Shown here: positions 1 to 64,000 of the stretch, piece after piece
How the letters are laid out: every line of letters begins with the position of its first letter
How positions within the stretch are numbered: the first letter of the stretch is position 1
Virus record (IMG/VR): IMGVR_UViG_3300020162_001876
Coordinates: 1 to 64,000 of that record
Length of the DNA: 64,000 bases
Direction: 5' to 3' (one strand)
Source: a virus
The notes under the pieces: generated by a model
Seen by the model: the letters and a program-made list of their open reading frames with translations, nothing else
What the model was told of the DNA's origin: nothing
Databases searched by the model: none
Program-made: the position numbers and the translations under genes

Positions 1-69
1 TATAAATTAACTTCGTATATTAAGACATAATTAATAATAAAAAATAAGTTTAATTAAAATTTAAAGGTT

Positions 70-471
70 ATGAACAGAAATGAAATTATTGCAAAAGTAA
101 AAGAATTAGGTTTAACAACAGAAAAACCAGCACATCAATGTAAAACAGAGTATTTACAAGAATTACTCAACACACATCATTCAGTTAATATTGAGGTAAA
201 ACAAAAAGGTAGACCTGTGAATGAAAACAGTAACAGACAAAAACGAATTGCTGAATTAGAAGCAAAACGTGCAAACGGTGAATTACGTAAAGGTAGACCG
301 GTTGTTGAAGGGAGTAATCGTCAAATAAGATTATCATTGAAAGGTACTCTTAAATTAGGTAGAAAACCAAACCCAGAAAGTGTAGCTTACAAACGCCGAA
401 TGGAGTTAGAAGCAAAACGTGCAAACGGTGAACTAAAAAGAGGTAGACCAGCACAAGTAAAAGCAGAGTAA
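70..471 (+). CDS. Basic early protein with AT-hook-like GRP repeats
   Basis: KGRP, RKGRP, LGRKP and KRGRP motifs; duplicated ELEAKRANGEL. Confidence 0.75.
   Translation: MNRNEIIAKVKELGLTTEKPAHQCKTEYLQELLNTHHSVNIEVKQKGRPVNENSNRQKRIAELEAKRANGELRKGRPVVEGSNRQIRLSLKGTLKLGRKPNPESVAYKRRMELEAKRANGELKRGRPAQVKAE
256..432 (+). repeat. 27 bp intragenic direct repeat
   Basis: TTAGAAGCAAAACGTGCAAACGGTGAA at 256-282 and 406-432. Confidence 0.9.
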
Positions 472-482
472 TTAAATTAAAA

Positions 483-506
483 AGGGTATAATTTATATTA
501 TACCCT
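483..506 (+). terminator. Stem-loop, possible terminator
   Basis: AGGGTATAAT-TTAT-ATTATACCCT right after the stop at 471; weak U tract. Confidence 0.5.
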
Positions 507-532
507 ATTCTCAACTATTAATCAGTATATAT

Positions 533-772
533 TTGAAAACACCCACTGTAGTAAATAAGAAATACATTAAATCATATAAAAAATACCCCAAATTTGAACC
601 TAAATCAAACCTAATAGTAGGTTGTGTATATTATGGTAGAAACCGTTCAAATCACTTAAAATTAGGTGTATTAACATTATTAGGTGATAAAACATCTACT
701 CTTAAACTTAAAGATGGTAAATCTGTTAAAGTTAAAAATATGACATTAAAAAGTGCTCAATTAGGGTATTAA
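533..772 (+). CDS. Small basic hypothetical protein (TTG start)
   Basis: ORF track; fills the gap between repeats. Confidence 0.55.
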   Translation: MKTPTVVNKKYIKSYKKYPKFEPKSNLIVGCVYYGRNRSNHLKLGVLTLLGDKTSTLKLKDGKSVKVKNMTLKSAQLGY

Positions 773-824
773 AGAGTATAAATTTTCTTCGTATATTAAG
801 ACATAATTAAAAAATATAAACGTT

Positions 825-1046
825 ATGAAAGTAAAAGATTTAATTAAGTTTTTAAGTGAACAAGATCAAAATTTAGAAGTAGTTATTAAACATATTGATC
901 ACACAGATTGGAATTATGAATTACCTTTAAGAGCTCAAGATGTTTATGTGGATGAAGTATTTGAAGTGGATGAAGCTAATTTAGAAAAGGGTCAAGTAAT
1001 TGAAAGTGGGGATGAGTGTTTAGTAATAGAATTAAGCTTTGAATAA
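825..1046 (+). CDS. Hypothetical early protein, N-terminus similar to 6252-6491
   Basis: MKVKDLIKFLSEQDQNLEVV; follows a promoter repeat. Confidence 0.8.
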   Translation: MKVKDLIKFLSEQDQNLEVVIKHIDHTDWNYELPLRAQDVYVDEVFEVDEANLEKGQVIESGDECLVIELSFE

Positions 1047-1053
1047 TAATGTA

Positions 1054-1085
1054 TTTGGCGAGTATAAAATAACTTCGTATATTTA
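1054..1085 (+). promoter_or_regulatory. Bacteroidota-type host-sigma promoter (example copy of the early repeat)
   Basis: TTTG-N20-TATATTTA, close to the -33 TTTG / -7 TAnnTTTG consensus. Confidence 0.8.
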
Positions 1086-1114
1086 ATTATAATTAAAAAT
1101 AAAAATATAAAGTT

Positions 1115-1483
1115 ATGAAAGTATTTAGTAGTGACACAGATCTTTACAAATTTGAAAATTTTGGAAAATTAATTATCAATGAAAAAATTGATAGGAATGA
1201 TCTATGGGGTGAAGGGAGTAATTGGAAATTATTTTTAAAAGAAAATAAAGAATTAAAAAAGGCATTAAAAAAGATTGGAAAAGACTGCTTTGGAAAGGGG
1301 TATAGTATTAAAGAAGATATGTTCTGTTTAATACAATTAATTGATGAAGGAGAATATAACAAAATGTATGTTTCAATATCAGGAGATTCCTCACTTAATT
1401 TTTCAGAAAATTTAGAAGATAAATTTGTAGAAGATTATAATTCAGAAGAAAAATGGGGAGTAAAAAGATGGAAAGAATTATAA
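1115..1483 (+). CDS. Hypothetical early protein
   Basis: ORF follows a promoter repeat; AAAGTTATG start. Confidence 0.8.
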   Translation: MKVFSSDTDLYKFENFGKLIINEKIDRNDLWGEGSNWKLFLKENKELKKALKKIGKDCFGKGYSIKEDMFCLIQLIDEGEYNKMYVSISGDSSLNFSENLEDKFVEDYNSEEKWGVKRWKEL

Positions 1484-1553
1484 AAATAGTATTTGGCGAG
1501 TATAAATTGACTTCGTATATTAAGACATAATTAATAAATAAAAATATAAAGTT

Positions 1554-1826
1554 ATGACAGCAGAACAATTTTTAAACGGAACATCATTCACAGTAGGAGC
1601 ACCAATGTATAGAGGGGCAGAAACATTCAAGTACGATGGTAGTTGTATAATAAGAGAATCTAGATCATCAAAAGATCAAAAAGCATTATTCTTCAGCCAT
1701 GAATGTAATATAATTAAGATAGGTAAGGTAGGATTTACAGGTTTTACTTTTATAGTGAATAAAAGAGTAAACATCAAATACCGATTCGAAGACTTAGTTG
1801 TGTTTGAAGAACAAGAACAAGAATAA
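1554..1826 (+). CDS. Hypothetical early protein
   Basis: ORF follows a promoter repeat. Confidence 0.8.
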   Translation: MTAEQFLNGTSFTVGAPMYRGAETFKYDGSCIIRESRSSKDQKALFFSHECNIIKIGKVGFTGFTFIVNKRVNIKYRFEDLVVFEEQEQE

Positions 1827-1903
1827 TAATAAAGGGCCATGTATTTGGCCCTTATAATTTAACTTCGTATATTAAAATATAATAATTAAAAATATAAAGT
1901 ATT

Positions 1904-2017
1904 ATGAGAAAAGTAATTTTATTAGTAGTGGTGGTTGTTGGTTTATCTATGTTAACTAGTTCTTGTGGTTCATGTAAGGCACATAGTCGTAAGTGGGACA
2001 CTGTAAGAAGATATTAA
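1904..2017 (+). CDS. 37 aa predicted micro-lipoprotein (not in ORF track)
   Basis: MRKVILLVVVVVGLSMLTSSCGSCKAHSRKWDTVRRY: basic N-terminus, hydrophobic core, lipobox-like TSSC; has its own promoter repeat. Confidence 0.75.
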   Translation: MRKVILLVVVVVGLSMLTSSCGSCKAHSRKWDTVRRY

Positions 2018-2106
2018 TAATTGAATAATATAAACCCTCTTAAAATAATTAGGAGGGTATAAATTAACTTCGTATATTAAAATATAATAATTAAAAATAT
2101 AAAGTT

Positions 2107-2448
2107 ATGACAACAATTAAGATTACACACAAAACATTAATGGTGAATCTAGAGTTCCCAATTGAAGTAGGTCAAGTAAAATTGAATGCAGAATGTCAAT
2201 CGTTCATTAGTCAAAACAATGACACAGGTGAGTTAGAAGGTGATTTTGTATTTTTAGATTATGGGAAGGTAACCTACATGGGTATGCCGATTGATGGTTA
2301 TAATGGAATGAAAAAACTAAAAACATTTCATAAGGAGTTAGGTATTGATTTAGATGCTTTAATTGATAATGAATATAATAAGGTTATCACAAGTGATTTC
2401 CAAAAAATATTCATATCAACCTTTGATAAAGGGTTATTCAAAATATAA
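2107..2448 (+). CDS. Hypothetical early protein
   Basis: ORF follows a promoter repeat. Confidence 0.8.
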   Translation: MTTIKITHKTLMVNLEFPIEVGQVKLNAECQSFISQNNDTGELEGDFVFLDYGKVTYMGMPIDGYNGMKKLKTFHKELGIDLDALIDNEYNKVITSDFQKIFISTFDKGLFKI

Positions 2449-2522
2449 TTAATGGGGGCCGGGTATTAGGCCCCTTAATTTTTTCTTCGTATATTAAGAC
2501 ATAATTAAAAATATAAAATATT

Positions 2523-2813
2523 ATGAAAAATTATTTAGGTAGAGAAGTAATTAAAACCGTAAACATCAAAGTAGAAGGTACATTCAAATCCGTTTATGAA
2601 GCCGAAAAACAACTGAGAGAGATGGGGTATATAATAGGAAGTATGAGTGGAAGAGAACCAATTGGATTCGCGTGTGGGGAGAAATATGACTATATCTCGA
2701 AATGGTATAATATGAATTCAGACGAACATAATTTATTAGACGGGGTAATGATCAGTGATGACTGGAGAGAGGGTAGTGTAGATATTATATGGTTTAATGA
2801 ACCAAAACAGTAA
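2523..2813 (+). CDS. Hypothetical early protein
   Basis: ORF follows a promoter repeat. Confidence 0.8.
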   Translation: MKNYLGREVIKTVNIKVEGTFKSVYEAEKQLREMGYIIGSMSGREPIGFACGEKYDYISKWYNMNSDEHNLLDGVMISDDWREGSVDIIWFNEPKQ

Positions 2814-2870
2814 TTGGATAGTATAAAAAGACTTCGTATATTAAATTTATAATTAATAAATAATATAGTT

Positions 2871-3152
2871 ATGAGAAAAGGTACAGTTACAGGTGAATTA
2901 AAATCTATTTTTGAAGAATTAAATATAAAGTATACTGGATGTTACTCCGATACTTATAATTTAAAAAATGGGGAGGATGTTAATTTAAAAAGAGTAGGAG
3001 TAAAATTTATGGGTGTATACCCAACTCAAGAACAAATTAATATAATAAAAGATAAAATGAGTAAAAAAGGATTTACTTATGATTTTATTAAAGAAAATAG
3101 AAGTAAAAGTTTATATAATACTAATGGTACTAGATTCTGTTTCAAGTATTAA
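2871..3152 (+). CDS. Hypothetical early protein
   Basis: ORF follows a promoter repeat. Confidence 0.8.
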   Translation: MRKGTVTGELKSIFEELNIKYTGCYSDTYNLKNGEDVNLKRVGVKFMGVYPTQEQINIIKDKMSKKGFTYDFIKENRSKSLYNTNGTRFCFKY

Positions 3153-3230
3153 AATAATATTATAAGGGGTATTAGGAGAATTTAATATTTCTTCGTATAT
3201 TAAAATATAATAATTAAAAATAATATAGTT

Positions 3231-3440
3231 ATGAGCGAATTAAGATGGACAGACCAAGACATGATCAATTTTGCAGGACGATTCTCAGAATATGAAGTGT
3301 GTGAGGAACATTTAGATGATTATAGAGAGGATGTAACAATAGAAGCTCTTAAGAAAAGAATTGAGGAAATAGTTTTTAAGGTAAAAGATAATCCAGAGTT
3401 ATTATTACAAATAGAGAATATTATAAATTCTAAAAAATAA
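3231..3440 (+). CDS. Hypothetical early protein
   Basis: ORF follows a promoter repeat. Confidence 0.75.
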   Translation: MSELRWTDQDMINFAGRFSEYEVCEEHLDDYREDVTIEALKKRIEEIVFKVKDNPELLLQIENIINSKK

Positions 3441-3445
3441 AAGTT

Positions 3446-3688
3446 ATGTTAGTATTTAAAGAAAATGTTTACGGTTTTGTTTATGATTCACAGTATGGTA
3501 ATGTTACTCAAATTTTCAAAACACCATTAGATGAAGAAACAATTAATATAATTGAAGAATCAATTGATGAAGATTATGATATTTTATTTACAGACATTGA
3601 AGATGTAAAAGAAATGTTTGAGATAACATCTAAAGAAGATTTAGATGGTGATGAAGAAGGTTTTAATGAAGTACTTGATTTTATATAG
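3446..3688 (+). CDS. Very acidic small protein
   Basis: D/E-rich; AAAGTTATG start directly after the previous stop. Confidence 0.75.
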   Translation: MLVFKENVYGFVYDSQYGNVTQIFKTPLDEETINIIEESIDEDYDILFTDIEDVKEMFEITSKEDLDGDEEGFNEVLDFI

Positions 3689-3699
3689 TGTTATAATGT

Positions 3700-3875
3700 G
3701 GAAAACACCTTCTAGTGTATTGGTATAATAAATGAGTATTCATGTGTGGGTATAAAATAAATGTATCTTATATGGAAACTGGGAGGTGTTAGGGTGAATA
3801 TAATAGGCAAGGTTCCGCTCCCGCGTGTATGTCATGAATGAGTTTCCTACCCATTCACCTTGTATATACACTCTT
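3700..3875. ncRNA. Candidate structured non-coding element
   Basis: No credible ORF; several 5-7 bp complementary segment pairs (see findings). Confidence 0.35.
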
Positions 3876-3951
3876 AAAAACCCCATTTAAAAAATATAAG
3901 GGGTATAAAATAATTTCGTATATTATATTATAATTAATAAAATAATAAATT

Positions 3952-4113
3952 ATGAAAAAGTTAATATTAAATGTTAAGTATTTTGGTATCTGGGGTATAA
4001 ATAAAATATATTCTTTAAAAGATTTAAGATTAGATACACCCATACCATTACCCACAATGATAATAATTTTAGTTGCTTGGTGGATGTTATTAACTTATTT
4101 ATTAATTTTATAA
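3952..4113 (+). CDS. 53 aa membrane protein (not in ORF track)
   Basis: MKKLILNVKYFGIWGINKIYSLKDLRLDTPIPLPTMIIILVAWWMLLTYLLIL; follows a promoter repeat; C-terminal hydrophobic helix. Confidence 0.7.
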   Translation: MKKLILNVKYFGIWGINKIYSLKDLRLDTPIPLPTMIIILVAWWMLLTYLLIL

Positions 4114-4176
4114 TACCTGGTTTGGCAAGTATAAAATAACTTCGTATATTATATTATAATTAAAAATAAAAATATT

Positions 4177-4383
4177 ATGAAAAGTTTAGAAGATTACATT
4201 AATTCAAATTTTGAGGAGTTCAATAGTTTAGACAGCAATGAAGTGATCGAGTGCACCACCGATGAATTTAGTAACTCAGAAATTGAGTATTTAAAATTCA
4301 ACTACAGATTTGATTACAGAGGCATATGTGTGTATTATGTTTCAGATTCAGATGAAGTGTGGATTGAAAATATGAATATATAA
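4177..4383 (+). CDS. Acidic hypothetical early protein
   Basis: ORF follows a promoter repeat. Confidence 0.75.
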   Translation: MKSLEDYINSNFEEFNSLDSNEVIECTTDEFSNSEIEYLKFNYRFDYRGICVYYVSDSDEVWIENMNI

Positions 4384-4445
4384 CCCCGCTTGGAGTGTAT
4401 AAAATAACTTCGTATATTATATTATAATAATTAAAATTAAAGGTT

Positions 4446-4661
4446 ATGATAACAAAAAATAGTTGTATTCTATTTAATAGACATGAAATAAATTATCTTA
4501 CAGTTGAATTAGGGTCTGCTGAACATTCAGAAGCATATAATAAGGGGTATGAATATAGAGGACCAGCTTATGTTGCTAATACAATTGAAATTGAAGCAAT
4601 GGATGAAGCTAATAAAACATTTATTAAAAGTCTTAAAATGAATTTGGAGGTATTAAATTAA
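4446..4661 (+). CDS. Hypothetical early protein
   Basis: ORF follows a promoter repeat. Confidence 0.75.
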   Translation: MITKNSCILFNRHEINYLTVELGSAEHSEAYNKGYEYRGPAYVANTIEIEAMDEANKTFIKSLKMNLEVLN

Positions 4662-4703
4662 TTTCGTATATTATATTATAATTAAAAATTAAAATTAAAG
4701 GTT

Positions 4704-4940
4704 ATGAAAGCTAAAGTACAAATTAAATCAGTGTTCGAACAAATCGCTAGTAACGTGTTTACAATGAAAGACATTAACCAAGCTAAGGTATTCATCACTG
4801 AATTTATCACCAGTAAAGGTATAGACGGTGTAGATAAAAATACTATCGTGTATAACGTGAATAAATGTTCTAATATCAACCAATTACAACGTTACGTATG
4901 TAATTCGTTATTAATGTACGAAGGAATGGGAGTTAATTAA
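4704..4940 (+). CDS. Hypothetical early protein
   Basis: ORF follows a promoter repeat and precedes a terminator. Confidence 0.8.
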   Translation: MKAKVQIKSVFEQIASNVFTMKDINQAKVFITEFITSKGIDGVDKNTIVYNVNKCSNINQLQRYVCNSLLMYEGMGVN

Positions 4941-4965
4941 ACTCCCGTTTTTTTCTCTTTTTTTT
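4928..4965 (+). terminator. Intrinsic terminator closing the main early array
   Basis: GGGAGTT-AATTA-AACTCCC followed by a long T tract. Confidence 0.85.
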
Positions 4966-4979
4966 GAAATAAAGTTTGG

Positions 4980-5140
4980 AGGGACACCCTACCCGAACGC
5001 ACATGCACCACACACGAACGGGCACGGGTTGGCGCCGATCGCCCACGCGTCGTTGCTGTCCGTAACGGGAACGTGATCGAACAGTACACAAATTTCCCGC
5101 CCTTTCAGATCGAAAACGATCTTTCGCCCAGGCCCCTGTA
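4980..5140. other. GC-rich, CpG-rich non-coding island with multiple stems
   Basis: 95/160 G+C over 4981-5140 by hand count, in a very AT-rich window; several inverted repeats. Confidence 0.7.
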
Positions 5141-5214
5141 TATACTCATATATTAAAACAAATGCAGGTCTCCCCTTATCCCATATACTTATAGGAAATT
5201 AAATTTAAATCAAA

Positions 5215-5448
5215 ATGAAACAGATCAAAACCTTAACTTCAATGAGTGAAACGCTTGTTCTCCTATTGGAAGATCTAACCAACTTATTAAATGATATCGA
5301 TAATAGTGATTTAGTAAGGGAAATTGAGAATAACGTTGTTTCTCCCATGGAAGACGCGCAAGCACAATTAGATATTATTTTAGATGATATCGATGAGGGT
5401 ATTTATGATGAATACTCAGGAGAAGAGGATTTCGAAGAGTGGGAATAA
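5215..5448 (+). CDS. Acidic helical hypothetical protein
   Basis: ORF track; ATACTTAT upstream resembles the late motif. Confidence 0.7.
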   Translation: MKQIKTLTSMSETLVLLLEDLTNLLNDIDNSDLVREIENNVVSPMEDAQAQLDIILDDIDEGIYDEYSGEEDFEEWE

Positions 5449-5573
5449 CCATTTCGGGAAGTTTTCTTTGGGATGCAAAAATCTCTTTTTAAAAACTTTT
5501 TTGGGAAACCTTGTATATATACTTGGTTTCCTAATTTTTCCTTCGTATATTATATCATATTAATTTAAAATAT

Positions 5574-6239
5574 ATGTTTATGAAAAAGGTTTTATTGTTT
5601 TTAAGTTTAGTTTTTATTTTATTTTCATGTTCGGTTCCCGAAACATATGCTCCACCTTGTCTAGATGGTAGTTGTGATGCTGTTTTTAAGATTGATGAAC
5701 AAACTAACCCAGGCTCATATCAAGATGCTAATGGTGTATGGCATGTTAGATATACCGGGTTAAATTATTTTACTGTTATAGGAGATTTAGATCAATTAAA
5801 TCCAGAATATATTATTAATGGAACACCTTTAATTGAAACAGCATTTGATTCAAATTATTTTTATATAGCAAGGAATGTGTCATGGACTTACCCTATATAT
5901 TCATATTTGGGAATGTTTTCTAATGGTAATTTTTCTACCCCAATTCCTGTAGGTTATCAAACATATACTTTTTCTCAATTAAATTCTCAAACTAGTATAA
6001 TGAATTTAGCAGGATATACTATTCATAAGAATCCTCACCCCGATATTAATCATCCTGCTTATCCTACTTACTTTTCTTCTTATAGTAAGTATAATTATAA
6101 TCCGAAACAAAGTATGGTATTTTTCCCAGAAATGATAGGACAACAAGTTGAGGTTTATATTAGAGTTACTTTTAATAGTGATTTCTATGGTAGTAGGGAA
6201 GAAAAATTTTATACATTACGCATTATATTTGAAAATTAA
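5574..6239 (+). CDS. Predicted lipoprotein
   Basis: MKKVLLFLSLVFILFSC type II signal; behind the last early repeat. Confidence 0.8.
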   Translation: MFMKKVLLFLSLVFILFSCSVPETYAPPCLDGSCDAVFKIDEQTNPGSYQDANGVWHVRYTGLNYFTVIGDLDQLNPEYIINGTPLIETAFDSNYFYIARNVSWTYPIYSYLGMFSNGNFSTPIPVGYQTYTFSQLNSQTSIMNLAGYTIHKNPHPDINHPAYPTYFSSYSKYNYNPKQSMVFFPEMIGQQVEVYIRVTFNSDFYGSREEKFYTLRIIFEN

Positions 6240-6251
6240 AATAAGAAAAAT

Positions 6252-6491
6252 ATGACTATAGAAGAACTAATTAAAACTCTCTCTACCTTAGATCCTAACC
6301 TAAGAGTTGTAACTCGTGGTTATGAAGGAGGATATGATGATGTAGGATGGCCTATAGATAAGGATTCTCCTAACGTTATTGATCTAGCACTTAATGTTAA
6401 TCCAGAATGGTATTATGGTAACCATGAAATGGTAAGTGAAGATCATCAGTATAGCCCAGAAACTAAAATTGTAAAAGCTATTGTGTTATGA
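6252..6491 (+). CDS. Hypothetical protein, N-terminus similar to 825-1046
   Basis: MTIEELIKTLSTLDPNLRVV. Confidence 0.8.
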   Translation: MTIEELIKTLSTLDPNLRVVTRGYEGGYDDVGWPIDKDSPNVIDLALNVNPEWYYGNHEMVSEDHQYSPETKIVKAIVL

Positions 6492-6595
6492 AAGAGTGTA
6501 AACATGATTTTAGAGAATTTTGGAAAGTAGATTGGTTTGGAAGACTTAAACTTAAAGAGATTAAATGTATTTATTGTAATTTAAGAAAGAAATGA
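6488..6595 (+). CDS. 35 aa putative zinc-ribbon protein (not in ORF track)
   Basis: MKECKHDF...KCIYCNLRKK with CxH and CxxC; ATGA overlaps with both neighbours. Confidence 0.7.
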   Translation: MKECKHDFREFWKVDWFGRLKLKEIKCIYCNLRKK

Positions 6596-6798
6596 TAGTT
6601 TTATTGTATATATGGATTTTAGTTAAGGCGTATTTGAAATTAGGATTGTTTATGGCTTCCCTTGTTACTATAATAACCTTTATAAATAATACTATAGATA
6701 AGACATGGTTTAGAGATTTTATCTTTACTCTTTTTCTTTACCCTGTAGTAATTTATTATCTTATAAAAGAATTAGAAAATGGAGATGGACCTGAATAA
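6592..6798 (+). CDS. Small membrane protein
   Basis: Two hydrophobic segments. Confidence 0.7.
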   Translation: MIVLLYIWILVKAYLKLGLFMASLVTIITFINNTIDKTWFRDFIFTLFLYPVVIYYLIKELENGDGPE

Positions 6799-7069
6799 AC
6801 AGTTGGTTCCTTATATGGAACATATTATTAATCAAACCTTAGATATGGTTGAATCTTTATCTAAAGAAAAAGGCCTTGATGTTAAAGAGATAAGTAAGTT
6901 AATTTCTGAATTGGAAATTGAGTTTGGAGACTATACTACATTGTTATCCCCACAAATTCAAGGTAGAATAATGGAGATTAACCATTATATATTAAATAAT
7001 AATAAGATATATGAAGGGTCAAATACCTCACTTAATACCCAACCTTTTGATAATAATTCAAAGAAATAA
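6779..7069 (+). CDS. Hypothetical protein
   Basis: ORF track. Confidence 0.65.
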   Translation: MEMDLNKQLVPYMEHIINQTLDMVESLSKEKGLDVKEISKLISELEIEFGDYTTLLSPQIQGRIMEINHYILNNNKIYEGSNTSLNTQPFDNNSKK

Positions 7070-7165
7070 AAGACTTTTAAAAGCTTCTGCCAAAAGGCTT
7101 GGCTTGCAGAGAAATGTTTTGTATTTTTAGAGTACGGGAAAAGAAAATGAACAAAATAAGACGAT

Positions 7166-7468
7166 ATGAATGAGAAAGAAATAATAACGTTCACAATAAC
7201 AGGATGTAGATATTGTGAGGAATTAGAGAGAGGATTGGATAAGGAAGGGATAAAGTATAAGAATATGGATGTAAGTAGGAATAATGATATAGGAGATATA
7301 ATAGAGGGTACTTATAAATGTACTAAATATCCAATGGTAGTATTTCATAGTCCTAATCGATCATTAATTTGGTTACCTGAAACTAATTTATTACCTTCAC
7401 CTAATATTAGAATTTACGATAATATAAATCAAATAATAAAAGAAATAAAAAATGAACTTAACAGCTGA
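7166..7468 (+). CDS. Glutaredoxin-like protein
   Basis: CRYC active site; YP cis-proline motif. Confidence 0.85.
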   Translation: MNEKEIITFTITGCRYCEELERGLDKEGIKYKNMDVSRNNDIGDIIEGTYKCTKYPMVVFHSPNRSLIWLPETNLLPSPNIRIYDNINQIIKEIKNELNS

Positions 7469-8207
7469 ACAAATTAAAAGTAATTGGGATAGTTTAATGT
7501 CTCGTATTGATACTTACATATCAGAACCAAGACGTACTCAATTAAAAGAATTTTATGGAAATTATCAAGAACGTATCATTATGATGCCTGCTTCTTATAA
7601 AAAAGAATATCATAATGCTTTTCCTGGAGGATATGTAGATCATGTCTTGAGAGTTATAGATGGAGCTATTAAAATAAATAATATTTGGAAAGAAATGGGA
7701 GTAGATCAAGATACTTATACTACTGAAGAATTAGTATTTTCTGCTTTAAATCATGATTTAGGTAAAATAGGAGATGAAAATCACGAATCTTATATCCCTC
7801 AGACTGACCAATGGAGAAAAGATAAATTAGGAGAAGATTATATGTTTAATGATGCTTTAGCATTTGCATCAGTCCCAGATCGTTCTTTATTTTTACTCCA
7901 GTCTAACGGTATCCAATATACTTTTAATGAAATGGTTGCCATTCAGACACATGATGGTATTTATGATGAGGGAAATAAAAAATACTTAGCTACTTTTAAT
8001 CCAGGACAAAAACCTAGAACATCTTTACCTTATATTTTACATCAAGCTGATTTAATGGCTTCTCGTATTGAATTTGAAAAAGAATGGTTACCTAAATTTA
8101 AAGGTGGAAAGAAAGTAGAGATTAAAACGTCTAAACCTGTGATTAAACAACAAACTAAATTGTCTAACGCAAATGCGCCATTTGCAAATTTATTAAATAA
8201 TATATAA
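7452..8207 (+). CDS. HD-domain phosphohydrolase (YhaM-like HD)
   Basis: YHNAFPGGYVDH, NHDLGK, THDG, LHQAD. Confidence 0.85.
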   Translation: MNLTAEQIKSNWDSLMSRIDTYISEPRRTQLKEFYGNYQERIIMMPASYKKEYHNAFPGGYVDHVLRVIDGAIKINNIWKEMGVDQDTYTTEELVFSALNHDLGKIGDENHESYIPQTDQWRKDKLGEDYMFNDALAFASVPDRSLFLLQSNGIQYTFNEMVAIQTHDGIYDEGNKKYLATFNPGQKPRTSLPYILHQADLMASRIEFEKEWLPKFKGGKKVEIKTSKPVIKQQTKLSNANAPFANLLNNI

Positions 8208-8482
8208 TGGAAGTTTTCATATTTTCAGTACTAGTATTAGTAGCTATAGTAGGATATATCATTTGGAATTTACTTCTTAAAGTAGAAAAATTAGAGAATA
8301 CTATTGAAGTTCAAGAAAAATATATTTTGGATTTTTACGATTTAGTAAAAACATCAGAAAATAAAATTAAAGAAATTGATTCTAAACAATTATTCCAATC
8401 AGATGATGAGGTAGGTTTTTTCTTTACTAATTTAAAAGTAATCCAAGAATCCCTTTCGGATTATATTAAATTTATAAAATAA
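8207..8482 (+). CDS. N-terminal transmembrane plus coiled-coil protein
   Basis: Hydrophobic N-terminus followed by a helical charged region. Confidence 0.75.
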   Translation: MEVFIFSVLVLVAIVGYIIWNLLLKVEKLENTIEVQEKYILDFYDLVKTSENKIKEIDSKQLFQSDDEVGFFFTNLKVIQESLSDYIKFIK

Positions 8483-8483
8483 T

Positions 8484-9284
8484 ATGGAGATATTAAATTC
8501 TGAAATTAAAATACTTCATATACCTCAAGAAGAAACAGAAGTACAATATACTAAAAAAGGAACAGTTCGAAAAAGAAAACCTAAAGAAAAAAAGCAATAC
8601 TTCACTCAAGATACAGAAGATGCTATTATAGAGTATTTAGCTGCAACTGATTTACATATTAGAAATAAAATTTATAACGAACGTATTAAATATGCTTTTC
8701 ATAAATTAACTGAAAATATAATTCATACATTTAAATTTTATTATACTGAAGTAGAAACAATAGCTGAACTTCAACATGAAGTAACAGCCTTTCTGCTTGA
8801 AAAACTACATTTATATAAACAATCAAAAGGTAAAGCTTATTCTTATTTTGGTACTATTGCTAAACGTTATTTAATTCTTTATAATAATAAAAATTATGAA
8901 AAGTTAAAAGGTAAAGCAGAAGTAGCAGATATAGATGAAGATAGAACTATTGTTTCTAATATAGTAAATGATTCTGAAAGTATAGATGATCCTTTAATGG
9001 GTGAAAATTATTTTATAGATAAATTTATTCAATATATGGATTTATATCTATTCAAAATATTCCCAGAAATTGAAGATGCTAAAACTGCTGAAGCTATTAT
9101 GCAGCTTTTTAAATTTAGAGAAAGTTTAGATATTTTCAATAAGAAAGGAATTTATATTTATATTAGAGAACAAACAGACCAAGATACTCCTCAAATAACT
9201 AAAGTAATAAAAAGGTTAGAAAAAGTTTATAAACGTTTACATTATCAATATCTAGATTATGGATATGTTAGCTTAAATTATTAA
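8484..9284 (+). CDS. Putative late-transcription sigma factor (T4 gp55-like)
   Basis: KAYSYFGTIAKRYLI resembles the gp55 / sigma region 2 motif (F/Y)xYFxxI; last gene before the late block. Confidence 0.65.
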   Translation: MEILNSEIKILHIPQEETEVQYTKKGTVRKRKPKEKKQYFTQDTEDAIIEYLAATDLHIRNKIYNERIKYAFHKLTENIIHTFKFYYTEVETIAELQHEVTAFLLEKLHLYKQSKGKAYSYFGTIAKRYLILYNNKNYEKLKGKAEVADIDEDRTIVSNIVNDSESIDDPLMGENYFIDKFIQYMDLYLFKIFPEIEDAKTAEAIMQLFKFRESLDIFNKKGIYIYIREQTDQDTPQITKVIKRLEKVYKRLHYQYLDYGYVSLNY

Positions 9285-9322
9285 AAAATTTATAAGCCTT
9301 ATATTTATAATAAAAATATATT

Positions 9323-9688
9323 ATGGATTTTAACAATGTAGTCTTATTTGGTAAAAAGACTTTCGCTGATTTATTAAAAGAGATACATACTAATTCCTCT
9401 ACTAAAGAAAAGGAAATTAGAATAATGATAGAGCAATTAAAACCTTTTATCCATTCAGCTGGTGATGCTGTTATAATTGTTCCTCTTATTAAGGATTATT
9501 TAGATGTATCAGTTAAAAATGATGATTTATTAATTAAAATGGCGGGTATTGTTCAAAGAGCATTAAATAATACTTCAAATGGAGAAGATTTAATGATTAG
9601 TGAAGATGAAAAACAAGCTTTATTAGAAACCATCAATCAATTAGATAAACAAGTAGAAGAAATACCTGTAAGAAAATTAAACGATTAG
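9323..9688 (+). CDS. Hypothetical late protein, helical
   Basis: First gene after a late motif; function unknown. Confidence 0.75.
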   Translation: MDFNNVVLFGKKTFADLLKEIHTNSSTKEKEIRIMIEQLKPFIHSAGDAVIIVPLIKDYLDVSVKNDDLLIKMAGIVQRALNNTSNGEDLMISEDEKQALLETINQLDKQVEEIPVRKLND

Positions 9689-9689
9689 C

Positions 9690-10532
9690 ATGTATCCTAG
9701 TTTACAAAATAGTATATCAAATATAGCATCGGGTAAAGGAAATGGAGGTAAAAGTCTATTTTTCTTTGCTCGTGTTAATGATATTGTTTTATCAACTGAA
9801 ACTAAAACTACTAATTTTTTCCAAGAAGCAGGAGGATGGGCAGGGTTAGGCTCAATTAAATTTACTCCTATAAATTCTAAACCAGATAATGATAAACCAG
9901 TTAATTTAATAGCTAAACCTTTATTTAATAATATTTCTAAATACCCTATTTTAGAAGAGATTGTTTTAATATTAAATGCTCCTTCATATGATTTAAATAA
10001 AAAACCTGATGCTAAAACATTTTATTATTTAACCACAGTTGGTTTATGGAACAGTGTTCATCATAATGCTTTTCCTGATATACAAACCTATAAAGGTGGT
10101 GATTTAAATTTTGGTCATACATTTACTGAAAAAGAAGATATAAGAAATTTATTACCTGAAGAAGGAGATGTCTTAATAGAAGGAAGATGGGGCAATTCAA
10201 TTCGTTTTTCTTCTACTACTAAACAAAAAGTAATAAATAATCCTTGGAGTTCACAAGGTGATATTGGGATGCCTATTACTATCATTAGAAATAATCAAAC
10301 TAATATCGATATAAATCCTGATCCATGGGTTCCCGTTTATGAAGATCCTAATAATGATGGGACTTCAATTTATTTATGTGCTGGTCAAGAAATACCTTTA
10401 GAATACGCTTCTAAAAATTTACAATCATATAGTGTAACTATAGGAGCAGCTTTTAATAGTTCATTACAAATCCCAGATCCTCAGTTTACTTCTCCAAATA
10501 TATCCTCTAAACAAGCAGATAAATTAACATAA
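9690..10532 (+). CDS. Probable baseplate spike/hub protein, N-terminal part (gp5-like)
   Basis: Beta-rich N-terminus with YPILEEIVLI, then EGDVLIEGRWGNSIRF; lies upstream of gp25/gp6. Confidence 0.55.
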   Translation: MYPSLQNSISNIASGKGNGGKSLFFFARVNDIVLSTETKTTNFFQEAGGWAGLGSIKFTPINSKPDNDKPVNLIAKPLFNNISKYPILEEIVLILNAPSYDLNKKPDAKTFYYLTTVGLWNSVHHNAFPDIQTYKGGDLNFGHTFTEKEDIRNLLPEEGDVLIEGRWGNSIRFSSTTKQKVINNPWSSQGDIGMPITIIRNNQTNIDINPDPWVPVYEDPNNDGTSIYLCAGQEIPLEYASKNLQSYSVTIGAAFNSSLQIPDPQFTSPNISSKQADKLT

Positions 10533-10533
10533 T

Positions 10534-10968
10534 ATGGCATCTTCTTATAAACCTGAATTTCCTTACTTAGGAGACCATTTAATACTAAATTCTGGTAGAG
10601 TTACTATTAATTCTAAAGATGATTCTATAATGCTATTTGCTAAAGAATCTATTAGTTTTTCTTCTGCCGGTACTATACATTTTAATAGTGATGATGAGTT
10701 AATAATTAACTCTCCTAAAATTTATTTAGGATTAGAAACAGACGTTGACAAACCTGAACCTGCTATTAAAGGAGAAAAACTATATAATTTACTAAATTCT
10801 TTAATAGATACTTTAATTAATTTAGGAGAAGGTTTATCATACGCTAAAGATAGTAATGGTATAGGAATCCCTTCAATATCAGTATCTGGAGATAGTTTAG
10901 TAACTGATACTTTAGAACTACAAACTTTAATTGAAAAAATTAAATCTGAAAAAACTTTTCTATTATAA
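10534..10968 (+). CDS. Probable baseplate spike C-terminal beta-helix part
   Basis: Short beta repeats (LILNSGRVTINSK...IINSPKIYLG) followed by EPAIKGEKL. Confidence 0.55.
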   Translation: MASSYKPEFPYLGDHLILNSGRVTINSKDDSIMLFAKESISFSSAGTIHFNSDDELIINSPKIYLGLETDVDKPEPAIKGEKLYNLLNSLIDTLINLGEGLSYAKDSNGIGIPSISVSGDSLVTDTLELQTLIEKIKSEKTFLL

Positions 10969-12416
10969 TGGCGGTACCTAAAGGATTATCTAGAATATTA
11001 TGTGATGTGGCTCCTAAAAGAATTAGTAAAGCTACTAATCAAATACTTAAAATTTTATTTAAAATTAATGCGGTTTTAAGTGAAATTAATTCTATTGATT
11101 TTTGTAATCCTTTAGGATATATTATATCTAAAGCTTTACCTCCTGGAGGTCTTTTAGAAACTAAACTTTTAAAATATGGTAAAGATGCTTTAGATTTTAT
11201 AAATAAAATAGAAAATAAACTAAACCCTTTAAGACTTGAAGGAGAAACAGATGAACAGTATAAAACTAGAATTCAATCCTATCAAGCATCTATAGAAGAA
11301 ATTAGGTTAGCGTTAGAGGATATAATTCCTCCTGATGATTTAATTGAAATTATACCAGGTGGAGAAGGATTAGTTAAAACAATACAACAAGTAAATTTAG
11401 CATTAGTTGCTACAAGTGATACTATCGATCCTACTCAGTCTATAGTAACTAAAATTTCTATATTACAATCATTTGCTAGAAAATTAACTCCATTTTTATC
11501 ACCAATTAATATAATTACTTTATCATTAGGTAATCAACAAGCCGAGATAAATAAAAAATTAGCAGGTATAATTAAACCTGAGAGATTTAGAGAAAGTGTT
11601 GGGTTTTTAGTTAAACAAGTAAAAGCAGTTGATAAAGCCATTGTTCAAATACAAGCTACTGTTAAGTTAATTAATACTATTGTAAGAATTATTAATGTAT
11701 TAATTAAAGTATATAAATTTGTAGTTAAAATATTAAAACGTTTAAATACACCTTTAGCAGTAGGAGGTGGAGGTTCACCTGTAGTCTCACAAACTAATGC
11801 GTCAACTAATACCCAAGCTGATACTATCTCTAAAAGTAATCAAAATATTGATGATTTAGAAAAAATTACAAATATAGTATCTAACTTTTTAAAAGGACCT
11901 GTTTTATTAAATATAAAACGTATAAGAAAACAAATACTTAGATTACTAACTGGTCTTAATATTTTATATCAAAATCTTCAAGCTTGTCCTTATACAAGTG
12001 ATGATCAAGGTTTATTAAGTAATGTTCAAGGAAGTATAAATTCTTTAAATAATAGTTTAAGTATTATAGATGAATTATTCCCTACTGCTCAAACTTCTAA
12101 TTTACCTCAATTATATAATGGCTATTCAATTAATATAATTAAAGAAGAAGTAGTTGATGAAGGTATTTCTTTATTAAGAAGAAGAGTAGTAGTAGCTGAT
12201 CAAAGAGGAGTAATTGAATATGAGGGAACACCTACTTATGCTCCTGATGATCAAGTTTTAATAAAAGAAGGTCAATATTATATTGATAAACAAAATCAAA
12301 TCCGTACTAATGATACAGGTAATGATTCACCTACAGATCAAGAAGTAATAGATTTAACAACTATAGCAGGTTATAATCCTAATGATACTATTGGGGGTCC
12401 TGTAACACCTGATTAA
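10968..12416 (+). CDS. Hypothetical virion protein with long amphipathic helices
   Basis: Coupled to the spike genes; VKLINTIVRIINVLIKVYKFVVKILKRL. Confidence 0.7.
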   Translation: MAVPKGLSRILCDVAPKRISKATNQILKILFKINAVLSEINSIDFCNPLGYIISKALPPGGLLETKLLKYGKDALDFINKIENKLNPLRLEGETDEQYKTRIQSYQASIEEIRLALEDIIPPDDLIEIIPGGEGLVKTIQQVNLALVATSDTIDPTQSIVTKISILQSFARKLTPFLSPINIITLSLGNQQAEINKKLAGIIKPERFRESVGFLVKQVKAVDKAIVQIQATVKLINTIVRIINVLIKVYKFVVKILKRLNTPLAVGGGGSPVVSQTNASTNTQADTISKSNQNIDDLEKITNIVSNFLKGPVLLNIKRIRKQILRLLTGLNILYQNLQACPYTSDDQGLLSNVQGSINSLNNSLSIIDELFPTAQTSNLPQLYNGYSINIIKEEVVDEGISLLRRRVVVADQRGVIEYEGTPTYAPDDQVLIKEGQYYIDKQNQIRTNDTGNDSPTDQEVIDLTTIAGYNPNDTIGGPVTPD

Positions 12417-12446
12417 AATAAGTTTTAATATTAAATATTTATATGT

Positions 12447-12941
12447 ATGAAATTAGATGCATTTAGAAAAATTATAAGAGAAGAAGTAAAGAAAGCCATT
12501 CAAGAAGAAATGAGAGAAGTTCTACTTGAAGCTGTAAAATCCTCTAGTAAACCTGGGATCCAATCTACATCACCTCAAATAGTAACTAAACCTTACTCTA
12601 AAGTAGATTCTACTTACAAACCTACTTTCTCAGACATAATTGCTGAAGAAAGAAAACCTATACCCTCAACTGGTAATATAATGTTAGATTTATTAAATGA
12701 AACTGCTCAAACCGGTGAATGGAGAACTTTAAATGGAGGTGAATTTAACGCTTCACAAGCTGTAGGTTGGTCTGGAGGAGCTCCAAATATGATGGGTGGT
12801 TCTAATACCCCTGTAGTAGCTACTGTGGATGAAATGATAAAATCGCAAGGTCCTGTTAGAGATATAAATAATGTAAGTATTGATGTAGTACCTGATTTTT
12901 CAAAATTCATGGGTGCTTTAAAAGAAAAAGGTAGTATTTAA
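12447..12941 (+). CDS. Hypothetical late protein with KIIREE leader
   Basis: MKLDAFRKIIREEVKKAIQEE; late motif upstream. Confidence 0.8.
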   Translation: MKLDAFRKIIREEVKKAIQEEMREVLLEAVKSSSKPGIQSTSPQIVTKPYSKVDSTYKPTFSDIIAEERKPIPSTGNIMLDLLNETAQTGEWRTLNGGEFNASQAVGWSGGAPNMMGGSNTPVVATVDEMIKSQGPVRDINNVSIDVVPDFSKFMGALKEKGSI

Positions 12942-13354
12942 TGGCTTATAGTATAATTAATATTAGTCCTTTAGATTTACAACCTAGTAAAGGAATAGGA
13001 ATTCAAGTCCCTTTTAACGGAGCTACTGGATTAAATATTACTTATACCACTAAAGATTCTATTAAATCTAATATTTTAAATTTTTTCTTAACAGGGAAAA
13101 AAGAAAGAGTAATGAATCCTTCATTTGGAGCAGGGATAAGAGAACAATTATTTGAACAAATAGTTCAAGGTACTGTTCAAAATATAGAAGATATTATTAA
13201 ATTTGGGTTAACAGATTATTTCCCTCAAATTAAATTAGATAAATTAACAGTAAACACATCTCCAGACCAAAATTTAATTCAAGTATATTTTAGTTATTCT
13301 ATAATAAACACTAATATACAAGATGAAATTTTAATAAATTTTAATAATGGCTAA
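12941..13354 (+). CDS. gp25: Baseplate wedge / sheath initiator (gp25 family)
   Basis: IKSNILNFFLTGKKERVMNPSFGAGIREQLFE. Confidence 0.9.
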   Translation: MAYSIINISPLDLQPSKGIGIQVPFNGATGLNITYTTKDSIKSNILNFFLTGKKERVMNPSFGAGIREQLFEQIVQGTVQNIEDIIKFGLTDYFPQIKLDKLTVNTSPDQNLIQVYFSYSIINTNIQDEILINFNNG

Positions 13355-15224
13355 TACTAAAGCAGTACAATATTTAAATAAAGACTTTGATAGTTTAAAA
13401 GCACAGTTAATTAACTTTGCTAAAACTTATTATCCTAACACTTATAATGACTTTACAGAAGCGTCACCTGGTATGATGCTTATTGAGATGGCTTCATATG
13501 TTGGGGATATTTTATCATTTTATACTGATAATCAAATTCAAGAAAATTTTCTACAATTTGCTAAACAAAGAAAAAATTTATTAGCATTAGCTTATAATTT
13601 TGGATATCGTCCTAAAGTAACAAGTGCTGCATCAGTTGAAGTAAGTGTGTACCAAGTAGTACCTTCTACTATTAATAATAATCAATACATACCTGACTTC
13701 GGATATGCTTTAATTCTAGAAGAAGGAACTCAATTGCAAGCTAATACTAATGGGAATATATCATTTTATATAAATGAGAAAGTAGATTTTTCTAATTCTG
13801 GATCTTCCCCTATAGATATTTCAGTTTACTCTAATGATATTAGTGGTAATCCTTTATTTTATTTACTTAAAAAAACAGCGAAAGCTACGGCTGGAGCTTT
13901 AACTACAACAACATTTACATTTGGTAATCCTGAACGTTATCCTACCGTAACACTTACTGATTCTAATGTAATTTCTATAATTGGAGTAACAGATTCTGAT
14001 AATAATAAGTGGTATGAAGTACCTTATTTAGCTCAAGACACTATTTTTGAAGCTACTGAAAATACTGCTACTAATGACCCTAATTTATATCAATATAACG
14101 ATACAACTCCTTATTTATTAAAATTAAAAAAAGTACCTAGAAGATTTGTTTCACGTTTTAAAACAAATAATTCATTAGAATTACAATTCGGACCAGGTGT
14201 TTCATCTGGCGCTGATGAGGAAATTATTCCTAATCCTGATAATATAGGTTTAGGTTTACCTTATGGAGTTGATAAAATGATGACCGCTTGGGATCCTTCA
14301 AATTTTTTATATACTCAAACTTATGGTTTAGCACCCTCAAATACTACTTTAACAGTAACTTATTTAAAAGGAGGAGGAGCTATTTCAAATATACCTTCTA
14401 ATACTTTAACTAGAAGAATTGAAGGAACTAATACTTTCGCAGGAGAAGGGTTAGACCCTAATATGCAAAATACAGTAATTAATTCTTTAGCATTCACTAA
14501 TGAAGTTGCTGCAGTTGGTGGAGGAGATGGAGATACTAATGAAGAAATAAGACAAAATTCTTTAGCTATGTATCCTACACAATTAAGAACTATTACTGAG
14601 GATGATTATATTATTAGAACTTTATCTTTACCTTCTAAATATGGTTTAATTTCTAAAGCTTTTATTACTCAAGATATGGGTATAAGTGCTAATTATTCAA
14701 CAGATTTATTAGCTACTCAAAATCCTAATGCCCTTTCATTATATATTTTATCTAAAAATACAACAGGTAATTTAACAGTTTCTAACTTAGCTTTAAAACA
14801 AAATTTAAAAACATTTCTTTCTGAATATAGAATGGTAACTGATGCTGTTAATATAAAAGATGCTTTTATTATTAATATTGGAGTAAATTTTGATGTAGTA
14901 GTTAGACCTAATTATAATAATAAATTAATTATAAATAATTGTTTAAGTGTTTTACAATCTTATTTTAATATAGATAAATGGCAAATTAATCAACCTATTA
15001 TTATATCTGATATTTATAGTATTTTAGATCAAATAGAAGGTGTTCAAACCGTCCAAAAAGTAGAAATAATAAATAAAGCTGGGACCAGCTCAGGATATTC
15101 ACAATATGCCTATGATATTAAAGGGGCTACTATTAATAATATAGTTTATCCTTCTTTAGACCCAAGTATTTTTGAAATTAAAAATTTAACAACTGATATA
15201 CAAGGTAGAGTAGTTACTTTCTAA
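13347..15224 (+). CDS. gp6: Baseplate wedge subunit (gp6 / baseplate-J family)
   Basis: KDFDSLKAQLI...SPGMMLIEMASYVGDILSFY; GGGDGDTNEEIRQN; RTITEDDY. Confidence 0.9.
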   Translation: MANTKAVQYLNKDFDSLKAQLINFAKTYYPNTYNDFTEASPGMMLIEMASYVGDILSFYTDNQIQENFLQFAKQRKNLLALAYNFGYRPKVTSAASVEVSVYQVVPSTINNNQYIPDFGYALILEEGTQLQANTNGNISFYINEKVDFSNSGSSPIDISVYSNDISGNPLFYLLKKTAKATAGALTTTTFTFGNPERYPTVTLTDSNVISIIGVTDSDNNKWYEVPYLAQDTIFEATENTATNDPNLYQYNDTTPYLLKLKKVPRRFVSRFKTNNSLELQFGPGVSSGADEEIIPNPDNIGLGLPYGVDKMMTAWDPSNFLYTQTYGLAPSNTTLTVTYLKGGGAISNIPSNTLTRRIEGTNTFAGEGLDPNMQNTVINSLAFTNEVAAVGGGDGDTNEEIRQNSLAMYPTQLRTITEDDYIIRTLSLPSKYGLISKAFITQDMGISANYSTDLLATQNPNALSLYILSKNTTGNLTVSNLALKQNLKTFLSEYRMVTDAVNIKDAFIINIGVNFDVVVRPNYNNKLIINNCLSVLQSYFNIDKWQINQPIIISDIYSILDQIEGVQTVQKVEIINKAGTSSGYSQYAYDIKGATINNIVYPSLDPSIFEIKNLTTDIQGRVVTF

Positions 15225-15265
15225 AAAAATTTATCTAATGTATATTTATATTATATATTAGATTT

Positions 15266-16285
15266 ATGGCTGTATACAAAATATTCCCTGAAAAAGACAC
15301 TTTCATTTCATCATACCGTTCATCTCAGAATTTTGGTAGAGATGAAATATTAGAAATTTTTAGATATGCTTACGACTCTTCTACTTATTTAGATACTACA
15401 AGAGCCTTAATTCAATTTTCTAATACTAATCTTCAAGATGTAATTACAAATAATATTAGTGGAAGTGCTTATAGTGCTTCTCTTAAATTATTTTTAGCAA
15501 ATGCTCTTTTACCTGCAAATTATACTATTTTAGGACATAGAGTAACTACAAATTGGGATATGGGATTAGGTAAAGCTGCTGATACTCCTATTACTACTAC
15601 TGGATGTACTTGGAATTTTCCATGGACTCTTCCTGGAGGAGATTATGATGTTGTAGCTTACTCTCAAAGTTTTGTTTATACTAGTGATAAAGATATTAAT
15701 ATGAATATTACTTCATTAGTAAATTATTGGTATAGTAATCCTAATTCTAATTATGGAATTTTATTAAAACAAAGTAGTAGTATAGAAAACAATACTACAT
15801 CATCATTCGGAACTAAATTCTTTTCAATGGATACTCATACAATATATCCACCACAAATAGAATTAAAATGGGATGATAGTAATTATATTTCCTCTTTAAC
15901 CCAAATAACTTCTTCAAATTTCAATTTAGTAATTTCTAATTTAAAAAATGAATTTCCTGAAGGGACAATTTATACTTTTAAATTAAAAGCAAGAGATCAA
16001 TTCCCTGCTAGATCATTTAGCACCACATCAGTATATTTAAATGCTAAAGCTTTACCATCAACAACTTATTGGGCTTTAAAAGATGCTAAAACTGAAGAAG
16101 TAATAATTGATTTTGACACTACTTTTACTAAAGTAAGTTGTGATAATACAGGTAATTATTTCAAAATATATATGAATGGTTTAGAACCTGAAAGATATTA
16201 TCAAATTGTGATAAAAACTATACTTTCAAATGGAGAAACTATAATTATAGAAGATCCATTAAATTATTTTAAAGTAATTAGATAA
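15266..16285 (+). CDS. Virion structural protein (DNRLRE-like beta domain)
   Basis: EKDTFI...RALIQF...WTLPGGDY...NYGILLK...YPPQIELKW. Confidence 0.65.
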   Translation: MAVYKIFPEKDTFISSYRSSQNFGRDEILEIFRYAYDSSTYLDTTRALIQFSNTNLQDVITNNISGSAYSASLKLFLANALLPANYTILGHRVTTNWDMGLGKAADTPITTTGCTWNFPWTLPGGDYDVVAYSQSFVYTSDKDINMNITSLVNYWYSNPNSNYGILLKQSSSIENNTTSSFGTKFFSMDTHTIYPPQIELKWDDSNYISSLTQITSSNFNLVISNLKNEFPEGTIYTFKLKARDQFPARSFSTTSVYLNAKALPSTTYWALKDAKTEEVIIDFDTTFTKVSCDNTGNYFKIYMNGLEPERYYQIVIKTILSNGETIIIEDPLNYFKVIR

Positions 16286-16626
16286 TGGCTGAAGTAGTTC
16301 AATTAAATAAAACAGTTTATGGTAAAATTACATATCCTAATGTAATTGATACTGAATTTAAACAATTAATTAAACCCCAAACTGAAGTAACTTCATCAGC
16401 AGTAACTGTAAATCAATTTTTTAGTTATTATAATGATTTATTCTATGAAATACCTACTGAGGGAGATTTTAATTCACATTTAGAATTAATAAAAAGAAGT
16501 ACAGAATATGTTGGTGTAAATCAAAATTCAGGAGAAATAGACGCTTTATTAGATGAGATCAACCAGCTTAGACTTGAAAATTTAACATTACAACAAACAA
16601 TAGATGATTTAACTGCATCAGCATAA
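16285..16626 (+). CDS. Hypothetical baseplate-region protein with C-terminal coiled coil
   Basis: Translationally coupled to neighbours. Confidence 0.75.
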   Translation: MAEVVQLNKTVYGKITYPNVIDTEFKQLIKPQTEVTSSAVTVNQFFSYYNDLFYEIPTEGDFNSHLELIKRSTEYVGVNQNSGEIDALLDEINQLRLENLTLQQTIDDLTASA

Positions 16627-19600
16627 TGGAAATTACAAATATATCACAACTTGATTCAAATCAATTTGTAAATCAAGATTATAAAATAAATGATGAATCC
16701 TTACTAAATTCTTTAGATATTAGTAATGAATTTGGTCTGCCTGATGATAAAGTAGAAGTACATGTTGTATCTCCTAATGGGGATATATTAAATTCTATTT
16801 ATGATTTTAGAAATTATACTACTAGACAAACAGTCCAGGGGACATCTTTATACAATCAAATTGAATTAAATCCTAAAGTAGATTTAGAATCATTTGGAAT
16901 TAATCAAGGTCAATATGATATAACCTATTATTTTTACAGACCCTTATTTCTAAGTTCAGAAACTAATAAATTCTATATATCTGAAATTTCATCAGATAGA
17001 ACTGAAATTAAAATTTCTAATAATAATATATCATATACTGATTTAGGACAATCCTATTTAACTTTTATCACTGAAAGAAATTCAAAAGCTTACTACTCAG
17101 ATTTTATCTTAAATTTTGGTGATAATAAAACTTACATAGGGGTTAATGTAGCTTTTGATAATTCAAATGAAGCTTATGCTAATTTATATATTAAATTATA
17201 TGAGCCTTTACCTACCAATATTAAATTAAAAGATACATTTTGGATTGTAGAAAGTATTTCTGAGCCTTATGCTTTTAAAGTTGATACAACTTTTTTAGCA
17301 GAAGCCACACTTGATACTATATCTTTAAGAGGTCCAAATATTAATATTGAATTAGCTGAAAAAGCTAACTTAACTACACCTTATTTAAATTTATCAACAT
17401 TATTAAATTCTAATATTTCCTCTTCTTACCAACAATTACAATCTTGGTTAGATGAAAAAAGTATTGAAATAACAGTTGATTATACCGAATTTTATAATTT
17501 TATTCACTTTTCATCAGCGAAAGAAAGACTTGAGAATTTTAAATATAAATTAACTCAAATTCAATCTCTTCAATCAGATATTAATGCAATAAATAATTTA
17601 AGTGTTTCTTCTAGTATAACTTATACTTCGGCTAGTGTAATCAATTTACAAAATCAATTAGATACTCTTATTCAAAAATTTGATGGATACGAATATTTTC
17701 TATATTATGAATCTGGAAGTAATTCATGGCCTAAAATTAATTCAACTAAACCTTATATAAATTCTGCAGTTACAACATCAGCTGCTTTAACTTGGTTTGG
17801 TTCAATTGATTATACTTCACCATATTATGGAGGTAAAATTTTAGATGCTGATGATTATGATATTAATAATAAAAATTATGTTTGGAATAATTTACCTGAA
17901 TATATAAAAGCTGATTCTCAAAATGCTAACTTAGAGTTATTTACTTCTATGTTAGGTCAACATTATGACTATATTTGGACTTATATAAAAGATATTACTA
18001 ATTTACAAGTAGCTGATAATAGAATTAATTATGGTATTTCTAAAGATTTAGTAGCTGATACTTTAAGAAATTTTGGTATCAAACTTTATACTAATTCAAG
18101 AAATCAAGAAGATCTATATTTAACATTATTAGGAATTGATTCTAATAATAGTACTTTACCATCTACAGGTTCTTATCTAATTAATAATTATGTAACTGCA
18201 TCTCAATATACTATTCCTGATAATGATATCGTAAAAGAAACATATAAAAGGTTATATCACAATTTACCTTATTTACTTAAGACTCGTGGTACAAGAACAG
18301 GATTAAACGCTTTAATCAACTGTTTTGGTATCCCTGAAACTATTTTAAAAGTAAAAGAATATGGTGGTAATAAGAAAGATCAAGATATAATTGAACAATT
18401 TAATGAAAAGTTTAATTATAGTTTAAAATTAAATAATACTGCTAGTTTAGCTATACCATTTCAACCATCTTATAAACAATATTTAGATACAGGTTTTGAT
18501 AATGTTTATCCTGATACTTTTGAATTTAGATTTAAATTTGATAATACATCTTCATTAACTCAATCCCTTTTACAATCTCAAGATAATAGATTAAGTGTAG
18601 GTATAACTCCAAGTACTAGTTCATATGCTTCTTTATTTTTTAAAGTATCAGGAAGTGGAACTAATTTTATAACTTCTTCTCAAATTACTTTACCTTTCTA
18701 TAATAAGGATTGGTGGAATTTAAATATTACAAAACAATCAAGTAGTCTTAGTTTATTTCCTTCTTCTAGTATAAATCAACTTGTTAGTGATTTTCAAGCA
18801 CGAGTAATAGCAGATGGTGGAACTTTTGAATCTACTGTGTGTTTATTAAGTGATTTAAACTCATTAGTAACTCCAAATTTAACTCAAAATCAATATTATA
18901 CTATAACTGTTGGAAATAAAGATTCAAATGGTATTCAATATTTAACTTCTAGTTCACTTTTTATAACTGGAACCTTAACATCAAGTAATGCAGTATTCAA
19001 TTCTCCCAATACTTTCTATTTAGGTGGAACAACTGATCACCCATTTTCAGGCTCAATTCAAGAATTTAGATATTGGATTGATTCAATTCCTATATCAGAT
19101 TTTAAAGATCATATCCTAAACCCAAGATCTATTAGCTTTAACGGGGTAACAAGTTCTTATAATAATCTAATATTCAGATTACCTTTAGGTTCTGAATTAG
19201 ATAATACTATAACTGCTTCATTATTTTCAGTTCATCCTGCAGTAACAGCTTCATTTACAAGTGCTTCTATAACTTCTTCTAAAGCTGTTTTAAATAATTA
19301 TATTTCATCTTCATATAAAACTAATAATGAAACCTTTTTAGTTAATACTCCTAATATAGGAAGCATTACAGAAATAGATGAAAAAGTAAGAATAGCAGAT
19401 CCTAATTTAGTATCTGGAGATGTTTTAACTCCTTATATTTCAATACAAAAACCTGAAACTTTCCCTTATACTACAGATTTAAATATAGTTGAAGTAGCAA
19501 TTTCACCTCAAGATTCAATTAATGAAGATATTATAGCTCAATTAGGTAACTTTAACATAGATGAATACATTGGTGACCCAAGATTAGCATCATCAGGTTC

Positions 19601-22256
19601 ATACCCGGCTTTAAATGAGTTAAGGGATTTTTATTTCCAGAAATATTCTAAATCTCAAAATGTATTTGATTTAATAAAACTTTTATCTTACTTTGATAAT
19701 TCATTATTCAAAATGATAAAAGATTTTGTTCCTGCTAAAGCTAATTTATCAACAGGTATAGTAATTCAACCTCATATTTTAGAAAGAAATAAAACAGCAA
19801 GACAAGAACCTACACTAGAATTTGTTCAATTTAGTGGGTCTATAGAAGCAGCTTTCATAACTGGTTCTAATGGATTAGACACTGATTTGGACACTACTAA
19901 TACTATAACAACCCAATATCTATCAGGAAGTATAAATATAGTTAATACTGATAGAAGAGAATTATTTACAGGTGAATTAGGTGGAACAGAAATTATAGTT
20001 CATTCACAATCTTTAGAAAATATAGTTTATGAATATAATTCTATTTCTATATCTTCTTCTCAAGATGTAATAAATAATTTTTCAAGGTTACCTATTAATC
20101 CTGTTTTAAATAATGTTATAGGAGCTAGAACTTCTAATCGTTATTTAGATATAGATTACTCTTATAACCCTATAATACCTGTTAATTTTAATTTCTTAAC
20201 ATCTAGTTTATTTTTAAATTTAAGAACAAATGCTTTCCCTTTCTTAAATTCTACTGTACAAGATAGTAATTATACTTTACATAGACATATAACTCCTAGA
20301 TATTTAGGTAGTAAAAATATATCAGCTGCTTATAATATATTTACTCCAGGAGATAGTTCATATGGTTCAGAAGCTACTATTGATTATAATAATGTTAAAT
20401 TTGCTTATTTTAATGAATTAACATCTCAATCTTTAACATTCCCTGGTAGAACTAATGTTAATATTAAATATCTAATTGATAGTTCTTCTAATGTAATAGA
20501 ATTAACAGAGGCTAATAAGAATGTATTTGATGTTCAAAATATCTTTAATAAAACTAAAGCTAATATAGCATTAGAAAATATTAATCAACCTTCAAAACAA
20601 AAACGTATAAATGGATTAAAACCTATATATGCTGGAGGATTTAGATATGAACCTATTTTACAAAACTATTCATTAAGTGGAACAACACAAGCCTCTTTAA
20701 ATTTTAATTTAGAAAACGAAATAACATCATCAAATCCTGCATCAGGTTCATTAATAACATCTTCAGTAACTAATTTTATAGAAATAGGAGCACCTTCATT
20801 AATAACACCTATTACATTATCTCCTCCTTTAAACACTGATGGTTCTTCTATATCAGCAATTTTAAATTCAGGAATACAATTTGATGTAACTAGAAGGTTT
20901 GCTTCAAATGATACTATATACCAAAGAATAACAGGTCAAATAGAAGTGACTGTGAGTATATCCCCTCCAGGAAATCAAGCAATGTTATTATGGAGGGATA
21001 GTGGTCAAGGTCCATATTCAATCGCAATACCTTTTCCTCATCAAAGTGTAGATAATCTAACCCAAACTAATGGAACAGTAATTAATATGTGGGAAGATAT
21101 AAGATATATGACATTACCCGCAGGTTATATATCTATTAGTGATTATGGTCGAGGTGTAATTAGAAATTATATAGGCCCTTTAAATTTCTATCAACTCCCA
21201 GACTATAATTTCAATGATGGGATTGGTTGGATGGAAGTTAAATCCACAGGTACTGAAGCTATTTTTAATTTAACTAATGAGTTAAACTCATTTGGTTCAT
21301 TTACTTTTAATACAGGTTCAGGTGGTCCTTTCCCTATTGAATTTAATGATAATTTATCAATAACTGCTACTTTTCAAATTGACGGTTATATTGAATTGCC
21401 TCCTAATCAAGGAGAAGTGAATGGAACATCTATACCTTTAACTTTAAAACCCTTAAATGGTTCAGAAGGAGTTATTAGAACTACTTTTATTTTTAACCGA
21501 ACTAATACTAGCTCTAATATAAGATTTACACAAAATCCATCAGTTGATTTAGGTATAGGTGCTTTAGGTGAAAATTATATCTTAACAGACGCTCCTAATT
21601 TAATATATACAACTGTAATTATAGACAATGGGTACAAATCAGGCTCAGTAAGTGATGATAATTGGTATTTTGAAAGAGGTGCAAATGAGTATAATAAATT
21701 TACTCAATTAACTGCTTCATATGATTTATCTACTTTATATTCAAAATATGTTTCTTCACCTGTAGGGGAAGTAAATTATTTTACTCAAACTTTACCAACT
21801 GAGTCTATAAATGTTTATGGATTTCAAGAAATAAATGAAATTTTTAACCCTAAACCTGGAGATTTAATTAGATTTTATAATCATGAAGCTAATAAATATC
21901 CATTTACATCTGATTTTGAAAAAGAAATTATTAAAATAATACCACCACAAGGACCTATAGGCTCAGGCTCTTTCGGTACAGGTTCTTACGCTAATCGTTT
22001 AGTAATAGAGGTATTAGGAGATGATATACCTAATATATCCTGTATAAATAAAAACTCACTTCCAGGAGAAATAGGAAAAATTTTAAATTTCATTATAATG
22101 AGTAAAATACCTGACGAAACCAATATAATAATAATAGGTGAAAAAAATAACGGACAAACCTCAGGAGGAATTGTATTACCAGAAAATATAAATAATAATT
22201 TAAAAGAAGAAGCAGGTAATGTAGTTAAGAATTTAAAATCACAAAATTTAATTTAA
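16626..22256 (+). CDS. Giant baseplate protein (gp7-like wedge region plus LamG-like domain)
   Basis: NNLPEYIK and NLPYLLKTRGTRTGLNALINCFG wedge-type motifs; FYLGG...FSGSIQEFRYW LamG-like motif. Confidence 0.7.
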   Translation: MEITNISQLDSNQFVNQDYKINDESLLNSLDISNEFGLPDDKVEVHVVSPNGDILNSIYDFRNYTTRQTVQGTSLYNQIELNPKVDLESFGINQGQYDITYYFYRPLFLSSETNKFYISEISSDRTEIKISNNNISYTDLGQSYLTFITERNSKAYYSDFILNFGDNKTYIGVNVAFDNSNEAYANLYIKLYEPLPTNIKLKDTFWIVESISEPYAFKVDTTFLAEATLDTISLRGPNINIELAEKANLTTPYLNLSTLLNSNISSSYQQLQSWLDEKSIEITVDYTEFYNFIHFSSAKERLENFKYKLTQIQSLQSDINAINNLSVSSSITYTSASVINLQNQLDTLIQKFDGYEYFLYYESGSNSWPKINSTKPYINSAVTTSAALTWFGSIDYTSPYYGGKILDADDYDINNKNYVWNNLPEYIKADSQNANLELFTSMLGQHYDYIWTYIKDITNLQVADNRINYGISKDLVADTLRNFGIKLYTNSRNQEDLYLTLLGIDSNNSTLPSTGSYLINNYVTASQYTIPDNDIVKETYKRLYHNLPYLLKTRGTRTGLNALINCFGIPETILKVKEYGGNKKDQDIIEQFNEKFNYSLKLNNTASLAIPFQPSYKQYLDTGFDNVYPDTFEFRFKFDNTSSLTQSLLQSQDNRLSVGITPSTSSYASLFFKVSGSGTNFITSSQITLPFYNKDWWNLNITKQSSSLSLFPSSSINQLVSDFQARVIADGGTFESTVCLLSDLNSLVTPNLTQNQYYTITVGNKDSNGIQYLTSSSLFITGTLTSSNAVFNSPNTFYLGGTTDHPFSGSIQEFRYWIDSIPISDFKDHILNPRSISFNGVTSSYNNLIFRLPLGSELDNTITASLFSVHPAVTASFTSASITSSKAVLNNYISSSYKTNNETFLVNTPNIGSITEIDEKVRIADPNLVSGDVLTPYISIQKPETFPYTTDLNIVEVAISPQDSINEDIIAQLGNFNIDEYIGDPRLASSGSYPALNELRDFYFQKYSKSQNVFDLIKLLSYFDNSLFKMIKDFVPAKANLSTGIVIQPHILERNKTARQEPTLEFVQFSGSIEAAFITGSNGLDTDLDTTNTITTQYLSGSINIVNTDRRELFTGELGGTEIIVHSQSLENIVYEYNSISISSSQDVINNFSRLPINPVLNNVIGARTSNRYLDIDYSYNPIIPVNFNFLTSSLFLNLRTNAFPFLNSTVQDSNYTLHRHITPRYLGSKNISAAYNIFTPGDSSYGSEATIDYNNVKFAYFNELTSQSLTFPGRTNVNIKYLIDSSSNVIELTEANKNVFDVQNIFNKTKANIALENINQPSKQKRINGLKPIYAGGFRYEPILQNYSLSGTTQASLNFNLENEITSSNPASGSLITSSVTNFIEIGAPSLITPITLSPPLNTDGSSISAILNSGIQFDVTRRFASNDTIYQRITGQIEVTVSISPPGNQAMLLWRDSGQGPYSIAIPFPHQSVDNLTQTNGTVINMWEDIRYMTLPAGYISISDYGRGVIRNYIGPLNFYQLPDYNFNDGIGWMEVKSTGTEAIFNLTNELNSFGSFTFNTGSGGPFPIEFNDNLSITATFQIDGYIELPPNQGEVNGTSIPLTLKPLNGSEGVIRTTFIFNRTNTSSNIRFTQNPSVDLGIGALGENYILTDAPNLIYTTVIIDNGYKSGSVSDDNWYFERGANEYNKFTQLTASYDLSTLYSKYVSSPVGEVNYFTQTLPTESINVYGFQEINEIFNPKPGDLIRFYNHEANKYPFTSDFEKEIIKIIPPQGPIGSGSFGTGSYANRLVIEVLGDDIPNISCINKNSLPGEIGKILNFIIMSKIPDETNIIIIGEKNNGQTSGGIVLPENINNNLKEEAGNVVKNLKSQNLI

Positions 22257-22303
22257 AAAATAAAAAATACATATATTTATAATTAGTAATTACAAAAATA
22301 AAA

Positions 22304-22963
22304 ATGGGATATTTAAATAATACAACAGTAACAGTTGATGCCATCCTTACTAAAAAAGGAAGAGAACTATTAGCAAAAAATGATGGTTCATTTAGAATCA
22401 CACAATTCGCTTTATCAGATGATGAAATAGATTACACTTTATATAATCCAAACCATCCATCAGGTTCAGCATTTTACGGTGAAGCTATTGAAGCTATGCC
22501 TATAATAGAGGCATTTCCTGATGAAACTCAAATTATGAAGTATAAGTTAATAACTTTACCTAGAGGAACAGCTAAATTACCTGTGTTGGATATAGGATAT
22601 TCATCTATTACTTTAAAACAAGGAGCTACATTAGCTATTACACCTCAAACTTTAAACTATTTAGGAGCTTCAACAGCGTTTGAATCTTCAGGATATACTG
22701 CTACAATCGGAGATTCTAGATTATTATCAACTTTTAATGGAGTAGGTATTAATACTACTGAAGTTCAAGCTTTAAATTCATCAACAACTATAGGTACTAA
22801 TGTTTCTAGAACTGTAATTGGTTCAACTATAAACTTAACAGCTACTACTGTTAATACTTTATTTGGTACAAGAACATCTTTAAGTACTATTTTAACTTTA
22901 ACAGGTAGAGATTCAGGTGCAAGAATAACAGTACCTGTAACAATAACAAAAGTAACTAGCTAA
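22304..22963 (+). CDS. Virion structural protein (baseplate region)
   Basis: VDAILTKKGRELLA...ITQFALSDDEIDY; late motif upstream. Confidence 0.7.
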   Translation: MGYLNNTTVTVDAILTKKGRELLAKNDGSFRITQFALSDDEIDYTLYNPNHPSGSAFYGEAIEAMPIIEAFPDETQIMKYKLITLPRGTAKLPVLDIGYSSITLKQGATLAITPQTLNYLGASTAFESSGYTATIGDSRLLSTFNGVGINTTEVQALNSSTTIGTNVSRTVIGSTINLTATTVNTLFGTRTSLSTILTLTGRDSGARITVPVTITKVTS

Positions 22964-22975
22964 TAAAAAACTAAT

Positions 22976-24019
22976 ATGAGCTTTATATCATTTAACGCTG
23001 AAGATTTTGTAGTAAGTGCTGATTCTATAACTTCTATATTATGGAGTAATAATCAAACTACTCTATCTAATTTTTTCACATCACCAACCTCTATAAACAA
23101 TAATGCTTATTTACAAGTATATGCTGAAAATCCTACCACTAACCCTACAGCCTTGCCTCAATTTTCAATTGCTTATGGGCAGGTAAACGGTTCAGGTTCA
23201 GTCCCTATTAATTCTTCTGTCGCAGGTTTATCCCCAACAAGAATTACTTATGGTCAATATAGAACCTTAGTTAATGGAGATGAAAATACAAATTTTAATT
23301 TTGGAGCTGGTAATACTAATTCTCCTGATTTTTATGTTCTTAACATAGGTAGAGCTAATTATAAAGAAAAATTATTCCTTGGTACTTTCAATTTAACCTT
23401 ATCAGGTTCTGATGGTACTAATCAATCTTTAATTCAATTGACTGATAACAGCACTCAAGTAACTACTTTAAATTATTGTGATGCTGGTAGAGTATTTGAC
23501 ATAGTAAGTGGTTCTAACGGTGCTTCAACTACATCAATCATAGCATCTAGTTCTGCGGCTGGATATACAGTATCAGGATCATATGGTAAATTCTTACCAG
23601 ATGTAGGTTTAATTATATTAAATGCTAGAGCTTTATCATTATCTGCGAGTTTTGGAGGTATAGGATTAATCCCAGGAACTGGAAATAATTCTACTACTTT
23701 AGGTAATACTAATTTGGGATTATTTAATGCTATTAATAATGGAAAATATTTTTCATTAAATAGTGAAGAAACTATAACTTCTGATTATATATTTGTTAGA
23801 ATCAAAAATAATGATTTTAACTATACTACTAACCCATCTATGATTAGTGGTAGTGGAGAATTTTATTATCCTTCATTAGTTAACAACCCTGAGACTTTTA
23901 TTACTACAGTTGGATTATATAATGATAATAATGAATTATTAGCTGTAGCTAAATTATCAAAACCCTTATCAAAGAATTTTACAAAAGAAGCTCTTGTTAG
24001 AGTTAAATTAGATTTTTAA
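22976..24019 (+). CDS. Baseplate/fibre-attachment protein with C-terminal collar-like domain
   Basis: ITTVGLYNDNNELLAVAKLSKP. Confidence 0.7.
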   Translation: MSFISFNAEDFVVSADSITSILWSNNQTTLSNFFTSPTSINNNAYLQVYAENPTTNPTALPQFSIAYGQVNGSGSVPINSSVAGLSPTRITYGQYRTLVNGDENTNFNFGAGNTNSPDFYVLNIGRANYKEKLFLGTFNLTLSGSDGTNQSLIQLTDNSTQVTTLNYCDAGRVFDIVSGSNGASTTSIIASSSAAGYTVSGSYGKFLPDVGLIILNARALSLSASFGGIGLIPGTGNNSTTLGNTNLGLFNAINNGKYFSLNSEETITSDYIFVRIKNNDFNYTTNPSMISGSGEFYYPSLVNNPETFITTVGLYNDNNELLAVAKLSKPLSKNFTKEALVRVKLDF

Positions 24020-24022
24020 TGA

Positions 24023-26053
24023 ATGAGTTTTTCATATAAAACATTAAGTTCAAATGATATTACTTTAACCTCCTATATAGCTAATAAGCAATGGGAGGTT
24101 AATAGTTTATCTTTATCGGAAAATGGTATTAAAATTTATATAGGAGAGAACATACCAATCACTTCTATTTCACCTTTTAATCCTACTAATGATACTGAAA
24201 CTACAAATGAGGAATATAGAAGACTAATATTTTCTTCTATACAACACCTTTTCTATAAAAACTATATATCAGGTTCCAACACAGGCTCATTTTTTAAATC
24301 ATCTTCATACATTAATTATGAACAATCTACTTTATCATCAGGTTCTTCATTATTAACTACTTTAAGATATTTACCTCAAAAAACAGGCAGTAGTAATCCT
24401 AATTTTTCATCTTATGATGAAGGTATAATCTATGATGGAGGTGGTTTATACGATGATACTTCGTATGACGGGGATAGAGGTAGTAAAATAGCAGTTATAT
24501 CAATTGACCAAAATATATTTGGCTCCGGGTTATCCCCTAATTCTGTATTTATGTCAAGTTCTACTTATTATTTAAGGGATGATGGTGAAGGAAATTTCTT
24601 TGATTATTATAATGAAGAAAATTATCTTAACCCTATTTCTTCATCTTTAATAGGTAATGTTTTTTATTCTTTTGGTTTAATAGTTATAACTAATGAAAAT
24701 TATTTATGTTCTTTAAATTTACCACCAACAGCTGTAAATGATTATTTTTCTAGCTTAAATTTAGATACACCAAAAATATTTGATATATTAGGAAACGATT
24801 ATTCAGATTGTGGTAATATACTTTTTGATAGTTTTACTACCCATTCTATAGAAGGATATACATTTCCAACTTTCACTTATGATAATGGATTTATAACTAT
24901 ATTAAACGAACAATCTAATTATATACCAGGAGAATATAAAATAGGATATACCATATTAAATAATAATTTAGTATCTAGTAATACTGCTTCTATAAATTTA
25001 AATATTACTTCAAATCCATTACAAATAGAAAATATAATAACTCAATCAGCTTGTTTTAATTCTACAGCTAGTTTACCTGTTACATTCTCTATAAATTATG
25101 GGGTACCTTATTATAGTTACTCTTTAAATGAAGGTAATACTTGGACAGGCTCTTTAAATCTATTTAATGTAATTGTAAGTGGAAGTATGACTTCTTCTTT
25201 TAATAATAAAATTTATGTGAAGGATTATTTAGGGGATATAGTAACTCAATCCTTTTCATCAAAATACCCTGAAGTAACTGCTAACATAGAAATACAAAAA
25301 CAACCATGTTCAATGGCTTCTAACGGTATAATTTATATATCAGGGGGTACAGCAATATCCGCCTCAGTTAATAATACTAGTTCAGCTTTACCTGCTACCT
25401 TTACAGGGATAGGGAGTACTTCTTACACTATAGGTTTAACAAGTAGTTTTGGATGTACTACTAGTTCAATTTTATCTGTAAATACAGCTATACCTTTAAC
25501 AGGTAGTGTTACTCAATCTAATGTAACTTGTTATAGTGGTTCAAATGGTTCTCTAATTGTTAACATTACTAATATAATTGATGAAGGGTTAACAGTATAT
25601 TTAAGTAAACCCGGACAAAGTATTTATAATAATATTCCTTTAGCTAATTTTGTTAATAATAGTATAACTGCTTCAAACTTATCAACTGGAAGTTATACAT
25701 TACAAATTAGTAATAATAATTTAAATGATTGCCAAAGCTTCTATCAAATAATTAATATAACTCAACCTAATCCAATATTATTTAATGTTACAGCCTCATA
25801 CATAAATTCATGTTCAAATCAAATAATATTTAATGCAACTGGAGGAAATGGTACTTACACATATTATGCTGTTAATACTAGTTCAAATGCGCAATACTCA
25901 TCAACAACTTCTCCATTAGACTTAGGTTCAACTAATGATGGAACATTTTCAACATTTGTTATAGATAGCAACAATTGTGTTTCTACTTCTTCTTTACTAA
26001 ATGTATATGGAAGAACTTATATTTATAGTGGATCAAGTTGTGAAAATAATTAA
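24023..26053 (+). CDS. Tail appendage protein with Ig-like and SprB-like repeats
   Basis: PPTAVND...DILGND (Ig-like); NVTCYSGSNGSL, ATGGNGTYTY and VIDSNNC (SprB-like). Confidence 0.7.
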   Translation: MSFSYKTLSSNDITLTSYIANKQWEVNSLSLSENGIKIYIGENIPITSISPFNPTNDTETTNEEYRRLIFSSIQHLFYKNYISGSNTGSFFKSSSYINYEQSTLSSGSSLLTTLRYLPQKTGSSNPNFSSYDEGIIYDGGGLYDDTSYDGDRGSKIAVISIDQNIFGSGLSPNSVFMSSSTYYLRDDGEGNFFDYYNEENYLNPISSSLIGNVFYSFGLIVITNENYLCSLNLPPTAVNDYFSSLNLDTPKIFDILGNDYSDCGNILFDSFTTHSIEGYTFPTFTYDNGFITILNEQSNYIPGEYKIGYTILNNNLVSSNTASINLNITSNPLQIENIITQSACFNSTASLPVTFSINYGVPYYSYSLNEGNTWTGSLNLFNVIVSGSMTSSFNNKIYVKDYLGDIVTQSFSSKYPEVTANIEIQKQPCSMASNGIIYISGGTAISASVNNTSSALPATFTGIGSTSYTIGLTSSFGCTTSSILSVNTAIPLTGSVTQSNVTCYSGSNGSLIVNITNIIDEGLTVYLSKPGQSIYNNIPLANFVNNSITASNLSTGSYTLQISNNNLNDCQSFYQIINITQPNPILFNVTASYINSCSNQIIFNATGGNGTYTYYAVNTSSNAQYSSTTSPLDLGSTNDGTFSTFVIDSNNCVSTSSLLNVYGRTYIYSGSSCENN

Positions 26054-26055
26054 AA

Positions 26056-27075
26056 ATGGCTAATACAGGATACTTAACTAGTTCAGGAATACAACAAGTT
26101 TTTACTACAGGACCTTTATCAGGTTCTGTAGTGACTTCAAGTTATTCAGTAGGTTCAACATTTTTTGGCCCTACAGTAAATTTTAAACAATCTTTTATAT
26201 CGGGTACTGTAGATTATATTTACCCATGTAATGATATCCCTCAAATATTTTACAGATATTATTTAAACCCATTATGCGCTTCATGTATAACACCTATATT
26301 ATATTCAGGAACAACTCCTTGTGAAGATTTACTTTATGATTTTACTTACACAATTGATAGAGGTATAGTTAATGCTTCAGACTCACCTTACACTGTAATT
26401 TATTATAGCACTTCACCAACTTTTACTTCTAATACGGGTTCATATATAAATAATAATAGTATTAATAGTAGCAGCATCAGTATTAATGTAAGTAGTAGTT
26501 TAACCTCACCAGTTCCTAGTCGTATAACCCCTATATATTTTAAAGCTTTTAACAGTTGTAGTGCTGTTTTATCATCTTCATTTTCAAATACTTTAATAGT
26601 ATCATGTAGTAAATATACTCCGTCTCCTACTAGTTCATATGAACCTTTTATATTAAAAATAAAAAATAGCTTTTTAAATTCTGGAACTTCTATTCAATAT
26701 ATTCATGATGGCTCTACTTACAACTTAGCAACTAACGCTTCATCTAGTATATATATCTATCAAGAAACCACTCCAACAGTATCAGTTAAAATTTTAGGAT
26801 TAAGAAGTTCTCTTGCTAATAATATAACAACAATAACTAAAGAAAATGGTTCTATAGAAGGTATAGTTTCAACTGTTATTAAAGATTCAACAGGTGCTAT
26901 ACGTAATGATGGGGGAAATACAACCATATATCCAACAGAAGCTTTAATAGATGTAGATAATATTAACTCTACTGTAGATTTAACAATTGATATTGATAGA
27001 GATACATTTACTGATCCTGGAACAGTGTTAGTGAATATAACAAATGCAGCACCTCCTATTTTTGAATTTGAATAA
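26056..27075 (+). CDS. Ser/Thr/Cys-rich beta-structured virion protein
   Basis: Composition and position; IYFKAFNSC resembles an FN3 strand. Confidence 0.65.
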   Translation: MANTGYLTSSGIQQVFTTGPLSGSVVTSSYSVGSTFFGPTVNFKQSFISGTVDYIYPCNDIPQIFYRYYLNPLCASCITPILYSGTTPCEDLLYDFTYTIDRGIVNASDSPYTVIYYSTSPTFTSNTGSYINNNSINSSSISINVSSSLTSPVPSRITPIYFKAFNSCSAVLSSSFSNTLIVSCSKYTPSPTSSYEPFILKIKNSFLNSGTSIQYIHDGSTYNLATNASSSIYIYQETTPTVSVKILGLRSSLANNITTITKENGSIEGIVSTVIKDSTGAIRNDGGNTTIYPTEALIDVDNINSTVDLTIDIDRDTFTDPGTVLVNITNAAPPIFEFE

Positions 27076-27097
27076 ATTTTAATTAAAAATAAATAAT

Positions 27098-27385
27098 ATG
27101 ACTAATAGTATTATAGGATTTAAAAGTGAATATATAATTTATGAAAACGAAATCCGTTGTAAAATAGGAGAAAATGATTTTAATATGTCTACTAATCCTA
27201 CTATAACAACTGATAATTCGGGTTCATTAAGGGATTTTGCTACTAGTTCATTCTTTGCTCCCTATGTTACAACTGTAGGTCTATATAATGAAAGAAATGA
27301 ATTGTTAGTAGTAGCTAAATTAGCTAAACCCTTATCCCTGTCTTCAGTAGCAGATACAACAATAGTAGTAAAATATGATATTTAA
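27098..27385 (+). CDS. Stand-alone collar-like domain, paralogous to the C-terminus of 22976-24019
   Basis: ENDFNMSTNPT...PYVTTVGLYNERNELLVVAKLAKP. Confidence 0.8.
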   Translation: MTNSIIGFKSEYIIYENEIRCKIGENDFNMSTNPTITTDNSGSLRDFATSSFFAPYVTTVGLYNERNELLVVAKLAKPLSLSSVADTTIVVKYDI

Positions 27386-27396
27386 AAACAAAAATT

Positions 27397-27843
27397 ATGT
27401 GGTTATATAAAGGAAAAGAAATAAAAGAATTATCAGACATGCCCGAAAATACTTTCGGGTTTATCTATGTTGTAACACACACCCCTACAGGAAGAAAATA
27501 CTTAGGTAAAAAACAATTAATGTCAGTTCAGAAAAAAGCTTTAGGTAAAAAGGAATTAGCCTTAATTACTGATGGTAGAGCTAGCAAGAAAAAAACTGTA
27601 ATTAAAGAATCAGATTGGAAAACCTATTATGGTTCACATACTGAAATAAAGCAGTTAATAAAAGATAAAAAACATTTGGAATTTACAAGGGAGATACTTA
27701 CATTTGTTCCTACTAAGAAACTTCTTACTTATTATGAAACTAAATATCTTTTTATAAATGAAGTTTTAGAAAAGCAGAATGAGTATATAAATGATAATAT
27801 TCTTGGAAAATTTTATAAAAAAGATTTTGCCTCCCAAAAATAA
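27397..27843 (+). CDS. GIY-YIG family endonuclease
   Basis: FGFIYVVTHTPTGRKYLGKK, ESDWKTYYGS, YYE and YINDNI. Confidence 0.8.
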   Translation: MWLYKGKEIKELSDMPENTFGFIYVVTHTPTGRKYLGKKQLMSVQKKALGKKELALITDGRASKKKTVIKESDWKTYYGSHTEIKQLIKDKKHLEFTREILTFVPTKKLLTYYETKYLFINEVLEKQNEYINDNILGKFYKKDFASQK

Positions 27844-27856
27844 TTCATTATATTAA
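27826..27856 (+). promoter_or_regulatory. Host-sigma-type promoter for the primase unit
   Basis: TTTG-N19-TATATTAA. Confidence 0.6.
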
Positions 27857-27872
27857 ATAAAAAATAATCCTT

Positions 27873-28025
27873 ATGAAACGTTACAGTCTTTTCGCTAAAA
27901 ATTCAAATGAAGCTATTAATTCTATTAAATCTGCATCTTTAGAAGGAGCAATATTATTTTTTGCATCACAAAAGCAATTAGATTTAAAAAAATTTAACAC
28001 TCTTTTTGATGTAAGAGAATCTTAA
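27873..28025 (+). CDS. 50 aa hypothetical protein (not in ORF track)
   Basis: MKRYSLFAKNSNEAINSIKSASLEGAILFFASQKQLDLKKFNTLFDVRES fills the gap after the promoter. Confidence 0.7.
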   Translation: MKRYSLFAKNSNEAINSIKSASLEGAILFFASQKQLDLKKFNTLFDVRES

Positions 28026-28039
28026 ATAAAAATAAGGTT

Positions 28040-28972
28040 ATGGTAAATGGAATATTATTAGGTCTAGTACAATCTGTACTAGGTAAAGGCAATGCTACCT
28101 CTAAAGGTAACTATGCCTTTCATTGCCCTCTATGTAATCATAGAAAACCCAAATTAGAAATAAACTTAGTCCCTACTTCTAAAAATGAAAATCCATGGCA
28201 TTGTTGGGCGTGTGATGCTAAAGGTAAAACTATATCTTCTTTATTTAAAACTATAAAAGTAGAAAAAAATAAATATTCGGAATTAAATTTTATATTAGGA
28301 ACTGCAACAAAAATAGATAAATTAGAATTTAATCTTAACGTTGAATTACCAAAGGAATATAAACCTCTATATAATATATCAAAAGCAGATATTATTGCAA
28401 GACACGCGTTATCTTATGTTAAAAAACGCGGTATAACACCTGTAGATATACTTAAGTATCAAATTGGATATTGTGAAACTGGAAGATACGCTAATAAAAT
28501 TATTATTCCTAATTATGATTCTAAAGGTAAATTAAATTATTTTATAGCTCGTTCTTTTGAAAAAGATTCTGTTAAAAAATTTGACGCAATATCTACTGAT
28601 AAAAATTTAATAATTGGGTTTGAAAATTTAATAAATTGGGATTTACCTGTTATACTTTGTGAAGGGGCATTTGACGCGATTGCTATTAAAAGAAATGCTA
28701 TACCTTTATATGGTAAAACTCTATCAAAACAATTAACTAAAAAATTATTAACAAATAATATAAAAGATATTTATCTAGCTTTAGATAATGATGCTTTAAA
28801 AAGTACTACTAAAATAGCAGAGGAATTACTTAATTCAGGAAAGAAATTATATGTTGTGCAATTAGATGGTAAAGATCCAAGTGATATGGGTTTTGAACAT
28901 TTTACTAATCTAATCCAAACATCCCAAGAATTTACCTTTTCTGATCTTTTTTCACTTAAACTCGAATTATAA
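28040..28972 (+). CDS. DNA primase (zinc finger plus TOPRIM)
   Basis: CPLC...HCWAC zinc finger; CEGAFDA and LDND TOPRIM motifs; KDPSD. Confidence 0.92.
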   Translation: MVNGILLGLVQSVLGKGNATSKGNYAFHCPLCNHRKPKLEINLVPTSKNENPWHCWACDAKGKTISSLFKTIKVEKNKYSELNFILGTATKIDKLEFNLNVELPKEYKPLYNISKADIIARHALSYVKKRGITPVDILKYQIGYCETGRYANKIIIPNYDSKGKLNYFIARSFEKDSVKKFDAISTDKNLIIGFENLINWDLPVILCEGAFDAIAIKRNAIPLYGKTLSKQLTKKLLTNNIKDIYLALDNDALKSTTKIAEELLNSGKKLYVVQLDGKDPSDMGFEHFTNLIQTSQEFTFSDLFSLKLEL

Positions 28973-29736
28973 TGAAACAATCTTACGACAGAATTCTTCA
29001 AATATCTGAAGATCACCAACAAATTACTTTGCCAGATTCAAGGTATTATCAAAGAAATGGGGAATATTATCCCTCAATTACTCATGTTTTATCCTATTAT
29101 CCCAAAGGTAAACATTTTGAAGATTGGTTAAAACAAGTAGGATATGCTTCTGAATATATTGTTAAAAAAGCAGCTGAAGATGGTACTCAAGTACATAATC
29201 TATGTGAAGATTATTTAAATGGGAAAGAATGTAGTTTTTTAGATCAATATAATAAACCTAAATTTTCATCAGATGTTTGGAAAATGTTTTTACGTTTTGT
29301 AGAATTTTGGGTAACTTATAAACCTACATTAATAGAAACTGAAGTACATTTATTTTCAGATGAAGAAAAAGTAGCAGGTACTTGTGATTTAATAGTTGAG
29401 ATTAATGATGAGTTATGGGTGTTAGATATTAAAACATCTAATAGCTTAAAACTTACATATGATTTACAAACAGCAATCTATGGTAAATGTTATGAAGAAT
29501 GTTATGATAAAAAACCTCAACGTTTTGGAATATTATGGCTAAAATCAACTAAAAGAGGTATAGATAAATCTGGTAAAAAAATGCAAGGTAAAGGATGGGA
29601 AATTTATGAATCTACTAGAACACAACAAGAAAATTTAGATATTTTTAAATGTGTTAAAACATTATTTGATTTAGAAAATCCTAATCCTAAACCTAATATT
29701 GAAGAATTAAAAACTGTAATTAAAAGAGAGATATAA
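28972..29736 (+). CDS. PD-(D/E)xK exonuclease
   Basis: YPSITHVL, GTQVH, AGTCDL, LDIKTS, QTAIY. Confidence 0.88.
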   Translation: MKQSYDRILQISEDHQQITLPDSRYYQRNGEYYPSITHVLSYYPKGKHFEDWLKQVGYASEYIVKKAAEDGTQVHNLCEDYLNGKECSFLDQYNKPKFSSDVWKMFLRFVEFWVTYKPTLIETEVHLFSDEEKVAGTCDLIVEINDELWVLDIKTSNSLKLTYDLQTAIYGKCYEECYDKKPQRFGILWLKSTKRGIDKSGKKMQGKGWEIYESTRTQQENLDIFKCVKTLFDLENPNPKPNIEELKTVIKREI

Positions 29737-29766
29737 ATATTTATATTAATAACATAACTATATAAT

Positions 29767-30768
29767 ATGATTATTTCTGAAAGAAAACAATTAGGTACTG
29801 TATACCACTTTACTAAAATAACTTCTATAAAATCTATATTAGAATCTAATTCTTTTAAAGGGTCAGAGATAGGGACTTGGAATTATGAAAGAGATTTTCA
29901 ATTTTTTAAAAAAGATGAAAAATATTTTATAGAAAAAGGTATAACTCATTTATATTTTTTCTCTACTACTCGTAATAAATTACTTTATAAACAACCTTCT
30001 TTCGGTATAGGAGGAATGACAGCTCGTATTGTTTTAAATGGTGATAAATTATCTGATAAATACAGATTTGTTCCCTTTAAATACTATGAAGATGAACCTA
30101 AAGATCAAGGTTCAGATGAATCTGAAGAAAGAATTATATTAGGTCTTAAAAAAGAAATCCCTAACGCTAAAAATTATATTAAAGAAATTCATATAATGTT
30201 AGATATAATAGAGGATAATGAGGTTTATTTACAAGAGGCTGAAAAATTACAAAATTATGATCCTTCATTAATTAAACTTTATTATAAAGAGAAAGAAATT
30301 ACTATGGAAGATTATAGAAATAATATTTTACCTACTATAGAACCTTATAGAGATGAAGAATTAGATGAAAATGATGGGTCTTTTGAATACAGAGGGGGCC
30401 CAATATTACATGAAGGATTTACTCCTCAAAAAGCTCCATTAATGAAAAAATTTGTTGACTATGCTTGTGATAGGTTAAATATAGATGAACCTAAAGTTTT
30501 TATTATCAACTCACCGTCATACTCACAAAAATATAAAAGTTTTGGAGGGTACATGCCTTTAAATCAAGAAATAAAAGTAGTAGTTCATAATAGAAATATG
30601 GCTGATATTTTAAGAACTTTAGCTCATGAATTGGTTCATCATATGCAAAATTTAAATAATGATGAATTAAATGGAGAGGATGGTTCTGATAGTGAAAATG
30701 AAGCTAATGCAATGGCTGGAATAATAATGAGAGAATTTGGGCGTGAAAATCCTGAAATATTTGAATAA
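29767..30768 (+). CDS. Two-domain late protein: putative ART-like N-domain plus HExxH zinc metallopeptidase
   Basis: N-domain VYHFT...SIL, FSTTR, ESEERI; C-domain TLAHELVHHMQ...ENEANA. Confidence 0.65.
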   Translation: MIISERKQLGTVYHFTKITSIKSILESNSFKGSEIGTWNYERDFQFFKKDEKYFIEKGITHLYFFSTTRNKLLYKQPSFGIGGMTARIVLNGDKLSDKYRFVPFKYYEDEPKDQGSDESEERIILGLKKEIPNAKNYIKEIHIMLDIIEDNEVYLQEAEKLQNYDPSLIKLYYKEKEITMEDYRNNILPTIEPYRDEELDENDGSFEYRGGPILHEGFTPQKAPLMKKFVDYACDRLNIDEPKVFIINSPSYSQKYKSFGGYMPLNQEIKVVVHNRNMADILRTLAHELVHHMQNLNNDELNGEDGSDSENEANAMAGIIMREFGRENPEIFE

Positions 30769-31308
30769 ATGATATCAATAAGCAAGTTATTTGAAGAAGA
30801 TAAACCAAAAATAAATTATCAAATCTATTGTGATATGGATGGTGTTCTTTGTGACTTTGAAAGTCGCTTTGAACACTTCACTGGTCTAAGTCCTGATCAA
30901 TATAGAGAAAAAGCCAAAAGAGAATATGGTGAAAAAAAAGTAGATGAAATGTTTTGGGATATAATTGACCATCAAGTAGGCTTAAGATTCTGGAGAGGAA
31001 TGCCTTGGATGCCGGAAGGTAGGGAATTATGGGGTTATATTAAATCTTATAAACCCACTTTACTCACTGCTCCTTCATGGCATAACTCAAGCAAAGAAGG
31101 AAAACAATTATGGGTTGATGATCATATACCAGGAACTCCTATAATCTTTAAACAAGCAGATAAAAAATCAGATTTATCAGGTCCAAGTAAGATATTAATT
31201 GATGATAGAGAAGATACTATTATGAATTGGAAACATAAAAATGGTATAGGAATTTTATATACTTCAACAGAACAAACGATAAATGAATTAAAACAATTAG
31301 GAATATAA
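30769..31308 (+). CDS. HAD 5'(3')-deoxyribonucleotidase (NT5C-like)
   Basis: IYCDMDGVLCDF, LLTAP, GKQLW, ILIDDR. Confidence 0.88.
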   Translation: MISISKLFEEDKPKINYQIYCDMDGVLCDFESRFEHFTGLSPDQYREKAKREYGEKKVDEMFWDIIDHQVGLRFWRGMPWMPEGRELWGYIKSYKPTLLTAPSWHNSSKEGKQLWVDDHIPGTPIIFKQADKKSDLSGPSKILIDDREDTIMNWKHKNGIGILYTSTEQTINELKQLGI

Positions 31309-31311
31309 GTT

Positions 31312-31881
31312 ATGTCACAATTAAACAGAGAATTCGAAGAAAAAGACATTCAAAGAATGCGAAACATTATTTCAGGTAATACTGGAAATGCTACTAGAAT
31401 TCAAGTCGGTTATAGTAAAGATAAAATTATTTATGGTGAGGGTGATGTGTGGGAAGAAAACGGTAAAACTTGGACTATAAAAAATAATCTTAAACAAACT
31501 GTCACTAAACATGATGACTTAAAAGCAATGGTTGAATTCCCACTTACTTGTCCATGTTGTTCTAAACCAATGAAAGATTTTCATTTAAATAGAAAAATGT
31601 ATAATATACATCAAAAATGTTTTGATTGTGTTATTGAAATGGAAGGTAAAATGAGAATAACAGGTGAGTATGAAGCGTATGAAAGAAAAATGTTAAACTC
31701 TAATAAAAATGCAACTATAGATGATGCTGAACAAATGTTTGATGAATACTTTAATTCTAAAAATGAGACATATGTTACTGAAGCAGGTGATATAGAAAAA
31801 TGGGATGGTGGTAGTATTGATCCTGAAGTTATAAAAGCAATCAAAAGCAATATAAAACGACTAAGAAACTTAGAAATATAA
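31312..31881 (+). CDS. Hypothetical protein with two CxxC motifs
   Basis: CPCC and CFDC. Confidence 0.8.
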   Translation: MSQLNREFEEKDIQRMRNIISGNTGNATRIQVGYSKDKIIYGEGDVWEENGKTWTIKNNLKQTVTKHDDLKAMVEFPLTCPCCSKPMKDFHLNRKMYNIHQKCFDCVIEMEGKMRITGEYEAYERKMLNSNKNATIDDAEQMFDEYFNSKNETYVTEAGDIEKWDGGSIDPEVIKAIKSNIKRLRNLEI

Positions 31882-31904
31882 ATATTTATATCAAAACTAA
31901 ACTT

Positions 31905-32639
31905 ATGAAAAACCAAACCTTAAAAAACATAATTAAAGAAAGCATTACTGATTACTTATCAGAATTAAATTCAATTGATAAAGAAGTTAAGTTTAAAGAA
32001 GGAGACAAGTGCCTAGCCTTAGTAAGAGGGTCAGCAGCTAGTGGATACGAAGAGTGCACCATATTAGGAATGGATCCATCAGGAGTAGCTGTAGTTCAGA
32101 ATAAAGATGGAATATCTGATGAAGTATATACTAAAGATCTTAGGCCAATTGGCAGTAAAGCAGTCAATGAAGACGAAACAACAAAAGAATCATTATCATC
32201 TACCCCAGGCTTAATGTTTGAAGATAAAGTAACTAAAGACAAATATGTTTATTTAGTTAAAGAAGCTATGAATGAATCTACTGAAAAGAATTTAGTTGAG
32301 AAAAAATTATTATTAGATTTAATTGGTGAAGGGTATAAAGGTGCTTATCTAAATGAAGCTACCGCTATGAAAGCAGCTAAAACTGCTATTAAAGAGCGAG
32401 AAACTTTAATGAAAGAAAATGTTAAAAAAGGTCAAGCTAAAGTAGGTGGTTTAGAAAAACAAGTAGCTAATTTAAAAGCTGAAATGGCTAAACTAATTGA
32501 TAATCCTGAAATGAGAGGTGAATTATCAAACTATACTGCTAAATTAGAAAAAGCTGAACAAGTATTAGAAAAATTAAAAGCAGCATTAGAAAAATCTTCT
32601 CCTAAAAAAGAAAAGAAAGAAAAAAAAGATGACGAATAA
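31905..32639 (+). CDS. Putative internal head protein
   Basis: LKNIIKES leader, multiple (L/I/V/M)xE sites, C-terminal coiled coil. Confidence 0.65.
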   Translation: MKNQTLKNIIKESITDYLSELNSIDKEVKFKEGDKCLALVRGSAASGYEECTILGMDPSGVAVVQNKDGISDEVYTKDLRPIGSKAVNEDETTKESLSSTPGLMFEDKVTKDKYVYLVKEAMNESTEKNLVEKKLLLDLIGEGYKGAYLNEATAMKAAKTAIKERETLMKENVKKGQAKVGGLEKQVANLKAEMAKLIDNPEMRGELSNYTAKLEKAEQVLEKLKAALEKSSPKKEKKEKKDDE

Positions 32640-34365
32640 TATCGAACTTTTAAAAAACCATCTTTATAAACTAATTAAGGAGGAACTTGAAGATGAAAAT
32701 CCTGATGAGAATCCTACTGGGAATGTATCCTTAAAAGATATTACTATTGGCTATAGTATTATAACAGATGATCCTAATAAAGTAGAAAAATCTATAAATA
32801 ATTTAGATAACTATGGTGATAAACAAAGACAAGCTGTTACTATAGCTCAACATATAAAAAAATTATCAGGAGGAGAATCCAAAACAATGAAACTTGTACC
32901 TTCAGGTAACGCCGCAGGTCGTAATAATATTGTTAAATGGTCTTTAACTAATGTTTGGTCTAAATTAAATAAACAAGAACGTTTAACTAAATTAGATCAA
33001 GTATTTAAAGCATATAGTACTGAAGGAAAAGATATTGGTGAAGCTTTAAAAACTATCATTTTAAAATTTGATAAAGAAGCAGATTTATCTGATGATACTA
33101 AAATAAAAGAATATATAGCTAATTTAGAAGCTAGTAGTCCTATTTTTACTAAAGTTGGAGGGGGTAATAATATTGGTTATCCTATATTTAGGAAAGGTTA
33201 TTTTTATCCTGCTTTTACTCAAAAAGAGCTTGAAAGATCTTCTTTAAGAAAAGGTAATGAATATACTATTGAAGATAAAGATGGTAAATCAGAATTTGTT
33301 TTCTTAGTAAAAAATAATCCCTTAGTTGATGTTAATATGGGTAATACTGACGCTTATAGAGATTTACTTAAAAGAATAGCTAAAGATGCTGGAGAAAAAT
33401 TAAACACCCTTTCCAAACAAGTATTCTCAGATACTGGAGAAGATGCAAGTGCACCTACTAAAGCAGCTCCTATTAAAGAACCTTCATCTGAAAAATCTAA
33501 TTTTATTAAGACATTTTCTGATGATGAAGGGGCACCTGATGAAGATAGCGCAGATTTATTTTACGCTACCATATTAGGGGATTTCCCTGGAGCAGAAATT
33601 ACAGATAATAAAATATCAGTTAATGATATAACACCTGCTGAGAAAAAAGATTTGATTAACAGATATTTAAAATTTCAACAATCCAATAAACTTTACGAAA
33701 ATAAACTACCAATGAAAGATCAATTAAAAGGACAATTAACTTCTATAATTAAGGAAGTTCTTTTAGAGAAAAAATTAACTCCTGCTAAACTTAAAAAAAG
33801 AAATAAAAACGCTGAAAAAATAAAAAAAGCAAATCCTAAAATGGATAAAGGAGAGGCTTTTGCTATTGCTACTAAACATTTAAAAGAAGGAGAAGGATCT
33901 CTTAAAAATTGGAAAACTGAACCTGTTAAATGGGATAGTGTAAAACCTGATGATTTTATAGCGGATGGTCCTAATGTTGGAGAAGTTTCTCAAGTTATAA
34001 GTAATAGTAGAAGTGGACTTGAATTAAAACGAGTTTGGACCAACTCTAAAAAGTACCCAGTAGGCGAAGAGTTTTTTATTAAACATGATCATGAAGCTAT
34101 GAAAGATGGAAAAGATAATAACATATTTAAAGTAACTAACTATATTAAAGAACCTAACTCACTATCAGAAAGTAATACATCAATGGATGATATTTTATTA
34201 GCTTTTCAAGCTGCTTTAGATATTGAAGATGATGTTAAGCAAGAAGAAGCTTTAAAAGCAGTTTATAATGAATTAAAAAATAAAGTAAAAACTGGAGCTA
34301 GTAATTTATATCAAAAAGCTAGAACAAGTTTTGCTAAAAGTCAAGGTATAGATTTAGATGAGTAA
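32629..34365 (+). CDS. Putative internal head polyprotein
   Basis: YKLIKEE leader; modules separated by LYE, IKE, LLE, LKE and LSE. Confidence 0.65.
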   Translation: MTNNIELLKNHLYKLIKEELEDENPDENPTGNVSLKDITIGYSIITDDPNKVEKSINNLDNYGDKQRQAVTIAQHIKKLSGGESKTMKLVPSGNAAGRNNIVKWSLTNVWSKLNKQERLTKLDQVFKAYSTEGKDIGEALKTIILKFDKEADLSDDTKIKEYIANLEASSPIFTKVGGGNNIGYPIFRKGYFYPAFTQKELERSSLRKGNEYTIEDKDGKSEFVFLVKNNPLVDVNMGNTDAYRDLLKRIAKDAGEKLNTLSKQVFSDTGEDASAPTKAAPIKEPSSEKSNFIKTFSDDEGAPDEDSADLFYATILGDFPGAEITDNKISVNDITPAEKKDLINRYLKFQQSNKLYENKLPMKDQLKGQLTSIIKEVLLEKKLTPAKLKKRNKNAEKIKKANPKMDKGEAFAIATKHLKEGEGSLKNWKTEPVKWDSVKPDDFIADGPNVGEVSQVISNSRSGLELKRVWTNSKKYPVGEEFFIKHDHEAMKDGKDNNIFKVTNYIKEPNSLSESNTSMDDILLAFQAALDIEDDVKQEEALKAVYNELKNKVKTGASNLYQKARTSFAKSQGIDLDE

Positions 34366-35587
34366 TTTAGATATAAAATTCTTAATTAGAGAAACTCTAG
34401 AGTTAATATTACAAGAAGACAATTCAAAACAACTTCAAGAAAATGTTTTATTAACTGAAGATAAAGTCTCTAAAAACTTACAATACCATTTAGATAAAGG
34501 CATTCCATTACATGAGAATGCTTTTAGATATGGTACTGAGGCCCAACTTCAATTATTTAAAGAAGTTAGAAAACTCTACAATGAGGAAAAATTATATCTG
34601 AATCCTGAAGATAGATGGTTAATTGAAAATACTGACATTGGGAACTATGGTATTTATGAAGACCAATTTGTGGCTTTAGATGTACCAATGGTTGAAGAAG
34701 AAACTAATCCAACTGATAAAATTACTATGGATGTTCCTTTATTTATTCGTATGTTAGAGTACGCTAAAGAAGATGCTAAAACAGATATGGATTTACACTC
34801 GGTAACTGAAAAAGCATTAGATTTAGGTACTGAAGGTAAAACTTTAACTATGAATGATTATGCTACTATAGTAGGTGATCAATCTTTAAATGAAGTAATT
34901 GATTTTAACTTTTATAATTATGTTCCTCATTCTTTTTCACCTGATACTAATGCCTTAAATAAAGAAGAGCATGAAGTTATGATGAAAGATTTAAGAAAGG
35001 AAAGAATGGGTCTTGTAGATTATATTAAATTTGCGGGTTCTATGATAAATAATGAACCTATATATAAAAGTATTTTTAATAAATTAGCTAATTCTAATAA
35101 GAAAAAAATAGAGTTTGCAATAGATCAAAATGAAATTTTAAAATATCAAGATGAAACTAATTTAGATCCTATTAAACTTCAAAAATTTAAAGCTTTTTAT
35201 GAAAAATATAAAGAAATATTCCCTAGCTGGGCTTCTGAAAATGAAAGATTGTATAAAGATGTAATGCAAGCATTAAACCCTTCTTTAAATGAAGCTAAAT
35301 ATCAAGGTAAAGAAGTATCTTTAAATAAACCTAAGCGTGGTGGTTCTAAAAAATTCTATGTTTATGTTAAAAATGGAGATAAAGTTAAAAAAGTACAATT
35401 TGGTGCAGCTGGTGGAGGACAAAATTTAGCAGTTAAAATTAGAGATCCTAAAGCTAGAAAAGCATTCGCTTCTCGTCAAAACTGTGATAAGAAAAAAGAT
35501 AAAACTACTCCTGGATACTGGTCTTGTAATATAGGACGTTATTGGAAATCATTAGGTGGAGGTTCAAACTTTAGCGGATACTGGTAA
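34358..35587 (+). CDS. Putative internal head polyprotein
   Basis: FLIRET leader; two SLNE junctions; basic C-terminal module EAKYQGKEV...PGYWSC. Confidence 0.65.
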   Translation: MSNLDIKFLIRETLELILQEDNSKQLQENVLLTEDKVSKNLQYHLDKGIPLHENAFRYGTEAQLQLFKEVRKLYNEEKLYLNPEDRWLIENTDIGNYGIYEDQFVALDVPMVEEETNPTDKITMDVPLFIRMLEYAKEDAKTDMDLHSVTEKALDLGTEGKTLTMNDYATIVGDQSLNEVIDFNFYNYVPHSFSPDTNALNKEEHEVMMKDLRKERMGLVDYIKFAGSMINNEPIYKSIFNKLANSNKKKIEFAIDQNEILKYQDETNLDPIKLQKFKAFYEKYKEIFPSWASENERLYKDVMQALNPSLNEAKYQGKEVSLNKPKRGGSKKFYVYVKNGDKVKKVQFGAAGGGQNLAVKIRDPKARKAFASRQNCDKKKDKTTPGYWSCNIGRYWKSLGGGSNFSGYW

Positions 35588-35649
35588 TGGAAAATTTAAA
35601 CGAAAAAGAAAAACGTACGAATTGGTGGGAACCTATAACTAAATAAATT

Positions 35650-35991
35650 ATGATAAAATTAAGCAACCTATTAAACGAATCTCAGGATGAAATCTACCAT
35701 TTAGATGGTGTCCTTATAACAGATGGAGCAATACGTAATCAAAAAGATATCTTATCTGATATTCGCTCTTTACTTGCTGTTACTATTGTACGTAGTATAG
35801 ATATGGAAAATGACCCTACTTCAAAATATGATAGAACTAGAATTGAAGTAAAAATAGACCCATACCCTTATTCAAAACAAGAAAATATTAGTAAAGAGGC
35901 TATAGCTAAAAAAGTATCAGAAAGTATCAGAAAAGTGCCTGGTGTAATAGGATTTAGAAGTTCTGATGAAATATCTGCAACAGGAATATAA
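35650..35991 (+). CDS. Hypothetical protein with MIKLSNLLNE leader
   Basis: ORF track; leader motif. Confidence 0.75.
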   Translation: MIKLSNLLNESQDEIYHLDGVLITDGAIRNQKDILSDIRSLLAVTIVRSIDMENDPTSKYDRTRIEVKIDPYPYSKQENISKEAIAKKVSESIRKVPGVIGFRSSDEISATGI

Positions 35992-36254
35992 TGAAGCCTT
36001 ACCAAGAAATTCTAAATGGTAATTCTCGTTTACGTGAATTTAAACTTGATATAGATAATGATGAATTAAAATGGCATAGAGATAAAAAAGATCGTTATGT
36101 TACTATATTAGAAGGAGAAAATTGGCAATTTCAAAAAGATAATGAATTACCTTTAGCTCTTCAAAAAGGAGACACTATATTTATACCAAAAGAAACATAT
36201 CACAGGGTGATAAAAGGTACAACAGATTTATTAATAACTATAATAGAAAAATAA
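35991..36254 (+). CDS. Cupin-fold protein
   Basis: WHRD...ILEG...GDTIFIPKETYHRV. Confidence 0.8.
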   Translation: MKPYQEILNGNSRLREFKLDIDNDELKWHRDKKDRYVTILEGENWQFQKDNELPLALQKGDTIFIPKETYHRVIKGTTDLLITIIEK

Positions 36255-36985
36255 TGTTAGAATTAACACTATCACAAATAAGAGATAAAATAGGTATGTT
36301 TCCTGTTAGATTTAAACATGATCCTAAAATGACTTATTATTTAAATAATGCTCAAAATAATGATTATGGGTTTTTTAAAGATAAAAACAATATTACTAAA
36401 AAGAAATTTTTTAAAGATGTGATAAGTATTAATGGTAAAGAAATTAAACTTAAATCTTCACTTGAAGAATTAAAAAAATTAATTAGAGAAGAAATTGAAG
36501 CTATTAAAGTTTCTGAACCTTTAACTTTTGAAGGTAATCCATTAGAATTTATTCTAAATAAATATTCTTCTTTAAATGATACTATGATAGACTTATTAAC
36601 ACCTTCATTTAGAGATTATTTAACAGGAATATTTATAATAGCCCCTAAACCTACTACATTTAGAATTTTATTACATAATAATCAAGAATTTTATTTAATA
36701 TATGCTCCTGATGGTTATGTAGCAAAAATAGCTGGTAAAAAATATGATTTAAGAAACTTATCTGAAGAGGAGTATGCTATTAATTCAATATCACAACTTT
36801 TAGAATTAGGTATACCTCCAGCAGCTGAAGGACCAAATTCTGAAATTGATAATCAAGCTGATTTACAAGGAGAAACTCCTGCTGAAACTCCATCTGAAGA
36901 AACTACACCTACTGAAGAGACTCCACCTGAAAACTTAGCAGAGTTAAAACTTCCTTTAAGAATAAAATTAATCCGAAAAAAATAA
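36254..36985 (+). CDS. Hypothetical late protein
   Basis: Internal LKKLIREE motif; E/T/P-rich tail. Confidence 0.75.
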   Translation: MLELTLSQIRDKIGMFPVRFKHDPKMTYYLNNAQNNDYGFFKDKNNITKKKFFKDVISINGKEIKLKSSLEELKKLIREEIEAIKVSEPLTFEGNPLEFILNKYSSLNDTMIDLLTPSFRDYLTGIFIIAPKPTTFRILLHNNQEFYLIYAPDGYVAKIAGKKYDLRNLSEEEYAINSISQLLELGIPPAAEGPNSEIDNQADLQGETPAETPSEETTPTEETPPENLAELKLPLRIKLIRKK

Positions 36986-36992
36986 AAATAAG

Positions 36993-37024
36993 TTTGGCTC
37001 TTTAAAAGAGCCTTCTTATATTGT
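36993..37024 (+). promoter_or_regulatory. Host-sigma promoter with a 17 bp palindrome in the spacer
   Basis: TTTG-N20-TATATTGT; GGCTCTT-TAA-AAGAGCC. Confidence 0.75.
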
Positions 37025-37043
37025 ATAAATTTAACTATATGTT

Positions 37044-37829
37044 ATGAATAAATTTAATAAAAAAAGATTATTTTTTGATATCGAAACTAGCCCAAATGTT
37101 GGTTTCTTTTGGTCTGCAGGTTACAAATTGAATGTACCTTATAGTAATATTATCAAAGAAAGAGCAATAATTTGTATATGTTACAAATGGGAAGATGAAG
37201 ATAAAGTATATTCTTTACAATGGGATAAAGACCAAAATGATAAAGATTTACTAGAAAAATTTATATTAGTAGCTAATGATGCTAAAGAATTAGTAGGTCA
37301 TAATGGTGATAAATTTGATTTACCTTGGATTAGAACACGATGTTTATTCCATGGTATACCTTGTTTTCCTAACTATACTACAATTGATACTTTAAAACAA
37401 GCACGTTCTAAATTTAGATTTAATAGTAATCGTTTAGATTATATAGCCCAATATTTAAATGTAGGTGAAAAATCTGAAACTGGAGGATTTGATTTATGGA
37501 AAGATATTGTACTAAACAATAGTCAAACTGCTATGAAAACTATGATTGAATATTGTAAAAATGATGTTGTAATTTTAGAGAAAGTATTCCATCATCTTAA
37601 AAATTATGTTCCTCATAAAACTCATTTTGGAGCATTAGAGACAGGAGAAAAAACCACTTGTCCTGAATGTGGTTCAGATGATTTAAGACATTCTCAAACT
37701 CGATACACCGCGGCAGGAACGCCTCGTGTTCAAGTACAATGCAATGATTGTCACAAATATCATACAGTAGCTAATAGGACATATGAAGCTATAACTGCTA
37801 ATCAATTGCAGAAAAAAATTAAAGAGTAA
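37044..37829 (+). CDS. RNase H-like (DEDD) 3'-5' exonuclease with C-terminal zinc ribbon
   Basis: FDIET, GHNGDKFDLP, YCKNDV; CPECG...CNDC. Confidence 0.88.
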   Translation: MNKFNKKRLFFDIETSPNVGFFWSAGYKLNVPYSNIIKERAIICICYKWEDEDKVYSLQWDKDQNDKDLLEKFILVANDAKELVGHNGDKFDLPWIRTRCLFHGIPCFPNYTTIDTLKQARSKFRFNSNRLDYIAQYLNVGEKSETGGFDLWKDIVLNNSQTAMKTMIEYCKNDVVILEKVFHHLKNYVPHKTHFGALETGEKTTCPECGSDDLRHSQTRYTAAGTPRVQVQCNDCHKYHTVANRTYEAITANQLQKKIKE

Positions 37830-37841
37830 TATTTATTTAAG

Positions 37842-38066
37842 ATGAAACTAAACGAATACCTTAAAGAAGTACAAGAAGTCCAAATTAAAATTGGAGATGA
37901 TTTCACCTTAAGAGGTGATATAGGTGTATTTAAAAAAGGAGAGATGGTTACAATTACTAATAAAAAATTAGTAGGTAATGATATTGAATTAACTTTATCA
38001 AATGGTAAAGGTAAAGAAGATAAGTTTTATTTAGATAAAAACGATGACTTTGAAGAATTAGGATAA
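37842..38066 (+). CDS. Small late protein with MKLNEYLKE leader
   Basis: Late motif upstream. Confidence 0.75.
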   Translation: MKLNEYLKEVQEVQIKIGDDFTLRGDIGVFKKGEMVTITNKKLVGNDIELTLSNGKGKEDKFYLDKNDDFEELG

Positions 38067-38524
38067 TGAAACTAACCTTATTAAAAGAAATTATTAAAGA
38101 AGAATTAAAAAAGCTCTTCGAAATAGAACCAGATCCTAATTCAGAACCTGAACTTAATATAGGAGATAAAATAGAACCAGAACCTGAAGCAGAACCTACT
38201 CCTGAACCTGATCAACCTGAATCTACTTTACCCTCAGAACAACCTCTTCAAAACATTTCAAAACAAGAGGCTGCTCAAAAGATAAGAGAAACTAAAGGAA
38301 GAATGTTTACTGTTACTTTTATTAAAAAGTCTAATGGGCAAAAAAGAACAATGAATGCTCGTTTAGGTGTTAAGGCTTATTTAAGAGGAGGAGTACTCCC
38401 ATATGATCCTAATACTAAAGGATTAATACCTTGCTATGATGTCCAAACAAAAGACTATAGAATGATTAATATTCAGGGTATAGTTAATTTAAAAACTGGT
38501 GGAGTAGAATATAATGTAGTATAA
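38066..38524 (+). CDS. Late protein: leader, PE-rich linker and Sm/WYL-like beta domain
   Basis: LKEIIKEE; FTVTFIKKSNGQKRTM...YDVQTKDYRMIN. Confidence 0.65.
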   Translation: MKLTLLKEIIKEELKKLFEIEPDPNSEPELNIGDKIEPEPEAEPTPEPDQPESTLPSEQPLQNISKQEAAQKIRETKGRMFTVTFIKKSNGQKRTMNARLGVKAYLRGGVLPYDPNTKGLIPCYDVQTKDYRMINIQGIVNLKTGGVEYNVV

Positions 38525-38542
38525 AATAAACTAATTAGTAAG

Positions 38543-38574
38543 TTTGGCTCCTAATAGGAGCCTTCTTATATTTA
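38543..38574 (+). promoter_or_regulatory. Host-sigma promoter with a 17 bp palindrome in the spacer
   Basis: TTTG-N20-TATATTTA; GGCTCCT-AAT-AGGAGCC. Confidence 0.78.
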
Positions 38575-38594
38575 AAAGTTAAAAATTATACAAT

Positions 38595-39071
38595 ATGAAT
38601 ATATTTTATATTAATGAAGATCCAATTATTGCTGCCCAAGAATTAGCAGATGATCATATTCGTAAAATGCAAATTGAATCTGCACAAATGTGTTGTACAG
38701 CTCATTGGGAAACTGGAACTGAAGCTCCTTATAAGCGAGCTCATTGGAATCATCCATCAACAAAATGGGTTAGAGAATCCATTCAGCATTATAATTGGTT
38801 AGTAGAACATGGTTTAGAAATTTGTGACCAATTTACTAAACGTTATGGTAAATTGCATAAAACACAAAGTGTATTAGAGTGGTTAAAACAAAACAAACCT
38901 CAAATTTCAGATAATGGTTTTACACCTCCCCCACAATGTATGCCTGAAGAATTTAGAATGGAAGATACAATAGAGGCTTATAAAAACTTTTATATTAATG
39001 ACAAAATTAAAATTAAAAAATTAACTTATAATAAACTAAATAATAAACCTGAATGGATAAACATATTGTAA
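38595..39071 (+). CDS. Pyrimidine-dimer DNA glycosylase family protein (DenV-like)
   Basis: MNIF...AAQELADDHIRKMQIESAQM, NHPSTKW, PPQCMP. Confidence 0.8.
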   Translation: MNIFYINEDPIIAAQELADDHIRKMQIESAQMCCTAHWETGTEAPYKRAHWNHPSTKWVRESIQHYNWLVEHGLEICDQFTKRYGKLHKTQSVLEWLKQNKPQISDNGFTPPPQCMPEEFRMEDTIEAYKNFYINDKIKIKKLTYNKLNNKPEWINIL

Positions 39072-40390
39072 TTGTAGGAGCTGGAGTAGCTGGTATTAAT
39101 GCTGCAACTAAACTAGTAGATAACAACTATAAAGGTAAAATTACTATTATTGATATGGGGAAAGATCCTCATAAAAGATTACCAAGTGAAGTAATGACTG
39201 GTATGTTAGGTGCTGGTGGTTGGTCTGATGGTAAATTAACTTATCATACAGCTATTGGTGGTCAATTAAAAAAATACTGTGGAGAAGATAAAGCAATGGA
39301 GTTAATGGATCAAGTTATAACTAACTTTAAACGTTTTCATCCTAAACCAGAAGAAGTACAATGTTCAAATCCTGATGCTGAACCTGATTTTATTAAACCA
39401 TATTTTGGTTTACGCTTATTCCCAGTATGGCACGTTGGAACTGATTATCTATTAGAAATAGCTAAAAATTGGTATTCATATTTAGTTGATAAAGGTGTTA
39501 ACTTTCAATGGGAAACTAAAGTAACTGATATTAATTTTAATCCATCTACTCCTGAATATAAAGTAATGATTCATTTAAATCTATTATCTGAACCTGATAA
39601 AACATATTATTTAGGAGGTGATAAACTTATCTTTGCTGTAGGTAAATCAGGTATTGACTTTGGTAAATCACTAGCAGATGAATATGAATTACCAACTGAA
39701 CCTAAATCAGTACAAATAGGTGTTCGTTTTGAAGCACCACAACATCACTTCCAAAAATTAATTGATATTTCATATGACTTTAAGTTATATAGAAAATTTG
39801 ATGATAAAGGAGTATCATTACGTTCATTCTGTACTAACAATAATGCAGCATATGTTGCAGTAGAAGAAACATACGGAAACTATACTTACAATGGTCATGC
39901 TAAAAAAGATGAACGTTATAGAAACAATATGACTAACTTCGGAATCATTATGGAGTTAAATGGTATTGAAAATCCATTTGAATGGTCAAGAAATGTTGTA
40001 TCACAATTGCAATCAGTAGATGGTAAAGGTTTATATTACTCTCCATCTCGTAAAGTATCACTTACCTCTGAAGGAGGTCATGTAGAAGCACATCAAATAA
40101 CAGAGGCTGATATGGTTGATGTAAGACACACTTTTGAAGGTTACTTTAAATATGTTGATGATTTTATTGATGATATGAAAAAAGTATTTCCAACATTAAA
40201 AGATGATTGGGGAATATATATTCCTGAAGTAAAATATCTATCACCTGAGCCACTTGTTGATTATACCAACTTAGCCCTGACTAAGTATCCTAACATACAT
40301 TTTGTTGGTGATGCACTTTCCGCTAGAGGTATAACAGTAAGTGGTGCACAAGGAATTTATGTCGCAGAAGATATATTAAAATATAATTAA
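39053..40390 (+). CDS. FAD-dependent oxidoreductase
   Basis: VGAGVAG Rossmann motif, GAGGWSDGKL, RSFCTN, NGHA, FVGDA. Confidence 0.88.
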   Translation: MDKHIVIVGAGVAGINAATKLVDNNYKGKITIIDMGKDPHKRLPSEVMTGMLGAGGWSDGKLTYHTAIGGQLKKYCGEDKAMELMDQVITNFKRFHPKPEEVQCSNPDAEPDFIKPYFGLRLFPVWHVGTDYLLEIAKNWYSYLVDKGVNFQWETKVTDINFNPSTPEYKVMIHLNLLSEPDKTYYLGGDKLIFAVGKSGIDFGKSLADEYELPTEPKSVQIGVRFEAPQHHFQKLIDISYDFKLYRKFDDKGVSLRSFCTNNNAAYVAVEETYGNYTYNGHAKKDERYRNNMTNFGIIMELNGIENPFEWSRNVVSQLQSVDGKGLYYSPSRKVSLTSEGGHVEAHQITEADMVDVRHTFEGYFKYVDDFIDDMKKVFPTLKDDWGIYIPEVKYLSPEPLVDYTNLALTKYPNIHFVGDALSARGITVSGAQGIYVAEDILKYN

Positions 40391-40396
40391 TTAAAA

Positions 40397-40434
40397 GGGA
40401 GGCTTGGCCTCCCATTTTTGTCTTAGTATATTTA
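40397..40434 (+). promoter_or_regulatory. Terminator overlapping a host-sigma promoter
   Basis: GGGAGGC-TTG-GCCTCCC-ATTTTT; CTTG-N20-TATATTTA. Confidence 0.75.
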
Positions 40435-40450
40435 AGTAAATAAAAAGGTT

Positions 40451-40753
40451 ATGGAATATCAAAAACTTCATGTTATAACTGAAGAAATATATCAACAGTT
40501 ACTTGATATGATTTTTTCTAAAGATGAAAATGATTTACATCTAGCGGAAGAAATTATATTAAATGCTGATACAGATGATTTAAATACTTGTCATTATATT
40601 GAGGACATATGTTTGACTTTTGTTATAACTAAACCTCAATCACCTCTTCATCATTATTATCTAGAATTAAGAAAACAACCAAATTGGAAATTAGTCCAAG
40701 AAGTCCATTTAGCCTTTCGAGACGAAGCGTTTGGCCTCTCATTTTTACCTTAG
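40451..40753 (+). CDS. Hypothetical protein sharing a helical motif with 41972-43039
   Basis: YQQLLDMIFSKDENDLHLAEEIILN. Confidence 0.75.
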   Translation: MEYQKLHVITEEIYQQLLDMIFSKDENDLHLAEEIILNADTDDLNTCHYIEDICLTFVITKPQSPLHHYYLELRKQPNWKLVQEVHLAFRDEAFGLSFLP

Positions 40754-40761
40754 TATATTTA
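40730..40761 (+). promoter_or_regulatory. Host-sigma promoter for the MoxR gene
   Basis: TTTG-N20-TATATTTA; near copy of 40403-40434. Confidence 0.7.
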
Positions 40762-40788
40762 AGCATTATTAATTTATAAATAAAAGTT

Positions 40789-41964
40789 ATGTCAAAACAA
40801 AATCTAGTATCGGTTAATGTAACCGAATTAAAAGAATTCTTAACACATATTGTTGAAAACAATCGTTTCCTACAAAGTCAAGGCAAACTACCAGTATCAA
40901 CTGAAGTCATTGGAGAATCCGGAATAGGTAAAACTTCAGCCATCGTTCAATTAGCTAAAGAGTTAGATTTAAATTTCGTTAAATTAAATTTAGCACAAAT
41001 TGAAGAAATTGGTGATTTAGTAGGTTTTCCAATTCGTCAATTTGAAGTAAAAGATGATAAAGAGACTATTTGGATTGATGAACATGCGTTTGATGAATAC
41101 CTTAAATTAGGTTATAAATCAACTGGTCAGAATCGAATGTCATATTGTCCACCTGAATGGATTGCTAACAAATCTAATGGTGGTATTTTATTATTAGATG
41201 ACTGGAATAGAGCTGATATAAGATTTATACAAGCTGTGATGGAGTTAATTGATAGACAACAATATATTAGTTGGTCTTTACCTAAAGATTGGCATATTAT
41301 ATTAACTGCTAATCCTGATAATGGAGATTATTTAGTTAATAGTATAGACAACGCACAAAAAACACGTTTTATTTCAGTACAATTAAAATATGATATTGAT
41401 TGTTGGGCTAAATGGGCTGAAGAAAATCATATTGATGGTAGATGTATTAACTTTTTATTAATGCATCCCGAATTAGTAACTAAAGATGTTAATAGTAGAA
41501 GCATATCAATGTTCTTTAATTCAATTTCATCTATTAAGAATTTTGATGACTCATTACCATTAATTCAAATGATAGGTGAAGGATCAGTAGGTCCAGAATT
41601 TAGTTCAATGTTTACTATGTTTATTAATAATAAACTAGATAAAATGATTTCACCTGAAAACATAATGAATCAAGACGAACAATATGTTTTAAATACTTTA
41701 AAATCATTAACTGGCAAAGAAGAAAAATATAGAGCTGATATCGCATCAACATTATCAACTAGAATTATTAATTTCTTAGATTTATTTGCTAAAACAAATA
41801 CTGTAGATAAACCAATCACTGAAAGATTATCTAAAATTGTAAATGAAAAAGTATTTACAACTGATATCTGCTATAATATGGTAAAATCAGTTTATAATAA
41901 TAACCCATCTAAATTCAAAACAATGATGATGGATAAGTCATTAGTTGAATTTATAATGAAATAA
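40789..41964 (+). CDS. MoxR-type AAA+ ATPase
   Basis: GESGIGKT Walker A, GDLVGFP, LLLDDWNRA Walker B, LTANP. Confidence 0.9.
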   Translation: MSKQNLVSVNVTELKEFLTHIVENNRFLQSQGKLPVSTEVIGESGIGKTSAIVQLAKELDLNFVKLNLAQIEEIGDLVGFPIRQFEVKDDKETIWIDEHAFDEYLKLGYKSTGQNRMSYCPPEWIANKSNGGILLLDDWNRADIRFIQAVMELIDRQQYISWSLPKDWHIILTANPDNGDYLVNSIDNAQKTRFISVQLKYDIDCWAKWAEENHIDGRCINFLLMHPELVTKDVNSRSISMFFNSISSIKNFDDSLPLIQMIGEGSVGPEFSSMFTMFINNKLDKMISPENIMNQDEQYVLNTLKSLTGKEEKYRADIASTLSTRIINFLDLFAKTNTVDKPITERLSKIVNEKVFTTDICYNMVKSVYNNNPSKFKTMMMDKSLVEFIMK

Positions 41965-41971
41965 TAAAATT

Positions 41972-43039
41972 ATGATAGTAAAATGTTTAGGAATATACCA
42001 AAATTCCAGTAATAATATAGATACTAGTTGGTACGGAACAACTGATTATATTATAATAGAAGATAAAACTAAATATGAAAATCTAATAGAAAAACTATTA
42101 AATCAATCCCCTAATACTAATTTAGGGGATAAAGTTTATCTAGGTAAATTATCTAATATTCCAAGACATCGAGTTAAGGAATATTTTGAAAATTCTACAA
42201 GTAAAAAAACTTCTAGAATAGAACAAGCTAATACTATTATTTTTAGTAGAGAATATTTAACTAAATTTAAAATTTTTTTAAAAAAATTAGAATTAAAAGA
42301 ATTATTACCTTTAGAAAAAACCCAAATATTACAAGATTATATAAGAAGAAATTCAAATGAATGGACTTATAAAAAAATAGCACCTGTTTTTGAGGATAAT
42401 ACTTTATTACTTATTACAAATTATTATAAAAATACCAATTTAAATGATAATTTAGTACCTAACTTTAAAAGAATAATTGACACTACCAAAATTAAAACCC
42501 AATATATAGAGGCTTTATATCGTGATAATTATACAAAAGAAGTATTAACCTACCTAGATTTAATTTTACAAAATCCATCAATTAATATATTATTTGATGA
42601 AGATTTTCTAACCGATTTAAATTCAGATGGTATTGAATTAGATAATGATTATTTATCTACTTTAAATAGTATGTTTGAAAGTAAAGAACAAGCTAATATT
42701 AACTTAGCTTTAGAAATGTTATCTAATGTTAATATTGAAAAAAATTATTTTACTATTGCTTTACTTTTAAATAGATATCAAAATCTATTCTCATGGGGTA
42801 GTGGTTTAAGTATGTCTCAAAATAAAAGTTTTAAAAGTATTGAAAAATTCTTAAAAGATAAAGGAATCAATTATCAAGCTGATTGGAGAATATTTAATGC
42901 CGCTTTATATAAAAATGCCCAAAATGATCCTGAAAAAGTTGAAATAATAATTCGTTCAGTTTTAGATAATCTAAATAAATATATGAAAGAAGGTGGTGGA
43001 AGTGGTTTAAATTTATCAAGTATAAAATTGGCCTCTTAA
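41972..43039 (+). CDS. Hypothetical protein between the MoxR and VWA genes
   Basis: ORF track; LNSMFESKEQANINLALEMLSN. Confidence 0.8.
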   Translation: MIVKCLGIYQNSSNNIDTSWYGTTDYIIIEDKTKYENLIEKLLNQSPNTNLGDKVYLGKLSNIPRHRVKEYFENSTSKKTSRIEQANTIIFSREYLTKFKIFLKKLELKELLPLEKTQILQDYIRRNSNEWTYKKIAPVFEDNTLLLITNYYKNTNLNDNLVPNFKRIIDTTKIKTQYIEALYRDNYTKEVLTYLDLILQNPSINILFDEDFLTDLNSDGIELDNDYLSTLNSMFESKEQANINLALEMLSNVNIEKNYFTIALLLNRYQNLFSWGSGLSMSQNKSFKSIEKFLKDKGINYQADWRIFNAALYKNAQNDPEKVEIIIRSVLDNLNKYMKEGGGSGLNLSSIKLAS

Positions 43040-43058
43040 AGAGGCCTTTGTATATTAT
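43027..43058 (+). promoter_or_regulatory. Host-sigma promoter with a 17 bp palindrome in the spacer
   Basis: ATTG-N20-TATATTAT; GGCCTCT-TAA-AGAGGCC. Confidence 0.7.
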
Positions 43059-43073
43059 TAAAAAATAAAAGTT

Positions 43074-44252
43074 ATGTCTATATATCATGAAATTACAAAG
43101 TTTTCTAAAACTTTAATGTTAAAAGAACCATTTTATGGTTTATTTTTAATTTCACTTAATAAGGAATTAAATACTTCAATTCCTACAGCGTGTGTAACAC
43201 CTGATAAACTTAATATTAAGTTATGTGTTAATCCTGAATTTTGGGAAAAATTAGATGAAAATACAAAATTAGCAGTTTTAAAACATGAATTGTTACATAT
43301 TGCATTTTTTCATTTACAACATTTTGATCGTTTCCCTAATAAAAAGTTATATAACGTAGCTGCTGATTTAGAAATCAATCAATATATTCAAGATGAATAT
43401 AAAGGTGAAAAATGGGATGGATTAGAATTTGATGAAGGTATTTATAAACCTTTAAATTTATTACCTAAACAAGGTACTAAATATTATTATGATAAATTGC
43501 AAGATGAATTAGATAATAATCCTGATGGTGATTTTGCTAATTATATGAATGGAATGGAGATTGATATTCATGATTTATGGGAAGCTATGGAAGGAATGGG
43601 TGAAGCAGAACGTAAATTAATAGGTAAACAAGTTGACCATCAATTAAAAGCAATTGCAGAAGAATTAGAAAAGCGCTCTAAAGGTCGAGGATTAATACCT
43701 TCTGAAATGAAGGACTATATAGACTCGTTATTTGAAATAACTGAACCTGTTTTAGATTGGAAAGCATACTTAAGAAGATTTAGTAATACCTCAAATAAAA
43801 TTATTACTAAAAAGACTAGACGTAAATTAAATAAACGTTACTCAGACAATCCCGCATTAAAAATTAAACTTAAAAAATCTACATTAGTAGCAATTGATAC
43901 ATCAGGTTCAGTTTCAAATAGTGAATTAGCAGAATTTTTTAATGAAATTTACCACATTTATAAAACTGGTACTAAAGTAACAGTAGTAGAATGTGATGCT
44001 AATATTCAAAGAGTTTACGAATATAAAGGTAAATTAGAAGATTTATCTGTTCAAGGTAGAGGTGGTACGGATTTTGAACCTGTAATGAAGTATTTAGTAG
44101 AACATAAAAATGAATTTGATAATTTAATTTATTTAACTGATGGTGAATGCAGTTCACCTGCTACTAAACCCTTAAAACCTATATTATGGGTGCATAGCTC
44201 AAAATCAAGAATAAACGAAGAATTACCAGGTACTAAAATTAAAATACAATAA
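43074..44252 (+). CDS. Metallopeptidase-VWA protein (DUF2201 type), MoxR partner
   Basis: KHELLH...NVAADLEIN; MIDAS motifs IDTSGS, GRGGTDF, YLTDG. Confidence 0.9.
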   Translation: MSIYHEITKFSKTLMLKEPFYGLFLISLNKELNTSIPTACVTPDKLNIKLCVNPEFWEKLDENTKLAVLKHELLHIAFFHLQHFDRFPNKKLYNVAADLEINQYIQDEYKGEKWDGLEFDEGIYKPLNLLPKQGTKYYYDKLQDELDNNPDGDFANYMNGMEIDIHDLWEAMEGMGEAERKLIGKQVDHQLKAIAEELEKRSKGRGLIPSEMKDYIDSLFEITEPVLDWKAYLRRFSNTSNKIITKKTRRKLNKRYSDNPALKIKLKKSTLVAIDTSGSVSNSELAEFFNEIYHIYKTGTKVTVVECDANIQRVYEYKGKLEDLSVQGRGGTDFEPVMKYLVEHKNEFDNLIYLTDGECSSPATKPLKPILWVHSSKSRINEELPGTKIKIQ

Positions 44253-44255
44253 GTT

Positions 44256-44957
44256 ATGTCACCAATGGGAATATTAAATAAAATACAAGAGTTTATCAAT
44301 CCTGATAAAAATAATGTTAAAACATTACCTCAAAAATATGATGATATTATATTTGCCCTAACTAATATTAATGATAAATTAGTATTAGGTGGTAGTTTAG
44401 GATTATATGTAATGGGTGTTATAGATTATGATTTTAAAAATCGTAAACCTGATATAGATTTTAGTTTAACTGAACAATTAACTGAAGAAGAATTACTTAC
44501 TCTTAAAGATTTTTTCAATTTAGAATTAGTAATCACCAGTGGGGATTATGATATAATTCCAGTTTCTGAGAATGGTTATGAACATAAACTTCCTAAAACT
44601 AAATCTATTTCACATTTTATTCAAAAAGAATTAATTCAACTAAGAAAAACATCTACTGAATGGATTACACCTGCAGGTGATAGTGGTTACATAGAATATA
44701 CTGTAGACTTTTTTAATAGCCAATATATTAAAAAAAGAGATATTATTTATGTTGATTATAATGGGGTAAAACTTAAAGTTAATCATCCATCTATCACATT
44801 ATCTTATAAATCAAGATACGCCTATGATAATAGAGTAGGTAAACAATACAAACACTTTAAAGATATTGGTGATATTAATTGGAAAAAATACTTTCAAATA
44901 GTAAAAAGTATTAAATCCCAATGGGTAGAAGATACATGGTTTAATGAATTTTCTTAA
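44256..44957 (+). CDS. Pol-beta superfamily nucleotidyltransferase
   Basis: LGGSLGL...PDIDF and a third Asp in VDFF. Confidence 0.72.
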   Translation: MSPMGILNKIQEFINPDKNNVKTLPQKYDDIIFALTNINDKLVLGGSLGLYVMGVIDYDFKNRKPDIDFSLTEQLTEEELLTLKDFFNLELVITSGDYDIIPVSENGYEHKLPKTKSISHFIQKELIQLRKTSTEWITPAGDSGYIEYTVDFFNSQYIKKRDIIYVDYNGVKLKVNHPSITLSYKSRYAYDNRVGKQYKHFKDIGDINWKKYFQIVKSIKSQWVEDTWFNEFS

Positions 44958-44989
44958 AATATTTAATATTTATAGAAAAATAATTATAA

Positions 44990-45472
44990 ATGTCTACTAT
45001 TGTATTGCTAAGTTGTACTAAATCTAAATTAGATAAACCCTCACAGGCGCAAGATTTATATTCTGCGTCTCCTACGTTTAAAAAAACATTAGAGTACGGT
45101 AAATCACTTAAGCCCGATAAAATGTATATTCTATCGGCAAAGCATTATTTAGTGCCTTTAACCAAAGTTTTGGCGCCATATGATAAAACTCTTAAAGAAA
45201 TGCCTAAAGAAGAAAAAGAGGCTTGGGGTGAAAAAGTATTAAATCAAATGAAACAAGTAGGAATTAATCCTGAAAAGGATCATTTTATATTTTTAACAGG
45301 TACAGAATATATGAAACCTCTATTAAAATACATTCCTGAAAATCATACTGAAATGCCTATGTCAGGTAAACGTATGGGTGAACGTATGAAATGGTTAAAC
45401 CAACAAATACAAGGTATTAAAGAAATAGTAAATTACGTTAAAAAAACATTATATGAATACTTCTCAAAATAA
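44990..45472 (+). CDS. DUF6884-like protein
   Basis: LLSCTKSK...AQDLY...YILSAKH...PYDKTL. Confidence 0.7.
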   Translation: MSTIVLLSCTKSKLDKPSQAQDLYSASPTFKKTLEYGKSLKPDKMYILSAKHYLVPLTKVLAPYDKTLKEMPKEEKEAWGEKVLNQMKQVGINPEKDHFIFLTGTEYMKPLLKYIPENHTEMPMSGKRMGERMKWLNQQIQGIKEIVNYVKKTLYEYFSK

Positions 45473-45698
45473 ATTACAAGAATATATTACTTTATATTTA
45501 AATGATTTAGAAGATTATGGAGATCAAGTTGATTGGTTATTAGCTGAGAGTGCTTTAAATCCTCTTAAAAAACTTCTTGTAGAATCCTTGGATACCTCGA
45601 ATCTTAATACTATATTGTATGAAGCTTATCAAAAAGCATCACCTGTAAAACAACATATTATCAAAGATTTTATATCTTATATAAAACAAATAAATTAA
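45453..45698 (+). CDS. Hypothetical protein
   Basis: ORF track; LAE, LVE and LYE motifs. Confidence 0.7.
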   Translation: MNTSQNKLQEYITLYLNDLEDYGDQVDWLLAESALNPLKKLLVESLDTSNLNTILYEAYQKASPVKQHIIKDFISYIKQIN

Positions 45699-45704
45699 TT
45701 CCTT

Positions 45705-45956
45705 ATGGAAACAGTTACAAATAATGATTATAGAACACGCACTATAAAAACGCCTGATAAAATACAAATTACCTTTTTTGATAATAAATTTCACTGTTGG
45801 GATCATGCAGCAATTAAATATCCTAAAGAAATGAAGAAAAAAGATGAATACTACCTTTATGGTTTTCAATATACTAAAGAAGATTGGGTTGAAGCACGTA
45901 AAGATAGAAATGGAGTGCCTCCAGATAAGAACCCACAAGTTAAATCAAGATTTTAA
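45705..45956 (+). CDS. Hypothetical protein
   Basis: KFHCWDHAAIKY...EYYLYG. Confidence 0.75.
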   Translation: METVTNNDYRTRTIKTPDKIQITFFDNKFHCWDHAAIKYPKEMKKKDEYYLYGFQYTKEDWVEARKDRNGVPPDKNPQVKSRF

Positions 45957-45964
45957 TAAATAAA

Positions 45965-45996
45965 TTTGGCTCCTGTAAGGAGCCTTATTATATTAA
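45965..45996 (+). promoter_or_regulatory. Host-sigma promoter with a 17 bp palindrome in the spacer
   Basis: TTTG-N20-TATATTAA; GGCTCCT-GTA-AGGAGCC. Confidence 0.78.
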
Positions 45997-46019
45997 TATA
46001 TTATAAAAATTAAAGTTAT

Positions 46020-46550
46020 ATGAAAATAGGTTTATGTGGTACAGTAAGTGTTGGAAAAACAACATTAGTTAATGCTTTAAAAGAATTACCACAATTTAAA
46101 GATTATTATTTTGCTACTGAACGTAGTAAATATTTAAGAGATTTAGGCATTCCTCTAAATACTGATTCAACATTAAAAGGTCAGACAATATTCTTATCAG
46201 AACGTTGTGCTGAATTAATGCATGAAAATATGATTACTGATAGAACAGTTATTGATGTAATGTCATTTACACAAGCTGCTAAATCAATAAAAGTAGCAGA
46301 TAAAATTTCATATGAGGAATATGCTCGTAATTTCATTAATGAGTATGATTATATTTTTTATGTATCTCCTGATGGGGTAGAAATAGAAGATAATGGAGTA
46401 AGAGAAACTAATGCTGAATATAGAGATCAAATTGATTTTCTTATTAAAGGTATTCTTACAATTTACTCACATAGAATCAAAAATTTACATACAATATCAG
46501 GTAGTACTGAGGAAAGAATTAAACAAATAATAGAAACCATTTCTTTATAA
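46020..46550 (+). CDS. P-loop nucleotide kinase (NadR/AAA_28-like)
   Basis: GTVSVGKTT, ITDRTVID, EDNGVR, GSTEER. Confidence 0.82.
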   Translation: MKIGLCGTVSVGKTTLVNALKELPQFKDYYFATERSKYLRDLGIPLNTDSTLKGQTIFLSERCAELMHENMITDRTVIDVMSFTQAAKSIKVADKISYEEYARNFINEYDYIFYVSPDGVEIEDNGVRETNAEYRDQIDFLIKGILTIYSHRIKNLHTISGSTEERIKQIIETISL

Positions 46551-46591
46551 TATTTATATCAAAAATATTAAATTTAAAACCCTAAAATAAA

Positions 46592-47629
46592 ATGAATTTT
46601 AACGACAATTTTGATTTAAAAAAAGCTAAATCTTTTTTATTATCTGAAAATTTTCAAATGGATGAAACAGAAAATTTGGAAGAAATGGCATCCTTTTATA
46701 GTATCAAACCTGATGTAGATGAAGACGAAGCTAAAGAAGCTATAGCAGCTATAAAAGCTAAATTAAGACCTGGAACTGCTTTTTACCAAACATTAGACTC
46801 ATTAGAAAAAACTGGTGAAGCTGATTATATAAAATTTAAAAAAGAAACTGGTAAAGATATTGCTACTTGGAATAAACCTGAAACTAGAGCTATACTACAA
46901 AATGACGGTCCGTTAGCTCAATATTTAAATGCGGGTTCATCTCCATTAGCTAATAGATCAGGTCGTCCTAAAATGGATAAAGAAATGGGTGATAAAGAAG
47001 AAACAGATCCTAATCAATTAAGTTTTGATTTAGAAGAAAATGAAATGTTAGATGAAATGGCTACATTTTATAAAATCAAACCAGGTATGGAAGATGAAGC
47101 TAAAGATGCTATCGCAGCTGAAAAAGCTAAACTAAGACCTGGAACTAATTTTTATAATACTTTAGATTCATTAGAAAATACTGGTGAAGCTGATTATATA
47201 AAATTTAAAAAAGCTACTATTAGCCCTGAACTTCCTCAAGGAAAAGATGTAGCAACTTGGAATAATCCCGCGACTAGAGGAGTATTAGAAAAAGATGGTC
47301 CTTTAGCTCAATTTCTTGATGCAGGTTCATCACCTAGCGTTAATAAATCAGGTCGTCCTAAAAGTGAAAAAGGTGAAGAAACAGCAACCCCTAAAGCTCC
47401 TACTAAACCTAAAGAAGATAAGATTAAAATTACTACTCCTAAAACCTCATCGACATCAGCTGAAAAATCACCTGCTAAAGAAAGAGATTTAGCTCAAGAA
47501 ATAAAAGATGCTGAAGCTGAAGTGAAAAAATTAGGAACAGCCGCTTTAAAAAGTCAAGATCCAAAAGATATGGCTAAAGCTAAAGCAGCGACTGCTAAAC
47601 TAAAAGCTTTAAGAGCTGAGGTAAAATAA
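46592..47629 (+). CDS. Late protein with a tandem internal duplication
   Basis: Two ~100 aa repeats, each starting (E/D)EMAxFYxIKP and ending SGRPK. Confidence 0.85.
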   Translation: MNFNDNFDLKKAKSFLLSENFQMDETENLEEMASFYSIKPDVDEDEAKEAIAAIKAKLRPGTAFYQTLDSLEKTGEADYIKFKKETGKDIATWNKPETRAILQNDGPLAQYLNAGSSPLANRSGRPKMDKEMGDKEETDPNQLSFDLEENEMLDEMATFYKIKPGMEDEAKDAIAAEKAKLRPGTNFYNTLDSLENTGEADYIKFKKATISPELPQGKDVATWNNPATRGVLEKDGPLAQFLDAGSSPSVNKSGRPKSEKGEETATPKAPTKPKEDKIKITTPKTSSTSAEKSPAKERDLAQEIKDAEAEVKKLGTAALKSQDPKDMAKAKAATAKLKALRAEVK

Positions 47630-47652
47630 TACTTTATAAAATTAAAGAAAGT

Positions 47653-47679
47653 AGCCTAACATTTACGTTAGGCTTTTTT
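47653..47679 (+). terminator. Intrinsic terminator
   Basis: AGCCTAAC-ATTTAC-GTTAGGCT-TTTTT. Confidence 0.88.
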
Positions 47680-47709
47680 CTCCTTTATATAGTTATATAA
47701 AAAATTACA

Positions 47710-49308
47710 ATGAGTGATCAACAACTTCCATTAAAGGAAATCATAAAACAAGAATGGTTAAGATGTCATCAGGACCCAGTTTATTTTATGAAAAAATATT
47801 ATTGGATTCAACATCCTCAACGAGGAAGAATTCAATTTAATTTATACCCATTCCAAGAAAAAGTATTACAGCAAATTCAAAAGAATGAGTATACAATTAT
47901 TAACAAATCAAGACAGCTAGGTATATCAACATTAGCATCAGCTTATGCTTTATGGTTAATGTTATTTAATAAAGATAAAAACATACTTTGTATAGCAACC
48001 AAGCAAGAAACTGCTAAAAATATGGTTACTAAAGTACGTTTTGCTTATGATAACTTACCTAAATGGATGAAATCTGGTGAGAAACCAGCTGAGAATAATA
48101 AATTATCTCTTAAGTTAACTAATGGTTCTCAAATTAAAGCTGTTGGTGCAACAGCAGATGCTGGTAGATCTGAAGCTGTTTCTTTTCTTATTATTGATGA
48201 GGCAGCGTTTATTGAGGGAATCGATGAGATATTCGCATCAGCACAACAAACCTTAGCAACTGGGGGACAATGTTTAGCGTTATCTACGCCTTATGGTACA
48301 GGTAATTGGTTTCATAAATCTTTTACTAAAGCCCAAGCTAAAGAAAATAAATTTGTCCCTTTAAGATTACCTTGGACAGTACATCCTGAACGAGATCAAA
48401 CTTGGAGAGATGCCCAAGATGAAATTTTAGGGCTTAGACATGCAGCTCAAGAATGTGATTGTGATTTTAGCACATCAGGAGATACTGTTATTGAACCTGA
48501 TATGCTTAATTTCTTAGAATCTACTTTTGTAACAGAACCTATTGAAAGACGAGGAATAGATGGATCTTTATGGATATGGGAACAACCTGATTATTCAAAA
48601 TCTTATATGGTTGTAGCCGATGTTGCTAGAGGTGATGGAAGTGATTACTCAGCATTTCATATTTTTGATATAGCTGAAGCTAAACAAGTAGCTGAATTTA
48701 AATCTCAAGTAACAACTAAAGATTATGCTCATATTTTATTTTCAATAGCTACAGAATATAATGATGCCTTATTAGTAGTAGAAAATGCTAATATTGGTTG
48801 GAGTGTATTAGAACAATTAATAGATAGAGGGTATAGAAATTTATATTATTCTTCTAAAGCAGATACAACAATGGGTGCTAACGAAAACCAACTAGCAAGA
48901 ATGGAAAACGGCCAAGGTATGCTCCCAGGCTTTACTACTTCAATGAAGACAAGACCACTTTGTATCTCAAAATTAGTTTCGTACATTCAAGAAAAATCAG
49001 TTACAATACAATCTAAAAGATTATTAGATGAATTAAGAACTTTTGTTTGGAAAAATGGTAAAGCCCAATCACAAAATGGATACAATGATGACTTAGTAAT
49101 GTCATTCAGTATTGGTTTATTTTTACGTGATACTGCTCTTCGTTTTAGACAACAAGGTTTAGATTTAACTAGAGCTACTTTAGGAAGTTTTCATGTTTCA
49201 AGTCAACAAGCTCCAAGTGTATTCTCATATAATAATCATACAGATAACCCTTACAAAATGGATAATGGGGTAGGAGGAACTGAAGACTTTAGTTGGCTTC
49301 TTGGTTAA
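47710..49308 (+). CDS. terL: Terminase large subunit (T4 gp17-like)
   Basis: LYPFQ, KSRQLG, IIDEAAF, STPYG, ADVARG, DDLVMS. Confidence 0.96.
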   Translation: MSDQQLPLKEIIKQEWLRCHQDPVYFMKKYYWIQHPQRGRIQFNLYPFQEKVLQQIQKNEYTIINKSRQLGISTLASAYALWLMLFNKDKNILCIATKQETAKNMVTKVRFAYDNLPKWMKSGEKPAENNKLSLKLTNGSQIKAVGATADAGRSEAVSFLIIDEAAFIEGIDEIFASAQQTLATGGQCLALSTPYGTGNWFHKSFTKAQAKENKFVPLRLPWTVHPERDQTWRDAQDEILGLRHAAQECDCDFSTSGDTVIEPDMLNFLESTFVTEPIERRGIDGSLWIWEQPDYSKSYMVVADVARGDGSDYSAFHIFDIAEAKQVAEFKSQVTTKDYAHILFSIATEYNDALLVVENANIGWSVLEQLIDRGYRNLYYSSKADTTMGANENQLARMENGQGMLPGFTTSMKTRPLCISKLVSYIQEKSVTIQSKRLLDELRTFVWKNGKAQSQNGYNDDLVMSFSIGLFLRDTALRFRQQGLDLTRATLGSFHVSSQQAPSVFSYNNHTDNPYKMDNGVGGTEDFSWLLG

Positions 49309-49341
49309 AATCCAAATATTTATAATATATAATAAAATTTT

Positions 49342-51270
49342 ATGGTAGATACTTCATTCTTTGGTAGATTACAAAGATTATTTTCAACAGATGTAATAAT
49401 AAGAAATGTTGGAGGTAATCAATTAAAAGTAATGGATACAGATCGTATCCAACAACTTGGTACTATCCAAACAAACTCACTTTATGATAGATATAATAAA
49501 GTTTATACTACTACAGGTGGACTAAATTTTAATTATAATAATGATTTATCATATCCTACTACACGTATTCAGTTATACACTGATTATGAATTAATGGATA
49601 GTGATTCAATTATTGCTTCTACATTAGATATATTAGCTGATGAAACTTGTTTAAGAAATGATTTAGGAGAAGTATTACAAATACGATCTTCAGATGAAAC
49701 CATACAAAAAATACTTTATAATTTATTTTATGATGTATTAAATATCGAGTTTAATCTTTGGTCTTGGACTCGTAATATGTGTAAGTATGGCGATTTTTAT
49801 CTTAAATTAGAAATATCAGAGAAATTTGGTGTATATAATGTAATACCATTTTCTTCTTATTCTATTATTAGATTAGAAGGTAAAAATCCTGAAAAGCCGC
49901 AAGAAGTAAAATTCAAATATGATCCAACTTTTACATCTCAACAATCACCATTAGGTCCTCAAGTTATTTCTAATTATAATCGCAATACTAATGAAGGTAT
50001 AATTTTTGATAATTATGAAATGGCTCACTTCAGATTATTATCTGATTTTAATTATTTACCTTATGGTAGATCTTATATTGAGCCTGCTCGTAAAATTTTC
50101 AAACAATTAACTTTAATGGAAGACGCGATGTTAATACATCGTATTGTAAGAGCACCTGAAAAACGTACATTCTTTATTAATGTTGGTAATATTCCACCTA
50201 ATGAGGTAGAAAATTACATGCAAAAGACTATTAATAAGATGAAGAAAACTCCGCATATTGATCATCAAACTGGTGAATACAATTTAAAATATAATATGCA
50301 AAACATTCTTGAGGATTTTTACATTCCAGTAAGAGGTGGAGATGCAACTACAAGAATTGAGACTACAAAAGGATTAGAATACACTGCTATAGAAGATGTT
50401 ACTTATTTAAGAGATAAATTATTCGCTGCTCTTAAAGTTCCAAAAGCTTATTTTGGATTTGAAAAAGATTTAACAGGTAAAGCAACTTTAGCTGCTGAAG
50501 ATATTCGTTTTGTAAGAACTGTAGAGAGAATTCAAAGAATATTAATATCTGAATTAACCAAAATTGCTTTAGTTCATTTATACTCACAAGGATATGATGG
50601 GGAGTCATTAACTAATTTTGAATTATCATTAACAGTTCCTTCAATTATATATGAACAAGAAAAAGTAGCCTTATTAAAAGAAAAATCTGGATTAGCTACT
50701 GAATTATTACAAAATAAAATTGTTCCTACTGACTGGATTTATGATAATATTTTCCATTTTAGTGAAGATCAATATGATGAATATAGAGATTTAATACTTG
50801 AAGACGCTAAACGTAAGTTTAGAATAGATCAAATTGAAACTGAAGGTAATGATCCTTATAAAACAGGTGAAGCTTATGGTACGCCACATGCTTTAGCATC
50901 ACTTTATGGTTCTAGTAGATATCCTGGTACAGAAGGTGTGCCAAAAGGGTATAATGAAGATGGTGATACTTATCCTGATCAAGTATTAGGACGTCCTAAA
51001 GAAAGATCATCAAATATTAATACTCAAGATAGTGCTCTAGGTAAAGATAGATTAGGTAGAATTGGAATGAAAAAAGATGATTCTGAATCTAAAGGATTTA
51101 AAACTTCTTATAAAGGTGGTTCTCCATTAGCTTTAGAAAATGTTGCAACACAAGCAATTTATCATCAAATTTCAAATAATTTAAAAAATATGTTCCCTCA
51201 ACGTAAAATAAAATTGTATGAAGAGAGCGATTTATTAAATGAAGATAACCTTTTAAAAGAAGATAAATAA
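49342..51270 (+). CDS. gp20: Portal protein (T4 gp20-like)
   Basis: LMEDAMLIHRIVRAPEKRTF, EDFYIPVRG, LFAALKVP. Confidence 0.96.
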   Translation: MVDTSFFGRLQRLFSTDVIIRNVGGNQLKVMDTDRIQQLGTIQTNSLYDRYNKVYTTTGGLNFNYNNDLSYPTTRIQLYTDYELMDSDSIIASTLDILADETCLRNDLGEVLQIRSSDETIQKILYNLFYDVLNIEFNLWSWTRNMCKYGDFYLKLEISEKFGVYNVIPFSSYSIIRLEGKNPEKPQEVKFKYDPTFTSQQSPLGPQVISNYNRNTNEGIIFDNYEMAHFRLLSDFNYLPYGRSYIEPARKIFKQLTLMEDAMLIHRIVRAPEKRTFFINVGNIPPNEVENYMQKTINKMKKTPHIDHQTGEYNLKYNMQNILEDFYIPVRGGDATTRIETTKGLEYTAIEDVTYLRDKLFAALKVPKAYFGFEKDLTGKATLAAEDIRFVRTVERIQRILISELTKIALVHLYSQGYDGESLTNFELSLTVPSIIYEQEKVALLKEKSGLATELLQNKIVPTDWIYDNIFHFSEDQYDEYRDLILEDAKRKFRIDQIETEGNDPYKTGEAYGTPHALASLYGSSRYPGTEGVPKGYNEDGDTYPDQVLGRPKERSSNINTQDSALGKDRLGRIGMKKDDSESKGFKTSYKGGSPLALENVATQAIYHQISNNLKNMFPQRKIKLYEESDLLNEDNLLKEDK

Positions 51271-51311
51271 AATTAATATTTATAATTAGTAGTTAACTAT
51301 ATATTGAATAA

Positions 51312-52169
51312 ATGGCTAATATAAAGCATAACAAATATAAAAACACTGGAATATTATTCGAATTGCTGGTAAGAAAAATTACAGCAGATACTATGTCTAG
51401 TCATGATTCTAAAGCTGTATCTTTAATTAAAAAGTATTTTGTTAATACTGAATTAGCTAAGGAAAATAAGCTTTACCAATCTATATCTAAATCACAAAAC
51501 ATTAGTGAGGCTCAAGCAGAGTCGATTCTTTCAACCATTTTGGAGGTAAGTAAATCCTTAGATAAAACACAATTATCTAAGGAAAAATACAATTTGATTA
51601 AAGAAATTAAATCAAATTTTGATATTGATGACTTTTTTAAGGCTAAGATTAATAATTATAAATTATTATCTTCAACATATACATTATTAGAGGCCAATAT
51701 ATCTCCTACTAAAAATTTAGAGGATATTCTTAGTTCTAAAATGAATATCCTAGAACATATAGCTCAAATTAATAATATAAACTCACCACTACCTTCTGTA
51801 AGTGAATTTGAAACTTTAGATAAAGGAACTCGTGCGTTAGTTTATAAAATAATGTTAGAAAAATTTAATAATAGATTTAATACTTTATCTAATGATCAAA
51901 AAGATGTATTAAAAGAATATATTAATCATATTTCTAATACTACTAATTTAAAAAAATATGTAGATTCTAAATTTACATTATTAAAAGAATCTCTTTTAAA
52001 ATTTCTGCCTAAAATAGAAGATACTACTATTAAAATCAAAGTAAATGAGACAATAAATCTTATTAACCCTATTTTAGAATCTAAAACTCTAAAAGACGAT
52101 AATATAGTTACATTATTACAGTATCAAGAATTATATAGTGAATTAATAAAAATTCATAATGAACAATAA
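51312..52169 (+). CDS. Hypothetical head-region protein
   Basis: Between portal and protease; late motif upstream. Confidence 0.8.
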   Translation: MANIKHNKYKNTGILFELLVRKITADTMSSHDSKAVSLIKKYFVNTELAKENKLYQSISKSQNISEAQAESILSTILEVSKSLDKTQLSKEKYNLIKEIKSNFDIDDFFKAKINNYKLLSSTYTLLEANISPTKNLEDILSSKMNILEHIAQINNINSPLPSVSEFETLDKGTRALVYKIMLEKFNNRFNTLSNDQKDVLKEYINHISNTTNLKKYVDSKFTLLKESLLKFLPKIEDTTIKIKVNETINLINPILESKTLKDDNIVTLLQYQELYSELIKIHNEQ

Positions 52170-52830
52170 TTTAAAAGAACTAGTATTAAAACATTTAGCT
52201 GAACTTCTAGATGAAGAATCAGCTTCCAGTGGTGCTGGTGGATATTTAACTAAAGCTTTTGTTAGAAAACCAACTAATCAAGACAAAAATTCACCTACAG
52301 GGTTTGAAAAAATGCCTAAATCTGGTGATGTTTATAAAAAAATGGGATTTAGAATTATTAAGCCTAATGAAAGAATTGATGCTAAAGATTTATGGAAGGG
52401 ACAACATTTAGAAGAAAAAATGGGATACCCTACTCCTAAAGCTTTTAGAAAAATTAAAAAACAACATGAAATTTCTAAATCGGGGCATGAAGATTTACCT
52501 AACCCTGATAAATACTTTGAACTAGTGAAATTTAAAATAGTTGAACCTGAAAAAGAAAAAAAAGAACCAATTAATGAAGTTCGTTACTCTCAATTTAAAA
52601 ATGAAACTAGGACTAGAAAACCTCAAGAGCAATTACATATAGGAATTAAAAAAATTCAACATACTTTAGACGAAGTAAATAAATTAGTTGAGTTTGCTAC
52701 TAGAATGAAAACAGAATTAAAAGGTGATGCCGAACAAATGAATTACTTAAAACGTACTCATAATGCATTAATTAAAATCAATGAAAAAATACAATCAATT
52801 AACGAAAAAATTAAAGGTTTAACAGAATAA
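52159..52830 (+). CDS. Putative prohead core/internal protein
   Basis: LKELV...LDEE leader; repeated YxTxKAF; C-terminal coiled coil. Confidence 0.7.
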   Translation: MNNNLKELVLKHLAELLDEESASSGAGGYLTKAFVRKPTNQDKNSPTGFEKMPKSGDVYKKMGFRIIKPNERIDAKDLWKGQHLEEKMGYPTPKAFRKIKKQHEISKSGHEDLPNPDKYFELVKFKIVEPEKEKKEPINEVRYSQFKNETRTRKPQEQLHIGIKKIQHTLDEVNKLVEFATRMKTELKGDAEQMNYLKRTHNALIKINEKIQSINEKIKGLTE

Positions 52831-52979
52831 TGGCAGCCGTAAAATCAAAATCAAGTTCTACACCAACTAAAATAGATAAACCTAAAAGAAAAAGACCTGG
52901 TGTTCATTCTAAATCTAAAACTTCTAAGTTAAAAGGTTCTAAGAATTATAAAAAATTATATAGAGGACAAGGACTTTAA
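52830..52979 (+). CDS. 49 aa highly basic protein ending YRGQG (not in ORF track)
   Basis: MAAVKSKSSSTPTKIDKPKRKRPGVHSKSKTSKLKGSKNYKKLYRGQGL; TAATG coupling. Confidence 0.8.
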   Translation: MAAVKSKSSSTPTKIDKPKRKRPGVHSKSKTSKLKGSKNYKKLYRGQGL

Positions 52980-52993
52980 AAATATTTATACCC

Positions 52994-54280
52994 ATGACAG
53001 TACAAAATTTATACACGCAATACTTAGATGGTAAGGTAACCAAACAAAAATTTCTTTATGAAGTACGTAGAGATCAAAATCTTACTATGATATCTCCCAG
53101 CAATTCATTTGAAGATGTTGTTAAGATATTAAAAAATAAATCTATTATATCAGAAAAAGCTCATAAAGAAGCTAAACAATCTACTGGAAAGCAAGAAGTT
53201 GATATTATATCTAAAACTATTGATATGGTTAACCCATATGAGTATGCTAATGGTATGGATTATGAATTAGGAATTATAGATGTTCCTGTAACTGAGGGGG
53301 ATTTAGATGAAGAAAATGTACTTAAAGTACAGAAAAAAGTATTAGCTAATCTTACTAAAAATCCTTCATATTATACTGAAAAATTGTATGGTAGAGTTAA
53401 ATTCGATGGTGATAAAACTATTGAAATTAACAAAAAATCAATGGATGCTATTGGTAAAGGTAAAAATGCTAAAATAATCAGAGAAGGATTAGGAGACAAA
53501 CAATACTTTGATGCTCTCCGCAATTCAGATGCAAATAGTATAGAATCTGCTAAAAAAGTTTTAAAAAGAAAATTTAAAGATTTAGGTGATAAGAATATAG
53601 AATATTTAGCTAAAGAATGGGCTAAAAGAGCATTAGATGAACATGGGCAATATGCTGATAAAGTAGCTGATGTAAACCCACTTTCACAAAATGAATTAAA
53701 AGAAAATTACACTCCATTTTCTATAAATGAAGAACAAGAAGCCGTACTCCAAAGATATGCTGAAGCTACAGGTATACCATTAGACAATTTAAAAAATATG
53801 GTTGCTGAAGCTAGAGCAAAGAAAGCTAAAAAAGATTATGATGGAGATGGAACAATAGAATTACCTGAAGAAGAATATATGGGGTCTCGTAATAAATCTA
53901 TTAAACAATCTATGGCAGAAGATATAGATTTAGGTCATCAAGATAATGAACCTCGTATGATTAAAGGTGAATTATATCAAATAGCTAAACAAGCTACTGA
54001 ATTGTACAAAATGATTGATTCCGTAGATAATATGGGAGAAATTGATTTTCCTCATTGGTGGCAGGCAAAAATTGTTTTAGCTAAAAATTATTTAACTGGA
54101 GCTAAAGATTATTTGGATAGTGCTTTAACAGTAGGTAATGAAGAAGGAGAAATGGATGAAGCAGTTGCTTTAAAAGATAAAGCAGGTAATACTCAATATG
54201 CTAAAGATTCAACTGAAGCTTCAAATATAGAAAGAGCAGCTCGAACTAAAGGTGTAATCTTAACTAAAATGAATGTATAA
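52994..54280 (+). CDS. Putative prohead core/internal polyprotein
   Basis: ISE, IRE, LDE, LKE, INE, MAE and MDE junctions; DYDGDG module; directly upstream of the protease. Confidence 0.7.
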   Translation: MTVQNLYTQYLDGKVTKQKFLYEVRRDQNLTMISPSNSFEDVVKILKNKSIISEKAHKEAKQSTGKQEVDIISKTIDMVNPYEYANGMDYELGIIDVPVTEGDLDEENVLKVQKKVLANLTKNPSYYTEKLYGRVKFDGDKTIEINKKSMDAIGKGKNAKIIREGLGDKQYFDALRNSDANSIESAKKVLKRKFKDLGDKNIEYLAKEWAKRALDEHGQYADKVADVNPLSQNELKENYTPFSINEEQEAVLQRYAEATGIPLDNLKNMVAEARAKKAKKDYDGDGTIELPEEEYMGSRNKSIKQSMAEDIDLGHQDNEPRMIKGELYQIAKQATELYKMIDSVDNMGEIDFPHWWQAKIVLAKNYLTGAKDYLDSALTVGNEEGEMDEAVALKDKAGNTQYAKDSTEASNIERAARTKGVILTKMNV

Positions 54281-54897
54281 TGAGTAAATCATTATTAATA
54301 GAATACGCCTTATTTACACCTAAATCAACAGTATTAACTGAAGGTAAAGGTGATAGAAACTTAGTAGTTCAAGGTGTTATTCAAAGAGCAGATGCTAAAA
54401 ACCAAAACGGTAGAATTTACCCTAAAGATATTTTAGCACGTGAAGTTGAAAAATACATTGAAGGGCCTGTATCTGAAAACAGAGCATTAGGTGAATTAGA
54501 TCACCCAGAATCAATGGTAATTAATTTAAAAAACGTATCTCATAACATCAAACAATTATGGTGGGATGGAGATGATTTAATGGGTAAAGTAGAAGTATTA
54601 CCAACACCTTCAGGTAACATCTTAAAAGAATTATTCTTAAATAAAATTACAGTAGGTATTTCTTCCCGCGGTATGGGTTCAGTTCAACCATTAGGAGAAG
54701 GTACAGTTGAAGTACAAGACGATTTCGAACTATTATGTTGGGATTTTGTTTCTACACCATCAACACAAGGGGCTTTTATGACTCCAACAGGATTAAGCGA
54801 AGGATATAAACCACAACATACAAGCAAATACTCAAAAATTAACTCACTAGTATCAGACATTATCTGTTCTCAATCAGGTATATGTTGTATTAGATAA
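54280..54897 (+). CDS. gp21: Prohead protease (T4 gp21-like)
   Basis: KNQNGRIYP, GELDHP, TPSG, GISSRGMGS, DFVSTPS. Confidence 0.96.
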   Translation: MSKSLLIEYALFTPKSTVLTEGKGDRNLVVQGVIQRADAKNQNGRIYPKDILAREVEKYIEGPVSENRALGELDHPESMVINLKNVSHNIKQLWWDGDDLMGKVEVLPTPSGNILKELFLNKITVGISSRGMGSVQPLGEGTVEVQDDFELLCWDFVSTPSTQGAFMTPTGLSEGYKPQHTSKYSKINSLVSDIICSQSGICCIR

Positions 54898-54914
54898 CCT
54901 TAAAAAAAATAAAC

Positions 54915-55157
54915 ATGGAAAACTTTAACTTTAAAAAATATCTTTCTGAAAGTAAATTATTAAAAGAGGATTTACAAAGCGACTTATTGTTAGCTAATGA
55001 TGGACCTTTAGGAACATTTGGAGTAATACAGAGAGCTATAGAAATGGCAGCTAGTAATAAAGTATCAACAGAAGAGTTATCAAACGCACTATATGAAGCC
55101 CTAACTGAAATAGGAGCTCTCACAGATGTAGAGATCCCGTCAACAGAATTCCGATAG
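54915..55157 (+). CDS. Small protein with FNFKKYLSE leader
   Basis: Leader resembles a T4 capsid-targeting sequence. Confidence 0.7.
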   Translation: MENFNFKKYLSESKLLKEDLQSDLLLANDGPLGTFGVIQRAIEMAASNKVSTEELSNALYEALTEIGALTDVEIPSTEFR

Positions 55158-55201
55158 AATAAAAATTCTCTCTTAATTTTACCTAATTATTTTAAAAAAT
55201 C

Positions 55202-55230
55202 AAGCGCTTCCTAAAAAGAAGCGCTTTTTT
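55202..55230 (+). terminator. Intrinsic terminator
   Basis: AAGCGCTTC-CTAAAAA-GAAGCGCTT-TTTT. Confidence 0.88.
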
Positions 55231-55250
55231 ACTTCTCCTTATATATTTAT

Positions 55251-55348
55251 GGATATCTCAATGATAGATTATCTCAATATAATCTCCCTCATAATCAAAA
55301 CATTCTATATTACTTCCTAATAAGTAATCAAAACAATCACAAATTATT
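55251..55348 (+). promoter_or_regulatory. Structured 5' leader of the scaffold-capsid transcript
   Basis: Three hairpins with related loops and a repeated TAATCAAAACA. Confidence 0.55.
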
Positions 55349-56287
55349 ATGGCAAACGAAAACACTAAAATTTTTAGTGAAGCAATCGCTGAAGCAAAAG
55401 CTATTAGAGAAACCGCAATGGCTAATGCTAAATTAGCTCTTGAAGAAGCTTTCGCTCCTCGTATCCAAGAAATGATGAACAATAAACTTGCATCATTATC
55501 TGAAGATGAAGGAGAGATAGAAGAAGAATTTAAATCATCTAATGGAGCTATGCCTGGGACTGATTCAATGGAAGAAATTTCATTAGAAGAGTTACTAGCA
55601 GAATTAGAAGGTCTTGAAGAAGGTCAAGAAGAAGAACAACCAATAGAAGAAAACGAACTTTTTGAATTCGAAGAAGAAGATACAGTAGCTGAAATTACAG
55701 TTGAAGATCTTAAAGATATCGTTAGAGAAGTAGTATCAGATTTATTAGGAGGTTCAGAAGAAACAGACGAAGAAGAAATGGCTGGCGAAGATGGAGAAAT
55801 GGATGGAGAAGAAGAAATAACAGATGAAGAAGATGAATTAAGTTTAGAAGAAATTTTAGCTGAACTTGATTTAGAAGAAACTTATGCTTATGATGATGTT
55901 CCTGAAGACAATCCAGATGATATTGAAGATGATAAAGAACTTGAAGAAGCTATGTCAACTATTGCGGAATTACGTTCTGAACTTAACGAAGTTAATCTTT
56001 TAAATTCTAAATTACTTTATGTTAACAAGTTGTTTAAATCTAAAAATTTAACAGAAGCTCAAAAAATAAAAGTTATTAACGCTTTTGATAGAGCTGAAAC
56101 AGTTAAAGAGTCTAAAAACATCTATGAAACGTTACAAGAATCATTAACAGCTACTCAAATTAAGAAGAATCCAATTAAAGAATCTCTTTCATTTGCTTCT
56201 AAACCAGCAGGGGTCGCTGATAGAAAACCAATCGTTGAAAATAACGATTTTATTGCAAGAATGCAAAAACTTGCAGGAATTATTTAA
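55349..56287 (+). CDS. Prohead scaffolding protein (gp22-like)
   Basis: Very acidic, coiled coil, directly upstream of the major capsid gene; ends RMQKLAGII. Confidence 0.85.
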   Translation: MANENTKIFSEAIAEAKAIRETAMANAKLALEEAFAPRIQEMMNNKLASLSEDEGEIEEEFKSSNGAMPGTDSMEEISLEELLAELEGLEEGQEEEQPIEENELFEFEEEDTVAEITVEDLKDIVREVVSDLLGGSEETDEEEMAGEDGEMDGEEEITDEEDELSLEEILAELDLEETYAYDDVPEDNPDDIEDDKELEEAMSTIAELRSELNEVNLLNSKLLYVNKLFKSKNLTEAQKIKVINAFDRAETVKESKNIYETLQESLTATQIKKNPIKESLSFASKPAGVADRKPIVENNDFIARMQKLAGII

Positions 56288-56323
56288 AAAATTAAAAACA
56301 ACAAAAATTAAAAAATTAAAAAC

Positions 56324-64000: not shown

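Follow-up and report, generated by a model that had tools for sequence, protein, structure and literature searches.

The closest described counterparts of the array analysed here are the promoter-early stem-loop (PeSL) cassettes of the T4-type phages RB49/phi1, T4/PST and KVP40/nt-1 (Arbiol et al., 2010, PMC2839356; Comeau et al., 2014, PMC4122927). Phage T4 has about 40 strong sigma-70 early promoters of extended consensus before small early genes (PMC2988021), and the start-site map of Flavobacterium psychrophilum defines a sigma-A -33 element, TTTG, and a -7 box, TAnnTTTG, at -12 to -5, the median 5'UTR of Flavobacterium being 24 nt (PMC9723704). Our window, a stretch of 64,000 nt of viral DNA, opens with an array (positions 1-5573) that is best read as the downstream part of a hyperplastic early region and that probably consists of PeSL-like early promoter cassettes. 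As in PeSLs, units of ~60-70 bp recur between the genes of a hyperplastic region in a T4-related myovirus; they contain a strong early promoter of host type (predicted here), in some cases next to a GC stem-loop, and stand before single ORFans. In both, the units form the boundaries of indels, replacements and rearrangements among relatives, and a dedicated recombinase is absent. In contrast to PeSLs, whose promoters are of the sigma-70 -35/-10 type, the array units resemble Bacteroidota -33/-7 promoters with an invariant TTCG and without TG, extend as a conserved Shine-Dalgarno-less leader to the ATG and carry a stem-loop in just 5 of 14 copies, with its 3' arm overlapping the -33 element. 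The array shares with T4 early promoters the many near-identical strong copies, richer in information than host promoters and set in front of small, non-essential early genes and of tRNA genes, presumably for the host polymerase; the host phylum and consensus are different, however, and the copies are packed one per ~400 bp and reach into a common leader.

The phage encodes a gp23-type (T4-type) capsid protein (E=5e-75) and is best read as a T4-related myophage of a Flavobacterium-type host, its nearest cultured relatives being the Flavobacterium 'immuto' phages, which carry 16 motif copies in about 14 kb in the same architecture. G001, a relative with a complete genome of 168 kb, carries 43 exact cores, all on a single strand and with 29 packed into 16.7 kb; the motif is present in at least 119 IMG/VR stretches. 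The original prediction had likened the locus to the cassettes of T4-type phages, a comparison borne out by the capsid gene, the ORFan cargo, the unfixed gene order and the homology-block edges lying in the repeats.

Anatomy of the repeat unit and layout of the array

The 10-mer TTCGTATATT matches exactly 14 times, all on the + strand and between positions 12 and 5551, with no match in the rest of the window, confirming the number of copies claimed earlier; the same pattern read backwards gave 0 forward matches and 1 reverse match in the whole 111-kb contig. The cores of cassettes 1 to 14 start at 12, 788, 1074, 1512, 1864, 2069, 2486, 2833, 3192, 3915, 4141, 4409, 4663 and 5542. The unit of ~60 bases comprises promoter and leader and has the consensus T(T/A)GG-N15-TTCG-TATATT-N5-ATAAT, followed by an A-rich leader and the ATG; with the 14 cores in register, TTGG, TTCGTATATT and ATAAT are conserved. 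A different ORF stands behind each copy at a core-to-ATG distance of 32-42 nt (58 nt for copy 1), and only ORF533, ORF3446 and ORF5215 have no cassette of their own. The repeats are direct, spaced 200-700 bp apart and near-identical over 24-66 nt; exact homology between cassette pairs has a median of 14 nt and reaches 24-42 nt inside subtypes, cassettes 5 and 6 having a 42-nt exact match in common.

All features of the array lie on the + strand. The contig begins inside cassette 1 (1-69, core 12-21, subtype A), behind which follow ORF70 (70-471; 133 aa, basic, with a HeH-like N-terminus and repeated GRP, AT-hook-like units), a 10-bp hairpin (483-506) and ORF533 (533-772; 79 aa, basic), which always travels with ORF70. 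Cassettes 2 (768-824, subtype A), 3 (1054-1114, subtype TAATT) and 4 (1492-1553, subtype A) precede the acidic ORFan ORF825 (825-1046; 73 aa), the ORFan ORF1115 (1115-1483; 122 aa) and ORF1554 (1554-1826; 90 aa), the most conserved array gene and a backbone member. Three cassettes joined to hairpins come next, cassette 5 (1832-1903, subtype B; hairpin 1832-1853, dG -14.7 kcal/mol, z -5.3) before the lipoprotein-like ORF1904 (1904-2017; 37 aa), cassette 6 (2034-2106, subtype B; hairpin 2034-2058, dG -13.3, z -4.9) before the ORFan ORF2107 (2107-2448; 113 aa) and cassette 7 (2454-2522, subtype A; hairpin 2454-2475, dG -16.2) before the ORFan ORF2523 (2523-2813; 96 aa). Cassette 8 (2813-2870, subtype AAATT) precedes ORF2871 (2871-3152; 93 aa), and cassette 9 (3172-3230, subtype B) is common to the acidic ORF3231 (69 aa) and ORF3446 (80 aa; together 3231-3688). 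Non-coding island A (3689-3879), conserved in the related loci L150 and L041 and ending in a TGTATATAC box, leads to cassette 10 (3880-3951, subtype C; weak hairpin 3880-3904, dG -7.2, z -2.1) and ORF3952 (3952-4113; 53 aa, C-terminal membrane segment). Cassettes 11 (4121-4176), 12 (4389-4445) and 13 (4643-4703), all of subtype C, precede the acidic ORF4177 (4177-4383; 68 aa), the ORFan ORF4446 (4446-4661; 71 aa, no homolog in related loci) and ORF4704 (4704-4940; 78 aa), at the end of which lies a terminator-like hairpin with a T-run (4920-4954). The GC-rich non-coding island B (4955-5214, conserved core about 5014-5180) is conserved in 11 loci, across which no covarying RNA structure was found; it is followed by the acidic backbone gene ORF5215 (5215-5448; 77 aa), by cassette 14 (5502-5573, subtype C'; hairpin 5502-5533, dG -14.2, z -5.5) and by the anchor gene (5574-6239), a homolog of immuto gp122.

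The array ORFs are mutually unrelated, save for a weak resemblance of ORF825 to ORF6252 over 22 N-terminal aa, and in this respect the expectation of an unrelated small ORF per copy holds; it fails for the last copy, which precedes the conserved 221-aa lipoprotein-like anchor gene and not a small ORFan. Against Pfam, no array protein scored above a curated family cut-off; PHROGs and PADLOC gave marginal matches only, without functional assignment. The host-takeover or anti-defence library of the original prediction is a hypothetical role for this cargo. The AlphaFold2 model of ORF1554, the sole confident one (pLDDT 85), had no significant structural match.

Folding recovered stem-loops reaching the -33 region at the same five copies that the original prediction had listed, four of them strong (dG -13 to -16 kcal/mol, z -3.6 to -5.5) and that of cassette 10 weak, and all with a 3' arm overlapping the GG of the -33 element. 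The remaining 8 foldable copies have no upstream hairpin. With a hairpin at only 5 of 14 copies, most copies are plain promoters rather than composite promoter/terminators; where present, in about a third of the copies, the GC hairpin would end the transcripts of the upstream gene, making a composite terminator/promoter. A second design, with the hairpin nested within the promoter spacer, occurs elsewhere in the genome.

Along the array the subtypes run, 5' to 3', A A x A B B A x B C C C C C. Their proposed clustering by position is real (same-label adjacency P=0.025, label span P=0.003) but modest; the signal comes mostly from the terminal C run, and an ungapped identity test between cassettes showed no adjacency effect (P about 0.5). 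The coordinates given earlier for the subtypes are unit starts (the base before TTCG), not positions of the variant strings.

Gene order and promoter sequences among relatives

Relatives have the core in common but differ in gene order. In window gene labels, L022 runs 1554, 3952, 2523, 70+533, 4704, 5215, and L041, L033, L105, L021, L147, L149 and L150 each show a further differing order. Among the 14 window-adjacent array pairs, adjacency is kept in relatives only for the single-promoter pair 70->533 (3/3 loci containing both), and downstream pairs without a repeat between them remain adjacent in 4/4 and 7/7 cases. In relatives, ORF825 occupies four different array positions and homologs of ORF70 stand at varying positions in 14 loci; in L033 the ORF2871 homolog precedes the ORF825 homolog, and in L149 another gene replaces ORF1904. 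DNA homology blocks shared with relatives end within about 50 nt of the core, inside cassettes. Both the unfixed gene order and the block edges in the repeats agree with the shuffling proposed in the original prediction. Since the intergenic DNA is nearly all repeat, however, a breakpoint anywhere between genes would lie in a repeat, and block edges cannot separate repeat-mediated recombination from other movement of whole genes.

The sequence of promoter and leader goes with the resident genome and not with the gene. The identity of promoter spacer and proximal leader between orthologous genes is no higher than that of random cross-genome promoter pairs (about 0.5), and the window promoters of those orthologs reach 100% identity with others in their own genome; leader identity is 0.67-0.71 within genomes versus 0.51-0.58 between genomes. 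Selection for an optimum particular to each genome, and not exchange between copies, could account for part of this similarity within genomes. At single loci, the L022 homolog of ORF2523 (85% aa identity) lies at another position behind another promoter, and two 66-nt identical cassettes flank the ORF1554 homolog of L022. L149 and L146 retain the hairpin, A-type promoter and leader of ORF2523 as far as the ATG, but a different gene is driven by them; ORF2523 itself comes next, behind a mosaic promoter.

Likewise, near-identical lake strains differ by whole cassettes, and contigs of four independent lake/freshwater studies break or join at cassettes, with the same genes also found behind other promoter subtypes; these Logan contigs are k=31 assemblies, in which chimeras at repeats are possible. 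In run X5, a contig matches 3691-4128, continues with 532 nt of other sequence and matches again at 4683-4953, a two-cassette replacement with its left edge in cassette 11 and its right edge in cassette 13. A run X3 contig joins window position 1059 directly to 3192, and in a run X6 contig the leader of cassette 13 runs on into another gene. No homolog of ORF1115 was found in about 140 related loci or the metagenome scan, and one of about 89% identity occurs in run X3 behind a different promoter subtype.

Near-identical direct repeats every 200-700 bp mean that the phage's own general recombination can cross over between copies. The expected products would be deletion, insertion, replacement and reordering of single promoter-plus-gene units, and such crossovers would also homogenise the cassettes within a genome, the same mechanism as proposed for the PeSLs of T4-type coliphages. 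We infer homologous recombination of this kind as the cause of the shuffling. A possible but less probable explanation is that the repeats are promoters only, kept alike by selection for polymerase binding and translation, and that gene turnover results from illegitimate recombination, horizontal transfer or homing endonucleases in a permissive region. The use of the core before tRNA and replication genes and its wide conservation in the clade are what functional constraint predicts, the block edges are uninformative as explained above, and a median exact homology of just 14 nt between cassettes also speaks for this explanation, as do a T5orf172-domain gene in the immuto array and an HNH endonuclease gene nearby. 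However, no endonuclease gene was found in the window's array, several position-clustered subtypes in one genome argue against a single selected optimum, and adjacency is lost only in pairs separated by a repeat. Promoter and leader, moreover, track the resident genome and not the orthologous gene, one gene of G001 lies between two identical copies of 66 nt, and L149 keeps a whole promoter and leader with a different gene behind.

Promoter class and recognition

Applied to the unit, the Flavobacterium geometry puts TTTG at -36 to -33 and the 5'UTR length at 20-26 nt. The -33 element would then be T(T/A)GG at about -36 to -32, followed by a 15-nt spacer, the invariant TTCG at -16 to -13 and TATATT at -12 to -7 as the putative -7 box, with a predicted start near the conserved ATAAT and an A-rich, Shine-Dalgarno-less 5'UTR of 20-26 nt ending in (G)TTATG. 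Among bacterial genomic matches to TTGG-N15-TTCGTATATT, TG comes next and completes TAnnTTTG in 21/40 from Bacteroidota as compared with 4/41 from other phyla (Fisher P=3e-5). The cassettes thus fit the Bacteroidota sigma-A -33/-7 promoter by geometry, 5'UTR length and host-genome comparison, as had been suggested for them, and they resemble host promoters in the position and spacing of TTG and TAnnTT, in 5'UTRs of about 24 nt and in having no Shine-Dalgarno sequence. In contrast to host promoters, positions -6/-5 are A/T and not TG in every phage copy (TG in 0/19 and 0/29) and TTCG at -16 to -13 is invariant; the host consensus (TAnnTTTG, -12 to -5; PMC9723704) covers neither feature. Host RNA polymerase with sigma-A most likely reads the unit right after infection, and the invariant TTCG may make up for the TG missing from the -7 box; since TG is absent from all phage copies, recognition by unmodified sigma-A is not certain.

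An injected or very early phage factor that reads TTCG might be needed besides sigma-A, which would make the unit a phage-specific, middle-type promoter class, an alternative that we consider rather unlikely and that is compatible with either view of recombination. It would account for a TTCG that is invariant across the clade while spacers and leaders differ, for the lack of TG in phage copies versus its presence in 53% of Bacteroidota genomic matches, and for the weaker motif versions at replication genes. The -33 and -7 elements and their spacing nevertheless fit sigma-A, a promoter before the first small genes and tRNAs is most simply an early, host-polymerase promoter, and a search of both phage genomes, which T4-type co-activators would escape, detected no sigma-70 region 2 domain.

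Assembly, site-specific recombination and wider use of the core

That misassembly through short repeats produced a chimeric contig with a false array order is highly improbable. In favour of it, the first base of the contig lies within a repeat, many contigs of relatives start a little upstream of the anchor gene, and cassettes are where most Logan contigs stop. Against it, no exact repeat exceeds 42 nt, which is below usual assembler k-mers, and independent contigs cross several junctions, one from X3 covering 4397-5293 with 3 differences and others from X4, X5 and X6 covering cassette 14; in addition, the 70-533 link, the 533/1554 neighbourhood and the 2107-hairpin-promoter junction were confirmed by L149, L147 and L146, and the cultured immuto genomes have the same architecture.

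An integron- or lox-like array with the repeat as the site of a dedicated recombinase, suggested by the linear row of single-gene cassettes of variable content and by the identity of the 13-mer ATAACTTCGTATA in copies 1074, 4141 and 4409 to a loxP arm, is largely refuted and the least probable reading, and the label "integron-like" had to be dropped, because no tyrosine (PF00589) or serine (PF00239) recombinase was found in the contig or even in the complete 168-kb relative (control genomes were positive), no attC- or lox-type inverted site or inverted partner arm occurs across the window, and each cassette has its own promoter in place of the one common Pc of integrons.

The core also heads tRNA clusters in exact form (contig positions 102087 and 105652), and weaker copies precede the genes for a DNA polymerase exonuclease subunit, an ATPase, an HNH-type protein and thymidylate kinase. 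The core thus represents a general promoter class of early type, not a site specific to cassettes or dedicated to recombination. This use before tRNA operons and replication genes had been missed in the original prediction.

The cassette array and the phage that carries it

The source contig has a length of 110,998 bp and an estimated completeness of 68%, with the window representing its first 64 kb, and all 79 long ORFs are located on the + strand. A gp23-type major capsid gene (PF07068; window 56555-57976, E=4.7e-75) constitutes a T4-type myovirus feature, and among named phages the closest are vB_FspM_immuto (immuto), Flavobacterium phages with genomes of 160 kb. The repeat array described in the original prediction was confirmed: the window contains exactly 14 copies of the core TTCGTATATT, all on the + strand between 12 and 5551, and none in the remaining ~58 kb. 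Five further exact TTCGTATATT copies were found at 102-109 kb of the contig, and a control pattern, read backwards, gave no forward and one reverse match in the whole contig. Each copy stands before a different ORF at a core-to-ATG distance of 32-42 nt (58 nt for copy 1), and the 14 promoters serve 17 genes, with ORF533, ORF3446 and ORF5215 (array genes are named by their start position in the window) having no copy of their own. The contig begins inside a repeat copy (window 1), and the related contigs L012, L013, L014, L017 and L021 start either at most a few hundred bases ahead of the anchor gene (ORF5574, 221 aa, lipoprotein-like) or within an array gene, suggesting that the array probably extends further upstream and that assemblies are prone to end here. 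Short-read assembly appears to be disrupted by the repeat array, which would account for the contig ends in this part of these phage genomes.

Related arrays were found throughout the clade. In immuto, 16 copies occur within ~14 kb, each ahead of a small gene, and their unit reads aGTTGC-N14-TTC(G/A/T)TATATT followed by a phage-specific homogeneous leader. In G001, a complete relative of 168 kb, one strand carries all 43 exact cores, of which 29 are packed into 16.7 kb, and at least 119 IMG/VR stretches bear the motif. TTGG and TTCGTATATT are constant clade-wide; spacer and leader vary between phages, and leaders are more alike within genomes (identity 0.67-0.71) than between them (0.51-0.58). 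No earlier account of this motif from phages of Bacteroidota was found in the literature searched.

The array is broken by two non-coding islands at 3689-3879 and 4955-5214. The second one (island B) is GC-rich, has a conserved core at about 5014-5180 and was found in 11 related loci. It always adjoins the homolog of ORF5215, being located upstream of it in the window, L041 and L022 (the G001 locus) and downstream of it in L010, L021, L033, L106, L141 and L143. Its conserved blocks comprise CCCACGCGnCGTTGCTGTCC, the palindrome AGATCGAAAACGATCT and CCCnTRTATATAC, and RNAalifold revealed no covariation in island B, which has the look of an element that acts at the DNA level or binds protein. The island at 3689-3879 is conserved in L150 and L041 and ends with the same C-rich plus TGTATATAC box as island B. 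This 9-mer occurs on the + strand of the 111-kb contig only at 3861 and 5137, and its confinement to the ends of the two islands led us to reject TGTATATAC as a general second promoter class.

Promoter architecture and hairpins

Once the copies are aligned, the unit shows the order T(T/A)GG, 15 nt, TTCG TATATT, ~5 nt, ATAAT, an A-rich stretch and (G)TTATG. The -7 box of Flavobacterium sigma-A, TAnnTTTG, spans -12 to -5, and 5'UTRs there have a median length of 24 nt (PMC9723704). When TATATT is set at -12 to -7, TTTG falls at -36 to -33, TTCG at -16 to -13 and ATAAT at the predicted start, and the same register gives predicted 5'UTRs of 20-26 nt without a Shine-Dalgarno sequence. In 12 of 13 copies a -33 TTG or T(A)GG is correctly placed, TAnnTT is present in all of them, and the spacing of 20 nt compares with about 19-21 nt for sigma-A. 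In a scan of bacterial genomes with TTGG-N15-TTCGTATATT, for which many matches occur by chance, TG came next (yielding TAnnTTTG) in 21 of 40 Bacteroidota matches compared to 4 of 41 matches in other phyla (Fisher P=3e-5), and this excess supports both the chosen register and a host-type origin of the element. Geometry and host-genome comparison agree with sigma-A, as predicted when the repeat was originally assigned to the Bacteroidota -33/-7 promoter type. A generic sigma-70 scan picked up TTGGCN-17-TATATT in several copies and showed no overall enrichment.

The TG of the host box is missing from all phage copies (0 of 19 here and 0 of 29 in the G001 array), and TTCG is invariant. The simplest reading of these promoter sequences is that the cassette would be recognized by host sigma-A alone; a contribution of a phage factor to cassette recognition is possible, and a search of both phage genomes for sigma-70 region 2 (PF04542) found none encoded. 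A dual early/late function, suggested by the similarity of GTATAAAT in the spacer to the T4 late box TATAAATA, was rejected since genes showed no enrichment of TATAAATA in the DNA ahead of them.

Use of the promoter is not restricted to the array. An exact core directly precedes both the first gene of a 24-gene tRNA region and tRNA-Leu, and weaker versions of the motif head the genes for a DNA polymerase exonuclease subunit, an ATPase, an HNH-type protein and thymidylate kinase; none was found ahead of structural genes. The 24 tRNA genes lie beyond the window at 102005-106610 of the whole contig, with exact cores at 102005, 102087 and 105652 just upstream of clusters, which indicates that the array promoter type drives RNA genes as well. 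Its position at tRNA and replication-type genes argues for a general early-type promoter rather than a site exclusive to cassettes. A precise early-promoter consensus for these widespread freshwater and marine phages would serve as an annotation aid and might provide strong promoters for Flavobacterium genetics.

The downstream variants of the cassette (A, B and C, with x for copies outside these subtypes) follow the order A A x A B B A x B C C C C C. Their predicted clustering by position was evident from the adjacency of identical labels (P=0.025) and from the label span (P=0.003), but an ungapped identity test showed no effect (P about 0.5); since indels in the leader blur this identity measure, the ungapped adjacency test was replaced by the label-order test. 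The clustering is thus real and modest. All five sites for which a stem-loop had been proposed were recovered, with strong hairpins before the cores at 1864, 2069, 2486 and 5542 (dG -13 to -16 kcal/mol, z -3.6 to -5.5) and a weak one before the core at 3915, and the remaining foldable copies of the 14 showed no hairpin. All five cassette hairpins extend over the GG of the -33 element with their 3' arm. An Rfam scan of positions 1-9000 (E<=1) returned nothing beyond one chance microRNA match.

A second promoter design, TTGG-hairpin-TTnnTATATT, was observed outside the array; its spacer is exactly filled by a GC hairpin that has a 7-bp stem and a loop of 3 nt. This design occurs at seven sites (window 36994, 38544, 43028 and 45966, and 84802, 86667 and 98056 of the whole contig), as well as on the gene strand at positions 909 and 7175 of the related locus L023 and in G001. 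These nested hairpins (dG -9 to -12 kcal/mol, z -3.7 to -5.9) have a 5' arm that starts from the GG of the -33 element and a 3' arm that reaches into the T-rich -7 region, so that, judged from its layout, the design would be a terminator inside a promoter. Where the downstream gene is annotated (36994, 43028 and 45966), it belongs to replication or nucleotide metabolism.

Gene order and probable exchange between cassettes

The order of the array genes is not fixed, in agreement with the shuffling originally proposed. Immuto carries its array at the equivalent site upstream of conserved anchor genes, and only one of the 16 array ORFs is held in common with the window. Closer relatives have more array genes in common with the window, arranged in different orders: 1554, 3952, 2523, 70+533, 4704, 5215 in L022; 1554, 2523, 825, 4704, 5215 in L041; 2871, 825, ..., 1554 in L033; 2107, 70, 4704, 4177 in L105; 5215, 6252, 5574 in L021; and 825, ..., 70, 533, 1554 in L147. 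Among 14 array pairs that are adjacent in the window, a single one was kept adjacent in relatives, namely 70->533 (3 of 3 loci), which shares one promoter. Downstream pairs free of repeats stay neighbors: 6592->6779 is kept together in all 4 loci concerned, and 7166->7452 in all 7. The amino acid identity of neighboring genes in L041 swings from 49% to 95%, and such jumps indicate a mosaic history. A segment of two genes (788-1511), bounded in the window by two A-type copies, is missing in L010 and L149. With regard to the prediction that breakpoints fall inside the repeats, blocks of DNA homology do start and stop within about 50 nt of a core, but since the intergenic DNA consists almost wholly of repeat, the position of these edges alone is no proof that the repeats cause the exchange.

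The promoters themselves also differ between orthologs. For orthologous genes, the similarity of promoter spacer and proximal leader was no higher than that of random cross-genome promoter pairs, and the same window promoters reach up to 100% identity to other promoters within their own genome. In L149/L146, the hairpin, A-type promoter and leader of ORF2523 are kept almost base for base to the ATG and drive a different 62-aa ORF, and ORF2523 comes next behind a mosaic promoter composed of an upstream part similar to P788 and a leader similar to P1074 (window cassettes named by core coordinate). In G001 the ORF1554 homolog is directly flanked by two identical 66-nt cassettes (L022:5939-6004 and 6272-6337), an arrangement expected after recent exchange or conversion between copies. 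Window cassettes 5 and 6 have 42 exact nt in common around a 37-aa gene; most pairs of cassettes share only a short exact match (median 14 nt).

Comparable differences were found among contigs of near-identical strains from four independent lake/freshwater studies, all of them assembled Logan contigs (k=31) that may break or be mis-joined at repeats. A contig from metagenome run X5 matches 3691-4128, continues with 532 nt of other sequence and then matches 4683-4953, an X3 contig joins 1059 to 3192, and in contigs from X4 and X6 the leader leads into different genes. Metagenome contigs also place homologs of ORF1115 and ORF825 behind other promoter subtypes. Joints that go back to an earlier position also occur in Logan contigs and are equally explained by other gene orders. 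Near-identical sequence (30-97% of the 31-mers) was present in runs X1-X12, metagenomes of lakes and other freshwater that come from about ten studies (2020-2025); no RNA run was listed for this DNA. The phage lineage is widespread in lakes, and its strains differ in cassette content.

Comparison with known systems and the array proteins

The array is best compared with the promoter-early stem-loop (PeSL) cassettes of T4-type phages, with which it shares a repeat in a hyperplastic region, ORFan cargo, motif-bounded rearrangements and a T4-type genome; the original prediction had also drawn a comparison with promoter-stem-loop cassettes of T4-type phages. PeSLs are repeated intergenic motifs of ~60-70 bp (PMC2839356, PMC4122927), corresponding here to 14 copies in 5.6 kb; they are preferentially associated with ORFans, and the array ORFs have no curated family; and they bound indels, replacements and reordering, a likeness to be read with the caveat that the intergenic DNA is here essentially all repeat. 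Neither system has a dedicated recombinase. PeSLs further combine a strong early promoter of the host sigma type with a stable stem-loop next to it that serves as terminator, and exchange between adjacent motifs gives cassette mini-circles. In contrast to PeSLs, the cassettes described here have a promoter of Bacteroidota type in which TTCG is invariant and TG is missing, a common leader that lacks a Shine-Dalgarno sequence and reaches to the ATG, and hairpins (putative terminators) that overlap the -33 element and occur in just 5 of the 14 copies. The original interpretation is partly supported, and the array is most likely a PeSL-like set of cassettes whose early-type promoters suit a Bacteroidota host. 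This reading would carry the idea of regulatory cassettes as recombination sites that shuffle orphan genes from Proteobacteria phages to T4-related phages of Bacteroidota, whose hosts use another promoter grammar and no Shine-Dalgarno sequence, and suggests a general route for early-gene diversification in large virulent phages. A more far-reaching proposal, which we make tentatively and consider rather unlikely, is that the lake-strain cassette differences and the nested-hairpin design reflect an undescribed TG-less promoter class (T(T/A)GG-N15-TTCG-TATATT) of a large Flavobacteriia T4-related clade, maybe aided by a phage factor, that doubles as the crossover site of active shuffling.

The integron-like character originally suggested did not hold up: no recombinase and no inverted site were found, and each cassette has its own promoter. 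Tyrosine (PF00589) and serine recombinases were absent from the whole contig and the complete G001, with control genomes positive, and IntI, attC sites and promoterless cassettes, which define integrons, are lacking. A Cre/lox-type site was dismissed, since ATAACTTCGTATA, which equals a 13-bp loxP arm in three copies (1069-1081, 4136-4148 and 4404-4416), is a half-site with neither an inverted partner arm nor a recombinase, and the match was judged a coincidence.

The array proteins have lengths of 37-133 aa; five are strongly acidic, two strongly basic and two membrane- or lipoprotein-like. None of the 16 array ORFs passed the curated Pfam cut-off, the only two PHROGs matches were marginal and pointed to families without a known function, and PADLOC returned sub-threshold matches only. 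Four array ORFs have no homolog among about 140 related loci, and a metagenome scan with ORF1115 found no relatives. By analogy to T4 early regions, a host-takeover or anti-defense role of this set is a reasonable guess, and the 16 small proteins represent candidates for host-takeover and counter-defense screens in the cultured immuto/Flavobacterium sp. LMO8 system. The most widespread accessory gene is ORF70 (window 70-471), whose family is built from a ~28-aa unit, repeated 3-5 times, in which AT-hook-like GRP cores are invariant; the repeat number varies by phage, and the N-terminus is HeH/SAP-like in some members. This pattern suggests binding of AT-rich DNA, and an ESM Atlas search with ORF70 gave no usable match. 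For the ORF1554 family a confident model was predicted (pLDDT 85), for which no match was found in PDB and BFVD (best E about 0.3). In addition, the N-terminal ~22 aa of ORF825 (825-890) and ORF6252 (6252-6317) are alike (50% identity, E about 6e-4), while the rest of the two proteins differs.

Follow-up and report, generated by a model that had tools for sequence, protein, structure and literature searches.

In phage phi29 the p4/p6 complex acts at the A2c-A2b-A3 promoters, and in the middle promoters of T4 a MotA box replaces the -35 element. Iterons, for their part, are 17-22 bp long. The iss region of T5 is non-coding, exceeds 1 kb (1.2-1.7 kb) and carries many repeats together with about eight paired DnaA boxes (Davison 2020, bioRxiv 10.1101/866236). 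The locus described here, a compact GC-rich island in an AT-rich phage genome, resembles the switch regions of phi29 and T4 in being non-coding and in lying between early genes and the next temporal class; a search of the literature returned no description of such an element.

The window, by which we mean the whole 64-kb stretch of DNA that was analysed, is the first part of a 110,998-bp record that is 68% complete and 29.7% GC; the window itself is 28% GC and depleted of CpG (observed/expected 0.44). Its closest cultured relatives are Flavobacterium phages, through a weak match of a single gene only: among GenBank phages, the sole match was to the lipoprotein gene neighbouring the island (Flavobacterium phage vB_FspM_immuto, 69%). 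Positions 1-5.6 kb hold 14 one-gene cassettes, all on the + strand and each with a TTTGG-N17-CGTATAT promoter, and the order of these early cassettes is different in every subtype of the relatives described below. One relative, G001 (L024 7299-9001), carries a tandem duplication of the homologues of window positions 54-817, which hold an AT-hook-like early gene and the gene next to it. Outside the window, 24 clustered tRNA genes lie at record positions 102148-106610, with early-type CGTATAT promoters at 102007, 102089, 105266 and 105654. None of the small proteins around the island is annotated. The locus comprises the following features, in which W, C, D and A denote subtypes of close relatives.

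4704-4940, + strand: 78-aa early gene from the ORF list, 5' of the island in the window's arrangement, with homologues of 58-92% identity in related contigs.
4920-4962, + strand: intrinsic terminator ending the early array, from the terminator scan (stem 4920-4954, then a T-run).
4980-5145, unstranded: GC/CpG-rich non-coding island, the whole module, recognised by composition, single-copy and aligned with 26 relatives (alignment A4).
4994-5019, + strand: a pair of CGAAC(G) boxes spaced by 21 bp, plus another at 5078, recognised as 5-mers that recur at offsets 37, 58 and 121 of the island.
5027-5031, + strand: 5' arm of helix P2, GGTTG (columns 46-50 of alignment A6, pairing with columns 93-97).
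5042-5064, + strand: block 1, a near-invariant 23-nt box, CCCACGCGTCGTTGCTGTCCGTA, with mostly invariant columns in alignments A1 and A4.
5074-5078, + strand: 3' arm of helix P2, TGATC, from covariation in A6.
5090-5095, unstranded: AAATTT tract, invariant in W, C and D (A6), with a run of six to eight A in its place in the wider family.
5107-5122, + strand: hairpin H, AGATCG-AAAA-CGATCT, its stem invariant in all 27 close sequences and its loop AAAA or ACTA.
5117-5130, unstranded: CGATCTTTCGCCCA box, conserved in sequence across the superfamily as CGATCTTT(C)ACCCA.
5137-5153, + strand: TGTATATACTCATATAT, which holds the palindrome GTATATAC, occurs in every member and resembles a -7 box without a -33 partner.
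5183-5193, + strand: second copy of ATATACTYATA, just 5' of the 77-aa gene.
5215-5448, + strand: acidic 77-aa gene, 3' of the island in the window and 5' of it in A-type relatives.
5449-5573, + strand: conserved non-coding continuation and last early promoter (CCATTTC..., AAAATCTCTTTTT..., a hairpin with a TTGTATATATACTT loop, and CGTATAT at 5544).

The original prediction of a sharp GC/CpG island was borne out at positions 4980-5145, which are 57.8% GC and contain 19 CpG, where the average rate in the window would give 1.5. No other 166-bp stretch of the 64 kb reaches the GC fraction of the one that starts at 4974 (0.59, with the runner-up at 0.43), and with z = 5.4 the island also exceeds the mean GC content of the whole 111-kb record, whose other GC-rich windows (0.47-0.53) are mostly the 24 tRNA genes. 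CpG is also in excess of what the island's own composition predicts (19 against 13.4, p 0.02; observed/expected 1.42 versus 0.44 for the window), and GATC is found four times (5037, 5075, 5108 and 5118) where 0.58 are expected, a roughly seven-fold enrichment (p 0.002). These four sites had been predicted, as had the palindromes GGCGCC (5031), CGATCG (5036) and ACGCGT (5045) and a location directly after the terminator, and all are present, with the 4920-4954 stem and its T-run just upstream; 6-bp palindromes as a class are not above chance in the island (5 against 2.5 expected, p 0.11).

BLAST and nhmmer each gave one match in the 111-kb record and no paralogue or extra copy, and the island is single in every genome examined. 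It is present in relatives and is not an assembly artefact, because independent assemblies of many samples recovered it, in more than 30 contigs altogether. A protein-coding reading, based on two - strand ORFs (4933-5091 and 4937-5089), was rejected in view of 1-nt and 10-nt indels and of conservation in nucleotide blocks. We also discarded a host-derived sequence, an attP site and a prophage: the 106 matches in 185,579 prokaryote species genomes are all chance matches, almost all of them in GC-rich genomes, and none has the flanking boxes.

We gathered relatives through the neighbouring proteins and through short exact patterns in viral and metagenome contigs, which yielded 27 distinct island sequences (alignment A4) in the four subtypes labelled W, C, D and A. 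The island always ends the early cassette array and precedes a conserved block that runs to the genes W_8207 and W_8484; this placement, which the original prediction had given, is shared by all 27 close sequences and by the wider family. The complete relative G002 (IMGVR_UViG_3300035212_002004, 168 kb) has all its ORFs of at least 120 aa on one strand of a circular map, along which the cumulative GC skew rises monotonically. Its early-type promoters lie in two zones: one covers the ~19 kb that precede the island, the other spans 118-145 kb of the rotated map; one early promoter follows the island.

In subtypes W, C and D, the island lies between the 78-aa gene, followed by one terminator or two (the second, at the same place, in C and D), and the gene for the acidic 77-aa protein. 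A-type loci (L027 and L035, for example) have it after a homologue of that gene, with no terminator between them; by blastp, the A-type ORFs 5' of the island share 47-53% identity over 77 aa with the 77-aa gene (E 1e-17 to 2e-25). As the island is found on opposite sides of this gene according to subtype, island and gene have swapped places. The 77-aa protein has no Pfam, PHROG or PDB match. Its homologues are very acidic, with 22-24 D+E and 3-4 K+R, and the protein may act as a DNA mimic or as an early protein of anti-sigma type. The non-coding continuation at 5449-5573 stands directly 3' of the island in A-type relatives and in the more distant E-type relatives introduced below. Its hairpin (5478-5530, GGGAAACC...GGTTTCC, loop TTGTATATATACTT) provides, through the 3' arm, the -33 TTGG of the last early promoter, an arrangement that resembles a PeSL terminator/promoter composite.

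Block 1 has the consensus CCCACGCG.CGTTGCTGTCC.TA, also given as CCCACGCGKCGTTGCTGTCC-R-TA, and the invariant or near-invariant 3' parts of the island are CACCCA and TATATAC..ATATA; the spacers between conserved parts vary in sequence and keep their length. Subtype C has CCGTTNNCG twice, about 21 nt apart. ATATACTYATA occurs twice in the 111-kb record, at 5140 and 5183. Because the boxes are invariant across the 27 sequences while the neighbouring proteins fall to 45-60% identity, and because the layout survives in the wider family, we conclude that the island, previously undescribed, is a real and selected cis-element. A second non-coding island lies at 3700-3875 in the window and is conserved in L030 and G002; it ends like the one studied here, with CCCA, 7-10 nt and then GTATATAC (3850-3870).

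A pattern search revealed GC-rich islands of the same layout in more distant AT-rich phage contigs, whose types we label E, F and G. The 5' part of this layout leads from a terminator through two to four GATAGCG boxes with a 10-11-bp period (at offsets 51/62/73 or 43/53/64, for example, and with one inverted pair in L265) to CCCAYG...GGTCCATCGA, block 1 being recognisable as CCCAYG...GTCCAT; the 3' part leads from a G-rich spacer through an A-run to CGATCTTTACCCA and, after 6-9 nt, to GTATATAC..ATAT. Three or more helix-phased direct repeats are found in the wider family, as GATAGCG, whereas the window has only CGAAC at 4994, 5015 and 5078, and these CGAAC(G) boxes are a possible counterpart of the phased GATAGCG boxes. 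The E, F and G islands stand 1.5-8 kb 5' of homologues of W_8207 and W_8484, in the same orientation, those of W_8484 being 50-59% identical. In these types and in the distant relative L016, the 5' arm of hairpin H (AGATCG) is absent or down to 3-5 bp, while the 3' half and the ACCCA that follows are kept in all distant members; the F-type has a single GATC left. No island follows the 78-aa gene in L016, where a diverged copy is found 3 kb further on. That copy, at 6030-6240, contains TATATACCGCCGG twice and a diverged block 1 (CCCACATGCGCGGG), and its 3' end is unchanged (CGATTTTACCCCC...TGTATATACTAATATAT).

Direct repeats phased with the helix, a copy in inverted orientation, an A-tract and an 8-mer palindrome make up the usual grammar of DNA that is bound by proteins. 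The reading that we favour, with a probability of roughly 40%, is that the island is a protein-bound DNA control module, which closes the early array and stands at the head of the following transcription unit; from these sequence features we infer that it binds protein, acts as a promoter and has a switch role. One or more sequence-specific proteins would bind the short boxes on one face of the helix, namely the GATAGCG-type repeats, block 1 and CGATCTTT(C)ACCCA, and the bound boxes, together with a bend at the A-tract and the palindromic GTATATAC box, would give rise to a nucleoprotein complex. Such a complex might insulate the downstream unit from the many strong early promoters, and might also control a non-canonical promoter at the 3' edge of the island. 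This promoter would head the next transcription unit, which would contain the gene for the acidic protein or for the lipoprotein and lead toward the sigma-like gene.

Several observations are in line with a DNA control module. The island is conserved, single-copy and fixed in position, after the early array and upstream of W_8207 and W_8484; its boxes are phased, and no fold is common to the family. Conservation is by sequence and not by pairing, as the wider family keeps CGATCTTTACCCA and loses or shortens the AGATCG arm, and an AAATTT tract or an A-run is conserved 5' of the 3' boxes. At 5137, TGTATATAC resembles the phage's own -7 box and stands at a cassette-like distance from the next ATG. 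Its PWM score of -8.6, rank 241 of 64,000, is far below the 16-33 of the 13 modelled early promoter sites, and it has no -33 match (the -33 part scores -27 against +6 to +31 in early promoters), so that by PWM it is not one of the phage's TTTGG-N17-CGTATAT early promoter cassettes; sigma-54 and ECF motifs, compared by eye, did not fit either. On the L270 and L271 loci a pattern scan found no + strand early-type promoter, which leaves the 5137-type box as the one promoter-like element seen ahead of the lipoprotein gene. The box is not directly followed by an ORF in about half of the lineages, and ~110 nt of conserved non-coding DNA precede the next cassette.

This last point counts against the DNA control module, as do the covariation of helix P2 in W, C and D, the mean folding z of -1.2, the score of the 5137 box relative to real early promoters and the restriction of the window's repeats to 5-mers. 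Binding boxes alone also do not explain why its variable alignment columns are 55% GC in a 28-30% GC genome, and the other windows of comparable GC content are mostly tRNA genes, whose products are structured RNAs. A search among the neighbouring proteins, all of them without annotation, gave no candidate for the binding protein.

The composition of the variable columns counts in favour of a + strand non-coding RNA or RNA element, which would stem from read-through transcription or, in A-type relatives, from a 3'-UTR; we regard this as a rather doubtful alternative. Block 1 would lie in a helix-closed loop, the AGAUCG/CGAUCU hairpin would form the 3' end, and the product would be a regulatory or a protein-binding RNA. 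Such GC-richness of variable positions recalls the tRNA genes behind most of the other GC-rich windows, the spacing between boxes is fixed, and the A-type has no terminator between the 77-aa gene and the island. Helix P2, which encloses block 1 in W, C and D, is paired in 84% of cells, has four of its five pairs changed on both sides, and beats 300 of 300 column permutations and 500 of 500 shuffles; it forms on the + strand only, because it needs G-U pairs. However, for the A-type, all-27, E and EFG sets the unbiased covariation scans gave no helix that reached significance, so that the covariation check suggested at the outset yielded one 5-bp helix in three subtypes and nothing significant beyond them. 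Helices of the A-type reach 82-93% pairing and show C/U-G wobble changes as well as two GC<->UA swaps, but most of their changes are one-sided wobble, and they are not homologous to P2, because the two sit differently relative to block 1. Mean MFE z over the 27 sequences is -1.2, yet equal on both strands, and the window's own folding z against dinucleotide shuffles is -0.27 (+ strand) and -0.80 (- strand); the RNAalifold consensus is weak on both strands. All four stems of the original prediction exist in the window, but only AGATCG/CGATCT is kept in close relatives, where its loop changes from AAAA to ACTA with the stem intact; the other three are specific to the window's subtype, and the fourth has its 5' arm lost or shortened in the wider family. 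Hairpin H with the UUU after it fails the terminator scan. An independent RNA gene is argued against by the lack of an early-type promoter at the 5' edge of the island (score -48, by the early-class model only) together with the one or two strong terminators directly upstream, and helical-period direct repeats with an inverted copy fit DNA binding better. No Rfam family matched the 64-kb window at gathering score or the island at E<=10, and on eight related loci Rfam found tRNAs only, all outside the islands; ARAGORN detected no tRNA or tmRNA gene in the window or around the G002 island. With three of four stems unconserved, weak z-scores and no Rfam family, the multi-stem structured RNA first proposed has lost ground. 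A closing stem between the island flanks, a block-1 hairpin and G-quadruplex runs, assessed by eye, were set aside as inconsistent between subtypes.

The same phased GATAGCG-type boxes and the 23-nt box might instead be read by a phage protein at a unique replication or packaging landmark, an origin or a pac or entry-control site, which we judge unlikely; the early array would then be entered, replicated or packaged apart from the rest of the one-strand-coded genome. Terminus, packaging and origin functions of the island are possible but unsupported. At a replication origin, a quite improbable case, an initiator would bind the iteron-like boxes, and the A-tract with the AT-rich GTATATAC...ATATAT would melt, perhaps with the assistance of transcription starting at the 3' box, in the manner of T4 oriF/oriG or lambda ori. 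There is one element per genome, the wider family has its two to four boxes at a 10-11-bp period, the GC-rich block adjoins an AT-rich stretch and a promoter-like box, and in the A-type and several E-type relatives only a short non-coding stretch follows the box, as for a primer transcript. The AT-rich flank, however, is not distinctive, because the whole genome is AT-rich; the window's repeats are mere 5-mers, 4900-5600 contains no DnaA box, and there is no initiator-like gene nearby, the neighbouring proteins having no Pfam or PHROG replication match. The GC-skew switch that was to be looked for is not seen in G002, coded wholly on one strand with monotonic skew, although this is a weak test for phages. 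What keeps an origin alive is the phased GATAGCG repeats of the wider family. It is very unlikely that the island is a DNA-handling landmark, whether a packaging start or genome end or a T5-like injection stop that parts the first-entering early genes. In being unique, conserved and non-coding, and in marking the distal limit of an early block amid varying ORFs, the island does parallel T5 iss (bioRxiv 10.1101/866236), and it has more GATC than expected (4 against 0.58); the 173-kb contig G001 stops within the island, inside block 1, and two short contigs, L141 and L150, end or diverge just past the hairpin. Contigs G003, L030 and G002 nevertheless read through the island, many of the contig breaks near it can be put down to the repeated promoter cassettes, and the G002 'direct terminal repeat' is a 127-bp assembler overlap and hence uninformative on genome ends. 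The region is 0.17-0.3 kb long against 1.2-1.7 kb in T5 and has no DnaA boxes, and terL, at 47.9 kb, is 43 kb away. Instead of the clusters of TGATC(A/G) hexamers that flank the cut site at a P1-type pac, the island has a single TGATCR hexamer (5074). Near its end, in the last 36 nt, the oriented contig L150 (OGWP01003267.1) leaves the family consensus, which it follows up to CACCCACCCCCTC, and reads an unrelated TGCCTATCGTGACTGGGAAAC to the end; this may reflect a chimera, a linker or a genuine junction. Enrichment of CpG (observed/expected 1.42 versus 0.44) and of GATC (about seven-fold) would also suit a restriction or methylation decoy or target, with sites concentrated to titrate or sense a host enzyme, but this proposal has become scarcely credible: 6-bp palindromes are at chance level (5 against 2.5, p 0.11), GGCGCC, CGATCG and ACGCGT are not conserved between subtypes, F-type relatives retain one GATC, and the conserved set consists of non-palindromic boxes.

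The transcription unit headed by the DNA control module that we favour would lead toward W_8484 (window 8484-9284), which encodes 266 aa; public metagenomes contain over 7,600 homologues of it, none of them named. W_8484 has no Pfam, PHROG or PDB sequence match, and its AlphaFold model (mean pLDDT 67.6) gave no significant match in Foldseek. When the model was aligned with VIA-align, the best 50 rows were all sigma-factor chains or complexes thereof. The N-terminal part of the model (residues ~40-150) aligned best with T4 gp55 (Z 9.8, rmsd 3.6 A, 110 residues) and with sigma region 2 domains (Z 8-9, rmsd 2.4-3.0 A, ~90 residues), Z values that are no proof for helical proteins. A gp55-like nature of the modelled protein is plausible, not established, and W_8484 may be a phage sigma-like factor missed by Pfam and PHROGs.

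The phages that carry the island are ~165-175 kb, uncultured and Flavobacterium-type, from freshwater and marine settings, with no genetic system and almost no annotated regulators. A single-copy conserved cis-element at the boundary between the early and the next class is a handle on expression timing, replication start or DNA-end handling in such phages. Should the island be a replication or packaging landmark, it would serve a clade of uncultured aquatic Bacteroidota myophages that is large and distributed worldwide. The island is also handy as a metagenome marker for the clade, and it illustrates that GC islands of AT-rich phages are not necessarily structured RNAs.

Beyond its position, the island shares with the switch regions of phi29 and T4 a promoter-like element without the usual upstream box, repeated putative protein-binding boxes, a bend-prone A-tract and a location upstream of a sigma-like regulator gene, here a candidate. 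It differs from them in being strongly GC-rich, variable positions included, and in having a promoter that is a candidate only (PWM rank 241); MotA boxes, moreover, occur at many T4 promoters, whereas the island is single-copy. Iteron origins such as lambda ori and those of iteron plasmids are likewise unique loci, with short direct repeats at a helical period, as in the wider family, next to an A-tract and AT-rich DNA, and with local transcription possibly involved; unlike them, the island has boxes of 7 bp (5-mers in the window) and no adjacent initiator gene, DnaA boxes or skew signal. T5 iss offers a parallel that is positional only: there too, a conserved stretch of non-coding DNA that contains repeats and palindromes stands at the distal limit of the genes expressed first, among poorly conserved small ORFs; the island is 5-10 times shorter (166 bp, or ~300 bp with its continuation) and lacks DnaA boxes. 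The PeSL-type terminator/promoter cassettes of T4-type phages provide a further comparison. Although the cassettes of this phage are ~60 bp, AT-rich and present in 14 or more copies, and the island is 165 bp, GC-rich, unique and devoid of a -33 box, it is embedded in an array of such cassettes and ends it, and its 3' end, a hairpin followed after ~15 nt by a -7-like box, mimics the cassette core.
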